A stretch of 64,000 nt of DNA from the NCBI GenBank assembly GCA_040954595.2, contig CM082584.2, positions 12,306,875 through 12,370,874 on the forward strand, given 5' to 3'. The DNA is from Balanoglossus misakiensis (lineage: Eukaryota > Animalia > Hemichordata). Of this stretch, positions 1 to 64,000 are shown piece by piece (position 1 is the first letter of the stretch; each line of letters opens with the position of its first letter). The position numbers and the translations under genes are program-made. The notes under the pieces are model-generated. The model saw nothing but the letters and a program-made list of their open reading frames with translations, was not told where the DNA came from and did no database searches.

Positions 1-3000
1 TGCTCTTGAATCGACTCGGGTATACAGCGGGACTTTCCGTGTCGCATTTTCGTCGACGGGAATATAGAAGCCTGAACCCTTCAGGGGGAAAGTCGGAAAT
101 ATTTATGACGAAAGTTGGGGCTTTTCAGATCGAAGAAGGAGAATTGGGGTCAGACTTTGGGTGATGTGATTTATTTTTGCATTGCTTATCCATCCCTGCT
201 GGCGAATATTTAATGCAGTTTGTGATCGAATGCAGAAAAACGAGGAAATCGACTCCAAAGTTCCCCATACCTTTATTTTAAATACACCATTAATCTAAAG
301 TACTATATATTGTCTATTTAACCCTGGGTATCACAAAGATACGCGTGCGGTTTAAGACTTGACGAATCTTATCTCCAAGAGATGAAGTGACCCTATGAAT
401 TCTATTTCACAGAAAATGTCATCGTGAACTTTGAGGGGAGGGAGGGAGGAAGAGGGGAGATATCGCCAGAGATATATAGCTAGAGATAGAGGATGCAATT
501 TAGTTGAACTTTGGTTATCTTTTAGAATGTATTTAAATGACGTAAAGACGAAATATGAAACTTAAAGTACAAGGAATTCAGGCTAAATATCAATGTGTTC
601 ATTCTTATCTCAAAAGATTAATACATTTCATCTTAATAACAAACCTCAGAGATAAATGATCCCCAAAGGTAATAAATGCATTTACAAAATGAAACAGACG
701 AAGTATTTGAATTTTTAATGGAGAGGTTTATCAACATTTCTTTTTTAACCTTCCTGATAGCTTTTTGACACTCCAAAAAGCAGAAATGTAATGTCATATT
801 CTGATTTGTTCAAGGATTTCTCGCGAATCCTCTACAGAAACATTGGAGACTGAAACTCAGTGAACATCTTCCCCTCAAACCCGTCAATGTGATCACATCA
901 ATATGCTTCTTATAAAAGGAAGTAGAAGTTAAAACTTTTTCATGTCGATGATTGCATAACGACCGTTTTGGTCGATTAAATTGATACCATTCCACTATTG
1001 CAAACGATCTACACAGTGTTTGCAAGTAGTAATCGTCTCACATGCGCAGACTACAAAGCCATGAACTAGATTCAGGCTTTTCTGGCCAATGAACCAAAAC
1101 GCTAAGAAAGTGCGAAGGATTTCCAAAGCAGCAGAATGATGTTACTTGCCTATATCTGACTAGCCTCGACTTTAGCAAAGAGTTATCAGATTCGGACACG
1201 CTACCGTGAACTTGTCGCGCGACATCACTGCAAGAAGAAAATCGAGCGGTGATCTGTAATTGTCTGTCTGCATTTCATCTTAGCCATCAAGCTTGAACTC
1301 AGTGACATTTCTAGAGTGAAGACATTTACAATATTACACGGGTGTGCCGTTGCAGTTGAATGATCTAATCGATGTAATGATTTCAGATCGGTGAATAATA
1401 GACGAAAAAAATACACGAACTTGGCGAGCGTCACACTTTTATGACGGCAGTTTAAAATATATCCCGCCCTACATCTCAAGAATGTTATGTATGACAGTAC
1501 TTTAAGTGAAGGTTTCTCCTTGGAAAATCGTTCAGATCCTTGACGCATCTTGCCTTTTGTGTCTCAAGCCGGTGATTTTAAAGATATGAGGTTTATGAAC
1601 TTCTACAAAATTGACAATTCATAAATAATCAAAACACAATAAACTTTTATTTCACGAGAGGTTAAGAGTTTGCGCTATAAACAGTGATTTACAGGGTAAA
1701 TAAAAGGTTCAGTGTACTGACTGTCATGGATTGCTATATGAGATCAAAGTTCGCACTGCTGCCTCCGTCAACACCTGGTGATGTCTGTGTGTCTTTGTAT
1801 TTCCTGATGTGTCTATCTGCCTGCCTGTTGCTTTGCCTGCTTGTCTGTCTGTCATTGCTTTTACTTTCAAAGTGAAGTTCTGTTAAGGACGGTCCTCCGG
1901 TTAAATTCACCAGTGTTCATTTTACAGCGGATCCCTTCAGTTTATTGTTGCAGTCATCTTTGAGGGCATGAGTTATGTTACCGAGATTCTCAAATCATTT
2001 TGCTACCATACCCCTAGACCTTAGCAAAAACACTAACATCAATACCCAAGTCTACGTAAACGGGAAGTGTGAACGACGAGTAACAAAACCTAGCTTTATT
2101 TCATTTTATTGAACGACCAGGTGTTCAGTTTTAGGGTGGGTGCCCACTATATGCTGACTGCGTCGTGCATTACTCAACTTGTCCTTAAAAAGCAAGCTAG
2201 TCATTTCGTCATATTTCGTAAGTATATCATAAAACTTCACAATGCGTAGAATATTCATGAAGTCGGCATCCTTGTACTCATTATACGAGTGTTCCAAAAC
2301 TTTATTGTAATCAGTTTACAGTGTTTTTCCCCAGGAGATTTCATTTTGTCCTTAAAAAGGTTCCGGGCTAAGCTGCCGGCTATAGTTCCATTAATATTAT
2401 GAGTTTGAAGATTTATAGATTTTGTTGTACCAACAGACAATTTGATGCGTAGGTAAAGATAATAAAATCAACTTGGCGTCACCCAGTCTTCAGAAAATGC
2501 CAGTTTAATTTTTGTTGTTGTCGACGTCTATTCTTTTCACGGACAACAAACGCAACGGCAAATCGGCCGCCATCTTCGCTCCAGCGATGCTCAACTTAAA
2601 CGCCCATTTCGGGAAAATTGACAGCAGTAAACTGACATGGCATATCGCTTTCCTCTGCAAGGTAACTTTGACCCCGTAAGGACAGCTGTTTCAGAAATAA
2701 CGTATTTTGTATCAAAACGAAGTATTCTTTTATATAAAAACGTTTTGCAGTATTCAAAATACCCCCTCTCAGGTTTTTTGTAACCGAGCAGTCAAGAAAT
2801 ATCCTTTAGGCCGACATTTTAAAATAGAAAGAAAGTGTCTATGGCTCCATTACTAACAGTTTTGCTGAAACCCTCTCTGACACACTAGACGAATCAGAAG
2901 AAAAGCACTAGAAACATCACTGCGCAGGTTCTTAAAAAATCCTCTCTACTCACTGTTGCCGAGGAGACGAACTCCTCCTACCTCCTGAATGACCCGCATC

Positions 3001-6000
3001 TCGATACGTGTCTTTCATATCGCTCGACAAAAGACTCTTTCGACTTCGCTAACAATGCTAAATTATTGACCCCCGGGTAAGGAGTAATGAGAGAGCCGAC
3101 GATATAAAGGTCGCGTCGAGTATCAACCGATCGATTGGAGGTAGGCTGGCTTGAACTAGGTAAACGTGGATTACCTCGTTGACATGGCTTCGTTTCCAAT
3201 CAATTTTCGCCTTTCTGGTTAGTCGAATCGGTTTGTAAATTAAGACGTATGCCTGGGCCCGTATCTCATTTCTATCAAAAATTAGAAGTGTAATACGAAG
3301 GTGCGAGTGCTTAATGTTAAGCGATGGCGCTGAAAACCCCGCACACTTGATATATAGTCAGAGGTTTCTCTTTGACAGCTCTGAAGTAGCTTTCGGACAT
3401 CACTGCAGGGAAAATTTTTAAACAAGCCAGCGAGTAAGCAAACGGACAGACAGACATCGTAAACTCGGTGAGGAAAATGTCCACTACACGGTAACATCTT
3501 CCCAACTACACGACTCGATCTGTTCAAATATGCGCCAAGCAAAGAATCTCATGGCATGACTTGCACGCTCAGTATACAACAACGATCTTCCAAATTTACT
3601 TGATACGGGCGGGAAAGTATTAAATATTCGGACACACGCCACCGCACTGTTCAGAAGGAGGTTATACTCGTAATTAAATGCAAACTCGCGAAATTACAGA
3701 AAGGTTGAAATTTCCTTTCGCCTCTCTCGCTATATTACCTTTTAAATAGAAATATCAACACGGTCGACTCTGTTCTGTAAACGAACGGCACTGCTCTCCA
3801 GTATGTACACACCTTTATACGGTATTCCATATGGAGGTAAAAGTATCGCGTCTTATTATAACTTACTCAAACTGTCCATTAACACACTACATGGCACTTC
3901 CATTCTCTACAATCATAAAGCCAACTCAGCGTGGAAAAAACTCTCCCCCCATCCATCGCTGACAGTTAACGATAAAGGAATTAGACGCTCTGCCTACCAA
4001 CAACCGGAGTATAATCTGAGCCGCCACCAGGTACACATTTTATCAGTTGGGTATCTACTTTAGTGGGTTTTATTAAAGACAGTAAACCGGGCGTGCGGCG
4101 ATATCACGTTCATGCTTCTAAGCCACGGGGAAGAGCTTTATACCGCAATGATGAATACATGCTGATATTTACTCGGGAAATGCGCGAAAGCTTCCTCAGC
4201 GCAGGGGTTCAGTCCGTGAAGCAATCTTTCAAGTTCAGTAGTCATTATTAATTCTAGGGCTTTCAACGTCACTTAATTAAATTGATGCGCGCAATTCGTC
4301 CATTTTGTCGAGCAAACAGAAATTGGCAAACAAGCGAAGGTCATGAAGGTAGCTGATATATACGAGTCCCCTGCCATCGAGCCAGAACCAAGGTTTCTAG
4401 TTTTTTTTTGTGGATGACAGTGACAGATGCGTACATGTAACATTCAGTGATACAGGAAGCGCCCCTCCCTTGCGAGATGGATAACATAAATGGATAAGAT
4501 TTGAACATGAAAATGTATTTGTATATGTAAAGGTATGGCCCATATAAAATATCGTTCCCAGTGTTCGAGTTTTTTGTTGAATTCCGGTAATTTACGTATG
4601 AGATGACGTCACGTCCGGCGACTCTTATATCGAAGTGAAACGTGAGCCTCTTTGTTTCATGGTCAATGTTTATTGAATTTGCAGGTAAGGGCAAAATTAT
4701 TACGTTTGATCGCCGAGGAGTTCAAATGTAAGCAAAAAAGATTTCCGACTCGAAGTTTTTTTAGCGTGGAAACTGTACAAGAATCCGGGGCTTAAATTAA
4801 TCAGTTGGGCCAACGCAACATCAATATAGTTTGCTTAACGCGAATTGATATCATGCGTGAGACCTCACAATCAATTTGGGCTGAAAATTGTCCTCGGTGT
4901 CAAATTCTGCTATTAGAGTCAAAAATGGCTTCGAATTTCCGATCTAATCACGCGTCAGACCCAATCTAAACATTTGATCACGAAATGAGACCGGGCAAGA
5001 CGAGTAGTGGTTGGCGTGCCGCCATATTGACATAGCGGCTTTAGTGACTAAATCGAAGAAAATATTGCCTTCGTGCTTTCACGGAAATAAGTGATCTTTT
5101 ACCCGGACGTGACCCTGCCTTCTAATGTCCCCACTCTCGCGAAGACAGATGAAAAATTGTGAAAGTTTTACAACCATGAAAAGAAAAAAACTCAAGGGAG
5201 CCTATTTAATGGTGTTTTTCCCCTATCTTTACTAGACGTATTACCTGGCTAACACGTTTTAGGGACTTGCCTAGGCTTGATCTCTGCTAAAACTCGACCC
5301 TTGACACTTACTCATCATCGATGAAAGGTTGAAATATAAATCTTTCTGTCATTCTGAGCAGAGACGCGACGCCTGTGTAGGTAGTCTTTGCTCGTTTGAA
5401 GATGGAAGAAACCTGATTTGACAATTAAGATGATCAGGCTGCAACAGTCATTCGGTGAAGTGGCATATGAGCCACCTTGGTGCAATGAAGGAGGTGTCGC
5501 TTTGTTTTGGCGGAAGGTGCTATACTCTTAGGTGATTTAAATTTCACAAAAAATACTGAAAAAGTAGCCAAAAGAAATGCTAAAATCACTTCAATGCAAT
5601 CTTCTCTCAAACTTGGCTACGAATAGTGGCGTATTCAGAAGAACAAAAAAACAAGCTGCTTCATTCAGTGCTAGAAGGCATGCGTGTAGTCCATTTGCCA
5701 TGGACACCACCAGATTGGATTTCTCTCATCTTCTAACGCATATACCGCGTTAATTGAGACGCACTAAGACATATTAGGCTGAAGCTGTGTGTGTTTGGGG
5801 ACAGTAGATCCATTTGCTTCATCCCTCGGAGCAAAGGGAAATGAGAGAAAATGCACAGTGTTTCACGGGCGCAAAAAGTCGTGTCTTTTAAGACATTCTA
5901 TTTCAAGATGTTCTTAGAGAGTGTTGGAGAACAAATAACTAGAGTTTTGCATCGCCATGCAGATCCTGTTGGAGATCCCTTTCAGCCAATCGGGCACTAT

Positions 6001-8049
6001 TAAGTTCGCTTGATGTCGAATTGCTACTTTTTGGAATTTTTCCGCTCTTCTGCTATAGCGGTTGAGTTGTCAACATTGTCTTTATTGTAATAAAACGTAC
6101 TCTTTGCCTTATATTTGCCTTATACGGTTATCCTGTCGGAGTCAGACTCTTAGCAACCTTGTTCATCTTGCATTCTTGATCAGGTGTGTAGAAATACTAT
6201 TCCGGAGCTACCCGATTTCATTCCCGGATTTCATTCAATGCTGAGAATTCGAGACCAGACCAGGGCATGCCATTTTCAAACTGGCACCGTCTCGAGTTCC
6301 GCCATACCTTTTAACAATCGCGTTTGATATAAATGCGTTCGGGTGCAGGCCTATTAAAAGCCACCGGGTAATAAATTTTCATGGAAACACTAAAAAATCG
6401 CACTCGGCTTCTCTGAAAGCAATTAGAAAATGATTAGCGACGCGTTCAAATATCACACAGATGTCGAGCACGACGGTTTGATTCACTGTCAAGTCACGTG
6501 ACCGGATGAACTGAAGCTTGACTGTAATTTTCTCGCTCACATCTAATTTGAAATCTTGAACCCGTGCTGCGACGCGGAGAAAACAGTTCATTAAATGGAT
6601 GTGGGGGCTCCCTCTTGTTTAAAATGATAGAACACACGGAAAATTGCCTCCTTGTCGACGGTGGTTTAACTGGTATCATTTACAACCACCGTCTCTTCCC
6701 TTCCCCTCGCACGAGATCCCCATTGTTGCTTGTTCTATTTTTCGACCATAGCTCTTCTGATGTCCAGTTGTACCATATATGATCATGATGACCCTCCCCC
6801 TTTCGTAAGAAGCGACGTTCAGTCTGTGTGTGTCTGTGTGTACCTCTCTCTCTGACTAAGACAAACCTTAACAAAACTCTGTTCCATCGATCGTATAAAT
6901 AAACCGAGTTATCAATATGGCGGCCTTGGTTACCGAGATAGCTTCCTCCCCGTGAGAATCAATTTTATAAAGCGATCCTCTCAACTCCAAACCTATGTCA
7001 CCACAAATAGATCGATTTTTCCCTCTCTCTCACCACATCATCCCCAACAGTATCATCGACCATTTTTAAAATAGAAGTAATAAGATGGGAATGAAGAACA
7101 TTGCGCTATTCTTCTGTAATTATCGACTTTAAAGAAAGGGATGCGATTTTTATATGCAGTCTCGATGAACAGGGTTAATAAATTGCGCGGAAATGACAGT
7201 ATACATTGGCATCAGACGAAATAGTCGATGATGACCTTTAAAATATTCAGATAGGCGCTTAATAGTGTGTGATTTGCCAGTGACGATGGTTAGTATTTTC
7301 GTCCGACATTTAAAACAAGTGAGAAAAGTGGCATATCCCAGCGTGAGTTGGCGACGAGTTCGTTGATGATTGCAATGCAGTGGGCGGTGGCCACTTGGAT
7401 GGCAGTATATGTGTCGTCGCCTTGACAACAGCCGTAACGTCGATGGAGTGAGATACGTGGCTAGTAAATTGGGGGGGGGGGGGATACAAAATGAACGAGG
7501 ACGCATTGTATTCAGATCACGTAGGAAGCAAGTAAACATGTCTACATAGACTTCGAGTAAAGACCGCCCGACCGCCTTCGCATCAGAATCTGCGAGTTAA
7601 CTGGAAATTATTTCCAAATTGATTGAAAGCGAGTTACAAGCAGAACAAACGCGCAATATCCTTGATTCCGGCGAAAGTCATCTGTCTTTCTCCGAGATAA
7701 ATGATGTAAGCCGGTGAACTGTTTTTTTTCCCACGAGCACTCGACTTTATCACCCAAAAATAAACATGTTTTCATACTACGAAATATATCTCCTCTATGG
7801 ACAGGTTGATTTCGATTGAAAGTGTGGCTCTATGGCAGTGAAATTAGTCACCCTTGAAATACTGTCTGAGTGTGTGTGGGGGGTGGGTGGGTGGGTGCGT
7901 GTGTGGCTTCCTTTCAAGAAAATAAAAATATGCATAATTATACATACGTAAATGAAGGTACACCAGGTGGCATTAAAATACCAAAATGTTTGCCGCGGTC
8001 TTAGAGTGGATTTAAAACTACATTTTTGTACTTAAGATTCAGATGAAAT

Positions 8050-8093
8050 GATTGGCTGATTGACAGATTGATTGATTGATCGATTTATCGATT
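8050..8093. repeat. Imperfect (GATT)n repeat
   Basis: gattggctgattgacagattgattgattgatcgatttatcgatt. Confidence 0.7.
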
Positions 8094-8638
8094 ACACATT
8101 TGGAACTTGGAATGAATGTATTTGGGCCAACATTGTCCTTTCAGAGTCAGATGTGATTAGGTGAAACAGTCGAACTAATGCACAGCGCAAAAGTAGCTTC
8201 TGCTTACTGGTTTCGTGTATTTGTCGAATGCAACGCCATCAAATTGATTGAGTAATTCTTGTTCATATCGAATGATTACATCGAAAGTGAATTCGGAAAC
8301 AGGCGATTCAATTAATTTTTTGCAAGCATGGTTCAAAATAATTTTTTCCCTCAATGTCTGTTTCTTTGTTCGATAATTGTTTGGATGTGACGTAGAGAAA
8401 TGCGGGGACGCTCTTTGGCAGCGGACTGTCATTCTAGCGTCGACACAGCGCCATCCATTTTTACTGGCGTGACTCTTTGAGCCCAAGAGATCAAAACCTG
8501 CGTTCCCTATTTGCAATTGGAGGAGACTCTTTTCTGTACGGCTTTGTCATCGTTTGACCAAAAAGAATCACTCAGGTTTTATTAGACACTTCGTTCTGCT
8601 CCTAAAAGCAGAGGCGGCATACCTTGTTTGTTTTCTGC

Positions 8639-8652
8639 GTCACCATGGCAAC
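8639..8652. promoter_or_regulatory. RFX X-box motif
   Basis: GTCACCATGGCAAC matches the palindromic RFX consensus GTNRCCATGGNAAC. Confidence 0.5.
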
Positions 8653-9202
8653 CATCTTCCGGTGCTCGATCAGGACACTCGAGGATGTCGGGAATTCCTG
8701 AAAGATAACGGAAAGGAAAGATGTGTCACAGATTCGGTTCGGTTATTTCTCACCAGTTGCTACAGATGCGTTATATAAATTTTAAATTAGAGCCCTACGC
8801 ACAGCGTCTTGACAAGATCCCGCTGTGGTTTGCCTGTCGTTCGTTGATGAACGCCCCTTTACGCACAGAAATACAGAAGGTGCGCGCGTAGCGTTTGTGT
8901 GGTCGATAAATTCTACATTCCTTTTAGAGGCGATTCCATTCCTGAAGTGAAAGGGTCAATTTTTCACTCTAATGGGTTGATGTGCTTTCTCGTTATTATG
9001 AACAGATTCACGTGTAGGCTGAGAGCTAGTTCGGGAGACAGAGACGTCAAGAAGTAGAGAGATTTGAAGAGTAAAAAGGTGAGACAGCGAGAAATACCAG
9101 AGACAGACAGACAGGCCAACAAACAAACAAGCACACATCCACAGTAGTTAAACTATGTTTTATAGAGTGTTCAGAGATTTTATTCAGTATTGTTCAACTT
9201 AA

Positions 9203-9386
9203 AGGTATACGGTCACCTATGCAAATTTAGCTACAGTTACCATGGCACACTGAGATCTAACCAATCACAGATTTTCAGTGAGTGGCACACACGAAAAAAA
9301 CACGCAACCATATGTTCTTTAGAACACTCAAATACGCCATTTCAGCCATATATGGGCGTATGTAAATTTGGGGTGACCGTGTACTT
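9203..9386 (+). mobile_element. Non-autonomous DNA transposon (MITE), ~184 bp, TTAA target-site duplication, Kolobok-like termini
   Basis: TTAA (9199-9202) AGGTATACGGTCACC ... GGTGACCGTGTACTT TTAA (9387-9390); TIR matches 13/15; a second copy lies at 27693-27875. Confidence 0.8.
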
Positions 9387-12300
9387 TTAATTGTTACGAG
9401 TTTTATCTGCCTAGAAGCGTGCAGCCCACTACCATGGTTTTCCTGGGCGATGCATAAAAATGCAAATTAAATTCCTAAAGGTATTGGCGAAATGCTTTAA
9501 TATTTCTATATTAAAAGCAGATAAGTTAAGGACATGATGGATATGCATTATTAATGCCAAGGTCGTCAGAGCCACGATCGAATTTACAGAATTACTCAAA
9601 CACAATGTTTTCTATTCACTTTGAAACTGTTTGGTTACTTTGGCGTAAGATTCGCAAATCCCTGAGTGTGAAGTCCCAGTAGAGGAATTTTCGATCACTT
9701 CGCGTTTGCGCTTCAATTTACCCACTCTCCGCTGAAAGCGTTAAAAGCCATTTTCCCCCCTTTTACCCAGGAGCGTTAAGACGGTTAAATGTCATACAAA
9801 ACTATAACACAAAACGCTTCACACATCAGCGTACGATGAGATTAGATAGAATTGAGAGCATCGAACACAGCGTGCGCTAAAATGCAATAGACTCGATTCA
9901 GATACACTCAATGAGATGCCAGTCAGTGGGAGAGCTAAGACAAAAATGGCGAGATATCGACACAATACACTCATCTCCTGGGTAAGGAACATGAGCAAGT
10001 TGCTGTCACAAAGAAGCCTATGCGTGTGTCCTCCATAGATAGTATTAAATGCCTTAGTGAATCCCGAGGAAAAATGTCATCTTGTCAAATTGAAATTCAC
10101 TCGAAATAGTGAGCAGTTCTTGCCTGCATGTGCTTAACTTAAACTTCTCTCTCTTCTAAAAATACCACATTTTATCAAAACCTAGTACCTGCACGGATGA
10201 GTACATAATCTATTAATAATTCAAATAACATCCGCTTCACAAGGCATTTTTTATTCCTCCTCGTTCAGTGACTTCTCTTTGTGTAATCTGCCTGCAAGGT
10301 TTCATTTTGACAAGACTGACACACAGACCAGAGAAGCACGTCCCCAACAGCCGTAATATTAAACCGAGCGCCAACCAAGTCCTGAAAAGCACAGCGCCGT
10401 ACAATGAGATTTTACGAAAACAGACTTGGGGCGGGAAGAGCTTTTTCGCTGCGATTTATAAGTAATCTGACAACGGTGTCACCATCCAACCATATTAGAA
10501 GGCAGTGAACACTTGTGTATGAGCTTAGATATCTACCAAAAATATATTCTTTCAGGTTTCCAAAAGAATATCAGGTTGTCAAGGATATAGATGGACATGG
10601 AGATAAAACTATACAGCATATTTTCATTCATAAAACCTTGTGAATTTTTGCAATATCGGGTCACTGTATACATGCAAAAGCTAGATTTTGCTTGGGAAAA
10701 TGTTAAATAGTGACAAATATGCATCACGTGACCCGCCATTGTGACTTGAAACGTTCCAAATTCAATATTTCAATAAATCGTCAACAACCGTTATACTCGA
10801 TCTGTCGAGTACAATGCAAGAATCACCGATGCTTATCAAAATAGAAACCGACAGAAAACACATGAAAGCAACAGTGTATAATATCCGCGAAGTTAGGGCG
10901 TCCTTCGTCACATCATCAGAGATAATGGTGGGAATGGCAGGCCTGTCTGTCTGTCTTCGTCCTTAATCTACAACTGAACGTTATCGATGTGTATCTATAT
11001 ATTCAATTGGGAAAATTAATCCAGATTTAATAATGTTGGAAAGCGCGCATAATATGTTATAGCGAATGTGAATCGACGTTTAAATTTGTTTCAACACAAT
11101 GTGTGATCCTCAATAGGCGAAGACATGAACAAGAATTTTATTTTCAAGGTGGCAGGTGCGAGTAAAATGATCATCATCAGTTATATTTTGGCTGTATGTG
11201 TACTTTTCAGTATAGCTAGGCTTGCCGTCATTTCCAAGAAACTTTGGCAAATAACCTTAATTTCCTTTATCGAATCGCGGACCATGGAATCGACATGTTT
11301 TCGGTGCCGTTTCATTTTGCTGTAGCATTCATTTCCTTAACGACTAACTGCTATGGGTTTTAACTCCAGTTAAAAGTCAAGTTAACATTCGACATAAACA
11401 TTAAGAGCGACTCTGGATTAAATATACATGAATAAATCACTGCAATAGCCGAAAATGGAGATACTACGAAAACAGGAAGCCAATTGTCGCGAGGTGCGTT
11501 TCTGGGGAAAAAAATCATGGTTTAATAAAAGCTCTTTGCGTCGTCTTGCAATAACGCCGAGTAACCAATACATGGCGACACGGCCGCGTTACAGCAAATA
11601 CGGCGAAACTCGACACTATTCACTTCCTGGACTTGCAGATGTACATAATTGTTTAGCTAAGGGGCACTGCCGGGAAATCTTTGTGACCCTGTTGCAGATC
11701 ATGAGCCCTTCACAAAGGTGATCTTGGGGAAATGCTGGGTCTGACACATATGTTTGCAGCAAACCACGGCGTTTCGCTGCAAAACGGGGAAAGGCAACTG
11801 GGAAAATGGCATGGCGACCTCGATCTGTTAGATGGCTTTGCTGTGCCCGCGAATGGGGGCAGAGGTCAAGTGTGCTGCACGCGGGACTGTGATTTAAACA
11901 AATACATGTATGAGTATACGCCCGAGGGTTAATTAGCAGAATATGGTATTCATTATTAAGCAAAAGTAGAGAACTGTCGAATCTTACCAGTATATGAACA
12001 TGAAATATTCCCCACATTAAACAAATTCAGCGTACATAATTAATTTGATGTACCATATTCTGAGCAGTGCCGCGCCAAAAGTATAATTGATGATATTGTG
12101 TATGTACACATGCATGTCTTTTTCCTGACATTTTAAGCTTGCTCTTCCCTATCAATACAAGTTCACAGGATTGATAAAGTACACATAAAACTTTACATCA
12201 GCGATCTGTCACGACAACATGTTCAAATGTCGTGTTGAAACGTTGATTTTACGACCATAGCGAAGAGATCCATAAAGTACAGAATACAGAGAACGTTCAA

Positions 12301-15300
12301 ATTGAAAATTAAACAAAAGCATTTCCATATTATCTCGAAATTGTGAATGATCCCCGAAATGGAGCAATAACCGACTACAAACAATGTCCGATTTGTATGA
12401 GAGAGAGGTGTTGTTAGGTAAATTTGTTGTCGTCATTGGCTGTCTGGAAGTAGCAGACGATATGCAAATAAGACTTTAGAAATCCCGAGCGACAGCGATG
12501 TTATTTAGCCGCGGAATCGCAATTTCTAGCGATAGACGTATATATATACAAGTTCGTTTGCTTTCCCTTCAGATTTTATCAATATGCGCCATCAAGGGGA
12601 AAGGGTTGGTGTGTACATTGCTTTGTCAAATCTAATACAATTCACCGCTTCCAGATTGGCGGTAATTTTTGTGTAGACAGAGGTCATTCATCACACAGAG
12701 GGCATTCTACTTTATTTTATTTTAGGTCTTGACGAAATTGAGAACAAGTAAGGTACAGCAGAAAGCAAACAAAACAGGATTACCATTTTGGATTTTTTAT
12801 TCTTGACGGCCTTGACTCTAACCTACCCCTCACAATATGTTTTCCGCTTACATCATGTTGGAAGCTCATTCAATTATATTGCAACTACACTGATACATGC
12901 CGTGTGTAAAACACAGCTGTCAGATTAACAACGTCGCCAGTTTAATCCCCAGGCCTCTGTTTCAGAAGTAGCACACTCTGCGACTTGTTTCCCAATTTCA
13001 CCTATTTTAGTTGAAGTAAAGGCGATATTTTGTAGGTTTCTTGCTATGCGCGAGAATTTTATACATGCTCAGCAACCAATTTTGGCCGCGCTTTTGGTTA
13101 ACGTATTATTTACCCGTCGCTCACGCACGTTTGCATCGATTCAAGAGAGATTGGGCAAGTCCTTTGGGGATTATCATCACTGGCTGTTTGCCATTGCTTT
13201 AGCATGAATTAAAAGATAATGACAAATATATTGCGCCAGCGCTGTGAAAAATTCAATTTCTAGCTATTCTAAGTGTTGAACTTGCGGCTTTCCCCCATTA
13301 AATGCAGACGACAAATATCACCTTGGAGAGAGAATGCCCGTCGTATACGAAAAATAAAACTCGGCAATCTTATGTGATGAGCTCTAATGTTTATCCATCC
13401 CATTAAAAGTAGGTTTTTAATATTCAGCGTGTAAATTGACTCTCAATCAACATTATCTCTGACACGCTTCCATATTTTCCCCCAGCTCTTCTGCTTATAT
13501 TAATGCTCTGTTCAATATGGTGGAAACAATCTTGTCTCTCAGTTCATGCCATATTGATTGGTAGCAATCCGTTCCAACTGCGTCATCGAAAATCTCCACA
13601 CTTGTTACGAACCGTGACATATTCCCGGCAGATATTTGATGTAGAAATTGGCGTCTCCGTGCAAATATATATATACATCTTTTCTTTGCCACCTTTAACG
13701 ATATCATTTTGGAACGTTTCGATTTTCTGATAATTAATAGAAGCAGCCGTGACACGGTGCGATATTGCGCTCCTTACTGATTTTGTCGCTGAATAAGTTT
13801 AGTGTTCGGTAACAAGAAACGACATCTGATGAAAGCCCGCGTTATCTTCTGTGTTTCATTCAATATGGCGGAAGTATTTATCATGTCATCATACTAACGT
13901 TCCTTTGTGTTTCGTATTGTATTACACCAGATAATGTCCTACCCGTCTATTTAATTTTGACGCGTTCCAATTTTCTCTCGCTTTGCCACGTGCACGTTAA
14001 TGGCTGAAATGATTACCTCATAATTTTTGTTGAAGGCTGTGTATGTTTTATACTTTCATTACGTCGGTCACGAAAGTCTGACTTCCCGTTATTACACATA
14101 AATCAAAACTCGACCGACTTGTTTAATTCTGACTAGTTCCCCACTTGTGTCAATAACCATTTACCTCGGTTTTCGTATGACGTCAAAGGTTGTGCGGCTG
14201 AAATTTGGTCTACGTAAGATCACAGGATCACATGCACATATATGTACTAAACAGAAATGGCAACCTTTGTTTTCTGATTTCAGTTGTCTGTATAGGTAGG
14301 TCCTTAGAAAATTACCTTGGATAGGTCAAGTCAGTCGTCTGTTTCCGGGAAACGGAAAATAGGACTTCAGGGCTTTGGCAGCCATTTTTATTGAACCCAC
14401 AACCCACGTCCTTTTTGCAGTGTGATTCTCTACAGAACAAAATCCCACGCAAACAGCGGTAGATAACCACCCACCTTTGATTTAAAACAAAAAAGGCCAA
14501 ACTAACTGAACTCAACTGAATATCGGGACCAAACTTTATCATGATGAAGGACGGGTGCTGTAGACTGACAATCGAAACATTCGACGGCTGTGTTAAAAGA
14601 TGAATCGATATGATGAAATCCACGGCACTGAAATGTGGGATGCCAGAGATCAACTCGACCGAGTTGATCATTCGTCCCACTACCCCAAGAAAGTCCAGCT
14701 TATTTAAATATTCAGTGACCGTCAGGCGCGCAGGGATGGAAGTACGACAGGCCCTGAGTGTGTGGTTTCATTCCCTCGGAACAACTTCGGACCAGAGAGA
14801 CTCGGCTCGTGATCGCGCTCCTGAGAATACGGAAAGCACATGGCGACCTTATGCAAATTGACCCTGTCGAGGGGTCGTGTCGCGAGGAGAGAGAACGTTT
14901 GAGGGGGAGTGGGATCAATTCATGATGAAAAGACAGGTCAAGAGAGAGATTGCTAGAGATTCTCGGTAATTGACGTAGGGATGACACGAGTGCTGACTAG
15001 GCTCGAGTTGAAGTGACAGATAAGGAGCTATGAACGGCTAACCTTGAAGATGTGTTATCTGTCAGGGGCGACACGAAGGTGTGCAACGTGACTTCACGAG
15101 TAACTATACCCCACATGATAAAACACACTACTCTTTGTAATTTCCCATCCCTGGAAAGCCTAGCTCTCTAGCATTATGAGTCAAGTAAACTGTCGTGAAT
15201 ATTTCGCTGTCGGATATTTTCATGGAGGATCCGACTGGATGCGCGAGTAGATTATTTAGCAGTGTATTCATTCACTGCTATGTTACTCAGTGTTACTCTG

Positions 15301-18300
15301 ACTTAAATGGCACAGCTACCCAGCGTCCCTTGGTTAAGACAATCGTCACTGCATCGCCTATGTTCTCAGAAGAATAAAAAATTCTGTTTTACACCTTTAA
15401 GAGGTGGCTGTGAAGTGTGTACTCAAAGCTATACTGAAGACGGTGTACATGTACAAATATACTGGATGGTTGCTAATCGCCTTTTGTTATACCGTGGTTG
15501 CATTTTCATCGAACTCTTGCACACACAATTGTTATCTGTCATCCCAAGGGGGACAGCAGATAGACACCGATTCATAACACTATTGGCGTTATGGGGTCCC
15601 TCGCTCGAAAGGGTGTTAACGCAATGCAGTGCTACGTTGTGACAACCTGGGCCTTTGTTCACTGTTATATAGACAGAATTAAGCCCGACACATATAGAAA
15701 ACGACGTAGATAAACGTATGGAGAAGCAAATGAGCAGAAGGGGTAGAGAAAGGGTGACGCTATAGAAAATGACAGTTAAAGGAGCCCGTGAGAGAGAGAT
15801 AGAGGCAGACAGACATGCAGAGAGATGGCTGTGATACCAGGTTCAGATGACTGTCATTAAGTGTCTGCCATGTTTTAAACGCACATCGATAGTGCATTAA
15901 CTAAACTCGAAATCAATGGTGCGAAATAAATGTGCAATACATCACGTCGGCAATTTTTCACACTTTGGAGAAATAACTAAAAGTGATGGAAATTGGGGGA
16001 TTTTCCTATTGCTAAACAAACACTCCGCGAAGTAATGGAGAAATGTCAATTGAGTTTTAGACCTCTGAAATTATCCAGTCAAGAGATAATTAGGAAGTTC
16101 TTGGAGACCATACCAAAGTTGATGATGATTATATCCTTGTATTTTTTTTATTATAAAAAATGATGACAAAGAAAAATTCTGAAATAAAAATAAATGACTA
16201 GAGACCACTGGCAATGAGAGAATGTTATCTTCTGTGATTTCAAAGTCAAACCAGAATAAGTGGTAAAACATTGCAGAATAACTGCAATCTATCTTGTCCT
16301 ATTATTTTTACAGTTTAAGGTTGAAATAGACATGACACTGGGCACTACTAATTGAAAAGAAATTGACTGTCACTTTTTCTCAGAAAGACAATTTTGGAGA
16401 AGGGTTTTGATGGAATTGCAATATGGCGAGAGTACTTTGACATTCCTGGCGTTATGTATCGAGAACCTTGGGAGAAAAAAATTAACATGCTGTTCAATAT
16501 AGACAGAAATGTTTTTTCATTACTACCAACATTACCTTGGCAATTTTTCTGGAGCTACAAATTAAAATCGATGCCCTCGCTGCCAGCATTATTGAAAAAT
16601 CGGCCATAAAACCATTTTAAAGGCGCTTTATCAGAGAGCGCATGGCAAACTGCGGGAGAATAGGCTTTCATATAAATAGCAGGTAGCAGGCAAACAGTGT
16701 TTCTTTACGCTTATGAATCTCTGTAGCGGCGAACGATGAGTAAACGTTCTCAACCAAGCAACAGTGTGCCGATCAAAATCCACCACGGCTTTGCGTTGTC
16801 AAACGACAGCCAAGTGGTCTGTACTATTAAAAAAGCAGTACACTTGACAATTTTCACATCTGTTTCTCCCCCGTTCCAACATGGACACGTCTGGAAAAAT
16901 GGGTTTGTTTGAATTGCCTGATAAAGTTCCTCTATGTGCGTGGTTAGTTGGAATGTTACATTGTCCTTAAAGGGGCTTCCCAGTAAGGGGAGGAGGGAAG
17001 AGATGATTACTGCTCTGCTAGGCATCTGAGGTGAATAAAGTACATAGCCTTGTATGCATGAAAGAAGACGTGACTTTGCCACGTTTTCACCATCCTCTGA
17101 ATTGTCCCCACAAGCAAAATATCCACAGTCCTAGCCAATATAAAATTTCAAAGTCAACGAAATACTATATAAACTAGTGATGTCCTTTTGTTTGCGGAGT
17201 TCATTGTCTGTAGCTTTTGAGTTCGTGTCAATAGCAAGACCGGGTGGCAACTTTAAAAGGGAACTGGAGGTATTTGCTTTTACTGAGGCAGTACAAGACT
17301 TTGCTATTGAAGCGAACAAACACAATTTCGAGAAAATGTCACAGAAACGTGTGCGGTTTACGCAAAAAAAAAAAAAAAAAACCCGATATGGACGTGAATT
17401 CTGAAAAATAGTGAACGACTGGCCGTAAATCAAATTAAAAATTTGTTTTCCCCTTCAAATTAAGATTTGGTGTGTTAATACCCGGAAAAATCCGAAATGA
17501 ACCACATTAAAATTATTCCCCCTTAAAAACAGATGTCAAATCGCAGACAGCGTATGATTCATGTAGCCAATGATTATTGTGACCTCTGACCTTTCTACCT
17601 GGCCTGTCGCTTTTTACGACGGTAAGTTCATCGCGCACCGAGGTAAATACGTCGGTTAATCTTGTTTCCCTGGAAAGTCTATTGTGTAACACTTGTAAGC
17701 TTAATCACACCTTTCCTTCAATATTTCTTAACCAGAGAATTCTTTGGCTGTTTTAACTCATGCGCTACTGGTTCCGAAAAGCGTATCGTGCCATATTTTG
17801 TCGGCGGAAATAGTGGTTTTAACTCTTACATTAATCCGCGCTACTAATTGACAATTAGAAATGGTGACGTTGTGTTAGAAATCTGCTAGTGCTCAGGTTC
17901 AGGAGGTTTATCTCTGAGCACTGGAGGTTTTAATTGTATGGCATGTTCAGCAGACTCAATCAGTAAAATAGTCAGGTATGAGCTATCATTACCAGGCTGT
18001 GTATTAAAGATTTTTTTCAGGGGGGGGGGGGGAATTTCGCGTGCCTGTCGTGTTCACTGAGCCAATGAGCCCTAAAGGCACACATATTTCTTTCGCATAT
18101 TCCTGCATATGTCGATCCGGAGCTGAATATAATAAGAGCTAACGAGACCATAATAGTAGTGCCAAAAAAACAATTGATTGTACCCGCATATATTTTGCTT
18201 TTCAACGAGCGATCAAATTTCCTGGACTCGACGTATGAACTAGATGAAGGTGATTGATTTGGCGGAGAAATCTAGTGAAGAACATGTGCTTTTGACATTC

Positions 18301-21300
18301 TGCCTGTCTGCTGCCTAGCTGACGAAATCACGTCGTCGCTCAGTTGTCTGGCCTCGGTCTGGTTGGTCCATTTTCCCGCTTCACACTAATTCTCGCCGAG
18401 GTCTTTCACCGCGTGTGTGGCGACTCTGTTAATTACATCGATACCTATCGGTCTGTTCCGAGTTCGAGACGTGTGCGGGAACGTTGACAATTTGCCAAAC
18501 GATCCTGAAATGTCACCGCGTTTTATTTATGTGCGTTTTGGCACATCGGAGGCTGTTAGATCGAAATTGGAAAAAGATAATGTATTAACTGTCTTTTAAA
18601 GATGGGAATTTGAAGTGTCGTCAATGAGTAAGCGCGAGTTCGGCTGCTGTAAAGGAGTGAATGCTGTCATTACGTCGTATTGTACAGACATCTGCACCCA
18701 CCATTAACAGGAAATTCGACTCATCCTGACTGAACTGCATTATACCAGTCTGACAGATCCTTCTTACTTTCTTCACTTCTTTGATCGTTTTGACAATAAC
18801 CGCGAATGCTGATTAGCCCTAGCCCCCCATCCCCAGCCAATTTGTCTGTATTTTCCTAGTTGCCAGTTGTTAGATGTGATCACCTGAATGCCTGACTCTT
18901 TCTTCATGGCTTCGGAAGATTGTATTGCCACCCAATTTTCTGACAATCACTCTGAAGGTGAAGACTCGGGAAGTGCGAGACAGGAGCAGATTGCTGCTTC
19001 TAACATGGGTTGCTGTATAACATTGGTTACTGTTTAACTTCAGCAGCTAGGGCACTGTTTTCTCCACAATTGAGAGTTGGCGCGCATTACAGACGCGACC
19101 ATCGGAAAAGATCTAACACACAATAAAATATAAGAAGAGGATCACAATATCCTGTCATGTCACTCACTTCATGAAATATTAATATCCGAATGTGTATGGA
19201 TCTTTTGCTAATGCACTTACTAAATCTGAGATTCCCCTAAAATCTCACAATTAGAAAAACGGCCACTCTAATTGACAAAACGTCATTGAGTGAAACACTC
19301 ACCGGCAAAAGTGAAGGTTTCCCGTAACAAGTATTCACTTAAAGTGACCCAGCTTTCTCGGGGGGACTGAACACACACCAATTTTGTAAAGCTACATAAA
19401 AGACGCTGATAGAAATTCGAATTTATCGTAAAGAGAACAACAATACAAACACCTATTATTCTTCATATTAATTCATGTTTCTGTCTTTATGAAGTGATGT
19501 TTTCAAAAGAGATTCACATGGAATCCTACAAGGCAATGTCATTTCTTGGGTCGAACTGTGTCGAAGACCAAGTAATATCCGAATAGAGCCCGGCCTGCTC
19601 TTATAATCATAGAATTTCTTATCCACTGTGCATATCTAATTTTTATATCCTCTGTGCATATCTCCCTTTAAAGCCTGAAATTTCTTTTCTCCAACGAAAG
19701 TGCGAATTGTCATCGTTATTGACAGTAGACCTCGATAAGATTGAAAGCACTTCTGGTCAAAAATGCGAAATGTGCGATACGTAGATATGTGAAATATTAT
19801 CATTTTCATCTAAGTTATTGTCGTTTCTTTTCGGGGTATAAGTCTTCTGCTTGCCATTGAAATGTCTAGAATTTCACATTCGTACAGTCTGATTATGCCA
19901 CCGTTGTCTTCTTGGGTGTCCGATGTCATCGCCAATAAGACAGCTGTGTCACGTGATTTCACGCCGGTAACACTATAGTCTAACCCTAATTGTACTTTTC
20001 AACATTTTCCATAAAACACGATAGACGTATTGACTTTTTAAGAGAATATTTGCGTGAGAGGCTGGTTTTTAAGATGTGGTGACCCCCTCTTTGCTGAATG
20101 CCTTCGAGTCATAGCGATGGGAGGGCGGTTACAATGCTTCCATATAATGGATGGCGCGAAGGAAGAGTTGCCGTATAACAGGCCGTGTTCTCTTCCATCG
20201 CAGTCCTTTACGGGCACTAGGGAGTTGGCACATTGCCCCTGACAAGATTTTTGGCGCCCGCCTATACACAATTCGTTAATGCAATTTGAGTCAATTTTCT
20301 TGCACTCTAATGAAATTTGACAATAAGCGAACGTTGTGTACAATACTCTACCAGAGATAATATATTTCTCAGCCCCAACAAATGCACACACAGAAGAGCG
20401 TAGACACACCGATACTCAAACGCACGATCCGCTAGTGTTGGCAAATAAATATGTCTTCCTTCTGTTCCGAGGCACTTTGTTTGAAAATTTGATTTAGAAA
20501 TTCAAAGGCAGGGAGATATTCTGGCGAGCAGACGACAACCGTAATCTCTGCATGCGGCGTTGGTGACGTCAACCAATTGTTTTCCGCTCCTGTAATTGAC
20601 AGATTGTGGGTTGTGATAGGGACGCCGCTGAAATTACGCGCTTGTCGCCAGAAGAGAATAAAAAAGTCGGTGGAATTCAGATTAAGACAATATAGAGTCC
20701 TTTTTATGGTCGCACTAAGATTTTAATAGCAGTCGTTTGATTAATACAGCTGCTTATGAAATATCAATAATTTTTAGAACAACGGATCCGCTAAAAACGC
20801 AAAAATTGCCTCATCTCTCGAGTGCCCATTGGTTAATTGCTGACATGTTAAGTCGTCATGACGCTTCCCATATTTTTTATGGAAGGGAGCACGTATTACT
20901 CGATGCAAATTGCAAATATTGTAGGAACATAGCTGGAGGGGTGTCGTACGAAACAGATTTGTTGCCCAGCCGTAAAACGCTTCTGACCTGAACAAGTATC
21001 TTAGTCACCCACTCTGCCTGTAATTTAGGATGGATTCTCCTAAGTCTTGTCTGTCTCTTTTTAATTCCCCCCAAAGAACGACGACGACCCAAGCGACTGG
21101 ATTAAAAAGTGAACCAAGAGTCAAGCAATGACCTAATTTAATCAGCGGGAAGGAGCTGAAACTTTAAATCGACTGTTGACAACGCGCTGCCGATAATGTC
21201 CACACTTCTGTTGATACTGACAGATGATTTTATTTTACACCAGGGCAAATTTGTGTTTGCGATTAAATGGAGACACTATGCTTTTTTTCTCAGCAGCGAG

Positions 21301-22539
21301 TCAAGTCACGTGACGAGAATTGACAGATACCGTGAATTGTACTCGTGTGCTTTTCCTAATTCCGCGTGCATATTTCTATGTAGAATTTTGATCCTGCCAA
21401 CTGAACACCGGCCGGCAAATCTCAGCGCAGTCAGTTTTAAAAATATGCAGTCAGAAAAGCTCTGTTCTGCGGCATTGCGTGCGCCTCGATTCATACAACG
21501 TGGGGAAAAATCCGAACAGTTCCATTACACACCAGGTGCAAATATTTCTGTGAAAGTAAAGTGCCTTTATTCTGCTACCTATTGTCATGAAGATGAAACT
21601 ACAAACCTGTACTCAACACCCACCCTTTTCATTTCTCTGTCTCTCACTCCCTCTCTGTCTTCTATGTCTGTCTTTTATCACATACGCGCACATAAACAAA
21701 CCTGGCGCGCTGACCTAATTCTGGGAAGCTTTCTTTTAAAGGGCATTTTACATCATCATTTTCGGACGGGCAATTTACCAGAAACATAATGTTGTCAAGG
21801 ATGATACACTCATACTGCTGTGCCCTATACACTACTGTCAGTCTTTACAAGGATGACCTCCTATTATCTTTATTAAACAAGATATACGCCGTATTTGATT
21901 TTGTTTTCCAAACGAGGTTTCAACTAGAGGCGGAGATTTGGGTTTATGATCATTGAGAGTGTTCGCCATTTTTACTCCGCATTCAGGGCCTGAAGCAAGC
22001 ACCGTGCAATCGTTATTTTTATAAAACAAGTTTAAAGCTTATCCGGAATACACGAAAAAGCCTAGGGAAGTTGGCAATATACCAACTGTGAAATAACAAA
22101 ATAGAGACACATACAAAACTGCATATCTATAAATAGATCAAATATATATTTGCCAATGTATTTCATTGATACAGTGTGCTTACGGAATAAATATAAACTT
22201 GTGAAACGTACATCAGAAAGAAATTGACATTACATTGAAATGTACATAGAAAATCCAGAGAAATTGATTAACAGGTAGCTTGTGTACGCCGGGCTGTATG
22301 CACTGCATTGATTTTTCCCGTCCTGTTTGCTTGCCGTTGCAGATCACCGGCAAAGGCGTGTTTTATGCGATCAGCGCGAAGCTCGGATTTCCTTAGAAAC
22401 CGACGGGAAGATGCCGCTATGTTGCGTGGTGGCCGCTCTAGATTTATCATGATGGTGTGTGTGTGTTCATCGCGTCCATCGACTGTGACAGTCAGCAAGG
22501 TGAGCAAAAAATGATTTTCTTGGCTGTGTCCGTTGATGC

Positions 22540-22626
22540 AGGCATCGTGTGAACTACGTGTATTCTCAAGCAATAACATCACGTATGTATTATCAACCCG
22601 AGAATACGCGTGGTCAACACGTGCAG
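22540..22626 (-). ncRNA. mir-137: microRNA mir-137 precursor hairpin; mature 3p 22554-22576, star 5p 22589-22611
   Basis: 3p arm UUAUUGCUUGAGAAUACACGUAG matches invertebrate miR-137 as I recall it. 5p arm ACGCGUAUUCUCGGGUUGAUAAU resembles vertebrate miR-137-5p and pairs with the 3p arm, leaving a 2-nt 3' overhang and a 12-nt loop. Extended lower stem, basal UG at -14/-13, CNNC (CAUC) at +16..+19. Confidence 0.97.
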
Positions 22627-23936
22627 TTGTCGTTCCTTGGTCCTCCTCTTCTCGCTCTGTCCATATTGACGGAACACGGGAAACAGCAGGACTATGGATC
22701 AACGACGAATTTTACATGCCGCGCGGTTTCACGTGCAGTCTGCTACCTTCGACTAGGCAGTCTCGTGTCTTCTCGTTCCTTCCTCGTTGTCACACAGATG
22801 ACCCAAAACCGAGCCGCTCGACGACCTTGTTTTAATCCAAGAACACCGTGCGACCGACTGAACATTTTATATGCTAATTGCAGCTATGAATACAAGCAGA
22901 TGCCGTTCAAACAAAACGAAAATCATTACTCGGGTACAGGGTCATAAATACACAGCGAGGAAGGCGTGACGGGGAAGAGTTTCGTCGGATCGACTGACGC
23001 AAAGATCTGAATCTCCCATCGATGCAGTCAGCGTGAACACACATAACAGTGGGATGCGCCGCGAAATAATCGATACTACGGCGTTTTTTAAGAGACGCGG
23101 GGATAAAAGAAGGGAAACGGGGAAACCGGTTCACGCAAAGACGGGAGGAAATTTACGCGAATTCTGAAACTATGATTGTTCGCATGCGGTGTTAGTATTA
23201 GAGTGATGAAAACCAGAATTAAAATGGGATGCGTTACACACACGAAGAAAATGTCGTATTTGTAAATAGCTAGGTAGCGAGACAAAGGCACTCGTGTGTT
23301 ACCTATCTGCTACGGCCTGCTATTACAACAAATGGATATGTTGGGGGGGATTTCCGTCACAGTTAAAATATACTCAAGGCTTAAAACAAATGAGGTGGTT
23401 AAAAAGAGAATGGGTGACACAGATTGGGAGAAAATAACAAAAAATTACAGTAACTTACAGTGAAGATTTTCAGTCGATTTCAATATTCACTTATGCGGCT
23501 CCACAGACAGACAGCGCACACAACAATGATGCGCTCTACACTATCATGTCGGTCGCTGCAGTCATGACAACGGAGAGGAAAGAAAAGAGGTCTGGAGAGA
23601 GAGATGATTAGGGTGACGATTTTCCTGATAGCTGGAATATGTTAGCGCGTATCTAGCCGTGATTGGATTTGGGAGAGAGAATGAAGGTTCGAAATTCAGA
23701 CGCGTATTCAGGTATAATCGAATCTCCAAGTCTCTGCCTCAGTCAACTTGTTGTCGAGCACATGTACAGCGTACAAATATTAGTGAGGCGTATTTATGTC
23801 AGGTCACTTTTCTCTCTCTCTCTCTTTCTCACTGTCTCTCTTCTGCGTCGTATCATCAAATACATCTCATCTCGTCAGAAAACCGCGGAGCTGCACTCAC
23901 ACATCGCGTGGTCGACTGGCTTCTTATTCAAGCGTG

Positions 23937-24110
23937 GCTCACCCTTCTCTGATCGCTCAGGTGGCAAGGGCGGACTGTCTATATCTCTGTCTGTCTCTCT
24001 CGATCTCGGCGTGTCTGCGGACAGCGACCAGTACGCTGTACGTAAGTGCACGCTAGCTCCCCGCCCACTGAACTCGGCAAATGCTCGTCTTTTCCCTAGT
24101 TATTAAGGCG
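23937..24110 (-). promoter_or_regulatory. Candidate promoter and first exon of the pri-mir-137 host transcript
   Basis: Inr-like TTCAGT at 24067-24072 (minus), TAATAA ~30-35 nt upstream, strong donor AGG|GTGAGC at 23943/23942, CpG-rich surroundings ~1.4 kb upstream of the hairpin. Inference only. Confidence 0.35.
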
Positions 24111-27100
24111 TGTATTATGACAAATACAGAGGGTCCCCCATTCATCAATTTGCCTACGTGCGATAGGACACCAGGCTCCAGCCTATGGGGTGACCGCCTC
24201 GCGATAATGTATGAATCACCGCGCCCAATCTGCTCGCTCTCTACCTGTGCACGGATCATTCATAATGAGCCGGGAAGCGGGTAGATGGAAACAATAAGAC
24301 AATCTCATCTCATATTTGGATGAAAATAGCGCCCTAATTGGCTATCAGTGACATCGATACATTATATATAGTTTACATTATTCAGCCGATCCCAGAGGAG
24401 AAGCGAACTCTTGATAATTATACTTCAGCCGGTTCGTTTTCTCCAGCGGCTTGTAAAATATTAGAAGAATCCTTCGGTTTCACAAGCGGGTCATTACCCA
24501 CCATCCCTCATGGCCCCCCTCCCCCTCGAAAACAATTTTTCTTGGCAGAAATTGACACGATAATTCGACAGGCTGAAAGGAAATTAGGACCTCTGTTTGC
24601 AAACACGGGGGCGATAATATTTGTCCTCTTGTAATACCGGTTCGAGTGACGACACAATTACAATGATGTCACTGACGTTGGAATGTCAAGTGACACTGAT
24701 AATTGTCACCGTAAAATATTACTTTATAATCTGCAACATCTCACCGTAGTCATGTAGGCCGGGAGAGTGCTAATCAGATAAAAATGACTTAGAAACCCAA
24801 AATGAACTGCAGTGTTGTGAAACATGATTATAAAAAAGAGAGGAAATTTTCCGTAATACAAAAATAAATAAGATAAAGTGTAGCCATTCTTACATTTGAA
24901 ATCTGGGACTGTGTTCTGACAATCGATGCAATTACGTTGAAATTCACAGATACTACACATCTGTCCCATATACCTGAAGCGTGTCAACACAAAAAATCTA
25001 AATATCAGTATTACTCACACAACCTTATTGCCGCTAGCACCCTACCATAACATCACTACGAGAACACGATTTGTATATCGTTTGCCTTTGTGTGTCAATA
25101 TGCCTGTGTGCGATTGGTTTGCGAGGGCACGTGGGGTGGCGAAGAATCCTGTTGGTCAATAGTGTGTCACCCTGGAGCCGAATCGAAATCACCCCCTCTT
25201 GGTTGAATTGTTCATTCGCGCGTGAGAAAGTGAGATTTCGTGAATATCACGTATGTGTGAAGGTACTTGGTAGATATTCGCACTGTACTATCTAGGCCAA
25301 TTCTAGTTGGCAACAGAACTTTTGTCAAAAGGCATATTCGATAACGTGTAATTGACGAAAATGGATCTTTTAGCAGATGCTTCTTATTTTATTTTCTTAT
25401 GCCACATCGACCATCATTCGAACTTGTAAATGACTACATAAGGTTGAATGACAGTATTTGTTTCGCTTGCCTACTGGACATGCGTCGTTTCCAAGAATTC
25501 TACGATTTAAGCGAATATGTCAAAATATTCCAACCACAGCATGCATGTTTTCAGTGTAGTGTGCTCATCACGTAGACTACCGCCGGCGGCCAGGTAGGAA
25601 TCCACGGAGAGGAGGTGCCAGTGTGAAATTTGACTAATTAAACGACAACAACAATGACGAGGCCCCGGTCACGCATCTATTTCACAAAAATATCGATTGA
25701 ACTTGGACATAAATATGTGGCAGTTGCCGGGCAACGGTACGAAGCACAGATTTGCTCTCATTTTCTCCTCTGCTAGGGCAAATCCAAACTACAAGAGCTG
25801 CAATTTGCCGATTCATACCCTGCAGGAAAAAAACGATAACGCACACTCCGCTACACGTGCGCTACCACCGTATAATCCCTAGATGCCTGTAATTAGAGTG
25901 TAGCGTTCCCCCAACAGCTATGAATGAGCATAGAATAGCACATAATATAAAAAACTGCATTAGGTGTTGTAACCATATTTTCCTGGAACATGACGTCACA
26001 CATCTTAGTATTTTCAACATTATTGTTTGATGGGTCATTACATTATAGATATTCATATGCCAGTGTCAATGCTGTGTCACGTCTACGTTCAGTGCTCTCA
26101 CTGCAGCTCCCAGTTGACATTTCCTGATGAAATTGATAAATTTTCATCGTCGCAAGTTTGAATACTGCTTCTCTGTGTGGTTTTTATTCTCCACTCTCCT
26201 TAAAAACTGCCAGACAGACAGGCAGTAGTGCTTTCAAAGCCTGTGTTTTGGCGTGACGTTTCTGGGTCCACGCTTCGCTTCGCGTCGACCACATTCGTCT
26301 AAAACTGCCGGTGTCTTCTCGACGATCCCCCATCATCTGAGTTCCCGGCGTCTGAGAAAAACATTCAGCGGACACGAGTGGTTCGCACGTTCCGTCAACA
26401 ATGCTCTGTCGATCGGAACAAACGCCACACAAGAGCTTCGCCTCTTGTTTGACGCAATCAAAGCTGGCATTTGAGAAGCGAGGTCTGTGAAAAACTACTA
26501 TCGGATTTATGGAATTTTATCACTGCCTGGATACAACTTCCGGAAAACCTAGAGAAATTTGATCCACTGAATACCCCATTCTCGTTTGAAAGTACTTCCC
26601 GACGGAGCTTTATGCCATCTGAACACAGCAGTGGGATATCAAGATGTGCATCACTTTGTATTGTCAAAAACACGTCTTACGTCTTACACACAGTTCACCA
26701 TTCTTGGTCGAATTTTTAGTCAGGGGGGGGGGGGAACCCCGGATGTTATGATGCGCCCCCAAACAACGGTAAATTAATAGCGCGAAAAACTTGCATCTTC
26801 ATTAGGATATACCATGATAATGTATTAATATGAGCGTGAAAGTCAGTAACACATGCACAGCAATGAAAGAGCAAACAAAAAGCTTTCATTTGTCTTTCTG
26901 TTGTCAACCAAACATATCTCTAGAGCCGCGCATGAATCCAATCATGTTGTACCATTGAAGATCATTTTATACAAATTCAAGATTTGCTAGCGATAATATT
27001 GTAATTTTTATGCCTTTTCATATTTGTGATTTATTTTTATCATTTAAATATCAAACATACATACGTAGTACAATTTGCATGATCGAGGAAGTTTCCTTGG

Positions 27101-27692
27101 CTAATTCATTTGAATCGACGACGTGCTTGTTCTTGTATAGTCCAGATTATCGACTAACTCAAATGAATTGGAGCATAACTGCCCTTATTCAACTTGCGCA
27201 GAAAAAGACAATCCCTGAATCTTTATATTTCCGCACAACCATTTTTGTTTAATTGAGCAAAATGACGTATGGTAAAATGTGACTTTCCAGTATTTTGAAG
27301 CAGCGGGCAAAAAGGTATATACGGAATTCCAATGACGAAACTCGCTACAGCTTATGGCCAACTGTTCCTCCATGTACTTGGCATATGCTGCCGATGAATG
27401 AGTAATGTGAAAATCATCGACGGGGGACGGTATTCGCCTCTTCAAAGTACGAGCAAAGTGCACAAACCTGTCACTTTAGACTTCGCAACACCTATATGCG
27501 ATCGTTAAAATAAATTGATTTTCCCCTTCGATAAGCCGCCGAGGCAACAGGGCCGATATGATGTCAACTGGCAGCGTTGGCTTCCGCCCGTGTATTAGAT
27601 GACGAGTTCCCTGACCCAGAACAACATCGGTTCCCGCAAAGAGGGAAAAATGAAATAAATATCACGATTGGAAGTTATTGTGCGATTGTTAA

Positions 27693-27875
27693 AGGTATAT
27701 GGTCACCTCCAATTTACATACACATATACAAATTTGTATGACTGAAATGGCGTATTTGCGTGTTCATATGGTGGCGCTCTTTTTCGCGTGTGCCACCCAC
27801 CGAAAATCTGTGATTGGCTAGATCTCAATTTACCATGAGAACTGTAGATAAATTTGCATAGGTGACTGTATACCT
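27693..27875 (-). mobile_element. Second, inverted, diverged copy of the same MITE
   Basis: TTAA AGGTATATGGTCACC ... GGTGACTGTATACCT. Internal blocks are reverse complements of copy 1 (ctgaaatggcgtatttg, gaaaatctgtgattgg, tagatctca, aaatttgcataggtgac). Right TSD degraded. Confidence 0.8.
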
Positions 27876-30800
27876 GTTATTTCTGATTACTCCTCTCTGT
27901 GCGTTGACATGTCGTGTTAACACCCCCAGGATTTAAAATGACAGCGTCAAGATAGGGTGCGCTGCTAGAGTTTCCGAGTTTTTGTATTAACAATCGCTAT
28001 TAATGAGCTAATGAAAAGAGATTTAATGTCACTTTTGCCCAAAATTCAGCCTCTTGGCAACTTTCCCCATTCCACTCCTAGTCAACTTCATGCCTCACAT
28101 GAGTTTCATAAACTTGAACAATGATATGCCGGTGCAACTGTGTTTTTACACCGTTGGATTCTGGGTAGGAGATAGTGGCGCTGTCACATGTAGGCATGTG
28201 GCAATACTAGAAATGTTCAGGTCTGTTCCGCACGACAATTTCTGAGCAGGCGAGAGTGTTTGGGGTTTCAGTAAAAGGTCAATTAAATAGCCTATTTTGT
28301 TACGTTATGACAGTAATTTCGGCTGGAATTCACGCTGTATTATCTTGCGTCAAGTCTCGCAATCAAACCCTCTCTCCATTGATCAGATACACAAACAAGG
28401 TTTGTCTGCTGGCCAATTCGATTACGTTTTCATTGCACGCTTATTATCGTAAGTTCGATAGCGCCCACGTGTGCGAAATTCAAATGAGTAGCGACGCGCA
28501 AAATGAACCTGTTAAGATGTGACCTGGCGGAGTCGTGCAGGGAGCGCTCGCCATAATCACTCCAATTTGTATGCAAAGATATTGACAATGAATAATATCT
28601 CTCTGCCGAGTTTGTTTCACCCAGACCTCAGCCACTTGTGCTGTACATTTCTTTGCATAAGTTGTGCTTTCATAAACCCCGTCTATTACACTCCAATAAT
28701 TGTGCAGCGCAAATACCGGTGAAAAACAAAGCGTGTGCATGGGCAGCATGGCGGCGCATAGTTGCCGTCACCTTATTAGTTCAGCCCTTGTGAACTCGCC
28801 CTCTCATCTATAGAGACCTCGTTTCAACAAGGAAATGAAAAGCGACAGTTTTGTAAAGAACAAAAACGAAGGCTTAGTCACAATCGGCGAGAAGGAAATT
28901 CTGGAACACCAGAAGACTTAACGCGGATTTCTCAGCCTTCCGCCCAGCACGAGCTTCATTTACGATGGCGACATTTTCATCTCTTTACGAGATTATTTTC
29001 GCCAGAAGTCGTCTGGCTTGCCTGTGACCTGATCGCCAAGGGGTGAAATCATAGCAGTCAGATGCCATCCATCACATCCGGTGCAAGGCGGATAGAAGAG
29101 CGGCAGTGGCGACCACCGCCCAGGCTGCACTCGGCACGGAACAAGTCACCTCCTCCGCGTGTGGCGAGGAAGAAGGCACAGCACGAAATCCCTCACCGTT
29201 GTCATGGTCACTAGCTATTCTCACTTAATACACTGGCTATCAGAGAGGGTCGTTCCCGGTCATTAGAGTCATGGAAGGTGCTTATTAAATCCTATTTATG
29301 ACTCGTTTTAATGCCATTACTCGGCGCAATACAAGAACATATTGCACAGGCACGGCGAATAAATGAGTATTTTCACCAAATGAGTTTTTTGGTCGCGCAA
29401 ATACCGAATACAAATTTAACTGCATTCCTCCAACCTGGGAATAAAATGAAGTATCAAGCGCTTGGTCACTTGAGCACATTTAAGGCAGAAAGGGGCTTTA
29501 AATACAGGATTGTTATCATAAAATAACAACGATCGAAACCTAACCCTATACTGTCTAAATAAAAGTGGTCTGGCAAGAAGCCTATTCAGAGCACACGTTT
29601 ACTCAAACTGCAAACTCAAGTTAGATCGTTAGACTGATAAAATGTGACTGTTTTACTTTGTCTAGGTTAATTCGTTCTTCGGATAGTGATTGGCTCATTT
29701 CACCGTACGACCCGCTCATTAGCAGTGCCATGCAATGCACTGCAACTTAACTTTAACAATTGTTCTGAAAAAGTTGAAGACTGACTTTTGAGGCACATAC
29801 TACTTTTAAATATTATAAGTACCAGTACATTTCTAAAAAGCATAGAACTCAGAATATTCATCCCCTCAAGTAATCGTTCCATCTGAATAAGCCTTGTGTA
29901 ATTTGGTTATTGATTGATTGAATTAGGTTTAAAATATTCAAGACTTATACAGACGCTTTAATTCCCTGTAACTGTCGTTAGTATTACAGGTTAATTTGTG
30001 TTTATTCAGTATAATTAAACTGTACCGGAAGGATAATAGTGCCAATATCAAGAAACTGTAGTAGGTATAGTACTTGAAATAATTTGTTTTCAGGCTCCAC
30101 TTGCCGGATCTCCTCGTGTTTAGTACTATTGTCGTTCAGAACAGAATGTGAAAATTATGACATAAATAGTACGGTTGCGACATCGCGTATACATTAGCTT
30201 GTTTATGACGAGTAGCGGTCCATATTATAGTTACTATTAAAAATTAACGACTCGCGTCGAGAGTCTTTGAAAAGGGTCCGTTTGATCGGGGTTTGTGATT
30301 TTTTTTTCTTCTGTTGGCAAGGGATTGACAAGGTAGGCCTATTCATCAAAAGTATGGAGACAGTACGACACGCAGTATAGTGAATGGCACACGCAGGACA
30401 GACAGTAGGAAAACGAGAACACATCACATTTTCTTCTTAAGTGGACAGGCTGATGAAAATTCGGGATGTAAAATGGGCTTACTAGGCGTGAAATTTCCAT
30501 TTGAAGGCCTAGGATTATAGACCAGGGCCATAAAATCACAGCTCGCTGCAGTTTATTCTGACAACACCTCCGTTCCCAGTTCGGTGCTATTCCCGCCGAG
30601 CCGGCAAACTGTGTTTTGGTGGGGGTTGAACTCTAGGCATGTCCTACCGACCCTAGTCGTCGATTTTAATAGTGTTCATTTATTACTTGAGTGATTTATA
30701 CCATCACGCTTCTCGGAATATCAACAGAAGGCTATAAATATAGCTTTAGAATTGCCTTCAGAGTAGGCACAGCGATCACTGGTGACGCCAGATCACCACG

Positions 30801-31647
30801 GTGTAATCTATGGGTGGTTCCCACTTGGCAATTTGCCTGCACACATCCAAAGCAGCCAATTGCACAGGGATGTCCATCTAGCTATTAGGGATTTTCCATT
30901 GTCATAGAAACCGTGGGAAATACCAGCTACTCATTATTTCCTGCCGGTATATCATACATCGGGAATTGTTGGCCAAATATTAGATTCTTTGTGCGTATAA
31001 TGGGAGAGATTTCTGACTAGTTGCACCGACCTCTCATGGCGACAGCTTTGTGTTTAGATCAATTTGTTAATCGCTCCGAACGATATCACACCAAGCAAGA
31101 TTATAAAAAGAATAAACGAGATGTAACTTGTGGTTGAAATAATCATAAAACTTGAAACAAATCGATTGTGTATTCTCCTGCTTGAGCTTTAATATTTCTG
31201 TTCTCGTATTTCACCGAATTTTTTTTCAATTCATTATCGATATATCTGAACATATTCCAGCTAGTGTTTCATTTCTACCACGACGCGTGTTGAGAGTTCA
31301 AAGTACCATTATTGCAAATCGGTGCCTCATTTTGTCTTCTATCATAATTTTTCCGCACATTACCGTACTATGATTTGTTACCGAACCCGGCAGTACTGTA
31401 GTGCTGATGGTTGTGCATATTACCAAATGCCACTTGAAGAACCAGCCCCTCAACTTTTTTTTCTGGGAAGACACATTCTCTTGTGTCAAATTCCCAGAAT
31501 TCACCATTGTGCGATATGAATTTTTCACAGATGAACTAGAATCGATACCTCACTTGAAATCGTTATGGCCACCGTACTGCAGCCCCTCAACGTCAATTTG
31601 AGTCGAGTCGAACAAAATTCAGGGCACTGCAAACTTCGCACAGTTTC

Positions 31648-31661
31648 GTTGCCATGGAAAC
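31648..31661. promoter_or_regulatory. RFX X-box motif
   Basis: GTTGCCATGGAAAC matches the RFX consensus. Confidence 0.5.
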
Positions 31662-34600
31662 TTAACTTATACGCACAGCCGAGTCGCTTAACGTAGTTCC
31701 AGCGTCGTACAACTGTATGAGCTTTAGTGCTCTGAGAAGCCGCGGCTCCGGAATAAGCATGTTTATTACGACACGCGTAGTAATCTCCGGTAAAGAGAAT
31801 ATAACGCGTAACCGGGTATAATTTAGGTCCCCAGATCTAAACCCCGACGTTAATGCCTTGATAAATCGTGATATATGATGTCAAAATAACCACGGGTCGA
31901 TAAATCAGTTGCCTTTGTAAACACATGTGAGCAGATAGCCTCACCAAATGGAAACATGCACAATAAGCCATGCATTCAAATATTACTGTTTATCATGTGA
32001 CTTTTGACAGCCATGCGGCGACAATAGTTGATTCATTCTAGTTTCTCTCGATATCCGACTCCAAATCAAGATGGCACTGAAGACATCAATGATAAAATGA
32101 TAGACTGTGGAGAGAGAAATATGAACAGGCCAACGTGATAAAACCCGGAAGATGTAAATGTTATCACTACTTGCAATATCCATAGATAGTTAATGATTTG
32201 AGAAGTTCTACTTATAGAACACACTTTAGACCAGATGTCAACGGAATATACTCTCATGGTTAGAATGCTGTGCATTCATCTTAATTTGTGATATGAACCT
32301 CCGTACACTGACTGTACATTCTGGTCCATCCTCCCCGCCACCATCCATCGTGGAACCAAATGTATTTTAAATACATGTTGACAAACCCTGGTCATCACTG
32401 AGTTCAATGTCATAATTCAATTCGTGTATTTTCTGGATTTTGGAAGAATAACTTCCTGCAAATATCTGCGCAAATGAGATGATACAGGAGAGTCAAGAGC
32501 TTGGTGGCAGGCGCTTCCTGTATTGCTATAATCAGGAAAGTCTTGTTGAAGTCGACGTGTATATTGGAATTCCCACAGTAACGAGGCAAGGATGGTGTCA
32601 GATTACATTACGTTGGACGCTGCCACTCTAGGGAAGCTTATCATGTCGCCTGTCGCCTGTTGCCTCGAGCGTCTCAGTCCAGCGTAATTCAATCGTGTCT
32701 AACTTATTTTCAACATGCTAAATGCGTTGTCTCCACCCTACGTGTCGATGTTCCATGAATACTTTACTCGCCGAGAGAATTATCGTTGATTTCACCATAT
32801 ACGCGTAGTTTGTGAATTTATTTCATCAGGGATCGCTACTTGACAAATCTTGTACCTGTGATAAAAAAATGGACCTACCTTGAAAATGTTATCGAAAAAT
32901 ATAAATAGGCTTTTGGAGGCCCGCATTGACAATATTTTAAAGTACACGCGGGAGCGCTGTACTTGTAGATCAATACTGCATTTAGCTAACTATTCAACAA
33001 TCTTTTTGTAGAATGAACGCGTTTGATCGAAGTGGTCCCTAAATTTAGATTTTCCACCCAAATTAGAACGGGAAAATCGACATTTCGTGTCAGCCGTGAA
33101 AGGTATACAAGCAATCAGGTTCAGCTCGTAGTGCATGTATCTGACGTGTGAAAATAGAATTATGTTCGTTTCGAGGATCGCGCGCGGGCCCGCATCTTAA
33201 TCAGCTGTAATCCCTTGCCATTGTGTGTGTTTGCTTCATTTCAACATGTTTCTTGCAAAACCAAAATTGGTTGGCTACAATTGCACGTTTCGGCTGATTT
33301 TTGAAGTGGCAGCTCAACATCTCTCGTTACTGACAGACAGTCGGGTATGCACGCCACTTTACAGGTCACTGTGCACGGCAGCATACGCACAAAGTTGACC
33401 TGTCAAACCGTTCACCTATTCAAGAGTCATTAGAGAATGAACCAGTTAGCATTGGAAACACAGGGTCATATTTGCGGTAATCATTATCAATTGTTTTTTG
33501 AAAGATAGCAAAAACATAATGAATCTGAAAATTGTTTTAACAAGTCAACCAAAAGCCCATGCTGACTGGAAGTGTTGATATGAGAAACCATAAAAATAGA
33601 AACGCAAACAAAAGTAATATATTTATTATAAATAATTAAAACTTTAAATTAAAAGATTGTGTATTAAATAATTCAAATTCCCTTGTGCTGTAATGGCTGG
33701 ATATCTTCGTGCCCTGGGTTTAGTCAAAGTACAGTACGATGAAATACCTCAGTTCATTTGATCTTTAAAAAATCAATCACTTTTCTTGGCAAGCCATGTT
33801 TGCATATTGGGAGAGCTGAAATGATGTTACCAATTGGAGGAACTGTATTAGGCGATTGTTGGCAATTGTTGAAACGGTTCTATTCAAGTCACGATAGTAG
33901 GGATAATGTCGTATCAGACACGAGCTGCAATGACCCAGCGTATTCAAGGATGACTGGCAATAGCCCTATCGACTTTCTGTCATGCCTCAATGCGATTTGT
34001 TGCCGACTTACCTGATTAGGATCTATCGTTTGTGCCACCTTTTCCCTCTGTAATAACAACTGGATTGTCGGTAGCACCCAGCTTGCTTCCATCGCCATGC
34101 TGATTTATTGCGTCATTTTAAAACCCTTTTCGCAGTGACAGGCGCCTCTGCACAGCTCGAACTGAAATATAGGGGTGGGGGAGGGGAGATATTTTGCTTC
34201 GAAGCAAAACGTTAAGTTCTTTGGACTCTCGCCGAGACGTCGACATCGCTGAGAAAGATTTATAGCTGTGACCTACGTCAAAAGCAAAATCTGACATTAT
34301 CAAGAAAGTTCCATGCCGATCCCCATTTAGGTCGAATAGACTCAGACGCCGAAATGTTTGACATTTAAGAGAATTATCGACGCCTTTCTCAGGTAATTAG
34401 AAAACGCGTCCTAATGGATATTGAAGTATAAAACATGTCGATATCTACAATGCAGATGTTTTACACTAGAGCTTCTTTACCATTGATCATTATACTGCAG
34501 ACATCTTTCAAAAAAGGTTCGCCATGATATCTCCAGTCAACTTTTAAAAATCAGTTACATCATTGTCCATGCGTTGATGGTTATTTCTCACTCTGGTCGA

Positions 34601-37600
34601 AACAGCATGGTCCAAGCGTTAACACAAAACATCCCGCCATTTCCCGTTTTGTCGTTAGAGTTCCTGCGCACACGTAAACTCTGTCTACTTCTTCTGACTC
34701 ACCCACTTAGGCTCAATTAAAGACGTCGATGTGCTCTTCATCTTATTTCAATGGTCAATGTTGCACTCAAGTCCTCGCTTAAATGCACACGATTCCAGCT
34801 GTGAAAATCCCCTCAACACGATAAAACGCAATATTGAGCCAATTCATGTTTTAATCGATATAATATGCCAATAGCTTCCTCTTAGGATGATAAAAATCCT
34901 CTCCAAGTGAACAGTAGCTGTTCATAAACCTAAAATGCGCTGGAAATATCAAAGTTGATTCAACAAATATTTGAAGACATTTATATCAACTTGAGTAGAG
35001 ATGATGGAACTGAACTTTCAACTATTCGACTATTTTATAGTTTAGGTGAAGCAAAACAGGTAAAGAAACAAAACATCAGCAAAACAAGATGAAGCATATT
35101 CTGTAATAATAAGAAAATTCAGGATGGTTATAAAGAATAAAACAAACGAAATGGTATAAAAAGGCAACGCTTTCTCTAGTGTGGTTAAAATTGAATTACA
35201 GACTACGTACACGTTAGTACACACTTCGTTATAATGTGACGTATGGTTTTCAGGTACATTATTATGCAGGCATCTCAAAATTTATAAAAACGACCCTCTT
35301 CATCAATGTCTGAGATGTCTGACAGAACATATTGGCACAACTTTCAGAACCAGATGAAATAAGCGCATATTCGTTTTCATCTGTTTACCATTGGATTTGA
35401 CAGGTAATATGCAAATTATTGTCGATTCAATTATGCAGAGTTTGGTTAAATTGATGGCGTTCGTATATCATAGAATGATGAGTGCACTATTACCGGGGTC
35501 ATTTCTTATCGTCGAGAGACATTAGGGCGACTTCATCAAAATTAATGGGAGGGGGCGATGTCACATCTTTTTCTATTCTCCGTCGAGATTCTCGAGGGTG
35601 TCCCCGTTGACCTGTCCTGGGGGAGAGACAGTACACACGACGGTGTGACTTGAACAGAATACGTCTACAGCATACTTTGACAGTGAAGGATGTTGTGGTT
35701 AATTCGTAATATGGCTCGTCTTGGTAGCATACCATCACTTTTACGAATTCTTAGGCTTCATTTACCTATTTTAACCTGATATTACGGCAGTCTACAAAAT
35801 TTGTTAAAAGGTTGCGCACAAGATGTTGGCAGAACTGTTCTAGCACGCGTCATTTATCCAATCCGCAGCATGCATTCACAATTATCCGAGTCGAGAGCCA
35901 TGATTTCTGTCCTTGTCAGTTGAGAGAGAAAAAGTTATTTCTTACTAGTCCGTCACCGATTTACATACTTATTGGACTTTGGCTCATAGAGACCCCAAGA
36001 GGAACATTCATCTCTTTACCACGCTTCCGGGAAAGCAGCGATCGTACCGGAGGTTCTCGTTGATGAACTGATTAGCCTGGTTCTCTTTATAGCTGGACAA
36101 TACATGATTTTTGTCATGACGTTGAAGCAGGTCTGATATATTTGATGAACGAGGGGAAGGGTGAACAATACTGGACTTGAACTCTCCACACACCTAGGCA
36201 TACCTGTCAAAACTTTCACATGGATTCTGCATCTATATGGTTATTATGATGGTGAGTCATCAAACGCTGAGCAAACAGCATCGAACATTTCTCACATCCA
36301 GTGCAGATCTTCCCTCATCCCGAAAATTTACGAGAAATCTGTGACCCCTGCTCCAATAAAAACATCTGTATTTATCGATTCTTTTAACAGGTGCACTGGC
36401 AAGTGCTCTCGACCGAGTAGTGATGCTTGGCGGGAACTACTTAAATCTCTCTCCGATGGCAATTAAGTCGATTTTACATAGAGGTATCGTGGAAAATTGA
36501 AGGATTTAGAGGATGCATTAAAACCTCCATTTGTCATCGTTAAGCTGATCCAAGCAATGCCTTTTTTACTCGTCAAATGTCCTTCAAGCAGATGCAAGTG
36601 GACCCCATTAAAATTTTGAGGATTAGGAACTGTATTTCGATCACAACTCCATTCTATCTATTGGCTGTCCTCCCACTAGTTGTAGATCATTGTTCTTAGA
36701 GGCATTTCCAGTCGGTATAGGTGAAGGGACGACGGCTGTTCTTTAAAATATTTAACCAATATCGCGGATCGTGATTGTGACTTAATTTGAATCTGACAGA
36801 CGTGTAAGTCTTTATGTCGAAACTTGTTACTTCTAATGTTTTTACTGATCAGGGGATTCCAATGAAAACGATTTTTTCCCAACGCCTTAATTAATTGTAA
36901 GTCATGTGGCCCATTGTAATACATCTTCAAGCTTTCCTTGGGAATGACATAATCTAAACTTAAACATCATTGGAATCTTTTCTTACTTTTCCGGAACCTT
37001 GTTTCAGAATTGAATGTACATCGCCGATTTAACGGGAACAGCAATTTTCTTCGCTTAGAGGTTTTTTCCATTCTTTATCATTCAATTACCGTCTTATATT
37101 AATCGGTTTTGGAATTGCAAGCTCTGGCTCTGGAATTTTAGAAAATACGATGCCCTCGGAGAAATAAGGTAACCAATAACTATAAACACTGACCACGGGT
37201 TCTACACAGCGGTATAGAGAATGTGAAACGTTTACCTCGTGGCTAGTAAAGTATACACTGGAATTAGCCAAGTTATTGAGACCACGTCATAGGAAGCCCA
37301 GCGTTCCTACATGTCTGAGATAAAGGTCCACGCAGTCGGGAACTCTGGGAGTTATTTCATACGCGATGTGGCGTTGACCGAATCCTAATACAATCAATCT
37401 AAGAAAGTTTGTAAAGGGATAATGAATTTCATATGTCAACAAAGGGCATTGATTGCCTGCGATGTTGCGAGCGATTTTTCCTCGGAGGCAGGGGCATTAA
37501 CGAGCGCCCGGCTGATCAGCGGCGCTCCCGATGGACCATCTCCGAACCCGGCCTGCAGCTATCGGGCATGATGGATGCACCATTCCGATGGAGTCGACTG

Positions 37601-40600
37601 CCGTGATTGTAGAGCGATGCCTACCCCATGTTGGGCAAAGTACCGTACACGCCGCGGAATAATAAGTGAACACGTTCGCTTTTAAATGCCAATTGTTATT
37701 TCGCCTGTAATTGACATGGATGTGCTTTAAAGGGGATGCATTCGGCTTTTACATGTCTATTTCGCCGTCTTGTCCACGTTTATTTCACCGCCGTCCTTCG
37801 CCTATCTGGCGCTAGCCATAAATTTCCCACAGACCAGCCTTTACAATCCTTGCAAAATAACTCCACACTTGATAGATTCTCGCTGAAATGCTACACCCGT
37901 CAAATCTCCAAAAGCCACCATATTATGTAAATCCCAAATTTCACCATCTGCAAAATGGTTTCCATCTCTTAACACTTTCATTCACAACCTCACAATACGC
38001 GATAATCTCAAACTGATGAAATTTATTCAGCATACAATCATTGAGAGATATTAATATTTCATCTCGACGCGGAGGCGCGTCCCCTGCATCCTAAAGCGAG
38101 CAGGTTTCTTAAGTTAAACTCCTAGTCGCTGCATGCAGTTAAGTAAGTGATATAAAAGATGAAAATTTACGCTCAGTAAATTACTAACAAAGGCATCGCG
38201 TCACTAGGGAGAGAATTCATCATATATGATGTCCTTATCACCATCTCTGGCCCATAGTGTATATTAAGAAATCAATACATTCAAGAAAATAATGTACGTT
38301 TTTATCATTATGGATCGATCTGATATCATATTTTTAATGAGAGTGTATCATTAGGACAGGTTTGATTAGGGGGTTTATTGCTTCCCAGTTTAATGATGTT
38401 AATATGACCCGTTTCTGAATTGTCAACCGGTCAATCTTAATTATCTCCGTGTATGATCATCATCTGAGTTTGAGTCGGCTTAAGGCCTCCTCACTCAGAC
38501 GTAATTAAAATGTGTAATTACCAGACGCTGTAGCCATATCTGTATTTCAAACAGGGTTGATTCAAATTGTATGAGAGGCGCAGGGCACAGGTGCCGCGGT
38601 GTAAGAACAGGTGTAATTGCAAAGTTGGCATGATTAGCTCAGTTCAGCTCTGTTGTTTTACGGTTGTTATTATTTCAGACATTAATTAAACCCTTAATGC
38701 TTTATTGCCACCAGGTAAAAACGGACGAAAGTTCTCATTAAGAGTTACACCGAGCTACAGAATGTTTGAATTTGTAAATATGTTTGGTGCATTGAGTATA
38801 AGGGCCGGTGTTTAATTCACTGTTATTTGAGAATAGATCAGCTGTTCTTTCTTCCTATGGCTGAAACGTGTTGCAGATTTCCCGATCTTTTTTTAAACAG
38901 CGAGTGACGACATGAGAAGTAAGCAAAGTTCCCCCTCGATTTCCGAGTAATCAGAACTCAAACGCAGAGCTTTGTCAGACCTTTCCCCCAAGACGCTGAC
39001 TACATTGTCATCAACTGCGTAAAGTGTGTGCTGTGACGTAATCATTGACGTCATGACCTAGATAGCATGCGCAAGCGCAAATACGAAGCTTTTCTTTGTT
39101 CTATCCTTTCTTTAGGCTCGTTTTCCCCCAGAGCACTCAAGGAATCGTCGCTAAGCTTTCTTTCATGGCTCTATCCATTTGTATTGTCATTACCGCGGGT
39201 ACTTAGATCAGTCCTATGTTCTGACTTGAGTAACATGCAAGTACCTGACGGATTCAAGTGTACGCTATCGACAGTAAAACGAAAACACTTGTAGTGACAG
39301 CGCGAGACACGACCTGTAAAGACTCCACTCGACGCTTACCTAGCCAATAAACTGCATTATTAGTGACAGCAGAAACTTGTCGTTGCCGTCAGGCCATTGT
39401 TTGTCGAATTGGCCTTCACAGGAACCCTTTGTCCGACTCTGATGTCGTTTTGATGGTGCGCTGATAAATCGGTACTGTTGACATGTCGCTTGGTAGTTTC
39501 TGCTTGTGAGAATTTCTTCAATTTTCATTGGTTATTAAATAAAACATGGTGACTCGTATATATAGATAGATGAATTCATTGCACAAATGAACCCAAATCA
39601 GATAAAAATACTATTTTAATTGCGAATAATCCTCAAGAATTCCTCTATTAAATAGTCAGTACATGATATTCAAAAATGGCTGCCATGCATTGCAATGTTA
39701 ATGGGAAAGCAAGCTGTTGATTTTCTTGAATCGCGATGGCGAACAATCATTATGTTGTAAATGTCAATTTTCAAAACAATTCGATAGATGCTTCAGTACA
39801 GCATCGTGTATTCCCTAGAGAACACCATTATTACACAAAGGGTCTCAATTTGAAAGTGAGTGCCGCGGTCACGTGTCTGCAGGAATTATCAAAATAAAGT
39901 GACCTTGATATGGAAATATGACTACCGTCACAGAAGTATGAGTTTGTGAAAGAAGGTATCGAGGGCGTGTAATGTATACTGAGCTGTGACCAGACAGACT
40001 GACGCATCCAACTAGATATTCTTGTTTCAAATTTATGTCTTTTTAAACCCCCCCCCCTAGTTTTCTGCCATTGTTTCTTGAACATTGATAGATTCACTGA
40101 AGAAAGTGCAACCCAATGAATCTTGAGAAAATCAGGAGTATTTTGCCGGTACCGTACATCCCGTAGACCTTTGGTTGCACCGACTTTCGCCCATACCTAA
40201 ATATCTCTGCACTGACACATGCATCCTCATGCAGTCCCGTGTTGCTTTAAATTGATTCGTTTCGGTATGGGAATAAAACCATTCCGTTCCTGATCGACTC
40301 TGATGACGTATCCATGCCCGGGATTTCAGAACTGGCCCCTTTTTAATTAAAAAAGCGGATCTTATTCTCCAGTCACACGCGGAATATTCCTTCAAGGTGA
40401 TCCTCAGTGTGCCCAGCGGGCATCGCTATGGAGTGTTCGCGGAGAAAAAATCAATGTTGATGCCGTCGTTTTTTCCCAGGCTGCGTGACCTTCGAGTTGA
40501 ACCGTATCGAGAAAGTTGTAGCAACTTGTTATAAAGCGTCCCCGAAGAACTTAATTCTCAGAGCATGCAGCAATAGTGTTCAGGGAAAAATATCCTAGGT

Positions 40601-43600
40601 AGAATTCTATGTAGGTTTCTGCCCAAGTTTGAATTCCTCCCTTGAGCTGCGGATGCATTGAAATAATCTTCCTTCGTGGCAATCTTGAAGCACGTGAAAT
40701 TAATGCATGAGCTGGGATGACCAATAGCCTGGGGCAAACAAAAGTTGATTTTTTTTCACTCTGGTACTTTGTTTCACCGAAGTAGAAAGAAGGAAGCCGT
40801 CAAATTTAAGCAGACGAGTATGCTTCATGGATGGACGAAGAATTGGGCACATTAGAGAAGATCGCACAAGTCGACCACGAATCAGTTGTGTTTGTTTAAA
40901 GGAGAAATAACACCGGTATGTTAGTCGTCGTGAACAGATAAATTTGAGTTGTCAAAAATCCTCTAATGGAGATATCAAATTAGTTTTCTATGGGGAAATG
41001 ATGTTAAACATTGCTAGTTAGTTTGTTTACAATGTACAACTTTCTACACAGTAAAGATAAGTTGACTGATTTGACACCCGTTTTACTGCAAGTGCGGTGA
41101 TATAGAAAACGCTTCTCATTCGGGACTCAAGAAGTGGAAAAATCGGACAATGTCGAATCAACGGTTAATATTTGGGCGGCGGGAAACAGGGGCACCCTAT
41201 GTTGATTCATGCGTCTATCAAACACACAAGTCTCCAGGGAAACATCCCAGAAAATCGGTCAACAAAACTTACAACTTTTAGCAATCAAATGTGACGGATA
41301 TTGTCATGTAGGCTTCCCGACGCTTTTAAGTGCAAATTTTAGTAGTTTTCATGTACTTGTACTTTATTCATGAAGTCATGTGATTTCGCTTGACAGAATC
41401 TCTTACTTAAGGTGATTCGTAAATTTTTGATGATCTTTAAGGTGAACCTATTCGGATCGCCGATAATGCGTCATTGTGTTGTTTGATGGAGACAATAAAG
41501 CAGATTTGAATATTCTCTGGGGGTACTTAGCTGGTACGTTGGTGACATTTGACGAACATATCTGAAATGAAATATGCAGGATTTGACACACAAGGTATTG
41601 GTCTTTTCAAGAGTTTAAACGTGCTATGCTGAGCTCAAGAGAGACGCCATCTTGTGTGTGTCATACTCTGAACTATGATGTGCAGAGTTCGGCTTTCGTG
41701 CCTTTCTGTCACAGAATGTATTTCTCAGTTCTGCTACCATGGCACCAGTCAACCCATGGCCTTTCGCAACCATCCCTGAAATAGGCGATTTCTTTCAAAA
41801 TTAGTTTGAGAATCGCTCGTCATCGATGGCTATGATTAAATCTTGAAAGTATTGAAAAGTCAAAAAACACAAAAGATAATGTTAAATTTAGCACTTTGTC
41901 CATTTCATGTATTGAAATATTTGGGCATCGTCTTGGACTGTATCTGGTTGAAGTGATTGGCAGGCAATCACAATACATTGTTTTTGGCCATAAGGCTTTG
42001 AGTGACCTCGATATTGATCTTTGACAGAAGAAGACAGTATACGATGCCTGTCTACTACACTTGTTAACACTACAAGAAATTCTTTGGCAACTGTGTTGTT
42101 TTAGTTTACATTTTGTTTCAGTTTGCAAGAGGCATTTGCAAACGTCGAGGATGCAAAAGAGCACGTTTCAATACCCGGATGTAGACATGTGGCGCCTATA
42201 TCTCATTTTTCTTTCAAGGGATATTTCCTCAATTGTAGTCTCTCAGAATGCTAACGATTTTTGTATAATTGTGTTATTTGAAGTACCATTTGTACCAGCC
42301 TAGGGGAACGAACTTGATCAGTAAAGAAATATTACAAAAATCACTGGGAACGAAAAATAACCGTTAACGCTTAAAATGATTTTTAAATAGGTACTCGTGA
42401 TGTGCGAATTTTGTCGTTGCGAACATACACTGAACATACTCAAGAATTGTGTCAGAGGTGAATTCCAAAGGAATAATAACAGAAAACGCAGCACAGCGGA
42501 ATTTGACTATTTTTGTCATCAAACCAAGTTTAAGTTCTTCGGCAATAAATCAGATGTGGAAGCAACGTGGCCCCATGTTTACAAAAACACTTAAAATTAA
42601 AGTATTCTGTAATATATGACCACCTGGCCTCAAGTTTGTACATCTGCGTTAGTAAGGTGCAATTCTTGTTTTGTAGTGGTTCGTACCAAACTATCCCCTC
42701 TACAGATGTATGTTGGCTATATTGTTTGTCTGATAGTGCTCTTGACTCAAGACGAGTGCGCCTTGTAATGTTTACTTATGATTACTCGGGCAAAACTATG
42801 TTTGTCCGTCTCGTTTCCAGAACGGGAGATGTAGCAGAAAGGGAATTACGCAAATTTAAAGTAATTTTGTCCTCGTGGACGTCCCAAGTGGGTTAACTCG
42901 GAGTGAAAACTACTCAGGTTCCTTTGGACAGACCCAGGTCGAGAGAAGAACAGCTCCAAGCTAGATTTCCAACAGCACATTCGGTGTAAAACATTGCAAA
43001 TAAATGTATGCCGTGTGCTGCGGTTAGTACTCGTTTGGGTTTGGCCAACAGAGAGACGGGCTTGGCTCATATGATCTTGAGTTTGGAGCACTATGACACG
43101 AATATGAGTCTTTTGCGCGCGTAATGGTGTTTAATAACAACCTGTGACGTGACATGTTCTGACAGAAGCAAAATATTGAATTACGCCTCTATGATGCAGT
43201 TGGGTCCCCACCACAGAGGCCGGATTACACACTAGGCTCTACAGAGCGAAATTATGACATGACTTCATAAATTCTGCCGATGGCATCAAGGTGTTTGTCT
43301 CTAACATGGAAAATGTATGACCTTTTCGACATACAGAGATCAGACAATATCTAGAGTAAACGCGATTTTGTCATCCATCATTATTGATTGTAAGTTAAAA
43401 CAGTCCGTCCCATAGACAAGGATTTAGTACTTTACTGTTGGGGTTCAGTCTAAGCCATTCCTATGGAAACGACGTGGACACTATCTCTTGACTATATTGA
43501 ACGCCCGATAGTTTGCGAAATGTCTCTCTCATATGACTTGCTTCTTTATCACTTTGTCAGCTTCACAATTTAGGAGTGGAGAGACAATCTATTTCTCGCA

Positions 43601-46600
43601 TATATATTTCACTGTGCCGTGTAGAAACCATCCCCTAAACGCAGACTGTCTGCAGTATTTAGTTATTAATGTTAAGGGCATCATTGTCCATTTTTGTATT
43701 TGTGGAATCTGCACTTTCACGATAGCGTTGATGAGTTGCTGTTTTTGCTCTCAGCTGAGAGTCATGTGTAGTTAGTTTTCCTGCACCGCACAGAAAGAAC
43801 ATGCACCTTTTTGAAGTTTGAACGCTGAACCCAACCAATCTGGCTTTTGCCACACACACACACTATTTAACCATTAATCTTCCTGCGTGAAAATAAGACT
43901 AATTTGAAGTGGAGCGGCAAAGGAAACGCGAGTGTCGCATTTCGTGTTGACAATCAAATGGTACATCGTTATAAAATGGACTGAATGTTCATGGAAGCGA
44001 GCATTTTGAAGATGAGACGTCGCCGAAAAGAATGAGTTTTTTTAAACCACTTAATGGGGAAAACACGACTTAAAAAGAAAAACCCATGCTGGGTCGTCTT
44101 CATTTTCACTTCTTGAAATACGTGTAAAGTACTCGTAAATTGTCATGACGAATGCTTGGAAATGATCACGACGCTATCTTCCCCCACACTGTGCTTCATT
44201 TAAGGATGTCTCTACAACAACGTCACAACTGTAGCAGGTCCTTCAAATTCAACAAAAGGCAAAATGCTCCAAAAGAGGTTGCTTTAAAATGGAACCATTG
44301 TGGACGCGCTAACAGGACATGCTTGCTAGTTTACCGGTCTTTATTGCCTTAACGCGTGACGTGTCCTCAGCCTCAGTGTAAGTGGGCAGTTGAGAATGTG
44401 ACTGGTTCGCCTCGTTGCCATCTAGTGTCCGTTCGAGTGATAACACGAACACTTGCCGACCTGTACTACAAGTCGTCATCTGACAACTGATTAATTTTCT
44501 GTTCCGGCCATGCATGCACCGGACGGCTTATTGCCTCCAAGTTCTGGAACAACGCCAGCAACAGTGACAGAACTTTCGCAACACGGTTAACGAATGCGTC
44601 AGTGACGGGTGAGAACTGCGCACTTTGACAAAGTTCGCCCTCGCTTGAATAAATATTCATGGAACGATCGTTTCGTTCGTGTAGTGCACTGTATAGGTGT
44701 TACAAAGTGAACATAACGGTCTGCTTCAGAGCAAAAATAAATCAATTCATGAATTTTTAATTTTTACATTTCCAGCAATCTTCGCTGCCTTCTTGAGCGA
44801 TGATGGCTGTCGCAACTAGCATAGTTTAAAGAGTATTGCTGGCAAGTAACGACTTGGCAGATATGGCAAAAGCTGGCAGAAATAAAACTTTAATGGTAAT
44901 TGAGAGAGTATTGGTCTTGATAGAAATGTCGTCAAAAGAAAGTAAAACTAAAAAATACGCATTTTGCGGTGGCTTTTGTGAAAATAGTAGACCCTATTGC
45001 GGCTTATAGCCTCATAATTGTGGAAAATCATTCTTTGTGTGCTTGGACATGGATATCTTCTCACGTTTACACCGGATTAAAGGGCCCGTTGACGGGCTTA
45101 TTTGCAGCTACCTTGACACTATGAAAATTGGATTAGGTCATATAAAACAATACATCACTCTCTCTGACTACGGAGGTACATTTGCATTATTTTTTGCTGA
45201 ACCTAATGGAATCAACAGCGCTGCTTTTTGCTTGCTTCTAGGGCGACCCCAATTTACGCTTTCATTGGGATTTGAAAATGTAATAATGCCAGTGGCTCTC
45301 AACTCATCCATGCATGAAAATATCAAACGTCGACCGAACGGAGATCAAACGAAAACATCGAGCGGGATAATTCTCGTTGTTTCCGTCTCAGTTCCACGCC
45401 AGGGTAAGTGTACTCGGCGTTGTGGTAGCGCTAAGAATAAGATGTCCTCAGAAAAAAAAAGCATGGAATATCTCGAATGGATCGACATTTACCAACTCTA
45501 CACCGGCACAAGATAATATGGAGGAATTAGAAAGAAAGTAAAAAACTGATTTTAGATTAAAAGCCACATTTTCATATTGTTACAAATTTCCAGCTACTGT
45601 AAACAGCCGGCGACATTTTGTTTTCACAACTAAAGATCCTGGAGAGCTTAATGGAGACATCAGCGCACATCTGCTGGCCGTGGTGTATTTAAATTTTAGA
45701 TTGTCAATTACATTTGATATGCATTGAGATTTTGGAGAAGACGACGGCCTGAGGGCACACACCTCGAAGTTCCAATCATTAAAAAAAGACAACATATTGG
45801 GGCCGGTAAAAGAATACTCGTGGAAGCAATGATTCGTTATCAGCTTATCGTATGAATGAAACGTGGGAGTCAGAGCACAAATGATATGAAATTTTAAAAT
45901 TTCTATCAAGCCTGTAATTAAGTGCTCTACGCCACAGCCATCAGGTCTGTTGTTACTGAATGTACATGACACATGTGGGTTTTTCCCGAAAACTGATCGT
46001 TGCCGCAGATGGAACAGGGCCTAACCGATTAACGCTGACCGACTTTGGTCTACGTGTTGAAGGGGTTTTGTATTGATGTGAGTCGCAGCTTTGGAGTATC
46101 TTGGAGGGTCAAGATGGTGAATTTTGCAGTTTAGACTTAGCTTTCTGAAGCAGTGGCGGCGCTGTATCACTTCTATTTCTCTTCATTTCCATTGTCACCA
46201 TTGACAGGATTCACCATGGATTTCAGTTAATTTAGATGGCACAGTGTGCCTTCCAGAACTTGAAAATGACTGTTTGGTCCATATTTAAGACAACGTTTAT
46301 AACGACGCACACTTTTTCAAACAAGGGAGCACATTCAGTTCACATCTGGTATGAACTTGAAACCACCCATAATAAATTTGCAAACCATATCTATTTCTTT
46401 AATTTGATATTCTCTTACCACCTTCTGGACATGATGTTGCTTCGTGCGTTAATGCTTTAAGTCAATCCAATTAGGCGTAATGTACGTATCGTTCGAACAA
46501 AGCCTTGCATATTTTGACCACAACACATCAAAGATAGACCTCTACGAGTCCAAGGTTTTTCATATCACAAGGCAGATCCGTGGACAATGTGAGGCTGTGC

Positions 46601-49600
46601 GCAGAAAACTGTGGGTGATAACGTGAACGTCGCCAGTAGTTGAACTGGGCATAAGTTAGAAGTTTATTAAGGATATAAATTATGTTTCCCGCTGGGGAAA
46701 GCTTTCTTGGTTTACGACGAGTCATCATCGTTCCTGAATATATCACTTCTCATATTATACAATAGCCATCCATCACGGTGACACGAAGAAGCTCCTATAG
46801 AATATTGAAGATTCTGCTAAAATGAAACCTCTATAAGGCGTTTGCCAACCGTTACGTGACGTGACGCGACATTTATTGATAACTGTGGGTGTGATTGATA
46901 AGAACAAATGCTATCGCGATTCAGATGGTGTCCGCTGATATCAATCTTCTATTCTCCAAAGCGAGCACAAGACTCGCAGTCAGATTGTCTGTATATACGT
47001 AATTTTAGATTTGGGGGATTTGTTTGGTAATTTGTAAATTATTCACGGGCGCTTATCAAATACAATCTTTCCGCCATGTTGAGGGTATCTACAATTATTT
47101 CAGAACATGTCAGCGCGATCTTAATTCAACCTGTTTGGTGACACTTCCAAGTCACATCTATTGCCATTTGGCTTTGTCCAGCAAGTTAAAAGTTTGTCCA
47201 AAAACTAATTACCTATAGCAATCAACCGAGACCTCGCACATCCATAAAACATGTTGCGCACATTCAAGTTTGGAGTAAAATGACTTGGTATACGTCTGTC
47301 GGGCTCATACACTCGTCATATCATTTGCCTTTGAAAGTGATGTGCTCATATTGTCCGTGAATTCTAAGGGACTGGTGTTTGTATGTGTAACAAGACCACA
47401 ACGCGATCAGATTCCAACACGATGACTGTGTCATCTTTAGTGCAAAAAATCTCTAATGTAAGACACTAATGGACATACTATATTGGTTACTGAGATACGC
47501 TACAATAATGAGTTGCCATGGTGATTTGTCACTACTGCTAGATAATGCTTTATCAAGAAGCTTGGAATTAATTTTCTTCCTGGAAAACCAAAGCATCGAA
47601 TTGTATCGTGTATTTTAGTAACGAATGTATACATGTTATATTCCGGTGGGCAACGTGGGATTATATTTCTTGGTGTAAGAACGACTTTAAGACTTTCTTC
47701 AAATCAAATTCAATAATACTGTGTTACATGCATTTGGGATTATATAATCTGATTCAATACATGGAACATGTGGATATTTTGCCTTGAAAAGTCGTCCATA
47801 CCGCTAAAGATTAAAGGTTATCAAATGTCATCATTTTTGGAGATATCATTTTCCTGTTGATCTGATTTGCCGGCAATTACTGATCTTGCTTCTGTTCAAA
47901 AACATCTCAATTTCTCCATCAGTCTTAACGTGTTGCTGGTACATACCCAAGGTTCCTGACCTTCCAGTATCAAATGCGAGGACTATGAAGACCGAAAGAA
48001 TCATTTTTATAGCTCAGTAATAAAGCAAAGTATTGTACTGTAAGTTCTATAGAAACTCTAACAATGTAGGTTCATTTTGCGAATATTCTTAAACACAGCA
48101 AATGATCCATTTGAATTCACACTGCATGTAATGCGGAATGGGTTATCATGTTTTGTATATAACACATCAAGAGACATCAAACGTCTGATATCTGCGAATG
48201 AATTTCAAGCTTGGGTGACATTCTTTCGTCATTATCAAGTCAACTTTGCAATTAACAGAAATGTGCCTTATCACTGAGCGGTTGGGGGAAATAGGAAAAC
48301 GTTCAAAACGGACACCTGAGTGAGTTTTCAATTTGCACATACTAGATCAGTGTGCCTAGTAGATTCTGTTTACGGCTTCTCCTTTTCAAAAAAAAAGTTA
48401 CGTGAATGATCAACTGTAGGCAGGCTTCCAATTCTTGAAGGTCTCTCGACAATTTGGAAGAGATAAGACATTGCTAGTCTTCAAATGAAGTATCATCGAG
48501 TCAAAAAGTGGATTCCCGTAGCAGACGGTAGCCAACTAAACGCTTTGAAGTCTCCGACTTATTGACGTATTTTCGTCCTTGTCGCTGGTTTAGAACCATC
48601 ATTAGGCTTCCTCCTAGTGATCTGCTGAACAGCATGGGTTGTCGATTAATCATGCACTCGACAGAATATCACACTATGATTTGTCTTTCACCGTGCGACC
48701 CGGCTTTTAACGTTTGATTCCTAGCCGCAAAATGCAGTGCGCCATGATCGTTAAGGGTTTTCATACGATAGTAATTACCCCGGAAGGACAATTTTTGTTA
48801 TTCAAGGCTGTATTTCCGGTGCAGCGTTGATTTATGTACGTCATTACCTGTCTATTAAGAATGAAAGGTGAAATGTAATTTCTTTAAGGTCAGTCTTATC
48901 ACCAGCATAAGATAAGTATTCCTTTCTTCGGCTGTCTTTTAGTGTTTTTTGAGGGAATTTTAGTTTCGTTTCTGTGAGAAACAAAACTGATAATACACGA
49001 AAGTTTATTTACAAGAGTAGGTACTTTAATGATATCAAGTGTCCGTTCACAAAAGCAGAGAACTGCCAATTCCTTTATAAAAGATAATAACATATATTAA
49101 TTATTATGCACTACTGCATTGTAGAGTACTTCAGCGGGATAAATCTGTATGTCATAAAGTTTTCTTGAAGCTTAAACAATATCTAACCTCGCAAGATCTC
49201 GCGGGTCTCTGTGTGTTAACAATTTTTCCATTTAACTTCCCCTCATTACTGGTCTTACAAATGATGCCCCTTTATGTTGCTTTCATTAAAGCGTGCATGG
49301 ATCTTGTTTGGCTATTTAGTCTAAGCCCAGCATTCATTTCCCTGCAGACACAGTCCTAGATGAGTCCAGGCATTTTCAGGTGGTGGGGCAGTTAAGGTGA
49401 GCTCCACAATGCACAGGGACATGTTCATATAGCTAGATTAATTAAACTCGTAGCCGGCAGTTATAGGTCAGCTGTGAAATGAAATATTTCGGAAGTGAGA
49501 AAGTCAAGGTCAACATTTTGCAGTAGATTATGAGGTAAATAATTGATTATTAGTAGTGACAGCGACAATTATAGCCAGGTCAGGTGAGACTGTGACGTGG

Positions 49601-52600
49601 CAAAGGCGGAACAAACTATAATAGGAGCGAACTTGTAATCCACTTCGATTTTGGACACACACGTAGAAGGAAGTAGAGAAATAAAATATTCAGAAGAAGA
49701 CAATTCCATCTTTTGGGTTTATCAATTTTCAGCGTATCAATATTTCAGACGGCAACTGCGTTATTGAACAACAGCTTTTTTGTGATTAGTAAATAGACCA
49801 TAAATTCACTGTAAGAGATTCCCAGTTTGCACAGGCAGAACATTAAATTGTAGTTGACAGGAACCCGCCATAAATCAATCCTTAAATGGAGATTTTTTTC
49901 TCTCGCGGTCGATGACAATGATGCACACAATTTAACGTACCCATCCTTGAACCCAGAGGACAGGAGTGGCATCTTCTAATCCCGCGAACGGCGGCAGCTT
50001 CTTCCGGATTCTTTGTCGCTCGTTCTCAGGTGGCCCTCCCGACAAGCCGGGGCAGCATCAATCTTCGTAGGAGATAAAAGCAGTCGCTGACCTCAGCAGA
50101 AGTACAGGGGGGTCGCCGGAACAAGAATTTTAATAGAGACAGGGAACCATTTCTCAGGCAAATAAGATGTATCTAGCTCTGGAGAGCATAATGTTATACT
50201 CTGGCTATAGTTTTCTCTGTCGTGGCCCATCATGATCTAACATCAAGGTTAATGTGCAACCAATCTTGACAGTTTATAGTTTAGCAAAAGCGTGTAAATC
50301 ACTGATGTATAGCGTCAGAGACTCAGCATCTTTTTGTCGCCAATAGAGATTAAATGTAATCGCTTTAACTTATGTCAGGATGCATGAATTCATCAGGAGA
50401 TGTAGCTGCATGTTTTACACCCAAACTTAGTAATACATAGAAATGTAAATACATGGAATTTACTGTATTCCAATGAAGATTACCTGTTCTGTGCACTCAC
50501 ATGGAATTGAATCGGTACCGAATTTGTCTAAACATTCGCACAAAACTTCGCAATGTGAATCCCTACCATTCTTGTCGTTCTTAAAGCACACATTGAGTTT
50601 ACTTGTAATTGAGAAAGTGCTAGTCTATAGTGGCAATTTCTATCATCTTGGTGCTGGGCGTTGGACAGTACTTTGTACCACGGCTTGTCATGTGTCATTG
50701 TCAGGAGTTGAATTATGTGCCCTAAAAGACGAAGAATATCACATCTAAATCATATATTGTATAGGATGTTGGAATGTCATCCGGGAATACTATTGGAACT
50801 TTCATATATCGCATATTAATAAAATTTTACTCTGTGGCCTGCAGAGAGCAATTAAACTACTGCGACTTTCCGATTTTTCCGTGATTGATAATCGCCTCGT
50901 AAAATATTGAAATTTTCTCATTTTCGGTGAAATTTTATTTGTTGACAATGCATCAAAATATCAGTAGCGTATTTTTCAGGAATGAGATATTGCATTATTA
51001 GCTGACCAATTCTCATGATTAACTCAGCGTAAATGAAACCAGGACTGTTATATTGAACTCTATATTGCCGTTTCCAATTTTACGTTAATCGTATCGGAAT
51101 GAGAGCGATATATTCACATTCCGCCGGTTTCCTAATTATTGTACGAGTCGGGTAGGCAGAACATGGGTCAACGGTTACAGTGCGGTGATGTGCGCAGACG
51201 CTGCCTAAGTTGTGCGGAAGTCGCGTTGGCGTAGCTAATTTGCATGAATGTCCCGTATAAAAATCACGCCGCCCAATCAAAGGAGGGCAAGATTTCTTCT
51301 GATTAAAGTGTCGTTGTGCATGTCCAGATTGGAACACTGTCAGAAGGCTTAGCTCAAGCTTTTTTCCCCTGTATTTTAACATGTGAAGTGTCGAGACAGT
51401 ATTTATTGTGTGTTTATTAAGTGGTTAGTTCAAAATGGCATGTTATGAACGCCATCTGGCATCGACGTGAATGGTGAAAAGCGGTGGATTGAAGTTGTTG
51501 AGAAATTCAACATTTCAGCAAAATCCGAGATGTCAAATCTGATCACCTGATGCGCAATCTGCACAAGCACTATTAAGCGTTACGGACTTCCAGTGTGAAA
51601 GGAGAGTTCCTGTTCATGTTGCCTGTTAATATTCTATTGCTGTGTTAGGGAACAAATAAGTCGATGCAAGTCACATGTAGCCGCAATAGAAATTCTCTGT
51701 CGCTCTATTGTTGGCGCAAATGACCGAGGTGGGTCCAGGAGAAAATCGCGAACAAAGTGTTGACAGGTTTCAGCATGTTGAGTTGGCACCGCTCGGGTAA
51801 TAGAGCAATTTCGCAGGGCAAACAAGCCAGCGTACTAGCTGTCACCATTCATCCCCGTCCAATTACAATGCCAATTCCCATTGCACGGCTCACCGGCGAG
51901 GATAGCGATCAAAACCAACAACGCCAAATAGTGGCAAATTAAATGCATATGGAGACTTTGAGGAGAATTTATGGCCACGAAATTGCTTCTACGTGATTGC
52001 CTTGTCTTGAATAGTATGATGTGTGCACACAGGTCCTCCAGAATCTTAATGGTGAAAATATACCTGATTGGCAAATGCGATTGGCATGCTAATGAGAAAT
52101 TTATGCCGTTGAACTCGAAATGTCGAGTGTCTATTTGTAGGGCGTCTGAAAACTAGCGATTTGTCCGTTGACACTGTTGCAGCGGCAGGTGATCAGATGG
52201 CGTGGAATGGTGGAAATCTTCATTAACGTTGTTTCTCAATTGGAACGTAAAACAAGCAACAGTGTTCTCGTTGCTATATCCCTAATGTCGTTACGACTTA
52301 CAGTTTACAAGGTGTGTTATCTCAAGGCTTAAAATCACGTTTCGGCATAAGCAAACCCCTCCGCTAAGAGCCTGTCCTTTTTAAACACGAGCGCTTGCAA
52401 TTCGCGGAAGATATAATTCGTTAAATTTGTTGGGTTCCTTTAAGGGCACGTAGCTTTATTGAATACAAAAACACCATCTTGGGAATTGACTTACTTATTT
52501 GAGGTGCGAATAACCTCAACCATTTCGTACAAGAACACATATTCTTATTACCATTGCGTGAAGTAGTCCAGGAAACAGGATACATGAAGTGGCGCACATG

Positions 52601-53438
52601 ACCAATTTACTCATCTTTTTCAATTCCGTTCATATTTCACAGTATTCATTTCCGCCTTCGTCTCCTTCTAACTGATTTGCTTTTAAACAACATCTACTGG
52701 CGATTCCTTGAGAAGTTGTGAGCGCACTGAAATAGTACCTATACGACGGCAGTACCGCCATCTTTAGCAGGTCGCCATCTTGCACGGACACTCTACCAAT
52801 ATTCATCAGTTTTTGTATACATGTACTAACGTCACACATAGTTAACCTTTAAATTTCGTAAAACCCAGAAGGCATCACGCTCGTCTATAATTTTTATCGG
52901 TTTATTGCTTTTAGTCATTTTGACCTTTTGATATATTGTTTTTGACCCTTTTCTGTTCTCTGCATGAACCTTCGCTGTTTTTCGCAAATGACACAACGTG
53001 AAAAGTAAATGTTGTTGTCTACGTCGGGATCACGGACTAACAGGCAATATTTAATATCCCGCTTTTGATTATTTTTACTTGTTCACGGTTATTTTCATGA
53101 TAGGATGAGCATGTGTACATTAAATTCTAACTGTGACACACAGGTCAAATTGAATGCTAGTCCAATCATTGCGGCAGGCACTATGCCGTCACAGCTCCTG
53201 TTTAACGGGTGAGCAGTTGGTCACAACCGCCGTACAAATTGATTGCCACGTTGACCTCCCTAGCATAATCAAATCCTCCCAATGTAGCAATGACCTTTAG
53301 CTTGATAAAAGACAAACCAATCATAATCAATCAAACATGGTAGACGAAATGGACTGTAATTGCTAATCAATCTTCAATACAGTGACAAAAAGGTGAAAAT
53401 GAGCATAAATTGAGTTACCATGGATATTGATGTATTCA

Positions 53439-53565
<127 letters not shown>

Positions 53566-56500
53566 ACAGTTCAGCTAATGTACGTAAACTTTCGCGCATT
53601 TGAAGGTTATGTGTGAGTTTCATTTACGGTTGATCAGGCGTATCGATTGTGTAATTTTCGGACCTCTCGGTGAATTTGATTTGCAATTAGAAATGTATCC
53701 GGGTGCCCTGTTCACCGCCGGGAGACTCATTATTCCAAAGCCACGAGGACACGATGGTCTTTCGCCCATCAATCACCGTGATGTCATTAGATTTTGTCAT
53801 ATTTAACTGGTATTGATGAGCTTGCACCAGCCCATTTGAGTAACCAAACAACAGTTTCAGTCTACAACAGACAGACAGACACATAGATGACATGATTCTT
53901 GTGGCATCTACATGCAGACAGTATTAGAAACATCTCACAGCCAGATTCATGTGAGAGACGATCGTTCTCCCAGACAGGTGTGCAACCAAAGAAAGCACAA
54001 ATCAACACGGTCAAATTTCTCTTAGTATTCACCGTCAGAACCCAAATCAAATTGTGAAAAAATGACGCAAGAATCTCCAGGATTTTAATGGGGAATATTC
54101 AAAATCACTGCACTGTGCAAATTACGTATTCATGACTCGTGTCGCAAATTGAAGGACCTACGTTATAACCCTGACCTACTGCAAAATGCATACAGTTCTA
54201 TAGGGCCGTACCTGCATTAGGTTAATCACCCATTCTGTGAAACGTTCTTTACAGACCACAGTAATAGGCGTCGAGGCTGCCGGGAAATTGTTAGTACAAG
54301 ATACCAATGTCAGTATTTTCAGCAGTAGCTCGAGGATTCCAAGACACTCCTCATAATCTTTCATTAAAATATAAAACTAATTATACAATAGGCATACTGG
54401 ATAAATTACTTACGTTTTGTTTTCCGAAAGGGATTACTGTTACAACGGCAAGAATGATTGTCAATCGCTTTGAGTAAATAATTCATTAAACTATGCCACT
54501 CCGCAGGCATTCCTGATCGAATTTTAATTATTAATGCAACTTGTTGCAGTCAAGCTCAAAGTCACGGGAAACGCTTAGGCAGTTTATGTTTCTCGGGGTC
54601 AAAGCTTATCTATTAATAATTTCTCGACCTGTAATTAGTATACAAATTGGCTTCTTGATAGGCAATCAATATCTATTATGTCTTCCTGCAGTGCTTTGCT
54701 GCTTTCTACGAAGAGAATTTCCTAGCCTCAGAAAGAAGGCCCCTTTCCGTCTGCCCTCAAGCTATACCTTGCAGAAAACTTTCGGGATTTCTTTATTTTG
54801 TTTCATATGGCCGCGCATTAGACTCACTGCGATAAATTAAGAGCAAGTATTCTCTGAGACGCTGATGGAGAAGAAGGGATTCCTGTTAAGCAGTGCCCAA
54901 TCTCACGTAAAATTGCTTTAAGTTACGTTCTTCCATTACGGCAGATCAAAGAAACGGTGAGGTTTACCGAAAATGCCTCGAAAGATGCTTGTGTCAGATA
55001 ATGTTTTTATCAGACCAAATGAGTTTGGTGCTCCATCGAGCATAAACCACGCCAATTCATGATTTTTACCAAGGCCCCTCCTTTGTGGAGATACCGGTGA
55101 CTCTCCCGGCCAACGACCTGTCGGTGCCACAGTGCGTAGCACTTCCTGTGACTGTTAAGAATTGTGTTCTTCGCAAAAAAGTGGCCTGTGGGCTTGATTC
55201 TGTTCACGGTCGATCCAAAAGTAGAACGAACACCAATGACAAAAAAGTGAAATTGAGACGGTGGGTTTTGCTTTAAAATGTGTTTCACCAACAGCAACAT
55301 TTGCAAAATTTCTTGAACATGCTGAATACTAGTCACGATCTGTCCTTTCAATTATGCTCGAACTGCGATAAAATCGGCAAAATTGTGTGGTAGTTCAAGC
55401 AAGAGAATCCACATTGGAAATCATCGGATCTGTGCGTAATTAATGTGCGTCGAAGTGTAGTTATCTGCCAGTAGCTGCTGTCCCAATGAAACCTTAAAAA
55501 CACGAGCGTGGTCTGAATTATCTACAGGCAGACAAAACAGGAAAGACATATTTGCATTGTCTATGAAGGTATTAATTGACCTAAGCATAGCTTCCTCGTT
55601 AGTAGCCCAGGCAACCGTTAGTGCACATCCAATCTGCTTGAAGTTTTCAGCATCGTTTTCTCTGTCCGGACTATATCACACAACGTCAATCATCACTGTT
55701 GTTGTTGGAAGCACATTCACTATTACATGTATACAAAAATGTATGGACTTCATGAATATTCACAGTTCGCCTTAGTGCGAAATTAGAACTCTGTCACTAT
55801 AAGTATAACTGACGACCGGCTAGGCAAGATTCTGCACTGACGATAGCACTTATAAGCAATCAATGATATCGTTCAATGATGGTCAGCGTATCTGTAATGG
55901 ATGCTGTGTAAATGTTAACTGAAGAAACATTGCAATCGTGATGGCGTTCAATGCTTACTTCTTTTGTGTTCCTTGGACTAGATCGCAGTCTGGGATCATA
56001 CTGTCAGACGACACCTCAAAACAGGCAAAACCCCATTATCCACTGCGAAGTTTTTTTTGGTATGCCGCAGACATACCACAGTAACTGGCGCTTTTTCAGC
56101 CGTTAAACAAATTGAGTGGCATTCCACTGAACTCCGGGTTTTCAATAGAAATGGAATAAGTACATTTGGTGTTTTATCAGCTTGAGCGGTAAGTACGGCG
56201 AATAAAAAGCAATGGGCTCCATATGCAGTCGGGGTGAAACAAATCAGAGTTATGTTCGTTTGATATGCAAGGCGAAATATTTAGGGTCTGTTTGATTGAA
56301 ATTGAATAAGAATCATAGTCATAATGCATTTATTAAGGGGCATATGTATGAGAATGTACAACTTTGACAAAGTCGGGCGACTAGGAAGCCCTCGGACGCG
56401 TAATGAACATATTCGATAAATCAAATTTGACATTAATTTGATGAAATTTGGATGAAAACCGCCGAGGGGCACGACCTCAAGGAAAATAAAAATGTATGAA

Positions 56501-58777
56501 AATTCAAAACCGCGAGCAAACGACGCCTTTACTGGATTCGTGTAGTTTATTAGCGCGTTTTATTGAATGGTAGCGATGCCTATATTTGTTTTGTTGCTGG
56601 GATTCTGTATTTGCGTTTTGAAACGACTGTTTGGAGTTTTACGAGTGCAAATATGGAGCAGCCATTTTTCATCATTGTTCAGTCGATTATTTCAGCTGTG
56701 TTACCCATGAGAACGATTCTCAGGCCCTGTTGTATGCAGCTACGGATAGCCGCGCCCCGCTGTATAATGAACGCGTTTGAAAGCGTCTCTGCTGTACATT
56801 TCGTTGGCGCCATTCTGCAATATTTGGAATCAATCAAACCCCTCGGCCAAAAATAATTCTCTGATTTTTTTCCATCTTTTCTGTTACCGGAATTCCCGTT
56901 CCACTTAACAATCTGTGGTACTCGACTGTTAAGAGTGCTCGTTTCAATGTGTATGTCAGAGACCAGAATGACACTGATTTCCATATTGGCCGAGATGAAC
57001 TCTAGATTTAGGTGAAAAGAACGTTTTAAGTTCAGGAAGCTGCAGTATGGTTGATTCCGAGCCAAGATGCAATCCAGGTCACTGCTAGTCGATGAACAGA
57101 TTCCAAGTTCAATAACCAAAACTCGTATTGTCGATGGAGCCGTGCTTTATCCACGTTAATAGGATGACCCTCCAGAGGGACTGTGGCCAAAGCTCGCCTT
57201 TTGGGAAATGTCGGAATGAAATCTAGCTCCTTGACTCTATAAGATAATACGTCGTGTGATTTTGCAACAAACAGGAATCGAGCGGGCGAACCACCTGGGA
57301 CTTGTGTTGTTACGCTGTAGCTTCATGCGGCGAATGAAGTCACTGAACAAAACCACATAGCAACAAGTCCCACTTCACAATTGTTTTGAACTTGACGATC
57401 ACGTGCTAAGGCCTCAGTAGACGTATCTTGTTTTCCACAAGTGTTTCATCACTTTACATGTATGTCTTCAGTTGTTCCTCACCGAAAGGTATGCTTTTGA
57501 AAAGAAATGTGTGACTGAGTTAATTTGGGAGTGCAAGAACTTTTCACATTTTCAACCGCACCCTGTGGGCTATAATAGTGTTGTCATTTTAGTTACACAC
57601 GACTGTGATGTTGTCAAACATGGCAGACTTATAAAATACGCCGTGTATCAATAAATCCGTTCATTAATAGCTGCCATGTTAAACTTGGATTTCCGAACAG
57701 CACGGTTTCCAATGCCCAATTCCCAAGCGACGCCCTCTGTAGACAATATGGCAATCGCACCCTAATTTCGGATCTGGTTTTTATGACCTTAACATAATGA
57801 CTTCAAACTTGAAACGACCACGTTTTACAACTTGACATGAAAAAGTACCCGTCTGGGGATTAATAAAGAAGAAAATCTATTATAAAATTTGAAATCAGAA
57901 GACTGAGAGTAGTCTCTAGTTACACGGGCAGATTTGTCTTCAGCTCAAACATATTCAGAATTTAGACTCATATATGTAATGATTGCTGTAACCAAACTGT
58001 GGGTGATTATATTTGCGTGCTCCTTTTATCGGAAAATTCATGAATACAAGGCCTGTTCTGACACAGCTACATCTAAAAATCTAAAACTCTGACATCTCAT
58101 GATTCTATTTTCACATCACATTTCATTGCCTTGGGACAATGTATATGATTAGTCATACTACCGAAATCCTCTAACATCATTTTTAGCCTTTATCAAGAAA
58201 AAGTGCGGTGATTGTATCGTCTCCATGCATAAAAAGTTCAATTTAGAATTCTGGAGGGCTCGGTCGTCCGGCGCACCTCGCTGCGCCGCGATAATTTAGA
58301 CTTGGGGCTTGAGAGGTTTCGTCTAATCCCTGCGTGACAAAGACTAACGATGATTGAAGAAATGAAGTTTGTCCGTCGTAGTAGTGTGGACCCAGAGACA
58401 CCTTGCTAGATAGGGAAATGGTATTTTACAGCGCATTGGGGAGTTGAATGTGCAAATGGACACAAAGTTGTCGTGCAAATGGGATGGTCTAGCACAGCCA
58501 AGTCATAAATTCTCCTAAGATCCAATTAGCCAACAGACGTTCACCTGATAGTTTCGATTAACGGGTCTGTAAAATTTCCCAAATGACTCCCGGTTATTTC
58601 GTGAGTTACCTGCACAACTAGCGGGAAGACAGGTGCTTTGTTTCGTGACGATTGATCAGGTCACCAGATCTTGTTCCGTTGTTTCAGGCAAAATGAATTC
58701 ATCCCTTGATGAACCTAGTCAACAGATCTCGGAACAAATTGCATCCTGTCTTGATTTCCACAGCATAGATAGTTTGA

Positions 58778-58833
58778 ATGATGATGACGACAACGATGAT
58801 CATAACAACCGTGTCGATGATGATGATGATGAT
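58778..58833. repeat. Imperfect (GAT)n microsatellite
   Basis: atgatgatgacgacaacgatgat... followed by (gat)6 at 58816-58833. Confidence 0.8.
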
Positions 58834-59362
58834 GTTGTTCACTCATCCGAATGTTATAATTTTTAGGTTTGAGTTGACACTCAAAATAAATCAAAACAAT
58901 TCCAAAAAAAGTTGAAGTTGAGGAGTGCGTTTATTTTTTATTTGGTTTTCATTTGTAAAGAAAATTAATTGAGCCAAACAAGTATGTACTGAGAGAGACA
59001 GAGAGACAGGTACATGGACAGAGTGAAACATGGGCATAGGTGGACTTTGCTATATTTAGTCACAGTGACACAATTTCTTGCTTTTCTAAATAACAAGTCC
59101 TAGTACCTCAGCAACGACAGACAATCCTTCCAAAGGAGGGCGCTTTATCATCATAAACGCGAACGAAAGTTCACAAACTTTTTCATGTTAGGTGGCGATA
59201 GTCATGATTTTGCATCAAAGAATGTTTGCTGGCTTATTAACATGCCGCAGCGCCCACACACGACTGAATCTAATTTCAGTCCGGAGAAATCACTGCTAGA
59301 ACTAAAGTAGGGTGGATAAGAGATGACACGGGGAAGTTGCGTTTTAAAAGTGAACACAGACC

Positions 59363-59368
59363 TTTATT
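59363..59368 (-). terminator. Candidate polyadenylation signal (AATAAA) for the peptide-precursor gene; alternatives at 58930-58942
   Basis: Minus-strand AATAAA about 530 nt after the stop codon; motif evidence only. Confidence 0.4.
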
Positions 59369-59897
59369 AATTCCTCGCTCATTTGCATATTTTGACAATA
59401 TACGCCTATAGTAATGGAATGCTATTCCGAATCAATGTTACAACTCAGCAAAAGTATAGTTACACAAGTTTATGTCAAGTGCTGAACAGATCCAGTCTGA
59501 AATGGAACATGCGTGTGGTATTTGCATACTGTACAAAATTCTGCTGATGGTCGTAGATACTGGCCGGAAGTGACAAAAAACTTCCCCATTTCAGACTTGA
59601 CGTGTGAGCACCAAGCGATATGTACATGCCTTTTACACCTCTTTGTACATGCGGAATGTTTATCACAAAAATGTACAGACTTGTCTCGACTACGAAATGA
59701 GTTAAAACGACACAGAAAGTAAAAGTAATCGACGAAAAACAAAAGTCCGAAATCATCCTTTTTTCAACTGGGTGGAAGTTTCTCAATTGCGCCGGAGTAC
59801 AATGCTACTGTGTTGTGTAAAAGTTCTCTGAATACGGTTAATAACGTGAAACGAAAAGGCCAGCCATAATTCCCGGGGGCTCTAGAAGGAAACAAAA

Positions 59898-60118
59898 TCA
59901 AATTTCCGCGTCAAAATTAGGAAGAATCTTGGCGTCTTCGGACATCAGATGTTGCAGGACGTCTGTGCGCATGCCCATGTCTTCGAGCTGAGCACAGCCA
60001 TCCAGGCATCTATCACTGAGGTTCTTACAGCTGGACAAGCAAACCGATTGGCCACCCTTTTCGTCGCACGAAGCTGCACATTCTTCGACGTCGCCAGTGC
60101 AAAGAAGTGTGTAGCAAT
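59898..60118 (-). CDS. Last coding exon, 73 aa, with 8-Cys domain C-x4-C-x6-C-x3-C-x8-C-x3-C-x6-C-x3-C and an acidic tail
   Basis: tctctctcaatctgtctcttag|ATTGCTAC...; the phase-1 frame gives DCYTLLCTGDVEECAASCDEKGGQSVCLSSCKNLSDRCLDGCAQLEDMGMRTDVLQHLMSEDAKILPNFDAEI-TGA. Confidence 0.87.
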
Positions 60119-63100
60119 CTAAGAGACAGATTGAGAGAGAGAGAGATCAATTTATATGTCATATACACAGGTTTTGTCGAGATGATGAAAACGTGGCTTT
60201 TAATGTCAACTTTAAATGAAACAAACATATGGAAATTATTCATCACCGTTCCACTTTCACTCGGCACAGAGTGACATCATACCACTTACCTAGAATAACC
60301 CCTGACCGTATTAGAGTTGTCCTGATGACTTCATCAGCTATAGGTGCGAAGGAAAAAATAAACGAAAGAATTAACAATTATAAATCCACCGCAATTAAAT
60401 ATTGAGACAGCAAAATAGCACTCTTGATTAACTTGAAAACTCAAACTGACAAAAATGTTGTGCAGTTTGTCCATCATCACTCAACTGAACAGCGCCGCCA
60501 TACATGTATCTTTAAAGGCATCATTACCTACGAGAATCCAGTTAATGTTCACTTGGGTGGCCACGCGGAAAAAAAGTGTGCCACCCTATGGTCATTAGAA
60601 ACATAGACGCATTGCCTATAATTAATGGAGTTTACCACTAGCTAGTGTGTCATAGAATCTAACACTTCACAGAATCACGTGACTGTATCTAACACCACCA
60701 AGACTTGACGCCATATAACACAGAAAGGAAAGAAAAAAGATTGGTCTTACTTAGAGCCCGTACCCTTGTCGGCATCTTTCTTCTCTACCCAGAACACTGC
60801 AATAGAAGACAACACAATGTAAACATCAGAATCCGTGTTTTTATTCAACTGATCAGATTAGTTATATGGGGGCGCCACACTGGCCTATATTGCCGATTAG
60901 GCATGTGTCATTTTATATCTGATCTCAAGTATTTCTTTGTCTCGAAGATGGATTTAAGTGTTTGTTCACTGTCATTCAAAGTAAATGGCACATTCAAAAT
61001 CTCAGTTATGAGGTAGGAGCTGTTCATGATTCCCTGTCCTATTTTTCAACGAATAGCCCTAGTGGTTTGAAATATAGTTGAGATATTACCTCTTTTATCC
61101 TTGTCATCTAGAAAGAAGAAAGAGAATAATGGATGAGTTCGAATTCTATTTCTTTCGTTTCCAGGCAAATCTCATGACATGCTATCAATATTTCCTTTAT
61201 CGGGCAGATGATTAACTGCTCTTTGACAAGTCTTATCCAACCTGTTTGCTTTTTGAATGTACATCATAATGAAGATTTACTGTATTTTTTTTAGATCTTC
61301 CTTTGGTGAAATTCATCAATTGCTTTGGTAAATGTTAGTGTTTCCGATTAACATGCTCTCTACGGGGCTGATACATGACAGCAGCGACAAAGCGTTTTCA
61401 ATAGAGTTCACAGAATGAATACAGTGGGGAGATAAATGATAAAATATGATGTTTGCTTAAACATCGTGGGCATCGTTAAAGACACTCAATATAATTTTTA
61501 TGGGTGCAGTTAAGTTGTAAAGCATAAATGGTGTTGCATAAATGAAATGGAAATTGAGGATTAGAGTAAGTGTTGTCTCACGAGACACCACATTTCATAT
61601 TAATCAGCTTTCTAGGAGAAACAAGATTATTATAATTTAAAGACACCTCCAAGAATGTAACTCAGACAACTTACCATCAGAGGCTTTTTTCTGCACCCAG
61701 AATACTTGAATTGGAAAAGAATTCAAAAATGTAGTTTAATTATGGGCATTATGGAGAAAGTAGGCTCAGTCTGTAATGAGCATTAATTTAAAACATCACC
61801 CATACCCTTGTGATTTCTGTTGTTATTCTAAAAAAAATTAAATTACTTAGTTTCGAGTTGAATCTCACAAAATTGAAGTTCATTATAGAGAATATGGTCA
61901 TTCAAATTCGTGGATTTGCCTGGAAATATTTTCTTTCGATATGATGTAATTAAGCCTAACTCCTAAATCATTGATGTTTGTCGTACCAAACTAGGTCGTC
62001 CAAACCATGCGAACACAGAACTAATTAGAAACTACCTGGGCGTAAACCCCGAACTGAATAACGGTATTAAATTATTAGATATGCAATTACAGAGTAATTA
62101 TTGTTCAATTTTAACATGTAAATTGTCCAACGCGGCCGAATATTATTTTAGCTTTGCAGAAGTGTTGGTCAAGTACATGAATAATGAACTACGTACCCCT
62201 TTTATCTTGGTCGCCTGAAATCAAGAAGAGCATTTAGTTATATTTGTGTAGAGAACGTGAGCGTGAGAGGATAGTTTGTACGGGTTAATGGAAACGAAAA
62301 TTTGATACACTGTAATTTAAATATTAGTAAATGAATGAATACTTTCATATTTTGATGGTAAAATTCTCTTACCTGTCGCGCTGGCATCTTTTTTGTCAAC
62401 CCAGAAAACTGCAATACGAAAGATAGAAAAACATTACTGTGGACTTTCTTTGGACCTACGCCTGTGGGACTTTCGTGTTTACACCCACACATCACTATGA
62501 GACAAATTCTAAACTGGTAATTTCTATCATCAGAAACTATTTAAAACTTACCTCTCTTGTCTTTGTCATCTGAAGATATTGATTATGTGTGGGAGAAAAA
62601 AAGAACAATGAGTGAATTTGGATTGTGAAATTAAATATGTGTAGAATTGATAATACCTTTACGTCTTAGTTTCTAGAATATGTGGACAGCTCATTGGTAT
62701 AAAAGATCATGCATTCATTCATTTATTCATTCATTCATTCATTAATCGGAGGGACTCTGGTATTTAAAATAAAACAACATACCTGCTTTCGCGTCTTTCT
62801 TGTCGACCCAGAAAACTGCCGATGAACAAAAACAAGGGCGATTAATAGTAATGCATCATTAATAGTTAAATATGTCTTCTCTATCACTCGCATAAAATCA
62901 CCCCACATGGCAATTTCTTTAGTTTGTTTTTATGTTTTATTGAATATAAAATAGTCAAATTAATATATAATTAACTAGAATGTCACCCTTACCTCTTTTC
63001 GCCGCATCTGATGCAAAACAAAACAAAGATAAGTAAAAAGATATTTATTAATTCATTCATACAGTTTGATATTCGTAGCATTAAATACATGGGGTTAAGC

Positions 63101-63863
63101 CTTATATGGTAAAATTCCAGGGGGTAACTTCCCTAGAAACACATCGAGATAATAAAACAACTCACCCAAATCCCCGTAGAGACCATTGTCTTTCTTTTCA
63201 ACCCAAAACACTGAAACGATTAACAGAGAGAAATGTGAAAACTTGTTGCCAGTTTACATATCATGAATGAAACAATTATCAAAATGAACATAGAGTAAAT
63301 TCACACAAAGTGTGAAGATTTGAAAAACATTCAACAAAGTTTGTTGTTCTGGTAGTATATGCTGGTAGATAGATTTCAAGTTGGTGGCATTTACAAGTGA
63401 TTTCTATGTAACACATACCTCTTTTGTCTAAATCTTCAGCTGGTGCTATGGACCGAATAAAAGAACAGAGAGACATCATGTAAATACCAATTCAAATAAA
63501 AGCGCATTTTTGATAGGCAAGGCTTGTGAATATATAGGTACGCGGATATGATACATGCATGTAAATACATAAAATATGTAGTTCTAGTAGACGTACCATT
63601 TTTCTTGTCCACCCAAAATACTGGAGAAGAAAATGAAAGGCAAGTTGAGTAAAGTAACAGTCATCGATTCATGGCTTTTTATGTACGGAGAAATACTATG
63701 GGATTTTTTCTGAAAGGGCGCCACCATCAGGCCATGTTGCCACGAAGCTTGCATATATAGATAGATTATCCACTGAAATATTTTACATAGTCTTAAGACG
63801 ACAGCAATCTGTTTTAAAAACTTAGATCCGGACAAGTCTTACCTCTCTTTTCGTCGGCATTTT
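59898..63863 (-). CDS. Partial (5'-truncated) 14-exon gene for a repetitive prohormone/neuropeptide-like precursor: six KR-VFWV[D/E/Q]-KK units plus a C-terminal 8-Cys domain. Exons in transcript order: 63843-63863, 63597-63620, 63419-63445, 63166-63210, 62993-63007, 62783-62815, 62552-62569, 62373-62408, 62197-62214, 61675-61704, 61090-61107, 60764-60796, 60290-60337, 59898-60118
   Basis: Every internal exon is bounded by AG/GT on the minus strand, is a multiple of 3 long and is phase 1-1. Joined, they give an open 587-nt frame ending in TGA (59898-59900). The peptide motif repeats with synonymous codon variation and has dibasic flanks and acidic spacers. The function is inferred. Confidence 0.9.
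60290..60337 (-). CDS. Exon (48 nt), linker ADEVIRTTLIRSGVIL
   Basis: ttttttccttcgcacctatag|CTGATG...ATTCTAG|gtaagt; strong splice sites, phase 1-1, keeps the frame into the Cys exon. Confidence 0.8.
60764..60796 (-). CDS. Microexon (33 nt), peptide VFWVEKKDADK
   Basis: cttctattgcag|TGTTCTGGGTAGAGAAGAAAGATGCCGACAAGG|gtacgg; a competing donor lies 13 nt downstream. Confidence 0.85.
61090..61107 (-). CDS. Microexon (18 nt), spacer DDKDKR
   Basis: ttcttctttctag|ATGACAAGGATAAAAGAG|gtaat; same peptide as 62552-62569 with three synonymous differences. Confidence 0.88.
61675..61704 (-). CDS. Microexon (30 nt), peptide VFWVQKKASD
   Basis: cttttccaattcaag|TATTCTGGGTGCAGAAAAAAGCCTCTGATG|gtaagt; acceptor is AAG rather than YAG. 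Confidence 0.85.
62197..62214 (-). CDS. Microexon (18 nt), spacer GDQDKR
   Basis: ctcttcttgatttcag|GCGACCAAGATAAAAGGG|gtacgt. Confidence 0.85.
62373..62408 (-). CDS. Microexon (36 nt), peptide VFWVDKKDASAT
   Basis: tctttcgtattgcag|TTTTCTGGGTTGACAAAAAAGATGCCAGCGCGACAG|gtaag. Confidence 0.9.
62552..62569 (-). CDS. Microexon (18 nt), spacer DDKDKR
   Basis: atatcttcag|ATGACAAAGACAAGAGAG|gtaagt. Confidence 0.88.
62712..62743. repeat. (CATT)n microsatellite within an intron
   Basis: cattcattcatttattcattcattcattcatt. Confidence 0.85.
62783..62815 (-). CDS. Microexon (33 nt), peptide VFWVDKKDAKA
   Basis: tttttgttcatcggcag|TTTTCTGGGTCGACAAGAAAGACGCGAAAGCAG|gtatgt. Confidence 0.9.
62993..63007 (-). 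CDS. Microexon (15 nt), spacer DAAKR
   Basis: gttttgttttgcatcag|ATGCGGCGAAAAGAG|gtaag. Confidence 0.85.
63166..63210 (-). CDS. Microexon (45 nt), peptide VFWVEKKDNGLYGDL
   Basis: cgtttcag|TGTTTTGGGTTGAAAAGAAAGACAATGGTCTCTACGGGGATTTGG|gtgagt. Confidence 0.9.
63419..63445 (-). CDS. Microexon (27 nt), spacer APAEDLDKR
   Basis: ttttattcggtccatag|CACCAGCTGAAGATTTAGACAAAAGAG|gtatgt; an internal CAG could give a 21-nt in-frame variant. Confidence 0.85.
63597..63620 (-). CDS. Microexon (24 nt), peptide VFWVDKKN
   Basis: ttttcttctccag|TATTTTGGGTGGACAAGAAAAATG|gtacgt. Confidence 0.9.
63843..63863 (-). CDS. Microexon (21 nt), spacer (E)NADEKR
   Basis: tttatttgtag|AAAATGCCGACGAAAAGAGAG|gtaag. Confidence 0.85.
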
Positions 63864-64000
63864 CTACAAATAAATGAAAAAACAAGCGCGGATTGAGAAT
63901 CAATGCAAAAAGGTGACTCCTTATTTCTGTTATGAGTCAAGTTCTTTTTTATCTAGGACGTGTTATCAACAAAATAAGTTAAATGTCATATATAAGCTGA

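Follow-up and report, generated by a model that had tools for sequence, protein, structure and literature searches.

A likely acorn-worm orthologue of the echinoderm neuropeptide precursor NP18, assembled from small exons

NP18 is a known orphan family of neuropeptide precursors described in sea urchin, starfish, brittle stars and sea cucumber (available portions of PMC6209648, PMC4772807, PMC5627052 and PMC6586643). In 2019 it was listed among the peptides found only in echinoderms, without similarity to the peptides of other phyla (PMC6586643, available text). The brittle star precursors contain KR-LFWVD-KK repeats (PMC5627052, available text), while starfish NP18 has one LFWVD and sea cucumber NP18 has one LFWID. 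LFWVD was predicted as the mature peptide in the brittle star study (PMC5627052, in the portion available), and the authors of the starfish and sea cucumber studies proposed that the active product is the long polypeptide rich in cysteine rather than the pentapeptide, and they reported no resemblance to peptides from other phyla (available portions of PMC4772807 and PMC6586643). No report of an NP18 receptor, function or mass-spectrometric detection was found in the available portions of PMC4772807, PMC5627052 and PMC6586643. In the sea urchin, Sp-Np18 mRNA is present in cells at the mouth and in serotonergic sensory neurons of the apical organ of the larva, and the NP18 neurons co-express two other neuropeptide genes (PMC6209648).

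The window, that is, the whole stretch of 64,000 nucleotides of Balanoglossus misakiensis DNA that was analyzed, covers the 3' part of a predicted gene on the minus strand, and the signal-peptide exon and 5' end of this gene lie past base 64000. The first-pass annotation had joined 14 minus-strand exons into a product with six repeat units; reading by eye and by script, we found the exons at that place, and the join was confirmed by AG/GT borders and an open frame (Table 1). All 13 introns are GT...AG with YAG acceptors (12 of 13) or AAG (1 of 13), have lengths of 143–567 bases and split a codon after its first base (phase 1). The 13 small exons measure 15–48 bases, every length being divisible by three, and the joined exons encode 195 residues with no internal stop. 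A possible further exon near 61806-61827 was discarded on visual inspection because of a stop or frame shift. Two further AATAAA sequences past the stop start at 58942 and 58935.

Table 1. Exons and candidate polyadenylation signal of the gene, in window positions
Feature	Position	Strand	Length (nt)	Content	Comparison
Exon 1	63843..63863	-	21	acidic spacer ending KR; first exon within the window	
Exon 2	63597..63620	-	24	VFWVD + KK	
Exon 3	63419..63445	-	27	spacer ending KR	
Exon 4	63166..63210	-	45	VFWVE + KK + spacer	spacer matched in Ptychodera and Glandiceps
Exon 5	62993..63007	-	15	spacer ending KR	
Exon 6	62783..62815	-	33	VFWVD + KK	
Exon 7	62552..62569	-	18	acidic spacer ending KR	
Exon 8	62373..62408	-	36	VFWVD + KK	
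Exon 9	62197..62214	-	18	acidic spacer ending KR	
Exon 10	61675..61704	-	30	VFWVQ + KK	Q copy of Ptychodera flava also second-last
Exon 11	61090..61107	-	18	acidic spacer ending KR	at this junction, the isoforms of Ptychodera differ by a single Ala
Exon 12	60764..60796	-	33	final peptide, VFWVE + KK	Ptychodera isoform diverges at its donor; length and phase as in the Ajnp18 peptide exon (sea cucumber)
Exon 13	60290..60337	-	48	linker + start of first predicted helix	length and phase as in the matching Ajnp18 exon
Exon 14, coding part	59898..60118	-	221 (incl. stop)	eight cysteines, predicted helical hairpin, variable acidic tail	
Candidate polyadenylation signal	59363..59368	-		AATAAA nearest past the stop	

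The translated product contains six units of the form KR-peptide-KK, with VFWVD three times, VFWVE twice and VFWVQ once, and because the gene continues past base 64000 this number is a minimum. FWV.KK occurs six times when the window is translated in all six frames, whereas 100 base shuffles gave 0.02 occurrences on average and never more than 1. The script found no Gly before a basic pair anywhere in the window product, in agreement with the earlier statement that the peptides would not be amidated; their calculated MH+ values are 665.33 (VFWVD), 679.35 (VFWVE) and 678.36 (VFWVQ). Within the nine-codon core, 135 pairwise codon comparisons gave 55 synonymous and 11 non-synonymous differences; all 11 of the latter sit at the D/E/Q position, and the second codon positions show none. 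The codon variants previously listed for VFWV are correct. Since all 13 small exons end in G, which is the first base of the first-Val codon in the peptide exons, a splice-site preference may add to the constancy of this Val.

Orthologues were identified among the RefSeq models of Ptychodera flava (XP_070563221.1), Glandiceps talaboti (LOC144436064) and Saccoglossus kowalevskii (LOC102807013), all three carrying the name 'uncharacterized protein'. Identical positions amounted to 129/173 (75%) for P0002 (Ptychodera), 105/187 for P0005 and 94/165 for P0006. The models share with the window gene the peptide, the cleavage pairs, the 28 residues to the first Cys and the cysteine frame; they differ in copy number, which is 5, 7 and 9 in Ptychodera, Glandiceps and Saccoglossus, respectively, compared with at least six in the window. 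Their most hydrophobic stretch lies at residues 6-17 (KD11 of 2.66-3.21, against at most 1.75 past residue 45), and this hydrophobic N-terminus suggests a signal-peptide-like start. KR precedes all 27 hemichordate copies and is followed after the peptide by KK in 26 of 27 and RK in one, never by KR; the count comprises the window and one isoform per relative (four precursors), leaving out five further isoforms. The spacers after these copies vary from 6 to 15 residues, and the Ptychodera isoform differences coincide with two exon junctions of the window gene. The multi-copy, non-amidated precursor that had been proposed is thus supported by three genera whose orthologues start with a hydrophobic stretch and carry 5, 7 and 9 copies, together with a neuronal sea urchin orthologue. 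That the exons came together by chance or belong to a dead copy is extremely improbable, considering the motif count against the shuffles, the 13 canonical introns of the same phase without a stop, the almost exclusively synonymous changes, and the identity and colinearity with the Ptychodera RefSeq protein.

The last exon carries a domain of eight cysteines spaced 4-6-3-8-3-6-3, which was absent from the text of the first-pass annotation, and the eight cysteines are invariant in all four hemichordate sequences. A structure model computed with four sequences as input has helices at 2-40 and 45-68 (mean pLDDT 80, pTM 0.55), and the Cys pairs are nested, with index sums of 40, 41, 41 and 41. According to this model, the tail is likely a two-helix hairpin with four nested disulfides, C1-C8, C2-C7, C3-C6 and C4-C5. 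As the tail has no basic pair after the last KK in the window translation, it would be freed whole as a disulfide-closed hairpin, which may serve in packaging or act as a second signal. In Pfam, neither the last exon nor any of the three orthologues scored above the cut-off; the matches to Defensin_big (E 0.57) and Vps36 (E 0.005) were rejected because they are short and sub-threshold, and no neurophysin match was obtained for these sequences at E up to 10. No sequence match was found among solved structures, and the ESM Atlas returned no usable match for P0001 or P0006. The best Foldseek match of the hairpin model in the PDB had an E of 3.8, and VIA-align gave a top Z of 8.7 (rmsd 2.4, 64 aligned) to generic helical hairpins. 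The fold searches give generic hairpins only; we do not regard vanabin2 (Foldseek E 4.8) or the anopheline anti-platelet protein (E 5.4; Z 6.9) as relatives.

NG peptide and vasopressin/oxytocin precursors, in the available descriptions, likewise combine a short peptide with a C-terminal cysteine-rich domain, and we regard this as an analogy. The domain of the window has eight cysteines, an all-helical model and no Pfam match to neurophysin, so homology is not claimed and identity with an NG peptide or vasopressin precursor was rejected. The echinoderm eclosion-hormone-like precursors NP11/NP15 have six conserved cysteines (PMC5627052, available text) and were also rejected, since the window gene has eight cysteines, another spacing and six repeats.

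The echinoderm NP18 precursors were compared with the window gene in peptide, cysteine spacing and exon structure. Ovnp18 (MF155258; PMC5627052, available text), which was entered as uncharacterised in that study, resembles it in having FWVD copies between KR and KK, no amidation and a cysteine-bearing C-terminus, and begins with a signal peptide. It has four identical LFWVD copies, whereas the window gene has at least six with D/E/Q variants and Val instead of Leu as the first peptide residue. Brittle star NP18 has three-residue spacers in most repeats and, by hand count, four of the eight core cysteines of the window, with the spacings of C1, C4, C5 and C8. Ajnp18 (MF422081, PMC6586643) and Arnp18 (KT601737, PMC4772807) carry KR-LFW[I/V]D-KK in a single copy, in contrast to the at least six of the window. 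Counted by hand, the cysteine spacing of Ajnp18 equals that of the window, and Arnp18 has a shorter loop (4-6-3-6-3-6-3) as well as a ninth cysteine that the window domain does not have. The distance from peptide start to first Cys is 28 residues in both Ajnp18 and the window (hand count). The Ajnp18 CDS exons, taken from the scaffold rows of Li et al., are 1-67, 68-118, 119-151, 152-199 and 200-366, with phase-1 introns at codons 40 (where the peptide begins), 51 and 67 (the Asp that precedes the first Cys). By hand count, Ajnp18 and exons 12-14 of the window agree in the positions and phases of their final three introns and in having exons of 33 and 48 bases. The pentapeptide [L/V]FW[V/I][D/E] between KR and KK without an amidating Gly is found in the window, one copy ending in Q.

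On these sequence comparisons, the window gene is likely the 3' part of the acorn-worm orthologue of NP18, a family that thereby likely gains a second phylum, Hemichordata. The earlier claim of a new neuropeptide system does not stand: the peptides match a described precursor family, an outcome that the annotation itself had named as speaking against novelty. The novelty lies in the phylum and in the anatomy of the gene; the kind of system is already known. Protein searches matched hemichordates only (1 of 7, 3 of 360 and 3 of 1094 candidates, and 1 in the HMMER library), and echinoderm NP18 was not among the matches of word-based or HMMER searches with the hemichordate sequences; because known echinoderm members were missed, these searches are uninformative on chordates or protostomes. 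Literature searches with the pentapeptide strings returned unrelated titles only, those with four locus identifiers returned no matches, and, among the papers listed, the neuropeptide papers found by NP18 names were all on echinoderms. An FWV-type string was absent from the supplements of PMC10508912, PMC6188537 and PMC9793003. Among the papers and supplements covered by these searches, we found neither a report of hemichordate NP18 nor a link of the hemichordate models to NP18. The crinoid 'PCNP18' belongs to a separate numbering and is not NP18. Somatostatin and achatin, considered for an FW motif and an acidic end, respectively, were dropped after the NP18 match.

Cutting by prohormone convertases with trimming by carboxypeptidase E is an established pathway, in which KR is a better convertase site than KK, and GPCRs are the usual target of short neuropeptides. 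We consider it probable that the NP18 orthologue is a secreted, likely neuronal precursor that is cut at KR and KK and releases at least six VFWV[D/E/Q] pentapeptides acting on a receptor. The 14 exons would be spliced as in the RefSeq models of the relatives, and an upstream signal peptide, suggested by the hydrophobic N-termini of the orthologues, would direct secretion. A prohormone convertase would then cut at KR and KK and carboxypeptidase E would trim, freeing at least six non-amidated pentapeptides. By analogy with the sea urchin, the precursor would be made in neurons, and the pentapeptides would act on a GPCR if they follow the usual mode of short neuropeptides. PC2 is expressed in neural domains of Saccoglossus.

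There is a small chance that KK is left uncut or partly cut, so that the NP18 gene yields longer VFWVxKK peptides with a variable acidic tail and active lysines. The absence of KR from this position in all 27 copies hints that KK is no plain cut site; KK also follows the brittle star, starfish and sea cucumber copies examined, the starfish paper marks only the KR site (PMC4772807, available text), and peptide, KK and tail start are kept within one exon. However, the tails after KK vary within and between species (6-15 residues, and three in most brittle star repeats), one hemichordate copy has RK instead, KK follows repeated peptides in other brittle star precursors as well, and LFWVD was the predicted mature form (both PMC5627052, available text).

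It is rather improbable that the disulfide hairpin acts as the principal hormone with the pentapeptides in a secondary role, as was already proposed for the starfish and sea cucumber proteins. The invariance of the eight cysteines in four hemichordates, with the spacing kept in sea cucumber and, except for the shorter loop, in starfish, agrees with such a role, but between phyla the pentapeptide is conserved far better than the hairpin and has been multiplied (5-9 copies in acorn worms, four in Ophionotus), half of the cysteines are lost in brittle stars, and the Ptychodera isoform model P0004 is without the hairpin. The conserved repeats point to the pentapeptide as the ligand. Slightly less probable still is a secreted but non-neural product in acorn worms, for example of a gland, or for mucus, pheromone or defence. 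Our literature search found no expression data for the hemichordate orthologues, which leaves room for such a product, but in the sea urchin the orthologue is expressed in sensory neurons alongside two other neuropeptide genes (PMC6209648) and the precursor layout is that of a convertase substrate.

Under the preferred reading of a pentapeptide precursor, the peptide copies likely multiplied through duplication of a module of two exons (a spacer-KR exon and a peptide-KK exon), which is present once in sea cucumber Ajnp18 and six times in the window. The introns of the repeat units are no more similar to one another than shuffled sequences are (best 32, maxima after shuffling 25-31), so the order of duplications is not recoverable. 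A broader reading is possible but, taken as a whole, doubtful: an overlooked system from the acorn-worm/echinoderm ancestor, in which non-amidated [L/V]FW[V/I][D/E/Q] pentapeptides from sensory neurons of the apical organ would act on an orphan GPCR, perhaps with relatives in chordates or protostomes. In the same joint reading, the four-disulfide hairpin would be a neurophysin-like carrier or a second hormone with a fold new to neuropeptide precursors, and the gene would record peptide multiplication by duplication of the symmetric two-exon module.

The list of hemichordate neuropeptides is incomplete, and some neuron types are without a known peptide (2026 preprint); LOC102807013 provides an entry point into such single-cell data. 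For receptor screens in Saccoglossus or Ptychodera, the pentapeptides can be synthesized cheaply as ligands. The contrast between a one-module and a six-module gene bears on the rise in copy number, which was called unclear in the available text of PMC5627052. The acorn-worm members suggest that selection acts on the five-residue peptide in a family for which the papers differ on the active part, and they push NP18 back to the ambulacrarian ancestor.

The 14 minus-strand exons of the first-pass annotation were found again by eye on the window sequence, and joining them by coordinate with a script gave 195 residues with zero internal stops. All 13 introns are GT-AG, measure 143–567 bases and are in phase 1. 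Each of the 13 small exons has a length divisible by three, between 15 and 48 bases, and spacer exons that end in KR alternate with exons that encode a peptide, its KK and a brief tail. The joined exons contain the six units previously described (VFWVD three times, VFWVE twice, VFWVQ once); this copy number is a lower bound, as the 5' start of the gene lies outside the window. FWV.KK occurs 6 times in the window, compared with a mean of 0.02 in 100 shuffles.

Coordinates of features in the window and of the coding exons of Ajnp18, the sea cucumber member of neuropeptide precursor 18 (NP18)
Feature	Start	End	Strand	Remark
NP18-like gene, exons 1–14	63863	59898	minus	window position
Exon 4: second peptide, KK and following spacer	63166	63210	minus	window position
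(TCAT)9 repeat	62707	62743		window position; within intron 6 of the NP18-like gene
(TC)61 microsatellite	53439	53560		window position
Ajnp18 coding exon	1	67		PMC6586643, supplement rows
Ajnp18 coding exon	68	118		same source
Ajnp18 coding exon	119	151		same source
Ajnp18 coding exon	152	199		same source
Ajnp18 coding exon	200	366		same source

A protein search with the last exon returned one match, from Ptychodera flava (E 7.7e-19), and this protein as query added one each from Glandiceps talaboti and Saccoglossus kowalevskii; all three are annotated 'uncharacterized protein'. They carry 5, 7 and 9 peptide copies, respectively, with the cysteine frame of the window gene; the most hydrophobic stretch of each is at the N-terminus, and the window protein is identical to them at 129/173, 105/187 and 94/165 aligned positions, which suggests as its probable source an acorn worm nearer to Ptychodera. 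RefSeq isoforms of these relatives back the predicted window junctions indirectly: in Ptychodera, a single Ala separates two isoforms at the position of intron 10, and a third diverges exactly at the exon 12 donor. Ptychodera isoform X4 (P0004) ends shortly past the last peptide, without the cysteine hairpin, and read-through of the matching window donor meets a stop after five codons. Single-Ala spacer differences among the Glandiceps isoforms P0005, P0007 and P0009 and the Ptychodera isoforms P0002 and P0003 are as tandem splice acceptors would give; the window's own acceptors have no tandem sites.

Across the nine-codon core, 135 pairwise codon comparisons gave 55 synonymous versus 11 non-synonymous differences, the latter all at the D/E/Q position, in line with the fixed residues and free codons first reported. 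The exon-final base is G in 13/13 exons, and the constancy of the first Val may be partly owed to it. When the window gene and one isoform per relative were tallied (27 copies), the upstream pair was KR in all 27 and the downstream pair KK in 26 and RK in one; an amidating Gly was absent from every copy, in line with the non-amidated peptides first predicted. Only one spacer, that following the second peptide, has a conserved core that is not acidic: GL[Y/H]GD, present in the window, Ptychodera and Glandiceps and missing in Saccoglossus. This spacer lies between KK and KR and could be a second small product.

In the established pathway, a signal peptide leads the precursor into secretory vesicles, where convertase cleavage and carboxypeptidase E trimming precede peptide release to a GPCR. 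The window precursor, with a signal peptide expected from its orthologues, would enter such vesicles; convertase would cut after KR and KK, as the orthologues and this pathway suggest, carboxypeptidase E would remove the basic residues, and free-acid pentapeptides would be released onto a GPCR. Longer KK-containing peptides are a possible alternative product, suggested by the downstream pair never being KR in the 27 hemichordate copies. According to passages of PMC6209648, sea urchin larvae express the NP18 orthologue in the apical organ, in its serotonergic sensory neurons, as well as in cells surrounding the mouth, and passages of PMC10508912 place PC2 in neural domains of Saccoglossus. The passages covered gave no instance of an NP18 peptide being detected, nor of a receptor.

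Sequence searches reached hemichordates only, and the identity with NP18, an echinoderm orphan family, came from the literature; the echinoderm comparisons are hand counts on sequence output, not alignments. In the brittle star precursor Ovnp18, LFWVD occurs four times and the tail bears cysteines, the orthologues of starfish, sea urchin and sea cucumber hold one peptide copy each (9, 8 and 8 cysteines, respectively; PMC5627052), and KR-LFWVD-KK repeats occur across brittle stars (PMC5627052 supplements). Starfish Arnp18 has KR-LFWVD-KK and a core cysteine spacing of 4-6-3-6-3-6-3 (PMC4772807). The Ajnp18 peptide is KR-LFWID-KK, compared with VFWV[D/E/Q] between KR and KK in the window; the eight cysteines encoded by the last window exon have the spacing 4-6-3-8-3-6-3, identical in Ajnp18, and 28 residues run from peptide start to first cysteine in Ajnp18 and all four hemichordate proteins (PMC6586643). 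The introns of Ajnp18 are in phase 1; they fall within the codon that starts the peptide and within the Asp codon preceding the first cysteine, and the 33- and 48-base exons between them are exactly the arrangement of window exons 12–14; an alternative scaffold row, 152–195, comes from an imperfect alignment, and its genomic span is likewise 48 bases. Because the agreement takes in the peptide and its cleavage pairs as well as the cysteine frame and the sites of the introns, orthology to NP18 is very likely, indeed close to certain, on these hand-counted comparisons.

Beyond the last KK, the tail lacks any other basic pair; it is predicted to form a two-helix hairpin (mean pLDDT 80, pTM 0.55, model from four sequences). 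The near-constant index sums of nested cysteine pairs (40, 41, 41, 41) and the brittle stars' retention of the spacings of C1, C4, C5 and C8 only (hand count) both agree with a possible internal disulfide ladder. Searches of solved structures by sequence and fold found no specific relative. Counter to the pentapeptide reading, the starfish and sea cucumber authors suggested that the active product is the cysteine-rich part (PMC4772807, PMC6586643).

Ajnp18 contains a single spacer exon and a single peptide exon, whereas six pairs of this kind, all phase-symmetric, occur in the window; the copies therefore likely arose by duplication of the exon pair. The introns of the repeat units no longer resemble each other, so this duplication is old. 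No downstream neighbor gene was recognized in window positions 1–59800. Of the 367 stop-free frames of at least 55 residues in the window, the 150 longest had no Pfam match (E 0.001) in this frame-based search, which small-exon genes would escape.

The proposal of a new neuropeptide system fails because the family is already described as NP18. Passages of PMC6586643 give it no similarity to peptides of other phyla. No report of hemichordate NP18 was found in the parts of the literature covered; a prior listing is possible in figure 5f of PMC5627052, whose legend includes Saccoglossus in the species list of the figure as a whole, two 2013 surveys, the original sea urchin description or bioRxiv supplements. 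NP18 is not named in the passages covered of the Saccoglossus nervous-system paper PMC10508912 or in its three text supplements, nor is a hemichordate NP18-type peptide mentioned in passages of PMC13554239, PMC6188537, PMC9793003 or two preprints. In summary, the window gene is real and intact-looking, and it likely joins a known orphan neuropeptide family as its first member from a second phylum; its structure hints at which peptide is active and at how the copies multiplied.

Follow-up and report, generated by a model that had tools for sequence, protein, structure and literature searches.

The window, that is, the whole 64,000-nucleotide stretch of Balanoglossus misakiensis DNA that was analyzed, contains an array of 12 micro-exons on its minus strand, running from 63863 to 60764, in which spacer exons ending in the Lys-Arg (KR) codons and peptide exons encoding VFWV[DEQ]KK follow each other in turn (Table 1). 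All 12 have a length that is a multiple of three, are phase 1-1, end in G and are separated by GT-AG introns, with the B. misakiensis junctions predicted from the genomic sequence alone. In the six spacer exons, the donor is located one base 3' of the Lys-Arg codons, and the terminal G forms a Val codon with the first two bases of the next exon (6/6 for both features). An earlier note on this DNA had described 12 alternating exons of 15-45 nt, all phase 1-1, with an intron one base after KR and inside the first Val codon, and both descriptions hold, exon limits included; its twelve micro-exons are correct, but two further 3' exons, encoding a linker and a C-terminal 8-Cys domain, were overlooked. 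The 13 coding introns visible are all phase 1 and the 13 internal exons all end in G. Symmetric micro-exons (≤48 nt) represent 366 of the 587 coding nucleotides visible in the window, i.e., most of the coding sequence. The 5' end of the gene, including the signal peptide region, falls outside the window edge, and the number of peptide copies (at least six) is a lower bound.

Table 1. Predicted exons and associated features of the peptide precursor gene (window coordinates).
Feature	Position	Strand	Remarks
Exon 1 seen, spacer, 21 nt	63843..63863	-	KR codons + G at end; gene extends 5' past window
Exon 2, peptide (Asp variant), 24 nt	63597..63620	-	
Exon 3, spacer, 27 nt	63419..63445	-	21 nt if a possible alternative in-frame acceptor (63439) is used
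Exon 4, peptide (Glu variant), 45 nt	63166..63210	-	Long tail, kept in P. flava and G. talaboti
Exon 5, spacer, 15 nt	62993..63007	-	
Exon 6, peptide (Asp variant), 33 nt	62783..62815	-	
Exon 7, spacer, 18 nt	62552..62569	-	
Exon 8, peptide (Asp variant), 36 nt	62373..62408	-	
Exon 9, spacer, 18 nt	62197..62214	-	
Exon 10, peptide (Gln variant), 30 nt	61675..61704	-	Same variant in P. flava; AAG acceptor
Exon 11, spacer, 18 nt	61090..61107	-	Isoforms differ by one Ala at matching P. flava junction
Exon 12, final peptide exon, 33 nt	60764..60796	-	Weakest donor (5/9)
Exon 13, linker, 48 nt	60290..60337	-	Phase 1-1; kept in 3/3 orthologues
Exon 14, coding part	59898..60118	-	8-Cys domain, then acidic tail and stop (59900-59898)
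First AATAAA 3' of exon 14 coding part	59368		

An acceptor-plus-peptide pattern matched six times in the window against 0.02 expected, a number reached by none of 100 shuffles, and a scan of the 64 kb on both strands for KR-ending phase 1-1 micro-exons gave six matches, every one a spacer exon, both patterns having been drawn up post hoc from exons already seen. The long (9-residue) form of exon 3 has the same length as the orthologue spacers and matches them, with the alternative acceptor 6 nt inside. Read-through of exon 12 would add Gly and four residues before a stop, and isoform X4 of P. flava ends in a like shape. Under relaxed criteria, five candidates for hidden exons were found in the long introns, none of them module-like.

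Orthologues were found only in the acorn-worm families Ptychoderidae, Spengelidae and Harrimaniidae, with identities to the window protein of 129/167, 103/167, and 94/156 aligned residues, respectively. These proteins, XP_070563220.1 of P. flava, LOC144436064 of G. talaboti and LOC102807013 of S. kowalevskii, are all labeled "uncharacterized" in RefSeq and share the motif, the linker and the 8-Cys spacing. A phmmer search with the Cys exon against 1.84 billion representatives recovered P. flava alone, at a limited sensitivity that missed the two other known orthologues, and a profile search among proteins of 116-455 residues retrieved only three acorn-worm clusters among 7,995 candidates scored. 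Literature searches by motif and locus identifiers returned no paper on the family, the matches being antimicrobial-peptide, wound or unrelated papers. The hemichordate neuropeptide literature consulted does not name the family either: the motif is absent from the main text of PMC10508912 and from the available parts of its supplements and of the PMC6188537 supplement, and the accessible portions of PMC4772807 and PMC7294237 hold no matching peptide family, while the supplements of Jekely 2013 and Mirabeau and Joly 2013 could list the Saccoglossus protein.

The motif KR-VFWV-x-[KR]K is invariant in all 27 copies of the four species. Its positions 6-7 are a dibasic pair in every copy, the sole change being K to R, and conservation falls directly after it. 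This invariant second dibasic site after the motif had escaped the earlier reader. Repeated motif, dibasic flanks and acidic spacers, which characterize multi-copy neuropeptide precursors, are present in 27/27 copies. In the four species, the KK of the last copy is followed by no later dibasic site, therefore this copy could be separated from the Cys domain only at its KK; with an invariant motif, this makes near-identical 5-residue peptides and the Cys domain the likely products. The three orthologues show a hydrophobic stretch in their first 20 residues (hydropathy maximum, KD11, of 2.7-3.2), which suggests that the protein is secreted. The Gly-dibasic amidation signal is common in neuropeptide precursors although not obligatory, and none was found in nine sequences (eight orthologue records and the window translation). 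Somatostatin and urotensin II carry a Phe-Trp-Lys core within a ring closed by a disulfide at the C-terminal end of the precursor; this type was rejected, as no copy of the 27 contains Cys and Trp is followed by Val.

Introns 1-11 range between 143 and 567 nt and are essentially unrelated, in agreement with the approximately 150-570 nt and the lack of mutual similarity previously noted. The residual intron homology check proposed in the earlier note singles out one of 78 pairs with z > 3 (introns 4 and 6, z 5.1), owing to a TGAA microsatellite common to both. Identity among peptide exons is 76%, compared to 29 and 34% for their flanks. Of 30 copy pairs, only five agree at fourfold-degenerate Val positions, and codon differences between copies are 42 synonymous versus 11 replacement (105 comparisons). 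Synonymous sites are thus saturated while the motif is fixed, and this motif is under strong purifying selection. These data support the old duplication proposed before, in which a unit of one peptide exon and one spacer exon, lying between phase-1 introns, would have been copied in tandem to form the array.

As its two introns are both phase 1, such a unit allows any single exon or pair to be gained or lost without frameshift. Copy number among the orthologues, whose comparison the earlier note had proposed, does differ: five in P. flava, seven in G. talaboti and nine in S. kowalevskii, against at least six here. Modules in corresponding positions keep their identity in the window and in P. 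flava, and modules 3 and 4 of the window both have the same P. flava module as best match, which points to one extra two-exon unit here. Strict alternation is found in the window but is not conserved, since in two of the three orthologues, those of P. flava and G. talaboti, an internal KR block lacks a peptide after it (an orphan spacer). Single-exon modularity has therefore been used, at least in evolution, and peptide number probably changed between species through gain or loss of these exons.

The 8-Cys domain of exon 14 shows a Cys spacing of 4-6-3-8-3-6-3 and is predicted to form a helical hairpin (pLDDT 75-77), whereas the repeat region (residues 1-140) has a pLDDT below 50 and no confident fold, a value that may stem from the shallow 7-sequence alignment. 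According to Pfam, the Cys domain has no family at threshold (best, big defensin, E 0.57), and the seven aligned sequences, searched individually, brought up weak, unrelated families at most (best E 0.005, in one of seven). PDB sequence searches with the Cys domain reached E 0.33 and 1.3 at best, Foldseek with its model found nothing at E 0.001 or better, and the best VIA-align Z of 5.7 is in the range expected of common helical arrangements. Vanabin, an ascidian Cys-rich helical protein, ranked second in Foldseek (E 5.3, probability 0.15; model mean pLDDT 61). The Cys domain matches no known family, which does not make its fold new. The neurophysin domain is also C-terminal but has 14 Cys; a neurophysin-associated precursor such as those of vasopressin and NG peptides was rejected on the eight Cys, the predicted helical structure and the lack of a Pfam match at threshold.

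On balance, we regard it as somewhat probable that this acorn-worm family, with 5-9 KR-VFWV[DEQ]-KK copies, is a secreted neuropeptide precursor cut at both dibasic sites and encoded by mostly constitutive exons. The window exons would encode its repeat region and C-terminus; convertases would cut at KR and KK, which would free the 8-Cys domain as well as 5-residue peptides of almost the same sequence; and gain or loss of phase-1 intron-bounded exons, singly or paired, would shift the peptide dose per precursor in evolution. We infer that KK is cut in addition to KR and that the peptides are used neurally; what is directly observed are the exon-shaped units, a conserved motif and copy numbers that differ between species.

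Cleavage could instead be restricted to KR, giving peptides of 14-18 residues that have an N-terminal VFWV-x-KK "message" in common and differ in their acidic "address" tails, in which case spacer-exon swaps would alter peptide identity. Convertases generally cleave KK less easily than KR, the full-length precursor would yield six distinct products, and modules keep their identity by position. Furthermore, module 2 has a tail that is kept in two families (scores of 63 and 57, against maxima of 27 and 29 for other modules), a hint that longer products, running from KR to KR, could be of importance. However, most tails are acidic, of low complexity and poorly conserved with S. kowalevskii, the dibasic pair is preserved in 27/27 copies even through its K-to-R change, and the last copy would stay joined to a domain some 90 residues long. 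We consider this alternative possible but rather unlikely.

The earlier note had also proposed that splicing tunes the peptide cocktail. Its premise, that skipping always stays in frame, is correct: the 4096 inclusion patterns of the 12 exons are all stop-free, and with phase-1 introns and a terminal G (13/13) every skip keeps the first residue of the next exon. Regulated micro-exon skipping could then give cell-specific copy number or masked copies, a skipped spacer leaving the next peptide N-terminally extended. Duplication of the unit needs a phase match of its outer introns alone, so the phase of the inner one was not forced; the orphan spacers of two orthologues could be constitutive skips with the peptide exon still in the DNA; and the available parts of PMC6585902 and PMC4015677 offer precedents in beetle periviscerokinin genes (RNA-seq support) and schistosome micro-exon genes, respectively. 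However, none of eight orthologue isoform records loses a module, in a set that leaves out at least P. flava X3 and S. kowalevskii X1 (possible skip pairs) and comes from RefSeq lists, which under-sample rare skips. The splice variation recorded consists of junction wobble by one Ala and of a shortened form that lacks the Cys domain. The four internal isoform differences among orthologues all fall at predicted tail/next-exon junctions, which supports the architecture at these junctions and does not bear on the KR/Val junction, the orthologue introns being deduced from protein differences. The splice sites also look strong: donors average 6.85/9 (range 5-8/9) against the U1 consensus, compared to 3.71 for all 3,662 minus-strand GT sites, and the AG-free stretches measure at least 26 nt. 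TGCATG (Rbfox-type) is not enriched, with two occurrences against the 1.35 that the window rate predicts (p 0.12 versus shuffles). If both dibasic sites are cut, the 4096 patterns mix merely three distinct 5-residue peptides into 24 mixtures, while KR-only cutting would give 113 products and 764 mixtures. The tuned cocktail is thus not supported so far, and we judge regulated skipping unlikely.

It appears equally improbable that the gene encodes a secreted product outside the nervous system (of epidermis, glands or gametes, or for defense), like the multi-copy precursors of frog skin, or uncut self-assembling aromatic repeats. The confinement of the family to one class, the lack of amidation signals and of a Pfam family at threshold, and the tandem peptide exons of frog caerulein and magainin genes (available text of PMC3731216) are in its favor. 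However, a motif invariant across three families would better fit a conserved receptor than a fast-evolving defense peptide, the regular pattern of dibasic sites and acidic spacers is in keeping with processing by convertases, and the repeats have no confident predicted fold. A further proposal is decidedly doubtful, namely a neuropeptide system of acorn worms, not yet described, with cell-type-specific spacer skipping that frees or masks single copies and a conserved read-through isoform that toggles the 8-Cys domain; if true, each convertase site would be its own 15-27-nt micro-exon and splicing would directly program prohormone processing.

Hemichordates are the nearest bilaterally symmetric outgroup of chordates, and the description of their peptides is still incomplete. 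The present precursor, unnamed and strongly conserved, combines an unusual N-terminal aromatic motif with a family-less Cys domain and is ready for peptidomics and receptor matching. Several neuropeptide copies are often encoded on one exon, as previously remarked and as described in the accessible parts of PMC2575521 and PMC9400282, and copies sharing a single exon cannot be silenced individually (PMC2575521, same parts). A gene in which each cut site and each peptide occupies a separate symmetric exon is a clean natural test of whether this freedom is used by splicing or by evolution alone, and the present evidence points to evolution over splicing. What can be seen is that the dose of peptide per precursor has changed in evolution; a splicing code is not demonstrated.

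Proenkephalin-type precursors also contain repeated non-amidated pentapeptides between dibasic sites and a separate Cys-rich domain, which is N-terminal with six Cys, and their copies are on one exon. The likeness to the non-amidated 5-residue repeats, dibasic flanks and separate Cys domain found here may serve as a working analogy only; the Cys domain here is C-terminal with eight Cys, each copy has its own exon, the motif is unrelated, and the acorn-worm protein has no match to the Pfam opioid family. Periviscerokinin/PRXamide peptides bear a C-terminal PRXamide motif, and membership of this family was rejected because VFWV is N-terminal and the amidation signal is absent.

Three described gene systems are also among the closest to this one. 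All-phase-1, modular, alternatively spliced neuropeptide genes are already known from the beetle periviscerokinin (Capa) genes, which have 4-7 coding exons, of which 1-4 are variable peptide exons (Veenstra 2019, PMC6585902). The acorn-worm gene resembles them in the phase of all 13 coding introns visible and in a copy number that varies among species; however, it has at least 14 exons, its N-terminal cut site lies on a separate 15-27-nt exon, there is no sequence relationship and the eight orthologue isoform records show no skip. Schistosoma micro-exon genes likewise encode secreted proteins largely by symmetric micro-exons, secretion of the acorn-worm protein being deduced from its orthologues; in them, exon skipping is demonstrated and yields variation (PMC4015677), whereas here the motif is under strong purifying selection and those same records skip nothing. 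In the caerulein/magainin genes of Xenopus laevis, duplicated exons are nearly identical (Roelants 2013, PMC3731216), in contrast to the saturated synonymous sites and unrelated introns found here, and their products are skin defense peptides derived from CCK with no homology to the acorn-worm family. What is new here is the division of cut site and peptide by an intron, and the protein family itself.

The exon array is real and has the architecture described in an earlier note, its junctions being predicted ones: all twelve units are multiples of three and end in G (12/12 for both), and their lengths range between 15 and 45 nt. The odd units (spacers) carry Lys-Arg codons plus G at the 3' end, and the even units (peptide exons) complete the Val codon and continue with VFWV[DEQ]KK and a short tail, one spacer and one peptide exon forming a module. 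An acceptor-plus-peptide pattern gave six matches against 0.02 expected. Scanning both strands of the 64 kb for symmetric micro-exons that end in KR returned six hits, all within the array. Both patterns had been composed with the array already in view. Donor consensus scores averaged 6.85 of 9 in the array vs 3.71 at background GT sites. The introns are dissimilar, as had been claimed, with one of 78 pairs alike owing to a microsatellite; introns 4 and 6, which share it, both follow peptide exons, and no other intron-intron similarity was found. The twelve exons first noticed stand, and two further exons, not noticed then, follow on the 3' side; the 5' end lies beyond the window.

Features of the peptide gene and of the rest of the window
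Feature	Position	Strand	Remarks
Twelve-unit array	63863 to 60764	minus	units bounded by AG and GT
Module 2 tail	63166-63210		Gly-Leu-aromatic-Gly-Asp-hydrophobic
Related stretch	~63045-63060		intron 4
TCAT/TGAA microsatellite	62707-62743		intron 6
Linker exon	60337-60290	minus	48 nt, phase 1-1
Last coding exon	from 60118	minus	eight cysteines
(TC)61 tract	53439-53560
mir-137 precursor	22549-22618	minus	Rfam RF00694, 77.9 bits

Sixteen longer open frames examined in window 1-59000 (of 67 listed) gave no Pfam hit at E 0.01, and the 3' side of the peptide gene looks gene-poor. The mir-137 precursor is on the same strand, about 37 kb past the last exon, a proximity uninformative on the expression of the gene; mir-137 is neural in vertebrates.

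A search with the Cys exon retrieved a protein of Ptychodera flava (61% identity), which as query retrieved proteins of Glandiceps talaboti and Saccoglossus kowalevskii; a profile search found no relatives beyond these three. The species represent three acorn-worm families and every record is labelled 'uncharacterized'. Of these, the P. flava protein is nearest to that of the window (129 identical of 167 aligned residues), and the orthologue N-termini show a hydrophobic stretch. Cys spacing is conserved in all four species, save one single-residue insertion, and structural models predicted a helical hairpin at moderate confidence, with the repeat region showing no resolved structure. Comparison among orthologues, as the earlier note proposed, shows that copy number varies (5, 7 and 9, with six visible in the window). 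KR, VFWV and the dibasic pair two residues after are invariant in the 27 copies; position 5 is E in 16, D in nine and Q in two, and conservation drops beyond the dibasic pair. Window copies differ by 42 synonymous vs 11 replacement codons in 105 comparisons, and fourfold Val sites are identical in 5 of 30 copy pairs, which argues for old tandem duplications, as previously suggested, with purifying selection on the motif. On balance, we slightly favor a precursor of acorn worms, still unnamed and probably neural, that carries several peptide copies and whose symmetric micro-exons have permitted evolutionary copy-number change. Searches of the open-licence literature, which does not cover key neuropeptide catalogues, turned up neither this family nor cut sites on separate exons.

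Past the KK of the last copy, no further dibasic site occurs in any of the four species, which argues for cutting at KK. With KK cutting assumed, only three five-residue peptides and 24 mixtures arise across 4096 exon inclusion patterns, and a skipped spacer only masks one copy (12 extended forms possible). Cutting at KR only, a reading still alive, would give 113 products, so the range available for tuning depends on processing. What keeps the KR-only reading alive is the conserved tail of module 2, which P. flava and G. talaboti retain and the S. kowalevskii record lacks; this tail may itself act as a second peptide.

For module 3 of the window as well as for module 4, the best match in P. 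flava is its module 3, and a 19-residue gap opens there when the two proteins are aligned, which indicates the gain or loss of one two-exon unit. P. flava and G. talaboti each show one internal KR block without a peptide before the next KR, and the nine modules of S. kowalevskii are uninterrupted; the strict alternation noted earlier therefore holds for the visible B. misakiensis array but not for the family. These blocks would be consistent with one peptide exon having been lost or one spacer exon having been gained, either of which the inner phase-1 intron allows; constitutive skipping is another possible explanation.

Isoform records X1 and X2 of P. flava differ by one Ala at the site matching the exon 10/11 junction, and in G. 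talaboti one Ala separates X1 from X2 at the site matching the exon 2/3 junction, and X1 from X3 at a different tail/spacer boundary. P. flava X4 diverges directly after the exon 12 equivalent, beginning with Gly. All four internal differences lie at predicted junctions, none of them covering the KR/Val junction. Where a phase-1 intron follows G, a tandem CAG acceptor would yield one-Ala insertions, and donor read-through would account for the Gly of X4; the orthologue isoforms thereby back the predicted junctions, indirectly. Read-through of the exon 12 donor (60764) gives Gly plus four residues and then a stop, and P. flava X4 ends at the same point, likewise with Gly and four residues; a conserved short isoform may keep all peptides and drop the Cys domain. 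Regulated combinatorial skipping, by which splicing would tune the peptide cocktail as the earlier note supposed, could exploit the fact that, as it also stated, skipping stays in frame (4096/4096 patterns, all stop-free), but it is unlikely and unsupported, since no module is skipped in eight isoform records (three P. flava, four G. talaboti and one S. kowalevskii), a count that leaves out P. flava X3 and S. kowalevskii X1, which could alter it.

Multiple peptide copies are frequently on one exon (PMC2575521), as in the starfish kisspeptin and SALMFamide genes (PMC9400282), in agreement with the generalization made before. Beetle periviscerokinin genes have phase-1 introns only and a variable exon number, with alternative splicing in some species (PMC6585902). 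Xenopus caerulein and magainin genes show tandem peptide exons, for which the advantage argued is dose (PMC3731216), and schistosome micro-exon genes have symmetric micro-exons with proven skipping (PMC4015677).
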